The notes under the pieces are model-generated. The model was given only the letters and a program-made list of their open reading frames with translations, did no database searches and was not told the origin of the DNA. The position numbers and the translations under genes are program-made. From the IMG/VR virus record IMGVR_UViG_3300024518_005076: DNA of 24,274 bases, one strand, 5' to 3'. The first letter of the stretch is position 1, and each line of letters starts with the position of its first letter. Below, one piece after another: positions 1-24,274 of the stretch. The stretch comes from a virus (taxonomy: Duplodnaviria > Heunggongvirae > Uroviricota > Caudoviricetes).

Positions 1-63
1 CGACGTATCGACGGGAAGCAGATCCCGCGTGGTACGAGTTTGTACGTGTGGTTTGAGGCATAA
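1..63 (+). CDS. 3' end of a gene entering from the left (…RRIDGKQIPRGTSLYVWFEA*)
   Basis: Frame 1 is open from base 1 to TAA at 61-63 and is followed by a hairpin and an intergenic gap. Confidence 0.35.
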   Translation, partial: RRIDGKQIPRGTSLYVWFEA

Positions 64-77
64 CAATAGAATACCCC

Positions 78-102
78 GGCCCGGATTTACGGGCCATATT
101 TC
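78..102 (+). terminator. Weak terminator-like hairpin
   Basis: GGCCCG-gattta-CGGGCC (78-95) followed by ATATTTC, just after the stop at 63. The U-tract is poor. Confidence 0.25.
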
Positions 103-133
103 TAACGTGTGTGCCTACAGGGAGTTGAGAATC

Positions 134-331
134 GTGGCTACCCCAAAACGCGGGAAGACGAGGGTTGACCTGACAGGGGTAGATGGAAAATCCAAGATGG
201 ACGTCAGGTATAATCCGATCTCAGATCGGTATGATGTCCGTATCGGAAAGTGTCAGCACAACTGGTCAGCGACGGAGTTCTCTAAACACTTTCGGAAGTG
301 GCTTGTCCGGCAGAAGGTACAGCATGAGTGA
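134..331 (+). CDS. Hypothetical protein (65 aa)
   Basis: GTG at 134 preceded by AGGGAG SD, in the frame of ORF 29..331. Its stop overlaps the next ATG at 324. Confidence 0.6.
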   Translation: MATPKRGKTRVDLTGVDGKSKMDVRYNPISDRYDVRIGKCQHNWSATEFSKHFRKWLVRQKVQHE

Positions 332-566
332 TATCTGTGATCCCGTCAGAAGAAGCAAGCCTCTCCGGCTCCCGTCCGGGCCAGCCACCCTGTCTATGAT
401 TGCTGAGGGTTTGCTGGAGACCATAAATACAGTGACCGCGCCCGATGGATCGACGTGGTTTGAATGCAAGGAAGCAGCGCCAGCCTTGGCGCTCCCAGAA
501 ATACAGTCTAACTGGATGGACGAATGGATCGATGCACTGGGCACTGCTGTCGATGCTTCACTCTGA
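324..566 (+). CDS. Hypothetical protein (80 aa, MSDICDPV…)
   Basis: ATG at 324 is coupled to the upstream stop (ATGAGTGA) in the frame of ORF 183..566. Confidence 0.5.
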   Translation: MSDICDPVRRSKPLRLPSGPATLSMIAEGLLETINTVTAPDGSTWFECKEAAPALALPEIQSNWMDEWIDALGTAVDASL

Positions 567-862
567 ATATCAGCCTTGAGGGGTTGAAGCAGCTGGTCGC
601 AGAATTCCAAGAGCCGTACTCAGAAGTGGAACTGGACAACATTCAGGTTGCCCAGATGGTGATTCCGCTCAGCGGAGAGGCAGAACAGGAAGCAATCCGA
701 GTCACTGGCAGCAAGGGAACACCAGGAATTCCAAGGTTTACATGTAAGAATCTTCAGTCGGACGGCAACTGCGGAATTTACGAGTCGCGGCCTAAGATGT
801 GTCGTGACTATCCAAACACAGGGACGTGCGAATATTCAGAATGCACGAGGAGTGAAACATGA
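524..862 (+). CDS. YkgJ-family cysteine-cluster (putative Fe-S/Zn-chelating) protein
   Basis: CTGHCC at the N-terminus and the C-x-x-L-x(4)-C-x-IYESRPKMCRDYP signature. Confidence 0.8.
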   Translation: MDRCTGHCCRCFTLNISLEGLKQLVAEFQEPYSEVELDNIQVAQMVIPLSGEAEQEAIRVTGSKGTPGIPRFTCKNLQSDGNCGIYESRPKMCRDYPNTGTCEYSECTRSET

Positions 863-1320
863 GCCGTAGCGGATACGTAGATGATCTTGATATGGGGCAG
901 CTGAACCTTTACCGGGCAACAGTAGACCGAACCATCAATGGGAAACGGGGCCAAGCGTTCCTTCGAGAGATGGCCGCAGCAATGGACGCGATGACCGAGA
1001 AAGTTCTGATTGCGTCCGAGCTAATCAACGAAGATGGTGATGTTTGTGCCATTGGCTCTGCCTGCAAAGCCAGAGGGATCGACGCATCGAACATCGACTC
1101 TGAATGTCCAGATTCAGTCGGATTCCTGGTTGGAATATCTCGGACATTGGCAGCTGAAATCGAATTCATTAATGATGAGGATGGGCCGTACTATCGCAGT
1201 GAAAAGCCCGAGGACAGATGGCTTCGCGTCAGGAGGTGGGTCGGCAGTAAAATTATTGCGGAGTTGGATGCGGAACAACCTCAGAATCAACCGAGTAGTC
1301 ATACACCTCAGTCTCAGTGA
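859..1320 (+). CDS. Conserved phage hypothetical protein (MSRSGY…GKRGQAFLRE…CAIG…RWLRVRRW type)
   Basis: ATGA overlap with the previous stop. The motif pattern is one I recognise as a recurrent phage family of unknown function. Confidence 0.75.
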   Translation: MSRSGYVDDLDMGQLNLYRATVDRTINGKRGQAFLREMAAAMDAMTEKVLIASELINEDGDVCAIGSACKARGIDASNIDSECPDSVGFLVGISRTLAAEIEFINDEDGPYYRSEKPEDRWLRVRRWVGSKIIAELDAEQPQNQPSSHTPQSQ

Positions 1321-1633
1321 CCGTATCAACCACCTTCTCGACTGCGGGGTTCATCAGAGCATTGGCTGCAAATCCTAATGTTCCAGCACCCAGAGCAGTC
1401 GCAAGTACAGCGGTAACCACCGCTCCGGTGCTCGCGCCCGTCACAGTCATCGAGTTGTCGCTACATGGGTACGTGCCCACATCGTAGCCTTCGCCCAAGC
1501 CAGAATCATGGGCGATGCTCTGTCTGCGAATCTTCATCCGCTCAGACACATCCTGAAGCCATACGTTACGTAATCGATTCTTCTCCCGGAGAAATGATTC
1601 CGCTGCGTTCTTGAGGATTCCTTGATTGCTCAT
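1253..1633 (-). CDS. Single-pass membrane protein (126 aa)
   Basis: GGAG SD 6 nt upstream of ATG 1633. Ala/Gly-rich hydrophobic segment GAVVTAVLATALGAGTLGFAANALM, followed by an acidic Val/Thr-rich tail. Confidence 0.7.
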   Translation of the reverse strand: MSNQGILKNAAESFLREKNRLRNVWLQDVSERMKIRRQSIAHDSGLGEGYDVGTYPCSDNSMTVTGASTGAVVTAVLATALGAGTLGFAANALMNPAVEKVVDTVTETEVYDYSVDSEVVPHPTPQ

Positions 1634-1805
1634 CTTCATCTCCGATTCGAAAAAACTCGCGGTCCATCTGAATCATCTGATCGTCCGCCTCCTTCTGTTG
1701 ATCAAGGATTCTCAGCCCCTTGGACAGAAGTTCGATCTGCTGGCCCTTCTGGTCCAGCTCCAGAATCCTCTTGGCTTCTGCTCTATATTCTTCATCTGAC
1801 TTCAT
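1566..1805 (-). CDS. Small charged coiled-coil protein (79 aa)
   Basis: AGGA SD 7 nt upstream of ATG. Composition is helical and E/K/Q/R-rich. Overlaps the downstream gene by 68 nt. Confidence 0.6.
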   Translation of the reverse strand: MKSDEEYRAEAKRILELDQKGQQIELLSKGLRILDQQKEADDQMIQMDREFFRIGDEDEQSRNPQERSGIISPGEESIT

Positions 1806-1837
1806 GATGATATCCTGGATTTGGCTGATGAGTATAG

Positions 1838-1873
1838 AAAAACCCCTGACACCCTGAAAGGATGAAAGGGGTT
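1838..1873 (-). terminator. Intrinsic terminator-like hairpin for the minus-strand transcript
   Basis: AACCCCT (1841-1847) pairs with AGGGGTT (1867-1873), with an inner imperfect stem. On the minus strand the hairpin is followed by a U-run (…GGGGTTTTTCT). Confidence 0.55.
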
Positions 1874-1877
1874 GGTG

Positions 1878-1905
1878 CGAGGATGCACGGAGGGATTCAT
1901 CCTCG
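1878..1905. other. Intergenic inverted repeat (8-bp stem)
   Basis: CGAGGATG (1878-1885) / CATCCTCG (1898-1905) with a 12-nt loop. Confidence 0.55.
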
Positions 1906-1922
1906 ATCGCGAAGGGATGCTC

Positions 1923-2126
1923 TTATTGGGCCGGAGGTACGGCACCAATCGGACCTTCTCGGTGCATCATCTGCCGAATTGCGGCAGCCTGAACCGGATC
2001 GGTCTCAGTGTAGTTCTTCAGGTACGCTCGGTCCAGAACCGACATGAATGCGTCGGACGACTGGCTTCGGCGATCTGAGTTGCTCTGCGTGGTAGCCATC
2101 AAGAGGGCTTTCAGAAACTCGTCCAT
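1923..2126 (-). CDS. Small hypothetical protein (67 aa) coupled to the protease gene
   Basis: ATG 3 nt after the protease stop, with AAGGAA SD. Clean ORF MDEFLKALLMATTQSNS…GAVPPAQ. Confidence 0.7.
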   Translation of the reverse strand: MDEFLKALLMATTQSNSDRRSQSSDAFMSVLDRAYLKNYTETDPVQAAAIRQMMHREGPIGAVPPAQ

Positions 2127-2129
2127 GGC

Positions 2130-3275
2130 TTACTTCCTTGTATCTTGCGACTTGAATCTATCTACGTGAACATTCACTGTAGAACCAGAAGCTACGGCTT
2201 CGTGCCGCTTTATCTCTCGACCTTTTTCGTCGATGAATCGGATCGTTACAACCCCAGGTGGTCCCTGTGGTCCAACGCTTCCGTCTTTTCCGTCTCGGCC
2301 TGGGCGTCCGTCTGCTCCGTCTCTTCCTGCCAGCCCGTCAGTTCCCGGCTGGCCTTGAGGGCCTTCACTGCCATCTTTTCCGTCTTTTCCGTCCTGGCCA
2401 TTATTGCCCTTGACTGGATTCTGCAATAATGCCTCAAGCTGTGCAATACGTTTCTCGTACTTTTCCAGAAGCGATCGCACTCGTATGTGCTCAGCAGACC
2501 TTTCTCGGTCAGAGTTGATCCAGACAGGGAGATCACCCTCAATGGGAGGGGCAGGCACGTCGTTTTCTGGTGATGGCGGAAGATCTGCACGCCACCTCTC
2601 GCACCATCCGTTCCGGCAATCCTTATCCATTAGTTTCTCGTTGGCTTCCATGAATCCCATGATCTGGCCATGCTCGGCTGCCCAGATTTGCCTGTTGTCA
2701 TGTCCATGAGTACTGATGCCAGCCAATCCGGATGTTCCGGACTTCAGATTACTGATGAAGATCGGGCCTCCAGAGCTTCCGCCAGCGAACTTACCATTCC
2801 GAAGATTGAACACGTTTCTGGTATTTCTCAGAGTGTTGTGTTTCAGATTATCCTTGAACACGAGGTCTGCCCGCTGCTTTTTAACGGGAGAGCCAGCCGG
2901 ATGACTGATAGAGAGCCATGACCCCGACTGGGGCAGAGGGCTGATAACCGAGACAGGTTCCGGAACATTCTTGGATGGGAGCTTGAAAAGTGCGAGATCT
3001 CGCTTACGATCGATCGCGATCCAGGTGCCTTTCCCAACCTTGATGCCTGCCGATGCAACATCAAACGTGCCTCCCACAGACCCAGTACAGTGGGCCGCAG
3101 AAAGACCAAACGCATGTTCAGCACCTTTTGCTATAATACAGCCGCTGCATCCAACCGGCCAGATTCTAACGAGGGAAGATTCGTAGTTCGAAGTGTCGTC
3201 AGCGATGACCTTGAGAGGCTCTCTGTCCGCCAGGATGGTCATGGACAGCAGCATAGCGAGAAGTAATCGTTTCAT
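2130..3275 (-). CDS. Secreted trypsin-like serine protease with Pro-rich linker, coiled coil and collagen-like repeat (381 aa)
   Basis: AAGGAGG SD before ATG 3275. Signal peptide MKRLLLAMLLSMTILA. Chymotrypsin-clan triad motifs LSAAHC (His), RDLALF (Asp) and GGSSGGP (Ser). 17 G-X-Y triplets near the C-terminus. Confidence 0.88.
   Translation of the reverse strand: MKRLLLAMLLSMTILADREPLKVIADDTSNYESSLVRIWPVGCSGCIIAKGAEHAFGLSAAHCTGSVGGTFDVASAGIKVGKGTWIAIDRKRDLALFKLPSKNVPEPVSVISPLPQSGSWLSISHPAGSPVKKQRADLVFKDNLKHNTLRNTRNVFNLRNGKFAGGSSGGPIFISNLKSGTSGLAGISTHGHDNRQIWAAEHGQIMGFMEANEKLMDKDCRNGWCERWRADLPPSPENDVPAPPIEGDLPVWINSDRERSAEHIRVRSLLEKYEKRIAQLEALLQNPVKGNNGQDGKDGKDGSEGPQGQPGTDGLAGRDGADGRPGRDGKDGSVGPQGPPGVVTIRFIDEKGREIKRHEAVASGSTVNVHVDRFKSQDTRK
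2253..2408 (-). repeat. Collagen-like (Gly-X-Y)17 coding repeat
   Basis: GNN GQD GKD GKD GSE GPQ GQP GTD GLA GRD GAD GRP GRD GKD GSV GPQ GPP G read directly from the translation. Confidence 0.92.
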
Positions 3276-3356
3276 GTCGTCCTCCTTGTGGGGAATGGAT
3301 TCTATCGCCAACAGGGATGCAATGGAATGAGATTCAAGCCAAAAGGAGGGTTTGTC

Positions 3357-3689
3357 ATGGCGACCCCGCATCACGGGAAAGACCCGTCCAGCGAGACTCC
3401 GAACGAGGAGCTTAGGCGACAACTGAGCAATACCGAAGCTTTTCTGAGCGAATTGTCCGGGGTAAACATGAAAAATTACCCAGATGGCAGATATGATGGT
3501 TCCGATGACGGAGAACTGCACTACGCTGTAGCGGCCAGCACTCAAGAGGATGCGATCATCCTGCGATTCCCCAAGCCGGTCACTTGGATCGGATTCACGG
3601 AAGAGTCAGCAGATGCACTGACCAGCACCCTGAACGAACTTGTCGAGCACATCAAAAACAGGGGAAAGAATGGACGGAGTAACAGCTAG
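3357..3689 (+). CDS. Conserved phage hypothetical protein (110 aa)
   Basis: AAGGAGG SD before ATG 3357. Pattern YPDGR…DDGEL…A…ILRFPKPVTWIG. Confidence 0.7.
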   Translation: MATPHHGKDPSSETPNEELRRQLSNTEAFLSELSGVNMKNYPDGRYDGSDDGELHYAVAASTQEDAIILRFPKPVTWIGFTEESADALTSTLNELVEHIKNRGKNGRSNS

Positions 3690-3990
3690 GAAAGAATTTC
3701 TCGCCGAGGTCGAATCCTGTGTCTGCCAAGCCAGGAACGAGAGCTACGACGAAGCAGAGAATAACTTTGCAAGAATTGCAGATATAGCAAATGTGATGCT
3801 TGGCTCAAAATTGAACTCTCCGCTCACTCCGGTTGATGTGGCCCTCTTCTCTATGTGCATCAAGATGGGCAGATTGGCATTTAAGCCGCACCACTGGGAT
3901 TCGTGGGTTGATACAGCTGGATATGCAGCTTGTGGTGCTGGCATTATCAAGCAGATGACGGAAGGATTAGAGCAGGACTCTTCAGCATGA
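3670..3990 (+). CDS. DUF6378-like phage protein
   Basis: R..SY…ENNFARIA…LTPVDVAL…KMGR…H.DSWVDTAGYAAC matches the DUF6378 pattern. Start at ATG 3670. Confidence 0.8.
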   Translation: MDGVTARKEFLAEVESCVCQARNESYDEAENNFARIADIANVMLGSKLNSPLTPVDVALFSMCIKMGRLAFKPHHWDSWVDTAGYAACGAGIIKQMTEGLEQDSSA

Positions 3991-4193
3991 TCTGCACAAT
4001 CTGTGGAGCAGAAGCCACCGGAAGGCTCAGTCCAGATATGGACATTGAGGGGCTTAAGTACTGCAAGGATCAGGATCATCGCACGCTGGTCGAAGCTGCG
4101 TACTGTGCTTTGGTGTATGGCGATGAGGAAATGGCTCGCGACCTGTTGAAACCAAGGAAGGTGAAGAATGGATCAGGAAAAACTTCTGATTGA
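3987..4193 (+). CDS. Small CxxC-containing hypothetical protein (68 aa)
   Basis: ATGA overlap at 3987-3990. MICTICG… with a later Cys/His. Confidence 0.65.
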   Translation: MICTICGAEATGRLSPDMDIEGLKYCKDQDHRTLVEAAYCALVYGDEEMARDLLKPRKVKNGSGKTSD

Positions 4194-5454
4194 AGCCGTT
4201 ACAGCAGTCAATTCGAGCCCTTCGAAGGAAGCTGCGGCCCGCTCACTAGGCATTCCAGCATCAACCTTGAAAGACAGATACGACAAAGCAATCAAGCTAG
4301 GCCTTGGAGACGCAGAAGACAGGATTCAGATCACCGATTCGGAGGATAACGACAATCGAACAGTATGGTCTGTGGGAACGGAAGTCAGGACTGTTGACGA
4401 AGCGCTGCAGAAGGCAAACGTAGACCTGAACATATGGGAACCATACGAGTCGACCATCAATTCCTGGCCGACAGCAATGAAACTGAAAACAAAGATTGAT
4501 GGGGTCGAGAACGACTCTCCTCATCAGGTCTGGAACTGGCAGGTAAAGGTCAAACTCAGGCGGCGAGCACCCAAGGCAATCCAGGATGCGATCAAAGAGC
4601 TTGTGTCTGGTCTGTACGCCAGCCCGCTCGTTATTCCGGCCCCGACATACGCCGCGATCGACGAGCCACACATGCTTGAGCTGTCACTCTTCGATGCTCA
4701 CTTTGGCAAGATTTGCCATTCTGCAGAAGCAGGACACGATTACGATCTGAGTATCGCAGAGAGGATTTACTCTGAGGCCGGGAGAGATTTGCTCGCGAAG
4801 TGTTCTGGGTTCGATATTGACCTGATCACGATTCCGATCGGGAACGATTTCTTCCAGACTGACAACTGGGCAGGAACTACCCAGAAAGGCACCAAGGTTG
4901 GAGTGGTCGACAATCTGTTCCAGGAAGTGTTCCGTTCGGGTTGCCGGGCTGTCCAGGAACTGGTTCTGCTGTGCCGGGAAGTTGCCCCTGTAGATATCAT
5001 CTGGGTTCCTGGTAATCACGACCCATCAACAAGCTGGTACATGTCAGAGTATCTGAGAGCAGTATTCTCTGTGGACCAGAACGTGACTGTTGACAACTCA
5101 GCCAGCCCGAGGAAGTATGTCGACTACGGAGTCAACTTAATCGGATTGACTCATGGGAACGAAGAGAAGCACCGCGATCTTCCAATGATCATGGCAACTG
5201 AAGTCCCAGAGAGATTTGCCAAGGCGAAATGCCGGGAAATACATCTGGGTCACTTCCATAAAGCACGACAAACAGTTCACATGCCGCTCGATGAGCATCA
5301 GGGAGTTCGCGTCAGGGTACTCCCATCACTCAGTGGAACAGATTCGTGGCACCATATGAAGGGATACGTCAAAAACATCAGAGCAGCCGAAGCATACTTA
5401 TGGGGCCTGAATGATGGTCTCACTGGTACATTTACATCATCAGTAAAGGAATGA
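4168..5454 (+). CDS. HTH-fused calcineurin-like metallophosphoesterase
   Basis: N-terminal HTH (SKEAAARSLGIPASTLKDRY). Metallophosphoesterase motifs FDAH, GND, GNHD, HG and GHFH, in order. Confidence 0.85.
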   Translation: MDQEKLLIEAVTAVNSSPSKEAAARSLGIPASTLKDRYDKAIKLGLGDAEDRIQITDSEDNDNRTVWSVGTEVRTVDEALQKANVDLNIWEPYESTINSWPTAMKLKTKIDGVENDSPHQVWNWQVKVKLRRRAPKAIQDAIKELVSGLYASPLVIPAPTYAAIDEPHMLELSLFDAHFGKICHSAEAGHDYDLSIAERIYSEAGRDLLAKCSGFDIDLITIPIGNDFFQTDNWAGTTQKGTKVGVVDNLFQEVFRSGCRAVQELVLLCREVAPVDIIWVPGNHDPSTSWYMSEYLRAVFSVDQNVTVDNSASPRKYVDYGVNLIGLTHGNEEKHRDLPMIMATEVPERFAKAKCREIHLGHFHKARQTVHMPLDEHQGVRVRVLPSLSGTDSWHHMKGYVKNIRAAEAYLWGLNDGLTGTFTSSVKE

Positions 5455-5681
5455 TCATGAGCGAAGAAACGGTTTTAATTTCAAAGGACGGGATGAACAT
5501 CGAGCCAACCGACAACTTTACCCTGTTTCACTTCTCCAAAGAATCGTTGCAGAGCCTGTGTGGTGATATATATCTGGCTGAGCACGGTAACTGCGAGATA
5601 AGGCAAGGGATTATTTACTGCAAAGAGGAGGAAGTAGGCAGAATAAACAGCGTGTCCTCTCCGCCACAGGGCGATGAGTGA
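5451..5681 (+). CDS. Hypothetical protein (about 76 aa)
   Basis: Coupled at both ends (ATGA, GTGA). An alternative start lies at 5457. Confidence 0.6.
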   Translation: MIMSEETVLISKDGMNIEPTDNFTLFHFSKESLQSLCGDIYLAEHGNCEIRQGIIYCKEEEVGRINSVSSPPQGDE

Positions 5682-6076
5682 ACGCACGTCAGTACTACAA
5701 CTCGATCAAGAAAGACCGGGACGCATGGGCCAAATCTATGCGCCAAGGGTGCATGCTGTGCGGAAAACCAAACAAGAGACTTGACATTCATGAGATTCTG
5801 CGAAAATCACAGGCACCGAAAGCATGGGCATTCCCAGCCAACTACCTGTTGCTGGACAGGGGTTGTCATGAGAGTTCTGAAATAGCAGCGACCACTCGTG
5901 AGAACCTGATCACACAACTGGCAGTTAAGCTGATCCGAGATCCCGAAAACTACGACTTGCAAAAATGGCTCACAACAAGACATTCGAAGGCCACTCAATA
6001 CTTAAGCGAGACAGAGATCCATTCAAGAGCTTTGCTCCTGACGGCACAGAAGTTCCAGACTCAATTCAGACTCTGA
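5678..6076 (+). CDS. HNH-family endonuclease-like protein
   Basis: CMLC…DIHE…ANYLLLDRGCH is an HNH/Zn-finger pattern with the first Cys of the second pair replaced by Asp. Confidence 0.7.
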   Translation: MNARQYYNSIKKDRDAWAKSMRQGCMLCGKPNKRLDIHEILRKSQAPKAWAFPANYLLLDRGCHESSEIAATTRENLITQLAVKLIRDPENYDLQKWLTTRHSKATQYLSETEIHSRALLLTAQKFQTQFRL

Positions 6077-6096
6077 CAGAGTTCGTTGAGCATCAG

Positions 6097-6252
6097 ATGA
6101 AGCGGTACGAGATACTGTGTCGTAAGAAGGACACGCTGTTTCGGTACGCAGGAAAATCAGGCCGAAGGGCAGACTCATGGAGGAATCTTCAGGAAGAATC
6201 AGTCCTATGCCTCAGGAGCGTAAGGAGCGCACTCGATGAGCAGCTTTGTTGA
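6097..6252 (+). CDS. Small basic hypothetical protein (start uncertain; ORF extends back to 5965)
   Basis: Fills the gap between the HNH gene and the next gene. No strong SD. Confidence 0.35.
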   Translation: MKRYEILCRKKDTLFRYAGKSGRRADSWRNLQEESVLCLRSVRSALDEQLC

Positions 6253-6532
6253 AGTCGATCACGACGATCCATACTCGGCAACGAGACCTAGATCTGAATA
6301 TCAGTCGAGCATCAGAAAGACAACAGTCTCAACAGAGGCTGCGTTCAGCCTGTCTTGGCTTAAGAACCGCATTGCGATCGTGAATCTCGAAGATTCGATC
6401 CAGGCACTATGCGACATCGGGGAAACAAAGATGTCAAAGGTTCTTCAGGATAGTTGTGCGAACATAAGCGGCATCTGCGACATACTCGAAGAGATGAGTA
6501 TGGAGAAGCATGGGAAGCTGCCCGCTAGATAG
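6236..6532 (+). CDS. Hypothetical protein (98 aa)
   Basis: Last gene of the plus-strand block. Its stop overlaps the stop of the convergent PAS gene. Confidence 0.6.
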   Translation: MSSFVEVDHDDPYSATRPRSEYQSSIRKTTVSTEAAFSLSWLKNRIAIVNLEDSIQALCDIGETKMSKVLQDSCANISGICDILEEMSMEKHGKLPAR

Positions 6533-7052
6533 CCTCTCTCTTACTGAATATAGCAATCGCCAGTCTTCCTGGTATTCCCCAGATACTGATTCTCACTGGA
6601 TCGCTGTCGGAAGTCGCAGTCTTGGCGACACAGTCAACAGTTTGCTGAAACGGCTTGGCTGGTGCTCCCATGGCTGATGAAAAACTACTGCGATGCGCAT
6701 CTCTCATCCCCTGTGGGATCAAATGAGCTACCCCGTACCCGAAAACATCAGCCCTCTTGGTTCCGAAGAATTTTGAAGCGCCGTCAGACCACATTGTGAT
6801 GATCCCGTTTTCGTCAACACCGACAACCGCCGATCCTGATTGTTCTAACACATCAAACACGACCTGGGCATCGCCCTTGCTTTTTCTTAGTTCTTCGCGA
6901 AGCTCAACGACCTGCTTATAAACATCCGATGGGGGAACAGAAAGCCTCATGGATACGTTTAGTGCGAGCGCGAGCCCTAAAACCATTACGATATTCAGGA
7001 CCAGCAGAAGTGCTGTGTTTATCTTCTGTTGGTCGTTGTTGACTTCAGTCAT
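6525..7052 (-). CDS. Membrane-anchored stand-alone PAS-domain protein (175 aa)
   Basis: ATG 7052 overlaps the holin-like stop (ATGACTGA). TM helix INTALLLVLNIVMVLGLALAL, then a short coiled coil. PAS signature SAVVGVDENGIITMWSDGASKFFG…DVFGYGVAHLIPQGMRDAH. No output domain. Confidence 0.85.
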   Translation of the reverse strand: MTEVNNDQQKINTALLLVLNIVMVLGLALALNVSMRLSVPPSDVYKQVVELREELRKSKGDAQVVFDVLEQSGSAVVGVDENGIITMWSDGASKFFGTKRADVFGYGVAHLIPQGMRDAHRSSFSSAMGAPAKPFQQTVDCVAKTATSDSDPVRISIWGIPGRLAIAIFSKREAI

Positions 7053-7314
7053 TTCTTTGTCTTTCTGCCAATTTGGCGAGTTGGTTTTTAACTTGTCCCA
7101 ACACCGTAATAAACTCACGTGTGAGATCCTCAAATTTCTTGTCTTTTTCATCTATATGCCTCAGCCACTCAGACCTCTCATCGGCGTGTCTCTTCTCGAT
7201 TGATGGTATGTGTTTGACGACCAGATACCAGACAAGGGCACCGAACCCACCAGCCGTGACCAGCTGAATGATTGGCGCTACCCAGCTCATTGTTGTGTCA
7301 TCCGCGAGAATCAT
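7045..7314 (-). CDS. Holin-like small membrane protein (BhlA/UviB-type architecture)
   Basis: One N-terminal TM helix (IIQLVTAGGFGALVWYLVV) followed by a charged coiled coil (IEKRHADERSEW…). Two in-frame Met starts (7314 and 7290). Confidence 0.6.
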   Translation of the reverse strand: MILADDTTMSWVAPIIQLVTAGGFGALVWYLVVKHIPSIEKRHADERSEWLRHIDEKDKKFEDLTREFITVLGQVKNQLAKLAERQRND

Positions 7315-7343
7315 TCTACGGCTTTCTGTATAATCTGGAAAAC

Positions 7344-9575
7344 TTATCTCGTGGAATATTTGAAGTCGCCTCCAGACCGAAGAGACTCCCGAACGTCATC
7401 CAGGGCTGACTGTAAAGATTTTCTTTCGTCATCAACAGTGACTACGCGAGATCCAAAAGCCTCTTCGAATTCGCAATCAGACATAATGTCCGTATGTCCA
7501 CCCATATAATCTACAATCTTCTCGCCTTTCTTGCCATCCGAGACTGACTGAATCGCGAACACAATGTCGACTTGATCAAGGACGGCGTCTCCAAAATCGG
7601 CCTGATGGACAGCCTCATAGCACAAAACGACACTGTCTGAAGTATCTGGTGATCTTCCTATTTTTTCTTTTATTGTTGGAAGTGCGGCCCGCTTCTTGTT
7701 CTGGCTCCTCTGCTTAGGCGTGATGTAGTACTTCTGCATGTCTGTGTCGTAAATCTTCTCGTGAGCCGCCATTTCATCCACGAGTTCCGTATCGTTGAAG
7801 ATCATGAATGGGTCGAGGTGTTGCGAGTCGGGATTGATCCTGGCCCCGAACTCACCGTAAAGCTCCGCCCGGCGATTCATGTATCTTTTGGGAAATCTGA
7901 CGGGAGCCTCGTTTCCATGAACCCGGATAACCCAACAGCCTGCATCCTCAAGAATGTCAGCCATGGCGACTCCGCCAGCACCGATAATATCGATGGCCAT
8001 CGGGTGGTCACCCAGACAGATGTCAATTCCCAAGGACTTGCACGTCTCAACGATCCACGAGAGTGTTGATCTGGTGTCCGCCTTTCTTGTCCACTTCTTG
8101 CCCTTGATTCCTGCTGTGCCTCCATAAGTCAGAACCGTCTTGTCCTTATCCACGGAGTAAGCAAGGTCGAGGCCGAATCCGCTGATCTGGATTTCGTCCC
8201 GGTGCTCGCTCCACATCTCCATAGGACCCCTCATCCACGATGGAGGGACAACCTGCATCTCAAGATCTTCAGGTGGGAATTTGCCCTCGCCTGACCACGC
8301 CTTTTCGATGTCGTCCACGCCCTGCATGATGGTCGTGTACTTCAGATAATCCATCTGTCCTGGGATCAGAGCCCGGACATGCTTCTGGACCTCTTTGTCG
8401 ATAGGGTCGCCCTCGGCATAGAAATACTCTTCCCCATCAATCGTCTCAAACTCGATACCGCCAGGTGGTGCGAACTCGGGCATCTGCAATCTCTTGGCCC
8501 GTACATTCAGACAGTCGCGACCACCGAATGTCAGGCAGGCACGCTTAATACCCCGCTGGATGAAGACTTGGTTCTTGTCCGGGTCTTCCTTCGGAAACAA
8601 GTCAAAGAACCAGCCCGAGAGGACACGTGGGTTGGAGATGCAGATAATTTTGCGGCACTGCTTACGGAGGTTCTTCAGCATAAACTGAGGCACGGCAGAC
8701 GACTCGTCCACGACTCCAAGGGTATTTGCTCCGTGACGGCCAGATACACCTTCACCAGTCTCTGGATTGGCGATAATCAAAGAGTGTCTAGGATTATCTG
8801 GGTCCTTGAGTTCAGTTGTCAGGTTGGCACCTGAACCAGGATGGGCCATCTTCTTCCGCCATGTGACAAGCTCAGCGAACATAACATCCTTGGAATGTGC
8901 GGACGACTGGCTGGTCATGATGATTCTGTCATCCGGATACAGGTAGTACCAGAGACACAGACATAAAGCGGTAATGAACCCCTTGCCCGGAGAAGTTGAC
9001 CCTTTAATCGCGATCTCTCTGATCGTCGGATCGAACAGATGCAGGGCAAATTCACACTGGACATCATCGAGACGCAGGTTCAGGGCGTAGTCTCGCTCGC
9101 AGTGTTTCTTGAAGTATCTAAGATCGAGTTCGTCATGTATGACCAGTTCTGGCCACATGATCTCTATCAGCCTCCAGGGACTTCCGCCTATGGCTTCCAT
9201 CTTGGCTTTTCGGAGAGAAACTGCCCTGATCCTGGCTGGTGTTAAATCTTCCGAAGAATCTATTCTTTGCTGGATTTTTTCCGCGACTTTCTCGTCGTTT
9301 CGCTTAACCTGTGGCTTCTTCTCGATGATCGGAATCTCATCAAGGTCAAACCCATGATCGACCAACACCTTCTCTGTTCGGCGATTGCTCGTATATTGGC
9401 CGTTCCTTCCTCGGTCGAGAAAACCCTCGTCAGAAAGGAACTTCAGATCACTGGCGTCGACGCCCTTTGATCGCAGAGTGTCGTCAATCGCCTTGGATGC
9501 AGTGACGTGACCGCGATGCTTCCACACGTTACAAAGCAGGGACAGATGATCGATTTTCAGGTACGGATCCGTCAT
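7344..9575 (-). CDS. terL: Terminase large subunit (extended, 743 aa)
   Basis: P-loop region IAIKGSTSPGKG, then LW…P…IIMTS. GRHG…GVVDES (Walker B) and ISNP coupling motif. Nuclease motifs GLDLA, IDIIGAG, NRRAELY and RSPDTSDS. Confidence 0.88.
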   Translation of the reverse strand: MTDPYLKIDHLSLLCNVWKHRGHVTASKAIDDTLRSKGVDASDLKFLSDEGFLDRGRNGQYTSNRRTEKVLVDHGFDLDEIPIIEKKPQVKRNDEKVAEKIQQRIDSSEDLTPARIRAVSLRKAKMEAIGGSPWRLIEIMWPELVIHDELDLRYFKKHCERDYALNLRLDDVQCEFALHLFDPTIREIAIKGSTSPGKGFITALCLCLWYYLYPDDRIIMTSQSSAHSKDVMFAELVTWRKKMAHPGSGANLTTELKDPDNPRHSLIIANPETGEGVSGRHGANTLGVVDESSAVPQFMLKNLRKQCRKIICISNPRVLSGWFFDLFPKEDPDKNQVFIQRGIKRACLTFGGRDCLNVRAKRLQMPEFAPPGGIEFETIDGEEYFYAEGDPIDKEVQKHVRALIPGQMDYLKYTTIMQGVDDIEKAWSGEGKFPPEDLEMQVVPPSWMRGPMEMWSEHRDEIQISGFGLDLAYSVDKDKTVLTYGGTAGIKGKKWTRKADTRSTLSWIVETCKSLGIDICLGDHPMAIDIIGAGGVAMADILEDAGCWVIRVHGNEAPVRFPKRYMNRRAELYGEFGARINPDSQHLDPFMIFNDTELVDEMAAHEKIYDTDMQKYYITPKQRSQNKKRAALPTIKEKIGRSPDTSDSVVLCYEAVHQADFGDAVLDQVDIVFAIQSVSDGKKGEKIVDYMGGHTDIMSDCEFEEAFGSRVVTVDDERKSLQSALDDVRESLRSGGDFKYSTR

Positions 9576-9594
9576 CAGAAAGGCTCACAATAGG

Positions 9595-10548
9595 ATGTTG
9601 CACATTGCCTATATCTTCCCAAAAGACCTTTATCAGACCAAGATGTCTCCGGGAAGGAAGATGTATGGGGAGGCAGTCGACAGACTGGATGATGCGAAAG
9701 TTACAGTTACTGGACCTGGCTGGTGGAAGAGCAACGACATCAGGGAGTCGCTTCCAGAAATCGAACGAGAGCACGGACCAGTCGACGCTTTGTGGTGCTA
9801 CAAGACCGAGAATGTGACAGGGCTCAGAGACTTGGATATTCCTCGCGTGTTCGTGTTCAACGAAGCCAACGATGAAGAGAAGACTCGTAAGGATATCAAC
9901 GACGCATCGGCTACGCATTGTGTTTTTCATCATTACGGCGACCATGTCAGATGGGTCCATGTACTTGCCGATGAGGGAGTAAGCGCCTCTCTTCAGAATC
10001 ATTGCGCTCCAGGAAACCCATTTGCCGACACGTCACCGTGGGAACAGAGGCCGACTAAGTGTCTGCTGACTGGGGCTATCGGGTTTCACGTGTACCCTCT
10101 TCGGTTCAAGTACGAGTCTCTTCTGAGGAATAGAGATCTGGACGGATACGGGCTGCCTCATCCCGGATACAGAATTGGAGGTTCTCAGGCTATTCGTTCC
10201 CAGTACGAGTCGTACATGATGTCAATGGCCAGGGCGAAGATAGCTCTGTGCTGCACCAGTCGATACAAGTACCCGCTCGCCAAGTTGTTTGAGGCTGCTG
10301 CGTCTGGATGTGTCATCGCAACAGACAAGCCTGAATGTCCGATGTTTGAACAGTCGCTCTGGCCGTGGTGCATCCAGATTGACTCGTCGTGGACAAGTGG
10401 AGAGACCGCTGAGTGCATCAACAGTTTCCCAGATGAAACACTGAAGACAATGGCGTACCACACACTTCGAACGGCCCGAGAAGTGTTCACAATGGAAGGC
10501 TGGGCCAGGAAATTCACAGACACTGTCAGAAAGAAAATCAATGAGTGA
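9595..10548 (+). CDS. Glycosyltransferase, GT-B fold, CgeB/Glyco_trans_1_2-like
   Basis: C-terminal Y…MARAKIAL…YPLAKLFEAAASGCVIATD is typical of CgeB-like glycosyltransferases. Confidence 0.78.
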   Translation: MLHIAYIFPKDLYQTKMSPGRKMYGEAVDRLDDAKVTVTGPGWWKSNDIRESLPEIEREHGPVDALWCYKTENVTGLRDLDIPRVFVFNEANDEEKTRKDINDASATHCVFHHYGDHVRWVHVLADEGVSASLQNHCAPGNPFADTSPWEQRPTKCLLTGAIGFHVYPLRFKYESLLRNRDLDGYGLPHPGYRIGGSQAIRSQYESYMMSMARAKIALCCTSRYKYPLAKLFEAAASGCVIATDKPECPMFEQSLWPWCIQIDSSWTSGETAECINSFPDETLKTMAYHTLRTAREVFTMEGWARKFTDTVRKKINE

Positions 10549-11431
10549 TCAGGATTTAGCTACCGCCCTTCAGGATAAGTTTCTCCCTTCAGAGGTTGAC
10601 TGGCGAGTTCAGTCCAGCGGAGACAAGGGCAACGGGCCGTTCGCAAAAGTGCTGGCGTATATTGATGCCCGAGCAATTCAGAATCGGCTTGATTCAGTTG
10701 CTGGCGCTGGCGGGTGGAGAGTTGAACAGCCAATCCCAGTACACGGATCGGCCCCGTTTATCAGCTACAAGTTTGATGGTAAATGGGACCGGTACAAGAT
10801 TGGTTCGCCTTCAACTAAGGACAAGGCGACAGATGTGGTCACGCTTGGAATCCTAGACAGTGCCCTGACGGGATTTTTGACAGGCATTTCGATCAAGATT
10901 GATGGTGAGTGGGTGACTCGCTGGGATGGTGCAGATGTTACTGACATTGAATCATTCAAGGGCGGGCTTTCCAGCAGCTTCAAGAGAGCGGCTGCCCAGT
11001 GGGGAATCGGACGTTACCTTTACGACCTGAAGGAAGGATGGGCGATATTTGATCACCCCCATGTGAAGAAGTCGTGCCACAAAGACAAGATCGGAAATAA
11101 CTGGAGAGAGTGGCTGCCGCCCAAGCTTCCAGACTGGGCACTCCCTGATGGGTACGAAGGGGACCAGTACGCTCATATCCTGGGCGGCGATACATCCGCT
11201 CCGGAGAAGGCAGCAGCGCCAGCCTTGGCGCAAGAAGAGTCGTCGCAGGACCTCTATAATAAGATTGTCGCTGCGGTTGCGGATGCCACAAACAAGACGC
11301 CAATGGACAGGGCTGCTCTGGAGAAGTACCAGAAATCAACCCATGATCGCTTCGAGCAGGGTAAGCTGAACGACATAAATTACCAGCAGCTCATCAAGCT
11401 GTTCGAAACAGTACTGAAAACGGAGGAATAA
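10541..11431 (+). CDS. Rad52/Rad22-family ssDNA-annealing protein (Sak-like)
   Basis: F.PSEVDWRV…LAYIDARAIQNRLDSVAG…W and KGGLSSSFKRAAAQWGIGRYLY. Confidence 0.9.
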   Translation: MSDQDLATALQDKFLPSEVDWRVQSSGDKGNGPFAKVLAYIDARAIQNRLDSVAGAGGWRVEQPIPVHGSAPFISYKFDGKWDRYKIGSPSTKDKATDVVTLGILDSALTGFLTGISIKIDGEWVTRWDGADVTDIESFKGGLSSSFKRAAAQWGIGRYLYDLKEGWAIFDHPHVKKSCHKDKIGNNWREWLPPKLPDWALPDGYEGDQYAHILGGDTSAPEKAAAPALAQEESSQDLYNKIVAAVADATNKTPMDRAALEKYQKSTHDRFEQGKLNDINYQQLIKLFETVLKTEE

Positions 11432-11433
11432 TA

Positions 11434-12189
11434 ATGAATCTGGACGAGATGCTAATCAGGGATGATTACAAGGCAGCCTGCCGACCCCTCTTCGAGAATG
11501 AGATGGCAGGCCTGATAGATTCGATTGTGAATAACAAAGAGGGGTTTCTTGACCCCCTGAAGTTCCATCTGAATGAAGAGGGAGTTCCCACGCTCCTGGA
11601 TGGCCATCATCGGATGTCGATCTGGCAAGGGGAGCATGGGAAAGATCTCGACAAACCCAGAACCCAAGAGGTTATTCCTCTCTCTGGGGCTTCACCCGAG
11701 GAAGCGATTGAATGGATCAGGAACCATCAGCGGAACCGGAGGAACGACACGAATGAGTTTCGATACCAGCTCGGGAAAGAACTGATCGAAACAGACAAGA
11801 CTTCTGTCCAGATTGCCCAGGAATACGGAGTCACAGACAGTGTTGTTCGCCACTCGGGCGACTACGCAATGGCTGTCGACAATCTGGAGAGCGAGGTTCC
11901 GGGAATTAAGGAAGAGTTGATTAGTGACGACCCTCCGGCTACCCGAAGTCAGGTTGTCAACGATCCAGGTTCAGTCGCCGCAGCAGTAACTGGTGCCCCA
12001 GTTGAGAAGAATCCAATCCAGCTCTTCGAGGGAGTCAATAAGGCGCTGGGTTCTCTGGTGCGGAGAGTCAAGGCTCTTGAAGACGAAACTGGGAAGACCG
12101 ACCTGTCATCCAAGTTTGAGCAGCAGTTAAGGGAGTGTTTTATCTCCCTGGAGTCATGGGAAGACCAGTACCTCGAATTTCATCAGTAA
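11434..12189 (+). CDS. ParB/Srx-like N-terminal domain protein with HTH
   Basis: L..SI…GFLDPL…LLDGHHR (ParB-N). Then QRNRRN and HTH-like SVQIAQEYGVTDSVVR, with a helical C-terminus. Confidence 0.75.
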   Translation: MNLDEMLIRDDYKAACRPLFENEMAGLIDSIVNNKEGFLDPLKFHLNEEGVPTLLDGHHRMSIWQGEHGKDLDKPRTQEVIPLSGASPEEAIEWIRNHQRNRRNDTNEFRYQLGKELIETDKTSVQIAQEYGVTDSVVRHSGDYAMAVDNLESEVPGIKEELISDDPPATRSQVVNDPGSVAAAVTGAPVEKNPIQLFEGVNKALGSLVRRVKALEDETGKTDLSSKFEQQLRECFISLESWEDQYLEFHQ

Positions 12190-12198
12190 GGAAAACCA

Positions 12199-12576
12199 AT
12201 GGATCGTCATCAGTTTGTGAAAGAGTTGATTGTGGAAAGGGACCAGCTCAAAGAGCAGGTTGCGAACCTCAAGAATGATAGAGACAAGGCCAGAAGGCGG
12301 ACGCGGGAGTCTGTCTCTGATCTTCTGAACCCAAAACCAATCACTCCGTCGAGCCTTACGTTATTACCGGAAAGCGGCTTCACATTCTCAGTGGTTGGGC
12401 CAGGCCCGCCCCGTGAGGATGAGCAGGTTTCCGACTACGCCATCAAGAATCTGTGCGGAGAAATCTCCAGCCTTAAGAAGGAAGTGGAGACGATCTGTGA
12501 ACAGACCAAGGACTACAATTCGAGAGATTTTGTGGCCCAGTTCAAAGCCCTGTTGGACACTCTGGAGGATGAATGA
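12199..12576 (+). CDS. Coiled-coil hypothetical protein (125 aa)
   Basis: AAGGA SD and heptad-rich N- and C-termini. ATGA-coupled to the next gene. Confidence 0.7.
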   Translation: MDRHQFVKELIVERDQLKEQVANLKNDRDKARRRTRESVSDLLNPKPITPSSLTLLPESGFTFSVVGPGPPREDEQVSDYAIKNLCGEISSLKKEVETICEQTKDYNSRDFVAQFKALLDTLEDE

Positions 12577-13097
12577 AAATCCTGTCGCTGGATCCTGCAA
12601 CCAAATGTGGATGGGCGTTATCGAACTCCCTTTCCGGCACTTGGGATCTGTCCGTGAAGCAGGATGAGTCCTCTGGGGCGAGATACCTTCGCCTCTGGAA
12701 CTATCTGGATGAGTTGCATCAGAGCAATGGTATCGACCTGATTGTTTTCGAAGCGTCCCGTAACCCCAAGCACTCCAGGGCAGTCGTCATTCTTGCTCGG
12801 ATACAAGGGACGATTGAGTTATGGGCAACCCAGAACGATGTTGAATATCAGCCCGTCAGCCCAATGACGATCAAGGTGTTCGCCACAGGAAACAACAAGG
12901 CTTCGAAAGCAGAGATGATTTCTGCTGCCAAGAAATATACAGGAAGGCGTAAGATTATCGACGATAATCACGCTGACGCCGTTCTTCTTTTAGAGTTGGC
13001 CAAAGAAAAGTATGGAAACATACCGATCTCAGATCTGAAGAAAGTCCTGATCTCAAATAAGATCGAATCCGCTATGAAGGAAAGACATAAACAATGA
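12573..13097 (+). CDS. ruvC: RuvC-like Holliday junction resolvase
   Basis: ILSLDP…GWA (Asp1), IVFE (Glu), SPMTIKVFATG…ASKAEM and DDNHADA. Confidence 0.85.
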   Translation: MKILSLDPATKCGWALSNSLSGTWDLSVKQDESSGARYLRLWNYLDELHQSNGIDLIVFEASRNPKHSRAVVILARIQGTIELWATQNDVEYQPVSPMTIKVFATGNNKASKAEMISAAKKYTGRRKIIDDNHADAVLLLELAKEKYGNIPISDLKKVLISNKIESAMKERHKQ

Positions 13098-13372
13098 CTC
13101 AGGCGTCATCAGAAACACGAAACCTGCTTAGCTCTTTCCAGAAACTACAGGACGGATACGTGAAAAGACTGCACGTAGATAAACGGGTCGTACAGAAGAA
13201 TCGCAAGACGGGATCTAAGAATCCGCCCATCACGATCCAGACTTCTGACGGGCCGATTAAGTGTATGAAGGCCGAGATTCATGGCCCTTCAACGCTGGAA
13301 TATTCAGAGAAGCCCCTCAGCTGCGGGGCCAGAGTATTCATTACAACCAAAGCCGAAGTCACAATGGAGTAA
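13094..13372 (+). CDS. Conserved phage hypothetical protein
   Basis: LHVD…KN.KTG…PPITI…IHGPS…Y..KPLSCGARVFI.T is a recurrent phage pattern of unknown function. Confidence 0.75.
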   Translation: MTQASSETRNLLSSFQKLQDGYVKRLHVDKRVVQKNRKTGSKNPPITIQTSDGPIKCMKAEIHGPSTLEYSEKPLSCGARVFITTKAEVTME

Positions 13373-13374
13373 TT

Positions 13375-13998
13375 ATGGAAGACAGAACAAAATATGACGG
13401 CACGATCGAAACATTCAGCGGGGTCTTGTTTGACCTGTTGAACCCACAGTCAACCGACATCAGATTGATTGATATAGCTCACGCGCTATCGGCAACCAAC
13501 AGGTTTGCGGGCCACACTCGAAAACCTTACTCAGTGGCGCAACATAGTGTTATCTGCTCGTACAACTGTGACCACCCTGGCTGGGCGTTGATGCATGATA
13601 GCTCAGAAGCCTTTGTTGGAGATGTAACGAGACCACTGAAGCAAATGTTGGGCGACACGTACAAGAACATCGAGAAGAATATCCTGTACGCAATCGGGAT
13701 TCACTTCAAGCTACCCCCTTATGAGAACCAGGCCGCTATCGTGAAGGAGATCGACAACAGGCTCTTGGTAACAGAGAAGCGAGATTTGATGCCTGATAAT
13801 GAGTGGTGGTATCTGCAAGATGTCGAGCCACTGGAAGACAGGATAGAGCCTTGGTCATTCCAAGAGTCAAAATCAAAATTTATCGACAGGGCACTGAGTT
13901 TGTTTCCTCATCTGATTCCGGAGTACGAGAGAGATATTGATCGCATTGTTACATCCTCAATGTCTCCGACGATTCCATTTCCGGTAGGGGGAAGATGA
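13375..13998 (+). CDS. HD-domain phosphohydrolase (YfbR-like 5'-deoxynucleotidase family)
   Basis: DIAHALS…RFAGH…YSVAQHS…ALMHDSSEAFVGD…PLK. Start at ATG 13375 after GGAG. Confidence 0.88.
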   Translation: MEDRTKYDGTIETFSGVLFDLLNPQSTDIRLIDIAHALSATNRFAGHTRKPYSVAQHSVICSYNCDHPGWALMHDSSEAFVGDVTRPLKQMLGDTYKNIEKNILYAIGIHFKLPPYENQAAIVKEIDNRLLVTEKRDLMPDNEWWYLQDVEPLEDRIEPWSFQESKSKFIDRALSLFPHLIPEYERDIDRIVTSSMSPTIPFPVGGR

Positions 13999-15617
13999 AC
14001 TTCACGCCCAGGCCCCACCAATCCAAATCTCACGAAGAGGTCTGGAAGAAGATCGATGAGAAACAATCTGCCATCTGTTTCGCATCCCCCTGTGGGAGCG
14101 GAAAGACGGTGTCGATGGCCATGGATCTTCTCGAAGCACACCGGCGCAAATGGAGGGCTTCTCTCTATACTCACAGACGCATGCTGTTCGATCAGACATG
14201 CAAGGCTATGGATGAATTCGGTGTGGATTTCGGAAAACGGGCAGCTGGATCGAAGCCTGAGCTTGATAAGCCAGTTCAGATTCACATGTTGCAAACTGAA
14301 GTTGCCAGGTCGCTCAAATCTACTGCGGACTGGGGAGTTCACGATGCGAAGCTGTGGCTGGTCGATGAAGCTCACGGGATGCAAGGCAAGGCCATGCATC
14401 AACTTGTGGACCAGCTCAAGGAAAGGGGTGGTCACGGGATAGGTTACACGGCGACCCCGGTCGGCCTGTGGAGTATGTTCGACGAGATCGTGACGTGCTC
14501 TTCCTACTCTGAGCTTATCAAGGCCGGATATCTGGTTCCGTGCCACACGTACGCACCCAATGAGATCAGCACAAAAGGAATGAGCCTGAACTCAACCGGA
14601 GAGTTTGCTCCGGACGAGCTGGCCGAGCGAGTCAAGGTGCCAGTCATCTTCGGTTATGTGTATGAGCACTGGCTGAAGTATAATCCAGGGCAGCTCCCCA
14701 CGATTCTGTTTGCTCCCAATATCAAAGCGAGCATGTGGTTCGTGGATATGTTCAAATCGAACGGAGTGTCCGCTGCTCACATTGACGGTAAATATATCTA
14801 CTACGGAGAACAAACAGCTGACGGTGAAAAGCGGCTTGTTGATTCGACGCCTGAGAATAGGGAGATTCTGAGGCAACAATCAGAAAGCGGCGAGATCAAG
14901 GTGGTCTCCAACCGGTTCGTCCTTCGGGAAGGAATCTCCTGGAATCATCTTTATCATGCCATACTTGCAACCGTCTTCGGAAGCCTTGCCAGCTTCATCC
15001 AGGCTGCAGGACGCATTCTGCGTAGCTATAAGGGTCTTGACCATGTTGTGCTTCAGTGCCACGGTGGTAGCCCATGGCGACACGGACTTGTTGATCAAGA
15101 TCGTGAGTGGCACGTTGGGGACACCAACAAAATCATACGAGATCGTATCAAGCGATCCCTAGAACGTGGCGAAGAGGACTACCTTGAGCCTCTTAACTGT
15201 ATCAAGTGCGGTCGATCCTACAGAGCCGGAGAGAGTTGCCCGGATTGTGGGGCCTTCACAACAAAGAGGTCTCGGGCGGTTATTCAGATGGATGGCTCAT
15301 TGGAGCGCGTCTGGGGAACTGCGATACAGCCCAAGCCAGAGAAGTCTCCTGCCCGGAAGGCGTGGGACCAGATGTATTTCTCGACAGCCAAGGCTAAGAA
15401 TTCAAAGAGGCCGATGAACTGGAATACGATGATCAGCCTCTTCAAGAGGAAGTATCCAGAGTTTAAGCTTTACCAGACAATTGATAATCAGGCCCGACCG
15501 AGATGGGCAGTGTTCCATGGTGGGAAAGTAACTTGCCTTCAGACGCCTCCGCTCCATGATAAATTCCTGTGGGAATCCAGGGTGCGGGACGTTCCTTACG
15601 GGGAGTTGATGTGGTGA
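13995..15617 (+). CDS. Superfamily 2 DEAH helicase with C-terminal Zn ribbon (RadD/UvsW-like)
   Basis: SPCGSGKT (I), LVDEAH (II), TATP (III), VLREG (V), QAAGR.LR (VI), and CIKC…CPDC. Confidence 0.9.
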   Translation: MNFTPRPHQSKSHEEVWKKIDEKQSAICFASPCGSGKTVSMAMDLLEAHRRKWRASLYTHRRMLFDQTCKAMDEFGVDFGKRAAGSKPELDKPVQIHMLQTEVARSLKSTADWGVHDAKLWLVDEAHGMQGKAMHQLVDQLKERGGHGIGYTATPVGLWSMFDEIVTCSSYSELIKAGYLVPCHTYAPNEISTKGMSLNSTGEFAPDELAERVKVPVIFGYVYEHWLKYNPGQLPTILFAPNIKASMWFVDMFKSNGVSAAHIDGKYIYYGEQTADGEKRLVDSTPENREILRQQSESGEIKVVSNRFVLREGISWNHLYHAILATVFGSLASFIQAAGRILRSYKGLDHVVLQCHGGSPWRHGLVDQDREWHVGDTNKIIRDRIKRSLERGEEDYLEPLNCIKCGRSYRAGESCPDCGAFTTKRSRAVIQMDGSLERVWGTAIQPKPEKSPARKAWDQMYFSTAKAKNSKRPMNWNTMISLFKRKYPEFKLYQTIDNQARPRWAVFHGGKVTCLQTPPLHDKFLWESRVRDVPYGELMW

Positions 15618-15622
15618 AAAAA

Positions 15623-15805
15623 ATGAGCACTCTGGACAGATTGACTATATGCACTGGAAATATAGCAATCGTGTGCGTTATATCAACAATGCTTCTTTGT
15701 TTGTGTCAATGGGAATGGCTTCAGCCTGCAATCCCGATTGCGTTTTTTACAACGGGATGGATGACGTGGTTCAATACAGACAGATACTACGTGGATAAAA
15801 AATGA
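15623..15805 (+). CDS. Small two-TM membrane protein (60 aa)
   Basis: Two hydrophobic stretches (IAIVCVISTMLLCLC; AIPIAFFTTGWMTWF). ATGA-coupled to the next gene. Confidence 0.55.
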   Translation: MSTLDRLTICTGNIAIVCVISTMLLCLCQWEWLQPAIPIAFFTTGWMTWFNTDRYYVDKK

Positions 15806-16281
15806 CATCACTCATCGACAAATACCTCAACCCGAGCAAGGTTCGTCAGAAAGTGCGGCGGGACCTGGTCCTTCATGATGAGGAAACTGGGCTCGAAGTC
15901 AGTTTAGCGAAGGTTAGCGACGACCCGACTGACGTAGATATCTGCAACGAGCCAGATAAACCTCTCGTGACGGAACTCCGGAACTTCCTTTGTCTTGTGC
16001 CATGGGAAAGGATTTCCCTCCAGGTGTCCCAAGGCCAGGATCCGCTCTATCGGACCCATGCTCAGCCACAGGCAGAGACTCTCAGAGACGTTGCGGATAT
16101 GATTGAGCACAAAGGACACATTGACTCAGCACTGGCCGCATTGCGGTCGGGGTCTCGTCCAGACTGGGTAGAGAGAGAATCCTATGATCAGGTTATCTCT
16201 GAGCTGGTTGAAATCGGACAAGCCCTATCGGAGAAGGTCGAGAAAAGTCTCCGAGAGGCCCAATCGCACGCCATCCAATGA
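15802..16281 (+). CDS. Hypothetical protein (159 aa)
   Basis: Clean ORF in the operon with a coupled start. Confidence 0.7.
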   Translation: MTSLIDKYLNPSKVRQKVRRDLVLHDEETGLEVSLAKVSDDPTDVDICNEPDKPLVTELRNFLCLVPWERISLQVSQGQDPLYRTHAQPQAETLRDVADMIEHKGHIDSALAALRSGSRPDWVERESYDQVISELVEIGQALSEKVEKSLREAQSHAIQ

Positions 16282-16303
16282 CATTAGTGCTCATTTCGCC
16301 CTT

Positions 16304-16450
16304 ATGCTCATCTCGGTCATGACCATAATGGTTTTCATGTACGGCTTCGTTCTCTTGTGTGGACACTTCGATGGCCCTGACGACCAGCCACCTGATAGAC
16401 GTGTCGAGGAAATACCTCGGATCGTTTATGGAACTGACCAGCGGAACTAA
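16304..16450 (+). CDS. Possible small membrane protein (48 aa)
   Basis: Hydrophobic N-terminus MLISVMTIMVFMYGFVLLC. It overlaps the 5' end of the next ORF, whose start is uncertain. Confidence 0.3.
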   Translation: MLISVMTIMVFMYGFVLLCGHFDGPDDQPPDRRVEEIPRIVYGTDQRN

Positions 16451-17033
16451 GTACTGGCCTGGCGGGATTCTGCCATCTGAAATGCTGTGCTTCTGCTCCC
16501 TGGCATGGGATCAACAACAGAGCGAAGTCGTAGAATCCGGACGGAAACACGGGTTCAGCACTGAGATTCTCATGAAATGCGGGTTTCGAACCGTCAGCTT
16601 CGAGATCGATCCTATTCAGGAGACAAGCAATCGTCTCGCGAGACTGGCTGTCGAAAACGCATTCGACCTGAATATGCGTAATGAGGATTTCACGCGATTC
16701 GCCCACGAAGTCGCCTATGTCCATCAGTGCCCGATGCTGATCGATGGACCAAAGGGTCGCAAGGCCGTAAATATCACCAAGGAAGCGATCGAGAGCTTGC
16801 CCTTTGCCGCCATTCACGACATGAGCGAAAAGGCAGAGGGTGGCAATCCAAACGTGGGCCGCACCGCCCTGAACGAGTCGGGCCTTGAGTTCGTTATTCT
16901 GGGTGATGAATTCGCAGAAGAATTCGGGAATTTGGATAGCGGTGCATGGAAAAGCGACTATTCTTCACGGGCTGAAATGACCAGATACGGATTTCACATG
17001 GCAATCATCAAGGGAAACAAATGGAACGATTAA
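16359..17033 (+). CDS. Class I SAM-dependent methyltransferase-like protein (Methyltransf_24-like); start may be 16371 or 16428
   Basis: VVESGRKHGFST (motif I-like), SFE (motif II acidic), LIDGPK and AIHD. Confidence 0.65.
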   Translation: MDTSMALTTSHLIDVSRKYLGSFMELTSGTKYWPGGILPSEMLCFCSLAWDQQQSEVVESGRKHGFSTEILMKCGFRTVSFEIDPIQETSNRLARLAVENAFDLNMRNEDFTRFAHEVAYVHQCPMLIDGPKGRKAVNITKEAIESLPFAAIHDMSEKAEGGNPNVGRTALNESGLEFVILGDEFAEEFGNLDSGAWKSDYSSRAEMTRYGFHMAIIKGNKWND

Positions 17034-17614
17034 TCTGCTGTATTCCGTCAGAAAGAGCCGCAGCATGGAAGCTGGAAACTGATTACGATGATCTATGCTG
17101 GCTCGAAAGAGGCGAAGCTGAGCTGAACCCTAAGTTTCGACAGGTGATTCCTTACGTGGTTGTCAGGAATCCAGTCACTGGAGACATTCTTTCGTACGTC
17201 CGCAACGGGAACGAAAACCGGCTGATTGGGCGTATGAGCATTGGATTCGGGGGCCATGTCGACTTTCCGGAGTCGATTGAAGACGCCGTCCTAAGAGAGC
17301 TGGATGAGGAGATTGGCGCTGATGTTAATCACAGGCAGCTTGGTTCGCCGTGCGGTCTCATTGTGTCTGATCAGTCGGAAGTTGATCGGGTCCACATGGG
17401 GATTGTTTACATGCTAGAAACAGAAACCTACGAACTCAAAAGCGAAGAAATCACCGATGTGCAATGGACATCCCCAGACGACCTCGGGCTTTACTTCGAA
17501 CAGCTGGAATCTTGGTCCCAGATTGCACTGATGGCTATCAGTAACCTTTCCGTCCCGGCCCTGGAAGGATCCCTGATTCGTTATGTCGCAGAATGTGATA
17601 CAGCCGATACTTGA
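17021..17614 (+). CDS. Nudix hydrolase (COG4112-type predicted phosphoesterase)
   Basis: RQVIPYVV…E.RL.G..SIGFGGHV…LRELDEEIG (Nudix box) and VDRVHMGIVY. Confidence 0.88.
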   Translation: MERLICCIPSERAAAWKLETDYDDLCWLERGEAELNPKFRQVIPYVVVRNPVTGDILSYVRNGNENRLIGRMSIGFGGHVDFPESIEDAVLRELDEEIGADVNHRQLGSPCGLIVSDQSEVDRVHMGIVYMLETETYELKSEEITDVQWTSPDDLGLYFEQLESWSQIALMAISNLSVPALEGSLIRYVAECDTADT

Positions 17615-18245
17615 GCGGCTCGGCATCCTGGATGGGAACGAGTGGCTGATCAAAAAACTCGACCTTCACAGAAGGAGAGTGGATCATTTCCAGTACATGT
17701 CCCGACACTTCTCCTTCGACATCAGGGGTGCAACATTCGTTGATCTTGGACCCGGCACAGGCGAGTCTCTTGAGATCGCTCAATCTCTGGGGGCAACAGC
17801 TATTGGAATTGACGCCGCATCCGGAGAGGGAGGGATGGGAGATCCTTACCTTGCAGTCTGCCGAGAGATAGTCAAGTCTCGAAACCTGGACGTGCGCCGA
17901 GTTGGAGCGCTGGCAATCGACAGAGAGCTGAAGCAAGAGTCAGTCGACTTCATTAACAGCCGAGGGTCGATCGAACAAATCCTCTGCAAGTGGATGAGGG
18001 GCGAGCCCCATCATATTCATCAGAACTGCAATCTGATGCACTGGAAATCAAACTGCCACCTGGGAATCGGATCGTTTCTTGAGAAGTGTGCAAAAGTACT
18101 CAAGCCGGGCGGGTCACTTCTGATCCACGCCAACGGAGCAGCGAACACGGAAGTTTACGACCTGGCCCTTATAGGTCAGGCTGCCAGATACAAATTCAGG
18201 ATCAAGAAGCATGAAGATCGATTACACCGGCTTACTTTGGGATGA
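17583..18245 (+). CDS. Class I SAM-dependent methyltransferase
   Basis: FVDLGPGTGE (motif I), GID (II), SVDFI (IV) and KVLKPGGSLLI (VI). No DPPY/NPPY or PC motif is visible. Confidence 0.85.
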   Translation: MSQNVIQPILERLGILDGNEWLIKKLDLHRRRVDHFQYMSRHFSFDIRGATFVDLGPGTGESLEIAQSLGATAIGIDAASGEGGMGDPYLAVCREIVKSRNLDVRRVGALAIDRELKQESVDFINSRGSIEQILCKWMRGEPHHIHQNCNLMHWKSNCHLGIGSFLEKCAKVLKPGGSLLIHANGAANTEVYDLALIGQAARYKFRIKKHEDRLHRLTLG

Positions 18246-19017
18246 GTTTGTCTTGTTTGACATTGAGACGGCCCCAAAGCCTGATGTGGCTGCCGAGTTT
18301 ATTAAGCGGGAAACTGCAAAGCTTCCGCCACAAAGAGACCCGTTGGTGCAGCCCTTCAAAATACCCGAGATGAACGTGGGAGAAGTTGATGGCCTGGTCA
18401 GGGCGTGCAATCCCACGACAACCTGGCTCCATGAGGCAATTAAGTGCGAGAAGGAAAACAAGAACCGAAAGGGGGTGCAGTCCTTACTAGAGAAGACATT
18501 CTCCAAGCTGGTCGAGCCGATAGCTCTTGAGAAGAAGATCTGCTTGATGCCAGAGTTGTGCGACATTCTTTGTATCGGGATGTCAATTAAGGGTGAGCGA
18601 GAAATTCTCGTCAAGGGCCGGTGCTGCGAAAATATGATGCTGGATCGTTTCTGGGCAGTGTGTAATCTGATGCAGCCCTGTGGATGGAATATCTCAGGTT
18701 TTGATCTACCCGTGATTCTTCACAGGTCCAAAGATCACGGCCTTGAGCCTACCCGAAAATTCGAGTTTACGTACTCTGGAGAAGGATTTCTCGATCTGCT
18801 GAAACTACGAAAGCAGACAGCCGGGTCGGACAGGCTCACGGACGTGGCCCTTGCCCTTGGTTTTGATGGAGATGGAGACGATCCCCTGAAGAGTGGCGGG
18901 GCTGATGTTTATGAGGCGTGGAGCGTGGGAAGAACTGATGATGTTGTTGCTCACTGCATGACGGATCTCGCCAGGTTAGAGCACGTATTCTTTAACTACA
19001 TTGGCGTTTACCTATAG
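18211..19017 (+). CDS. DnaQ/PolB-type 3'-5' exonuclease (stand-alone)
   Basis: FDIET (ExoI), GWNISGFDLP (ExoII), FLDLL and HCMTDL (ExoIII). Confidence 0.82.
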   Translation: MKIDYTGLLWDEFVLFDIETAPKPDVAAEFIKRETAKLPPQRDPLVQPFKIPEMNVGEVDGLVRACNPTTTWLHEAIKCEKENKNRKGVQSLLEKTFSKLVEPIALEKKICLMPELCDILCIGMSIKGEREILVKGRCCENMMLDRFWAVCNLMQPCGWNISGFDLPVILHRSKDHGLEPTRKFEFTYSGEGFLDLLKLRKQTAGSDRLTDVALALGFDGDGDDPLKSGGADVYEAWSVGRTDDVVAHCMTDLARLEHVFFNYIGVYL

Positions 19018-19026
19018 GAGAGTAAG

Positions 19027-19272
19027 ATGGTTTCTCGAATGCCTGACATGGAACTGCTGAATATCCAATTCACTCGGAATGACTCAACTGGAGGAATGCG
19101 GTTCAAGCGAGATTCGAACGCACACGCCCTGACCTCAAATGAGAGAGCGATGATCTCGAATATGTTGAGGCAGTGGGCTGAGGAGTTCGATCACGACATC
19201 TTTCCCTTTCAGGGAGTCCGGACACATATCAAGCCGCCCACACCTGTTGGGTTGGTGGATAATGTGACATGA
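19027..19272 (+). CDS. Hypothetical protein (81 aa)
   Basis: AGGAG SD and ATGA coupling to the next gene. Confidence 0.65.
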   Translation: MVSRMPDMELLNIQFTRNDSTGGMRFKRDSNAHALTSNERAMISNMLRQWAEEFDHDIFPFQGVRTHIKPPTPVGLVDNVT

Positions 19273-19550
19273 CTAAGCCATATGGATGGAAGTTGAGCCT
19301 CTACAAGGATGAAGACTTCGGCCCGTCATCGAAGTATGTCGGGGCGAAGCTCAGGCATCACAGAGGCGAATGGAGAAGACTACTCCACAAGAAGGGTCGC
19401 AGAGATGGAGACAGAGAAATCGAGTCTCAGCTTGATGACGTTGCTCTTCCGAACACTTTTGTTTGTGCTAAATGTTCTCTAGTGTGTCACGATGACGAGA
19501 TGTCAGGTCCAGACTCATACAGGATTTGTATGTGGTGTGACTGGGACTAA
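19269..19550 (+). CDS. Basic protein with C-terminal Zn-finger (CxxC…CxxC)
   Basis: RRLLHKKGRR basic patch, then CAKC…CMWC. Confidence 0.65.
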   Translation: MTKPYGWKLSLYKDEDFGPSSKYVGAKLRHHRGEWRRLLHKKGRRDGDREIESQLDDVALPNTFVCAKCSLVCHDDEMSGPDSYRICMWCDWD

Positions 19551-19562
19551 AAAGGAGATAGT

Positions 19563-19862
19563 GTGCGATTCGAAATCACTGCCATAAGGACTGAATGCAA
19601 ATGCGAAGACGTCTTCGCAGAAACAAAGGAAGATGCAGCCAAGCTGTTCCGGGAAAAGCACCCCACGTTCCGCATTGAAGACGTTTTCGTCGTGACTGAT
19701 TACGACGAAGAAGAGGGCAAGATCATCAGCGAAGGCTGGACATCAGCCGGACAGTGTGAAGGTTGTTCGGTGGAGTTGTGGTGCGAAGAGGATTACGTAT
19801 TAGACATGGAAGGTGAGATGAATTTCTGCATAAAGTGTGGATGCGAACCGGTTTCAACATGA
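19563..19862 (+). CDS. Small acidic protein with DpnD/PcfM-like N-terminus and C-terminal Zn ribbon
   Basis: AAGGAG SD and GTG start. N-terminal FEI…VFAETKEDA, then CEGC…CIKC. Confidence 0.7.
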   Translation: MRFEITAIRTECKCEDVFAETKEDAAKLFREKHPTFRIEDVFVVTDYDEEEGKIISEGWTSAGQCEGCSVELWCEEDYVLDMEGEMNFCIKCGCEPVST

Positions 19863-20845
19863 AAAGAATACTTATTGCTCATGATGTTGAATACAAGCGC
19901 CGAGACGGCATGGTTCGCTGGGCATATGCTCAACGCTCAAACGCCCTCAAGAAGAATGCCCCAGACGACATAGTGATTGATCGGTGTGCGATAACCTGGC
20001 TCCAGAAGCAGCCAGAGATCATGGGAAGTTACGATCTCATCTTCTGTATCGACTACATGTGGGCACTCACAATCCGACACTTAGTTGATGTGCATGCCCC
20101 GAAAGCCAAGCTGGTTCTCTCGTATAACCGAGACCACAGAACAAACAACGAGTTCTGGGAGCCTGCCCTCCTCGCTGCCCATTACGTGATCTGCAACAAC
20201 CCTGACAGGTACTATGGGGAAGGGGTCCGCCCCAACACTTGCGTCATCTCAAACGGCGTGGATATGGACCTGTGGAAGAAGAAGACCGCGTGGGAAACCC
20301 GACCGCTGGACGTGATCTGGTCATCCGCATCTTCAGCCGGAAAGAAGAAGGGATACCTTGAGATTATCGTTGATCTCAAGAAGTTAATGGTGGATGCTGG
20401 CGTCACCTGTGATATTCGCCCCGTCATGAGTGCGTTTGATCCGGTCGTCCAGAACGAAGACGAGATGGTCGACTGGTACAACAGCGGCAAGGTGATTATC
20501 TGTCCGTCAGAAAGCGAAGGCGGCGGACCAAGCATGGTGCTTGAGGCCTTGGCTTGCGGGTGTTCGGTTGTCACGAACCAGATCGGAAGCGCCAGCGAGC
20601 TTCGCGGAGAAGAAGACAGCCCCAACCTGATTATGTTTGACGGAAACGGAAACGTGAAGCAATTCATGAGCAAAATACAGGCTGCCCTGAAAGACCCCGA
20701 CATGAACAGCCGGGGACACAGGGCAATCCAGCCATGGTCCTACGAGCACAGATCAAAGTGGTTCTATGCTCTGTTTCGTGCCCTGATTCAGGATCGTCAG
20801 CCAGAGAACTTCGATTACCGGGAAACGCACTGGAGTCAGATATAA
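19859..20845 (+). CDS. GT4-family (GT-B) glycosyltransferase (328 aa)
   Basis: ATGA-coupled start at 19859. VISNGVD, then YN…VIICPSESEGGGPSMVLEALACGCSVV (E-X8-E variant of the E-X7-E motif). Confidence 0.88.
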   Translation: MKRILIAHDVEYKRRDGMVRWAYAQRSNALKKNAPDDIVIDRCAITWLQKQPEIMGSYDLIFCIDYMWALTIRHLVDVHAPKAKLVLSYNRDHRTNNEFWEPALLAAHYVICNNPDRYYGEGVRPNTCVISNGVDMDLWKKKTAWETRPLDVIWSSASSAGKKKGYLEIIVDLKKLMVDAGVTCDIRPVMSAFDPVVQNEDEMVDWYNSGKVIICPSESEGGGPSMVLEALACGCSVVTNQIGSASELRGEEDSPNLIMFDGNGNVKQFMSKIQAALKDPDMNSRGHRAIQPWSYEHRSKWFYALFRALIQDRQPENFDYRETHWSQI

Positions 20846-21006
20846 TGCCCAGATACGTAGTTGAGCTGATTCGTGATCAGAGAATGCAGGTAACAGTCGA
20901 CGCTGATAATGCTGTGGAAGCTCACGATTCTGCACTGGACCAGGCGAATGATCCTGAGGGAGACTATGTCGTAACTCAGATCTATCTGGCCGGTCCCGAG
21001 GAGTAG
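20845..21006 (+). CDS. Small acidic protein (53 aa), DpnD/PcfM-like pattern
   Basis: TAATG coupling at 20843-20847. RYVVEL…VTVDADNAVEA. Confidence 0.6.
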   Translation: MPRYVVELIRDQRMQVTVDADNAVEAHDSALDQANDPEGDYVVTQIYLAGPEE

Positions 21007-21009
21007 GAC

Positions 21010-21213
21010 GTGACGAAGTGCATCACTGCGGTCGAGAACAGGTTTCGCCCCACTCTTTTTTGTCATGCTTGCTGCAGCAGCCAGTATTCAGTAGTTCGAA
21101 TCCATTGTGACCTCGGGGCTCCGCAGCATGCCGTTGTCCAGATTTGCCAGAAGTGCCTTGCAGAAGCCAATGAGACAATCGCACTTCTTGAGGAAGGAGA
21201 GGTCCCTGTATGA
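21010..21213 (+). CDS. Small Zn-finger protein (67 aa)
   Basis: CHAC…ICQKCL followed by an amphipathic helix. AGGA SD and GTG start. Confidence 0.6.
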   Translation: MTKCITAVENRFRPTLFCHACCSSQYSVVRIHCDLGAPQHAVVQICQKCLAEANETIALLEEGEVPV

Positions 21214-21587
21214 CCCGTAGCGAGCTGGAATCTAAGATCAGGACATGGGCGTCGGAGTTCTCAGAGATAGCCTCAGAGAGCGTCCCAGAGGCCTTCGTGA
21301 AGTACCTCGCAAACAGATTGACCGAGACAGGGTTGGGACAGGAGGACCCTGATGTTCTCGCAGTCCGCACTCCGGACGGAATCTTTGCCGCCAGGGTGGA
21401 ATGGGAAAATAAAGAGGCCGGAGTCGTGTGTGTTTGCCTGATCGATACAGGTGAGGTGCTGGTATCTCGATATGACGCCCTGATCAGGAATGTCGACCGA
21501 TCGAAGCTTGCGAGGGCGCTGGACTCCAAGGACTGGTCAGAGCCGAAGATTCTGACTTCAGTCAGCGCCGACTCGGGCGCTAAATAA
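21210..21587 (+). CDS. Hypothetical protein (125 aa)
   Basis: ATGA coupling and GGAG SD. Its stop overlaps the stop of the convergent lipase gene. Confidence 0.65.
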   Translation: MTRSELESKIRTWASEFSEIASESVPEAFVKYLANRLTETGLGQEDPDVLAVRTPDGIFAARVEWENKEAGVVCVCLIDTGEVLVSRYDALIRNVDRSKLARALDSKDWSEPKILTSVSADSGAK

Positions 21588-22344
21588 ACATAGCCGCATA
21601 GTCAGCTGCTGAGTGCTGCCTGACAGAGTAGTGGCTTGTTGATTTGATTCTGTCGTACAGGCAGTAGTACCATGATGGCTCAAAGATCATCATGTCATCC
21701 CGGTTGAAATAGACCAGATCACCAGCGTGTCTGTACCGGTACGGAGGAATGAGCCTCGGAACGATGTCGCCCTTGTTCACGACCCTGAACAGACGACCGT
21801 TCATCTGGTTTGTCATCTTCCTGGCAAGTGGCCTGCCAAGGTGTCGTGGAGCCCCGAATGTGTAGACTCCGGCAACCTCTCCATACCCATCAGTCTCCAT
21901 GTGCCATCCGCAAAGACTCGCCATTGCGCCGCCCGCTGAATGGCCAGTGATAACCATCTTGGCTGTTTTGGGATCTGGCAACAATGAATAGAGGCAATCG
22001 TCCAGCTTCTTCCAGATATTCTTGAAGGATAATAGGAACCCAGTGTGGACGTTCCATTCCTTCCAGTAGGTGGGCCTGATCATGAGATTCCGCTTATGGT
22101 CCGAGACCGACCTGGTCCCACGGAAAGCGATGACAGCGAAGTTATCTTTTATGATAACCAGGCAGCTGTTCCTGTCATGGGAAATGGGAACGTAATGGTC
22201 GCAATTCCAGTTCTGGCGTGATTCGATCGACTCGGCATCCTGATCTGTGTAGCAGGCGTCGTAGCTTGCCTCTGCACAGATAATGCCCGCCTCTTTATTG
22301 AACGCGCCTGGCTTGAATATCTGCTGTGCTCTCTTGAGGTTCAT
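21580..22344 (-). CDS. Class 3 (fungal-type) lipase, alpha/beta hydrolase
   Basis: IAFRGT (oxyanion), VHTGF, TGHSAGG (GxSxG), YTFGAPR, RVVN.GDIVPRL (Asp) and a C-terminal His (QHS). GGAG SD favours ATG 22344 over 22356. Confidence 0.9.
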   Translation of the reverse strand: MNLKRAQQIFKPGAFNKEAGIICAEASYDACYTDQDAESIESRQNWNCDHYVPISHDRNSCLVIIKDNFAVIAFRGTRSVSDHKRNLMIRPTYWKEWNVHTGFLLSFKNIWKKLDDCLYSLLPDPKTAKMVITGHSAGGAMASLCGWHMETDGYGEVAGVYTFGAPRHLGRPLARKMTNQMNGRLFRVVNKGDIVPRLIPPYRYRHAGDLVYFNRDDMMIFEPSWYYCLYDRIKSTSHYSVRQHSAADYAAMFI

Positions 22345-22373
22345 GTGTATCTCCATTGTGGAGTTACTAGAGG

Positions 22374-24274
22374 TTATCCTATTAGTATCGGGAAGAAACT
22401 GGTCGAGCCAGAAGACTCACTGTCTCCGAGAGTGACCGTTGCAGGCAACGCTCCGTAAAACTGTGACAATTCCCAGTGGAAGGTTTGTGTTCCACACGTG
22501 CTGTCCGTGAACCCTGCACTGGTGCGGAGATCGGTAACCGCTATTGACGTACACGCTGCCGTGGTTGCATCAGTCATGAACGCCAGGAGATACATGCCCG
22601 GCGGGTATAAATCGTCGGCAGTCAGAGAACTGCTGGCCTCGCCAGTCGAACCGAGTGACAGCTCCACATCGAGGACAACTGCCGCCGTTCCGTTCGGCTT
22701 GAGCCTATATAGACCGACACGCGCAACCTTACCTCCTTCGCTGGTCCCAACCTGCAAAGCGATTTTCTCAAAACTGGTTGGTCGTTCGAGCGGATACGGC
22801 GTCAGGTACAGTACGTCATCTACTGGAACTGACGAGTCCAATATTAACCCAGCGCTAACCATAGGTGGAGGGAAAGCTCGGTGTGTCGTGCTGTTGATGA
22901 CCACGTTTCCTGGTGCCGCCGGACTATAGTAGCTGAGCGACGACGATAGAACTTCCCAGTCCGTGCCGTCACATTGCAGGTAGAGATAGTCGCCTTCTGC
23001 CATATACAGGTCATCTGAGCCGTACTGGGAAATTATGGTTAGGTCCGTATCGACCGTCAGCACGTCGCCCTGCCCGCCAGATGTAAACTGTATGGCAACT
23101 CTCTCGTTAGCTGATGGCGTGTTTGGCAGTGTGGCAGTCGCATCGCCAGTGAGAGTAAACTTTGCAAAGTCCCCGTCTGTCAAAGTGTAGTTGCTTGTTT
23201 TAGCTGTGACTGTGAGTCCGTTTCCGTCTGCTGACCCGCCGGCAGATGCTGCTAATTCGAATTCATCGCTTGTTGCGTTGTAAGCCACAACATAAGTATC
23301 AGTTGGACTGGTCAACTGGGCTACAGGCATAGCAACCACGGCCATTTCTTCGCCCGCGTAATACTTAATCAATCCAGCAGCGAAATCTGTAATAGTTGTA
23401 TCGATGGCAACCTGGCCATCAGTGTCTACGGTTGGTGTGGCACTATTCGGAATCTCAAAGTCGTCAGCGCCTCCGGCATCTATCGTGCCTGTGAATGTCC
23501 CCCCAGACAGTGTTTTGTTCGTGAATGTTTCTGTTCCAGCAAGGGATGCAACCTGGAAGTCTGTGCCCGCATCGTCTGTGTACCAGAACTCGTTCGGCGT
23601 GGCTGTGTTCACCCAGAGTTGCAGCGAGCCAGCAACGTCAGCGTCAGCATCTGCCTGTTCTTTCAGGAAGATCACTCCACCGTTGTCGATGTTGTTGCCA
23701 TCGAGGTTGATGTCTCCAGTCATTGCGACCGTGCCATCGGCCAGAAGGTCACCAGTCCCCATCGTTCCGTCTGACAGCGCCGTGTTCATCTGCGCGACCG
23801 TGAATGAACCCAGCACGGTCGCATTGCCAGTCGAGGTGATGTGCCCGGTCAGGTTGGGGATCGTCGTACAGGATCCAGCGGTCAGACTCGCTGCAGTCCC
23901 TGTGACATTCGTCATCACTCCGGACGCAGGAGTCCCCAGGGCAGGCGTCGTCAGAGTGGGACTGGTCAACGTCTTGTTCGTGAGTGTCTGGGTTGCAGAC
24001 AGATTGACAATCTCAACTCCCTCGGTCTGGATTACACCTGATCCCTTTGATACGAAGTTAATTCCGATATTCGTATCGTCGCCACTGGCTGTGAATGTGG
24101 GATTATTCGCCGTGGCCGCATTCGCATACGTAACCTGGTTGACTGCAGAACCAGTAGCGGTAAGCAGGAATAGCTCGTTACCGCCTGTATCCAGAATGGA
24201 TGTGCCGACAGCTGGGGCAGTCAGGGTTTTGTTTGTCAGGGTTTGGGTTGCGGTCAGGCCGACAAGCTGTTCTG
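22374..24274 (-). CDS. Tail-fibre/virion structural protein, 5'-partial (more than 630 aa)
   Basis: The frame stays open from the window edge ([18 protein letters not shown]…) to the stop at 22374. It is Thr/Ala/Gly/Asp-rich with [10 protein letters not shown] repeats typical of phage fibre proteins. The ORF-track start at 23969 is an internal TTG. Confidence 0.78.
23505..24248 (-). repeat. Three dispersed T[QE]T[LF]TNKTL[TS] peptide repeats
   Basis: Copies at 24219-24248, 23964-23993 and 23505-23534. Confidence 0.8.

Follow-up and report, generated by a model that had tools for sequence, protein, structure and literature searches.

The window, a stretch of 24,274 nucleotides from an uncultured tailed phage, carries on its minus strand four genes which, judged from sequence and comparative data, form a conserved phage envelope module. 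They specify a putatively exported serine protease mounted on a coiled-coil/collagen stalk and three small partner proteins. What is new here is the linkage of the three partner families to the protease across 11 divergent phage loci. That this four-gene cassette, proposed in a sequence-only reading of the same DNA, is real was confirmed by its ORFs, Pfam domains and dN/dS ratios. Its features, with the basis of each assignment, are as follows.

2130..3275 (-), protease gene, 381 aa, predicted exported serine protease with coiled-coil/collagen stalk (ORF, Pfam, dN/dS, relatives)
3228..3275 (-), predicted signal peptide, residues 1–16, MKR followed by a Leu-rich core and ILA/D (read from the sequence)
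2631..3197 (-), chymotrypsin-fold protease domain, approximately residues 27–215 (AlphaFold2, Foldseek, profile match)
2514..2591 (-), Pro-rich linker, approximately residues 229–254 (sequence; low pLDDT at 233–262)
2421..2510 (-), coiled-coil helix of 30 residues, 256–285 (AlphaFold2 helix)
2247..2408 (-), collagen-like repeat of 18 GXY triplets, residues 290–343 (Pfam PF01391, regular-expression count)
2133..2246 (-), short C-terminal beta domain, residues 344–381, at the stalk tip (predicted strands, conservation)
1923..2126 (-), orf67, small soluble protein with no export signal (dN/dS, family HMM)
1836..1873 (-), conserved terminator-like hairpin and U-run (RNA fold, comparison with relative L002)
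1566..1805 (-), orf79, acidic (pI 4.5) helical soluble protein with no export signal (dN/dS, family HMM)
1253..1639 (-), orf128, putative bitopic membrane protein (dN/dS, alignment A7, AlphaFold2)

The protease begins with MKRLLL at 3275; a 471-aa frame opening with TTG was rejected as the start, being upstream read-through. A16, the alanine at -1 relative to the predicted signal-peptidase cut, does not vary across the closest clade, and nearly all of the approximately 150 protease relatives (148 clusters were found) possess an N-terminal signal peptide or transmembrane anchor. Together with two conserved cysteine pairs these features strongly support the earlier suggestion that the protein is exported; its signal peptide would be cleavable and its folding would take place outside the cytoplasm. 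A lipobox was seen in none of the four cassette proteins, as the first reading had stated for the coiled-coil and membrane pair.

The complete His/Asp/Ser protease described from the sequence has held up well. The catalytic residues H62 (SAAHC), D93 (DLALF) and S168 (GGSSGG) follow one another as His, Asp, Ser. None of the three varies among 61 relatives, the His-loop pair C43/C63 is near-invariant in the same set, and the enzyme is supported as being catalytically intact. Residues 43–173 match Trypsin_2 [PF13365; 30.1 bits against a Pfam cut-off of 27.6]. An AlphaFold2 model displays a two-barrel domain at residues 35–200 (pLDDT 80–93) and the 256–285 helix. The best PDB matches of the protease domain in Foldseek were MarP, Deg1, DegS and HtrA1 [E ~1e-8, probability 1.00], while a profile built from the 61 relatives found DegS [3e-11], followed by DegP, DegQ and HtrA1. 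A PDZ domain is absent, Pfam giving only Trypsin_2 and Collagen, and the C-terminal half consists of linker, coiled coil and collagen. No muramidase, transglycosylase, amidase or peptidoglycan-endopeptidase family of Pfam or PHROGs matches the protein. Measured against the 75%-identical relative L002 its dN/dS is 0.09.

The sequence-only reading had set this enzyme apart from the prohead proteases, and the contig indeed has a separate XkdF-type Peptidase_S78_2 gene. Assignment to the prohead proteases (S78, S77, U9, U35) was rejected because the fold family differs, the protein bears an export signal and its gene lies far from those of the head.

A second conserved cysteine pair, C220/C225, precedes the Pro-rich linker (C220 invariant, C225 near-invariant; alignment A3), and the motif DLPxWI(N/D)SDRER, conserved within the closest clade, precedes the coiled-coil helix. 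The GXY run which follows is uninterrupted and matches Collagen [PF01391; 35 bits against a cut-off of 27.2, E 1.2e-8]; at least five such triplets are present in about half of the protease relatives. The signal peptide, protease, linker, coiled coil and C-terminal domain had all been recognized earlier, and only the number of triplets, given as 17, needs correction to 18. Because the coiled coil leads into 18 GXY triplets the protein is probably a trimer, again as had been suggested, in which three chains would form a stalk of about 20 nm carrying three protease heads. The C-terminal domain, a 38-residue tail with two predicted strands (342–348 and 354–362 in the AlphaFold2 model), is conserved in full-length relatives with the consensus VTI..D..G.EI...V.SGS.

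The ATG of orf67 lies 3 nt after the protease stop codon and has AAGGAAG upstream. Its product is 90% identical to that of L002 (dN/dS 0.075) and possesses no Pfam or PHROG match; its family HMM finds a homolog directly downstream of the protease in 11 of 11 sequence-distinct loci of the clade. The family HMM of orf79 matches in the same loci as those of orf67 and orf128, with blastp values between 6e-11 and 9e-9. Compared with L002, orf79 has a dN/dS of 0.47, its first 55 residues being conserved and its tail diverging where orf128 overlaps. The overlap amounts to 74 nt, and in all cases the orf128 homolog, in the +1 frame, overlaps its orf79 counterpart at the 3' end of the latter. With orf128 at 0.18, the dN/dS values against L002 span 0.075–0.47 and on this comparative evidence all three are real genes. 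The earlier sizes of 67 and 79 aa stand, and the 126 aa ascribed to the third protein apply from its second methionine, 128 aa being encoded from the first ATG. A 48-aa ORF between orf67 and orf79 was rejected as not coding (dN/dS 1.4 against L002).

The product of orf128 has a basic N-terminal helix (residues 5–45) with the invariant motif N.W.HD..R...RR...A...GL....DVGT.P (alignment A7), a Gly/Ala-rich transmembrane segment at approximately residues 64–95 (nt 1355–1450) and an acidic, presumably periplasmic tail of some 30–50 residues containing E.(Y/W)(D/E).(S/E)(V/I). AlphaFold2 gives the helix a pLDDT of approximately 76–79 and the remainder low confidence. We would therefore predict a single-pass protein oriented N-in/C-out, and a cytoplasmic location for orf67 and orf79. 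Proteins so placed could not be direct periplasmic partners of the protease, and this part of the original proposal falls, while the view that the small proteins are dedicated partners is borne out by their co-occurrence across distant phages. The comparison of the coiled-coil and membrane proteins with a spanin pair did not survive either: orf79 has no export signal, transmembrane segment or lipobox, and the periplasmic tail of orf128 runs to only 30–50 residues, about 33 after the segment at 64–95. Searches of Pfam and PHROGs with the three partners returned no sigma or anti-sigma family. Nor did the partners match holin, antiholin or spanin families, and this counts against a lysis role. 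The module defines three small protein families matching no Pfam or PHROG model, and these are candidate lysis timers or regulators.

Between orf67 and orf79 the RNA is predicted to fold into a hairpin of -32.3 kcal/mol (z = -2.7), which a simple terminator scan did not detect. It is almost invariant with respect to L002, whereas the synonymous sites of the flanking genes are saturated. Downstream are TATACT and an AGGA ribosome-binding site. Since a terminator-like hairpin separates orf67 from orf79, the four genes may form two transcription units in this phage. Such a split of the four-gene set was counted against reading it as a lysis cassette.

HMMs placed homologs of orf67, orf79 and orf128 directly after the protease gene in 11 sequence-distinct loci of uncultured phages, the proteases of which are only 25–30% identical. 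In nine of these 11 loci the gene directly upstream of the protease specifies a protein of 64–98 aa with two transmembrane segments and a basic C-terminal tail, whose best match is a weak one to a holin PHROG [E 0.03]. No homolog of this upstream gene exists anywhere in the present contig, and this was counted against the lysis reading. Other clades display the same layout: a soluble protein of about 70 aa, an acidic helical protein, and an overlapping Gly-rich transmembrane protein whose tail has an acidic aromatic motif. A RusA or RuvC Holliday-junction resolvase gene precedes the module in several lineages. Such a place, behind a resolvase or just ahead of the terminase, is the customary one for lysis cassettes. 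The module lies directly upstream of the terminase genes in L010/L033, and upstream of terminase with a ParB-like gene and two others between in L003; in G002 (93% complete) it is found between the replication genes and the terminase-adjoining genome end. A Peptidase_C92 (YiiX-type) gene adjoins the module in L013 and L014, and the lytic enzyme of these two could be that peptidase rather than the protease. Within the window, early-type genes (exonuclease, HNH-like) surround the cassette, which stands as an island on the minus strand; this position was counted against lysis. The downstream neighbor of the cassette differs from that in the close relative L002.

Members of the protease family turned up solely in viral or metagenomic contigs. 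None is present among 50,697 GenBank phages, and searches of 185,579 species-representative and 401 Planctomycetota genomes gave no true member. The gene-neighborhood search proposed with the first reading recovered homologs in phage contigs, most of them accompanied by the small genes, rather than chiefly in non-phage loci devoid of them, and the protease is predicted to be both active and exported.

We take the most likely function of the module, albeit tentatively and at somewhat less than an even chance, to be that of a non-canonical, protease-based lysis cassette. A lysis role, one of three put forward in the first reading, is inferred from its genomic position, the holin-like neighbor in relatives and the lack of a recognizable endolysin. 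No muralytic endolysin family was detected in this contig or in four related records, including the 93%-complete G002. For G002, Pfam assigned 19 families to 41 ORFs, none muralytic, and the 25 PHROG families listed for those ORFs (36 matched) likewise include no lysis family; one 485-aa ORF of the tail region and any ORF shorter than 55 aa lay outside the scan. Pfam analysis of the 79 remaining ORFs of the present contig yielded 15 families, again none muralytic. Six-frame searches for Phage_lysozyme, Amidase_2, SLT and Peptidase_M15_4 produced nothing in the five module-bearing records, while control genomes gave matches. Divergent muralytic enzymes could escape both Pfam and PHROGs, and because this contig is only 69% complete an endolysin could sit in the missing part.

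In such a cassette the exported protease would, late in infection, attack a protein component of the host envelope. It might act on a wall layer made of protein, on outer-membrane tethers or peptide cross-links, or on a host autolysin that cutting would activate. Orf128 would serve as a membrane timer, alongside the small holin-like protein with two membrane segments in most relatives, and orf67 and orf79 would be cytoplasmic regulators of orf128. A bolder proposal, which we regard as doubtful, is that this uncultured phage clade gave up muralytic endolysins altogether, the host being burst by an exported, trimeric, collagen-stalked protease timed by orf128, orf67 and orf79, which would take apart a protein-based layer of the envelope or cleave host autolysins into activity. 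Phage lysis is thought to require a peptidoglycan-cutting enzyme. That rule would be challenged by a module which combines an exported serine protease with a lysis-cassette position, in carriers with no recognizable muralytic enzyme. Were it so, the protease would add a fourth class to the phage lysis effectors, which otherwise comprise glycosidases, amidases and metallo- or cysteine-endopeptidases, and it would point to hosts that rely on protein for the strength of their envelope. The module is also a natural example of a collagen stalk that serves to position a periplasmic enzyme. Should lysis prove not to be its role, the strict coupling of the protease, through a membrane protein, to two cytoplasmic proteins still points to an undescribed trans-envelope phage system.

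Regulated proteolysis after the pattern of DegS and RseA is unlikely but would account for the strict linkage of two cytoplasmic proteins to a periplasmic enzyme. The protease would cut the periplasmic tail of orf128, the Gly-rich membrane segment would then be cleaved or released, and orf67 and/or orf79 would be freed from the basic helix of orf128 to switch on late genes or set the timing of lysis. DegS is the closest solved relative by profile and among the top fold matches, although this is a general likeness to be expected of any S1C-like domain, and the enzyme is without a PDZ sensor domain. Orf128 resembles RseA in its conserved cytoplasmic N-terminal domain, single Gly-rich (helix-breaking) membrane segment and conserved periplasmic tail motif, and its basic helix might suit the acidic orf79. 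The two candidate effectors, however, possess no DNA-binding, sigma-like or other recognizable domain and are much smaller than sigma factors, and it is difficult to see why an enzyme whose substrate tail is at the inner membrane should have a trimeric collagen stalk of 20 nm. Rather unlikely, in our estimation, is an accessory step against the outer layers, spanin-like in function, in which an undetected endolysin would cut the wall and the stalked protease would strip putative targets, outer-membrane-to-wall tethers or a surface protein layer, letting the cell burst. The module has no visible gene for a lipobox o-spanin or coiled-coil i-spanin, the estimated stalk length would be similar to the periplasmic span, the contig is incomplete and a Peptidase_C92 gene stands next to the module in two loci; yet G002, nearly complete, shows no muralytic family.

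We consider quite improbable a moron-type remodeling of the envelope unrelated to lysis, through clipping of receptors or surface proteins for superinfection exclusion or through degradation of extracellular matrix. The opposite-strand island, with a downstream neighbor unlike that of L002, is a pattern typical of exchangeable accessory modules, and export and active site are both conserved. Morons are usually sporadic, however, whereas this module keeps four or five genes in fixed order across phages with proteases of such low identity and recurs beside resolvase and terminase genes. Since the species-representative cellular genomes searched lack the family, nothing points to carriage by prophages, for which exclusion would matter most. 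Most improbable of all would be a virion-associated, depolymerase-like fiber in which the collagen stalk is part of a tail fiber and the protease breaks down a surface layer as the phage enters. All strong PHROG matches of the collagen segment are to tail-fiber families, but they cover the GXY repeat only (residues 288–345). Virion assembly in the cytoplasm is hard to square with a Sec signal peptide of the cleavable type, with conserved disulfide cysteines and with variants anchored in the membrane. In the window the gene is moreover some 18 kb from the tail module; in G002 it is past the last large tail gene by about 8 kb, and the replication genes lie between the two.

Among known families, PHROG 9683 ("protease," category "other") matches the distant members P0005 [1e-12] and L020 protease [1e-7]; it is not among the best 25 of the 40 PHROG matches of the window protease, and it carries no assigned role and no described partner genes. 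As a lysis cassette the module would recall lambda S, R and Rz/Rz1 in forming a compact block of the late region, next to the resolvase and terminase genes, with a small basic-tailed protein of two membrane segments in front (in relatives) and an overlapping gene pair at the end. Unlike the lambda cassette it has no muralytic domain, and the overlapping pair differs from Rz/Rz1 in the missing export signal and lipobox of orf79 and the short periplasmic tail of orf128. The Sec-exported and SAR endolysins (Lys44 of Oenococcus phage fOg44, Lyz of P1, and R21 of phage 21 with its pinholin) share with it export by Sec prior to lysis, small membrane proteins encoded alongside and a gene set near the packaging genes. 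Those enzymes are muramidases, amidases or transglycosylases, whereas the one here is a serine protease; its signal peptide seems to be of the cleavable rather than the signal-anchor-release type, and its partners match no holin family.

Like DegS-RseA-sigmaE, the module combines an S1C-like protease of the periplasm with small cytoplasmic partners and with an N-in/C-out protein that crosses the membrane once and has a conserved domain on its cytoplasmic side, but it has no sigma-like partner, PDZ domain or site-2 protease gene, and the collagen stalk is unexplained. The HtrA family (DegS, DegP/DegQ and plant Deg1; MEROPS S1C) and Mycobacterium tuberculosis MarP (Rv3671c), which activates a wall hydrolase by cleaving it, provide the best profile and fold matches, with a common chymotrypsin fold, His-Asp-Ser order and extracytoplasmic location. 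HtrA proteases are trimers, whereas a trimer of the phage enzyme would form through the C-terminal coiled coil and collagen and not through the protease body. It lacks the PDZ domains, one or more, which S1C members carry C-terminally, and possesses the trypsin-like His-loop pair C43/C63 which is missing from DegS in the alignment. Unlike HtrA and MarP, moreover, it is phage-encoded and accompanied by three dedicated small genes.

The source of the window is a linear IMG/VR virus record of 68.6 kb with an estimated completeness of 69%, of which it covers positions 44317–68590 on the reverse strand. The record is that of a tailed phage; at 23–47 kb it carries genes for the portal, the major head protein and the head-tail adaptor, and an ORF of 1378 aa in the position of a tape-measure gene. 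The four ORFs of the minus-strand protease cassette proposed in the sequence-only reading were present as described there; the three partner ORFs are named here by their length in amino acids. Together with a terminase-like gene, they are:

1253–1639, minus strand: orf128, overlapping orf79 by 74 nt
1566–1805, minus strand: orf79
1923–2126, minus strand: orf67
2130–3275, minus strand: protease ORF, 381 aa
7344–9575, minus strand: terminase-large-subunit-like gene, 743 aa (PHROG 2, E 2e-17)

The cassette forms an opposite-strand island in the window, the other genes of which include Erf/Rad52, helicase, exonuclease and ParB-like genes. The terminase-like gene is 4 kb from the cassette and approximately 35 kb from the genes for the portal and capsid. 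Immediately 3' of it (6525–7314, minus strand) are coupled genes for a single-TM protein of 89 aa and a PAS protein with a membrane anchor; this pair lies 3.3–3.8 kb from the cassette and on the same strand, and neither protein was found by BLAST in the close relative L009. The gene 3' of orf128 also differs between the window and L002, a close relative which is 75% identical. A class-3 lipase gene (21580–22356, minus strand; Pfam Lipase_3, E 7e-27), which lacks a signal peptide, directly follows the last ORF of the structural module (1166 aa) and lies 18 kb from the cassette. There are two glycosyltransferase-like genes (9595–10548 and 19835–20845, both plus strand), and elsewhere on the contig sulfotransferase, NUDIX and SPFH/Band_7 genes. 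Since the contig encodes a separate XkdF-type prohead protease, the cassette protease is not needed for head maturation.

The protease exceeded the Pfam thresholds for both Trypsin_2 (30.1 bits against 27.6) and Collagen (35 bits against 27.2). AlphaFold2 modelling with ten homologues gave confident structure for residues 35–200 (pLDDT 80–93), and predicts a helix at residues 256–285 and two short strands beyond the collagen run. The top PDB fold matches (E ~1e-8) are the periplasmic HtrA-type proteases MarP, Deg1, DegS and HtrA1, and DegS is the best sequence match to a profile of 61 relatives (E 3e-11). When 1.84 billion cluster representatives were searched exhaustively with residues 1–285, 148 clusters matched. 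A contig of 99 kb carries an identical protease. In an alignment of 61 of these H62, D93 and S168 are invariant and C43/C63, a pair which flanks the catalytic His as in trypsin, is near-invariant. Within the closest clade neither C220 nor A16, which is at position –1 of the predicted signal-peptidase site, varies; C225 is near-invariant, and the coiled coil comes after the motif DLPxWI(N/D)SDRER. At the N-terminus nearly every relative has either a signal peptide or a cytoplasmic helix with a TM anchor, and some also carry a C-terminal TM segment. Because both the triad and the N-terminal signal peptide or anchor are conserved, export and catalytic competence are predicted to be properties of the whole family. 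From the coiled coil and the collagen triplets which follow it we infer that the protease is trimeric; about half of the relatives possess at least five GXY triplets.

Four long homologues (P0184, P0197, P0178 and P0162; 569–683 aa) have an N-terminal anchor ahead of the protease and, behind it, a second TM segment, rich in Gly, which resembles that of orf128 and is followed by a conserved C-terminal cytoplasmic domain. Tip domains were sought in three long members of the family, P0184 and P0197 among them, and gave no PDB sequence match. The distant homologue P0005 (461 aa) is extended at its N-terminus by approximately 100 residues, in which two or three hydrophobic segments look holin-like by eye; the extension could reflect a fusion, or a start codon called wrongly. 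It matched 28 PHROG families, and among the 25 of these that were listed there was no holin family. The cytoplasmic N-termini of the anchored variants appeared orf79-like by eye, raising the idea of a "Rosetta-stone" fusion of partner to protease. This was rejected: HMMs for orf79, orf128, orf67 and the holin-like 2-TM protein encoded 5' of the protease in most relatives gave nothing significant against 154 protease homologues (best E 0.16).

The proposal of such a cassette would have been refuted had its homologues resided mostly in non-phage loci devoid of the small genes; in the searches made here, members of the family came from uncultured viral contigs only. No member was found in a scan of 185,579 species-representative genomes, nor in the 401 Planctomycetota genomes searched, only five of which contain matches to the major capsid protein, at 27–28% identity. 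The protease in the Planctomycetota MAG locus L007 is a generic cellular Trypsin_2 protease and the match in locus L008 is to collagen only; neither belongs to the family. Tblastn searches of 50,697 GenBank phage records with the proteases of the window and of related locus L020 produced no match, and no description of such a module was found in the literature.

Comparison with L002 indicates that the three small partner ORFs are real genes: dN/dS is 0.075 for orf67 (90% identical), 0.47 for orf79, the first 55 residues of which are conserved, and 0.18 for orf128, the value for the protease being 0.09. A 48-aa ORF between orf67 and orf79 was discarded as noncoding (dN/dS 1.4 against L002). No partner family has a Pfam or PHROG match. 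Orf67 and orf79 lack an export signal, and orf79 is acidic (pI 4.5). Orf128 has a basic N-terminal helix of 40 residues, an invariant motif that ends in DVGT.P, a TM segment that is rich in Gly/Ala and weakly hydrophobic, and an acidic tail. Its AlphaFold2 model (mean pLDDT 54) is confident for the N-terminal helix alone, and the ESM Atlas yielded no usable match. Resemblances of orf128 to TraT (17 bits, cut-off 31) and, weakly, to a tail PHROG were dismissed as low-complexity Gly/Ala matches. Between orf67 and orf79 a hairpin and U-run (1836–1873, minus strand) is almost invariant relative to L002 while surrounding synonymous sites are saturated. This element, probably a terminator or attenuator, would split the cassette, which suggests two transcription units in the window phage.

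Scans of viral and metagenome contigs provided 35 further loci. Directly 3' of the protease, iterated HMMs for the three partner families had matches in 11 loci distinct in sequence (the window, L009, L011, L017/18, L020, L021–23, L024, L027, L042, L043 and L044), the proteases of which are only 25–30% identical to that of the window. In all 11 the orf128 homologue overlaps the 3' end of the orf79 homologue in the +1 frame. Directly 5' in nine, the exceptions being the window and L009, is a gene for a 2-TM protein of 64–98 aa, the C-terminal tail of which is basic; it has no homologue anywhere in the window's contig. Two other clades (L010/L033/L034/L038/L040 and L012–L016/L041) display the same layout, with a soluble protein of about 70 aa, an acidic helical protein, and an overlapping Gly-rich-TM protein with an acidic aromatic periplasmic tail motif. 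Hhalign related the orf128 family to the TM partners of these clades with 14% probability (E 0.002), the alignment being limited to the TM segment and tail; the layout is common to the clades, but this comparison did not demonstrate homology of the partners.

In L020–L027 and L011 the order is RusA-like resolvase, 2-TM protein, protease, orf67, orf79, orf128 and SNase-like nuclease, with neighbouring genes overlapping or 0–6 nt apart. A RuvC-like resolvase precedes the protease in L012–L016. Directly 3' of the TM partner in L013 (7607–8200) and L014 (3029–3610) is a gene for a Peptidase_C92 protein, a permuted papain-like amidase of the YiiX/YaeF type, which could be a second envelope-active enzyme. 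In L010 and L033 the module is directly 5' of a gene homologous to the terminase-like gene of the window (45–48% identical); in L003 a ParB-like gene and two others intervene.

Searches for a muralytic enzyme covered incomplete records, with small ORFs and one 485-aa ORF of the related viral record G002 outside the scan, and divergent enzymes could escape them. Pfam recognized 19 families among 41 ORFs of G002, none muralytic, and PHROGs 36 families, with no lysis family among the 25 listed. For the window's contig, 79 ORFs beyond the larger ones scanned earlier gave 15 Pfam families, none muralytic. Six-frame searches of five module-bearing records detected no Phage_lysozyme, Amidase_2, SLT or Peptidase_M15_4 domain, control genomes being matched, and found no GH19 or GH108, these two being run without a positive control.

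What stands firm, as a prediction from sequence, is that the protease is S1C-like, exported, intact and probably trimeric, and that it has three dedicated partners, of which two are cytoplasmic and one spans the membrane. The strict linkage of cytoplasmic proteins to a periplasmic enzyme implies some regulation across the membrane through orf128. One option is that this would provide holin/antiholin-like timing. Alternatively, orf128 might mediate DegS/RseA-like signalling; DegS is the best sequence match to the profile of 61 relatives, and we nevertheless regard this as rather unlikely.

The most likely role of the cassette, which we put forward tentatively, is that of a non-canonical lysis module. 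This rests upon the position of the module, the holin-like neighbour in relatives, the failure to find another lytic enzyme, and restriction to phages. Among the rival explanations, a virion role for the protease might be read into its tail-fibre PHROG matches, all of which are confined to the GXY segment. The other, less likely rivals are an accessory outer-layer step and envelope remodelling unrelated to lysis. With regard to position, G002 (93% complete) carries the module at its right end, after the replication genes. Lambdoid phages have their lysis genes at the right end, following those for replication, and the module of G002 occupies the same position.

Follow-up and report, generated by a model that had tools for sequence, protein, structure and literature searches.

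A mobile two-gene membrane module of tailed phages pairs a putative heme-PAS sensor protein with a small, possibly holin-like membrane protein

The locus described here raises the question of what a membrane-anchored PAS protein without an output domain may do in a phage, and what ties it to the small membrane protein whose gene it overlaps. The window, that is, the whole stretch of DNA analysed, comprises 24,274 nucleotides of an uncultured tailed phage (IMG/VR record IMGVR_UViG_3300024518_005076) and belongs to a virus record that is about 69% complete. An earlier note, made from the sequence of the window, had placed an overlapping holin-like ORF and PAS ORF after terL, and both this layout and the ATGACTGA overlap, which joins the TGA of the small gene (7047–7045) to the ATG of the PAS gene (7052–7050), are confirmed (Table 1). 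The terL gene was assigned by PHROG search (phrog_2, terminase large subunit; 2.2e-17), and a 29-nt gap separates it from the 89-aa ORF. Judged by their conservation, both ORFs are genuine genes, since each has relatives (at least 27 clusters for the PAS protein and 38 for the small protein). The promoter/terminator scan gave no signal above chance.

Table 1. Features of the two-gene module and its surroundings (positions are those of the window)
Feature	Position	Strand	Details
terL	7344..9575	-	743 aa; upstream gene in the same transcription unit; outside the conserved module
Small partner gene (P0002)	7045..7314	-	89 aa; single-pass membrane ORF directly after terL
Stop/start overlap ATGACTGA	7045..7052	-	Read off the sequence; translational coupling
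PAS protein gene (P0001)	6525..7052	-	175 aa; membrane-anchored, output-less; PF00989; AF2; family of at least 27 clusters
TM helix of the PAS protein	6948..7022	-	Residues ~11–35; hydropathy 2.64; AF2 helix 4–36
Linker helix, TM to PAS	6837..6932	-	Residues 41–72; AF2 helix
PAS domain	6540..6830	-	Residues 75–171; FixL/DosP/FG214 heme-PAS type (profile, Foldseek, phmmer)
His120 codon	6693..6695	-	CAT; proximal heme ligand position (BjFixL His200, EcDOS His77) in HMMER alignments
Cys141 codon	6630..6632	-	TGT; nearly invariant; candidate second heme ligand or redox-active residue
Exchangeable cassette	6529..7344	-	Another two-gene cassette at the same place in sister phage L002; blastn
Convergent 98-aa gene	6236..6532	+	3' end overlaps the PAS stop by 8 nt; downstream cassette boundary

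The PAS protein (P0001) is composed of a TM helix, a long helix and a PAS domain, as Pfam and the AlphaFold2 (AF2) model show. It matches PF00989 (PAS) over residues 68–128 with a score of 29.4 bits, above Pfam's own threshold of 22.6, and the model (pLDDT 94, from a 28-sequence alignment) consists of helix 4–36, which is the TM helix, helix 41–72 and a PAS fold at residues 75–171, in which a five-stranded antiparallel sheet (strands 75–80, 84–88, 135–143, 151–160 and 164–171) has helices between its strands. Foldseek against the PDB returned 217 matches at E≤0.001, and the best 50 of these 217 are all PAS domains. No output domain was seen in P0001 by Pfam or in the AF2 model; every one of its structural look-alikes in cellular proteins has one. 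The family came to light only in an exhaustive HMMER search, which gave at least 27 full-length relatives of 25–47% identity (each a 50%-identity cluster), a word-indexed homolog search having returned a 99% copy alone. Within the family alignment (A2), a juxtamembrane motif, RLxVxPSDVxxEV, is conserved after the TM helix, and the topology of the protein is ambiguous by its flanking charges. Outside the family, the protein is closest to PAS repeats found in large sensor proteins of bacteria. A search of viral contigs for related loci with P0001 found none, the same search of genome contigs gave generic bacterial PAS domains alone and pointed to no host, and no coherent host emerges from the cluster names of the bacterial PAS proteins nearest to it.

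Several lines of comparison place the domain among heme-PAS sensors. The top 14 matches of a PDB profile search with the PAS family are all heme-PAS domains (FixL, DosP/EcDOS and FG214), the first 14 Foldseek matches are all heme-PAS domains of the same set, and phmmer with the PAS domain alone matched EcDOS/DosP and FixL only. In the HMMER profile the conserved His of the family falls on BjFixL '...DRSRH DSY' (His200), and in the single-sequence phmmer alignment His120 falls on EcDOS '...LRPAH PE' (His77). The FixL alignment drawn by eye in the earlier note is thereby upheld, as is its placing of a His codon at the heme-ligating position, the codon being that of His120. The motif L-[IM]-P-x-x-x-R-x-x-H is common to the phage PAS domain and FixL/DosP, and its His occupies the proximal-ligand position; alone among the heme-contacting residues of these PAS clusters, this His of the F-alpha helix never varies (PMC10468136). 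Of 28 family members, 26 keep His120 and 26 keep Cys141, and P0047 (L022) has lost the two together (His to Tyr, Cys to Gly). In the AF2 model Cys141 is part of beta strand E135–143, the first long one to follow the His helix. Since the HMMER alignments to FixL and DosP end before the strand of the distal residues (FixL Arg220; DosP Met95/Arg97), the position of the Arg was located by eye, from the spacing to the conserved DG turn; it appears as Val or Ile in the phage family, with Cys141 two residues on. By our reading of the sequences, the distal Arg/Met of FixL/DosP would then have no conservation in the phage family.

On this basis we think that the phage PAS domain probably binds heme. 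It might instead bind none, its His and Cys serving a metal, an Fe–S centre, a small molecule or, if the domain is periplasmic, an intermolecular disulfide, or it might be mainly a dimerization scaffold for the membrane complex. The FixL-containing cluster does include PAS domains of other chemistry (PMC10468136), and the apparent loss of the distal Arg/Met, the ambiguous topology, the absence of His from two family members and of Cys from two, and one lineage (L023) that has no PAS domain altogether would all sit well with such a role. Nevertheless, the closest solved relatives are all heme-binding PAS domains in three independent searches, and within the shared motif the His occupies precisely the place of the proximal ligand, so that we regard a heme-free domain as unlikely. 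This alternative concerns the signal and not the output, and may be combined with any of the other readings discussed here.

The comparison with known heme-PAS proteins also brings out what is peculiar to the phage protein. FixL (Bradyrhizobium/Sinorhizobium) and EcDOS/DosP, its best matches, share the PAS fold, the proximal His motif and an N-terminal helix leading into the PAS domain, but their output is a kinase or a c-di-GMP phosphodiesterase, whereas the phage protein has no output and is anchored by one TM helix; it has, by our reading, a nearly invariant Cys instead of a distal Arg, and its heme binding is predicted. FG214 of Fimbriimonas ginsengisoli (PDB 10jx) is the top Foldseek match (7e-8) and the second-best profile match (1e-13), with the whole domain aligned. 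It is a small heme-PAS one-component regulator in which the ligation state of the heme drives an oligomeric switch (bioRxiv 10.64898/2026.03.15.711900), and by analogy such a switch is a plausible model for an output-less phage sensor, although FG214 is soluble, binds DNA through an HTH output domain, ligates its heme through two His residues and carries Thr at the position of the phage Cys. The CO sensor RcoM uses His74 and Cys94 as ferric heme ligands with a redox switch to Met104, and His120 and Cys141 of the phage protein, 21 residues apart, have a similar spacing. RcoM, however, has a LytTR DNA-binding output and its Met104 has no conserved phage equivalent, so that beyond the shared PAS fold the likeness is an analogy only.

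The second protein of the pair (P0002) has an acidic N-tail, one hydrophobic segment at about residues 10–33 (nt 7216–7287) and a highly charged helical C-terminus. Its predicted topology is N-out/C-in, the N-flank of the family containing 0 K/R against 82 D/E and the C-flank 157 K/R. We found 38 relatives (each a 90%-identity cluster) and further copies in the fetched loci, and the alignment of 41 sequences (A3) has invariant residues at L18, T20, G22, G23, F24, G25, L27, W29, P37, H43 and R47. The glycine-rich TM helix (LVTAGGFGALVWY) is exceptionally conserved, and a cytoplasmic juxtamembrane motif, KHIPxIExRHxxERxEW, is conserved as well. The suggestion that two in-frame Met codons (7314 and 7290) form a dual-start arrangement finds no backing in the family: the second Met occurs in 13 of the 41 relatives and both in 7, and no relative that has both carries a Lys or Arg between them.

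The two genes keep company in every context of the PAS family examined. In all 11 distinct phage contexts of that family (this stretch, L006, the P0010 contig, L007–9, L010–12, L013, L021/22/33–35, L025, L026, L027–29 and L030) the small ORF lies directly upstream of the PAS gene, and the two also overlap or abut in L006, L007, L010, L013, L022, L025, L026, L027 and L030. The neighbourhoods of the pair are otherwise unrelated: it follows terL (in L006, as here) or glycosyltransferase genes, lies within tail modules or stands alone. In L021 it comes after the tape-measure gene, in the temperate phage L025 it lies between the genes for tail spike and integrase, in L030 fibre-like Laminin_G_3 genes flank it, and in L010 it forms a stand-alone two-gene island adjoining a tail fibre. 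Such conserved synteny with overlap, seen in 11 of 11 independent contexts, supports a functional tie between the two genes. Since the pair is found in many unrelated genomic places, it is an autonomous mobile two-gene module and its linkage to terL is incidental; of the gene order terL–holin–PAS proposed earlier, the pairing of the holin-like gene with the PAS gene therefore stands and the relevance of terL does not. The small gene also occurs without a PAS gene (L020, L031 and L032), and in L023 its partner is a PAS-less 80-aa TM-plus-linker homolog of the PAS protein (hhalign 96.8%) in which the TM helix and the motif are kept; an effector whose regulator is optional would be expected to show such a distribution. 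In L032 the small gene stands directly before genes for a Lipase_3 protein and an exported Trypsin_2 protease, the only context in which a lipase or protease adjoins it. A complex prediction for P0001 and P0002 from the family alignments scored 0.00, that is, it gave no answer, and is counted neither way. Neither gene was found in any of 50,697 deposited phage genomes, and full-text literature searches yielded no paper describing such a heme-PAS/membrane-partner pair.

The mobility of the module is plainest in a sister phage (L002), whose TerL is 80% identical to that of this phage. By blastn, 10593–7345 of the window corresponds to L002 2946–6188 and 6528–5679 to L002 6781–7636, with no similarity between, and the similarity at the DNA level stops exactly at the terL stop codon. 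In place of the pair, the L002 slot holds an unrelated small TM gene and a receiver-like gene (P0005). The small L002 protein was considered as a homolog of the A3 family and rejected (hhalign probability 0.4%). P0005 has no Pfam or PDB sequence match; its likeness to a receiver comes from ESM Atlas (0.96 to PF00072 clusters), from a single-sequence AF2 model (pLDDT 65) with alternating beta/alpha elements whose best Foldseek matches are almost all receiver domains, if weak ones (E 2e-3 or worse), and from a DD...D...T...K pattern read by eye.

This swap bears on the idea that the module interferes with host signalling. The PAS protein would then heterodimerize with the PAS domains of host sensor kinases, the small TM protein would be a connector or anchor, much as small membrane proteins that modulate kinases are, and two-component signalling, not lysis, would be rewired; the receiver-like protein of the sister phage would act as a phosphate drain on these kinases. 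The idea accounts for a PAS protein that has no output domain and whose nearest outside relatives belong to large bacterial sensors, for the clean exchange against a receiver-like protein in an identical slot, and for the moron-like character of the pair, most evident in the L010 island. Strict pairing with one highly conserved small protein, however, suggests a dedicated partner and not diverse host kinases, and the L023 variant retains the TM helix and linker alone, which rules out PAS–PAS heterodimerization as the core function. In addition, the receiver assignment fails in the Pfam and PDB sequence searches and depends on the pLDDT-65 model, and, as the searches pointed to no host, no target kinase can be named. 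We consider interference of this kind improbable.

Is the small protein, then, a holin? Its size, single TM helix, N-out/C-in topology and charged C-tail are holin-like traits, it sits in late operons beside terL or tail-fibre genes, in L032 it stands ahead of the lipase and protease genes, and the named ESM-Atlas clusters nearest to it are single-TM holins of the BhlA type (0.92 by features; TM-score 0.61–0.68). The BhlA/UviB/TpeE proteins (PF10960, TCDB 1.E.27) resemble it in their mass of about 8–10 kDa, in the order of an N-terminal TM helix and a charged/amphipathic helix, and in their TatA-like topology (PMC9527704). They come, however, from Bacillota, where they are found beside amidases, and Pfam did not bear the BhlA lead out: of 41 members of the P0002 family, 0 reach PF10960, even with the cut-off relaxed to E≤5. 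P0002 itself matches no holin family in Pfam or PHROGs, and none of its 41 relatives matches any holin family. Among about 35 neighbours scanned with Pfam or PHROGs in about 15 contexts there is no recognizable endolysin beside the pair, nor is there one among the 24 proteins of this phage that were scanned with Pfam (one also with PHROGs), the record being about 69% complete. The holins of T4 and T7 are likewise not adjacent to their endolysins. The genome has another holin candidate, a 60-aa ORF with two TM segments (G000:13474–13656). A TM sequence that hardly varies between unrelated phages is out of the ordinary for a holin, and a conserved host target could lie behind it instead. We treat P0002 as a putative holin.

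We hold it more improbable still that the pair is a non-lytic membrane moron (serving, e.g., superinfection exclusion or membrane protection), with the small TM protein as effector and the heme-PAS domain tuning it to redox, a view that could draw on the frequent location of the pair within or beside tail/tail-fibre genes (L021, L025, L010 and L030), typical moron/exclusion sites, on its variable neighbourhood as an exchangeable cassette and on a TM conservation so extreme as to suggest a conserved host or phage target, but that has against it that PADLOC and PHROGs gave no similarity to known exclusion/defence proteins, that the pair is co-transcribed with the late gene terL here and in L006 whereas temperate phages usually express their exclusion genes as prophages, and that the lipase/protease adjacency in L032 fits lysis better.

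The reading that we prefer, with a probability of roughly 0.4, is that of a mobile phage two-gene membrane module in which a heme-PAS sensor controls a small membrane effector, most probably holin-like, late in infection. In such a module the PAS domain would bind heme b through His120, Cys141 lying in the distal pocket or close to it, and would change its conformation in response to O2, redox state or a different heme ligand; the signal would pass through the linker helix to the juxtamembrane/TM region and from there to the small partner, the effector. Late in infection, the latter would most probably target the cytoplasmic membrane and permeabilize it in the manner of a holin, and the PAS protein would be a sensor-bearing antiholin or activator that ties the timing of lysis to the respiratory state of the host. 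As to the parts of this reading, we lean towards the view that the PAS sensor regulates its small partner, and propose a role of the module in lysis only tentatively. Holin/antiholin pairs such as T4 T/RI and P1 LydA/LydB likewise combine a small membrane effector with an optional adjacent membrane regulator, but have no sequence similarity to the phage pair, in which the holin role of P0002 is putative. The antiholins known to us sense superinfection or are holin isoforms, and we know of none that has a cofactor-type sensor domain. A precedent for a PAS sensor encoded by a phage and reading a cellular signal is VqmA-Phage of vibriophage VP882 (PMC8284805). It differs in being a soluble transcription factor of the PAS-HTH type with the autoinducer DPO as its ligand, in having no heme, membrane anchor or membrane partner, and in being unrelated in sequence to P0001.

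A bolder extension of the preferred reading, and a doubtful one, is an oxygen- or redox-gated lysis switch composed of a heme-PAS 'sensor antiholin' and a new family of single-TM holins, the slot being a plug-in point for host signals. By means of such a switch, many uncultured phages of stratified or oxygen-variable waters would open the host membrane only if the respiratory state of the cell permitted it, and the slot would accept other signalling domains, such as the receiver-like protein of the sister phage.

Finally, to our knowledge the textbook oxygen/redox sensors of the bacterial heme-PAS type always act through an enzyme or DNA-binding domain attached to them, and the module described here would be a phage version of such a sensor that has no output, has a dedicated small membrane partner instead and moves as a cassette among unrelated phages. 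If both heme binding and the coupling of the two proteins hold true, phages may sense the oxygen or redox state of the host directly at the membrane late in infection. This would be a new way to set the timing of lysis, or to take another decision at the membrane, with consequences for phage ecology in oxyclines, and the pair, at about 260 residues in two chains, would offer a minimal model for the transmission of a PAS signal to a separate membrane partner.

The window corresponds to the reverse complement of bases 44317-68590 in a 68.6-kb IMG/VR record (estimated completeness 69%) and carries a minus-strand island of three genes, terL and the ORFs for an 89-aa protein (P0002) and a 175-aa protein (P0001), flanked by blocks in the opposite orientation. 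The P0002 stop and the P0001 start share ATGACTGA, and the 3' end of the P0001 ORF reaches 8 nt into a convergent plus-strand gene. An earlier note had described the gene positions, this overlap and the TM-helix-PAS layout of P0001 correctly in all details. Elsewhere in the window, 3640-3990 (+) encodes a DUF6378 protein (PF19905, 5.5e-20) whose position is kept in another phage contig, L006; the terL homologue of this 2x-coverage contig is split into two called ORFs (L006:2290-4525; 323 and 338 aa), probably reflecting an assembly frameshift rather than biology.

Coordinates of the principal features (window numbering unless prefixed; G000:C1, full virus record; L002, sister phage)
Feature	Position	Strand	Remarks
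terL	7344-9575	-	PHROG phrog_2, 2e-17
89-aa ORF (P0002)	7045-7314	-	acidic N-tail, one hydrophobic helix, highly charged C-terminal helix
175-aa ORF (P0001)	6525-7052	-	strongly hydrophobic helix, long helix, PAS domain
Lipase_3	21580-22356	-	Pfam, 94.5 bits
Exported Trypsin_2 protease with collagen repeat	2130-3545	-	Pfam
Alternative two-TM holin/pinholin-like candidate	G000:C1:13474-13656 (outside window)	-	60 aa, two strong hydrophobic segments
Replacement cassette (IMGVR_UViG_3300009149_006481)	L002:6189-6780		boundaries exactly terL stop and convergent-gene end
75-aa ORF	L002:6218-6445		single TM, charged tail
115-aa ORF	L002:6429-6776		overlaps 75-aa ORF; receiver-like pattern

The analyses confirm and widen the original observation, the gene pair being a mobile module that is conserved across phages. 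For P0001, an exhaustive HMMER search recovered full-length relatives in at least 27 clusters at 50% identity; they are 164-227 aa long and all keep the TM-linker-PAS layout. The relatives of P0002 number 38, counted as 90%-identity clusters, and none of them is named. All PAS-family genes with visible DNA or gene calls have a P0002 homologue immediately upstream, abutting or overlapping, and the pairing holds in 11/11 distinct contexts, which bears out the proposed coupling of the genes. The pair follows terL (window and L006), a glycosyltransferase (L007-9 and the 229-kb contig of the P0001 relative P0010), a tape-measure gene (L021/22/33-35) or head genes (L026); it forms a two-gene island with a helicase gene on one side and a tail-fibre gene on the other (L010-12), and lies between tail spike and integrase (L025, where the gene caller overlooked the small ORF), between Laminin_G_3 fibre-like genes (L030) or amid unannotated ORFs downstream of a glycosyltransferase (L027-29), the context being uninformative on the short 1.1-kb contig L013. 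Since these neighbourhoods differ, the linkage to terL, to which relevance had been attached, is incidental.

The small gene also occurs without a PAS gene, either alone (L020 and L031), ahead of lipase and protease genes (L032) or followed by the gene of an 80-aa homologue of the TM-plus-linker region of PAS-family proteins (L023/24; hhalign 96.8%), and the juxtamembrane motif RLxVxPSDVxxEV is retained in the partner even where the PAS domain is missing. Judged from these comparisons, the small membrane protein is the fixed component and its putatively sensor-bearing partner is optional. In L023 the two genes lie two genes upstream of a 996-aa terminase large subunit (L023:10916-13906), which has extra DnaC-like and primase family matches in its N-terminal part and may represent a fusion or element insertion. 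Other neighbours include a CsrA homologue (PF02599) in two unrelated pair-bearing contigs, directly after an HTH_3 gene in one (L021:16240-16446) and with HTH_17 and integrase genes upstream in the other (L025:15062-15352). In several contexts, thioredoxin-fold proteins or motifs are encoded no more than a few kb from the pair (L027:9279-10019, L010:510-1172 and the L032 protease ORF), and group-1 glycosyltransferases are often near the pair or small gene (L007, the P0010 contig, L027, L020 and window 9595-10548).

In the sister phage L002, whose TerL is 80% identical to that of the window, the DNA aligns to the last terL base and again from where the convergent gene ends, with nothing alignable between. 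Homology of the 75-aa ORF in this replacement cassette to the P0002 family was rejected (hhalign 0.4%). The 115-aa protein had no match in Pfam or PDB sequence searches; it scored 0.96 with PF00072 clusters in the ESM Atlas, and a single-sequence model of modest confidence (pLDDT 65) gave weak best Foldseek matches, mostly to receiver domains. On this mixed evidence a receiver-like protein is probable but unproven; whether or not it is receiver-like, the slot accepts cassettes of a small membrane protein plus a signalling-type domain.

P0001 exceeds Pfam's own PAS cut-off (PF00989, 29.4 vs 22.6 bits), and an AlphaFold2 model from the 28-sequence family alignment (pLDDT 94; TM 4-36, helix 41-72, PAS 75-171) agrees with the fold originally proposed. 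With the family profile, the top 14 matches among all PDB sequences were the heme-PAS domains of FixL, DosP/EcDOS and the recently solved FG214 (6.7e-14 to 2e-9), non-heme PAS domains falling below them by several orders of magnitude; the same set supplied the first 14 Foldseek matches to the model, and phmmer with the single PAS domain of P0001 found, at E<0.001, only EcDOS/DosP and FixL. These three independent searches agree that the domain is, by kinship, of the predicted heme type. Because HMMER aligns the family motif LIPxxMRxxH with FixL LMPEPDRSRH and EcDOS LIPRDLRPAH, His120 (CAT, 6695-6693) falls at the proximal heme-ligand position, as had been suggested for FixL by eye; in these clusters, according to a survey of PAS domains (PMC10468136), the proximal His alone is invariable among the heme-contacting residues. 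Of 28 family sequences, 26 have His120 and 26 have Cys141, and both are gone in one lineage (P0047 of L022). By our reading of the spacing, Cys141 lies in the first long strand past the His helix (residues 135-143 in the AF2 model) and two residues past the distal-Arg position of FixL/DosP, which here is Val/Ile. Given the precedent of RcoM, a His/Cys-ligated heme-PAS protein with a redox ligand switch (His74 and Cys94, 20 residues apart), similar ligation by His120/Cys141 is plausible in the phage family. Pending spectroscopy, we regard P0001 as a putative addition to the FixL/DosP/FG214 heme-PAS group.

Of the two proteins, the small one is better conserved, with 11 invariant residues, mostly in the TM helix, and conserved stretches comprising LVTAGGFGALVWY in that helix and then KHIPxIExRHxxERxEW. 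Since the flanks across the family hold 0 K/R and 82 D/E ahead of the helix and 157 K/R behind it, a clear N-out/C-in topology is predicted. A dual start (7314, 7290), also put forward in the earlier note, was rejected, as the family does not conserve the second Met and the residues between the two carry no positive charge.

The small protein is a candidate holin, with evidence on both sides. Its gene is located in late operons next to terL or tail-fibre genes, where the holins of T7 and T4 also sit. Size, topology, single TM and charged tail would suit such a role, and among named clusters of the ESM Atlas those closest to it are BhlA-type holins, which have this single-TM architecture in common with it (PMC9527704). 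However, none of the 41 family members matches a holin family, the near-invariant TM is atypical of holins, and the window's phage encodes another, two-TM candidate. No recognisable endolysin was found beside any pair or among 24 scanned proteins of the window's phage. On the supporting side, the small gene of L032 (L032:6001-8628; IMGVR_UViG_3300032132_000007) is immediately followed by the gene of a class-3 lipase (PF01764, 6.5e-25) and by an ORF for a Trypsin_2 protease. Counted from its first start codon, the protease ORF has 574 aa; it has a signal-peptide-like start in its interior, a CGGC thioredoxin-like motif and, at the C-terminus, a coiled coil. This arrangement may constitute an unconventional lysis cassette; homologues or analogues of both enzymes occur elsewhere in the window's phage and, taken with L032, are lytic-enzyme candidates for the phage group. 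Upstream of the L032 genes, on the opposite strand, an ORF matches Sigma-70 region 2. Outside the window, the full record encodes an SPFH/Band-7 protein (G000:C1:12065-12583, +; PF01145, 1e-18) and a sulfotransferase-like protein (G000:C1:13892-14488, -; PF13469, 1.3e-6).

We found no description, in phages or elsewhere, of a heme-type PAS protein that is tethered to the membrane, lacks an output domain and is paired with its own small membrane protein; among cellular proteins in large clusters, every structural look-alike has an output domain. Neither gene occurs among 50,697 deposited phage genomes, and a full-text literature search for phage PAS sensors returned VqmA-Phage only, a soluble PAS-HTH autoinducer receptor, in contrast to the membrane-tethered, output-less P0001. 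Of the environment-sensing lysis switch envisaged earlier, gene coupling and a PAS domain of the heme type are retained and the holin role stands as a candidate, but neither the dual start nor a relevance of terL is upheld. The best explanation, to which we give a probability of roughly 40%, is a sensor–effector membrane pair in which the heme-PAS protein would control the small membrane effector, the timing of membrane permeabilisation being the most likely purpose.
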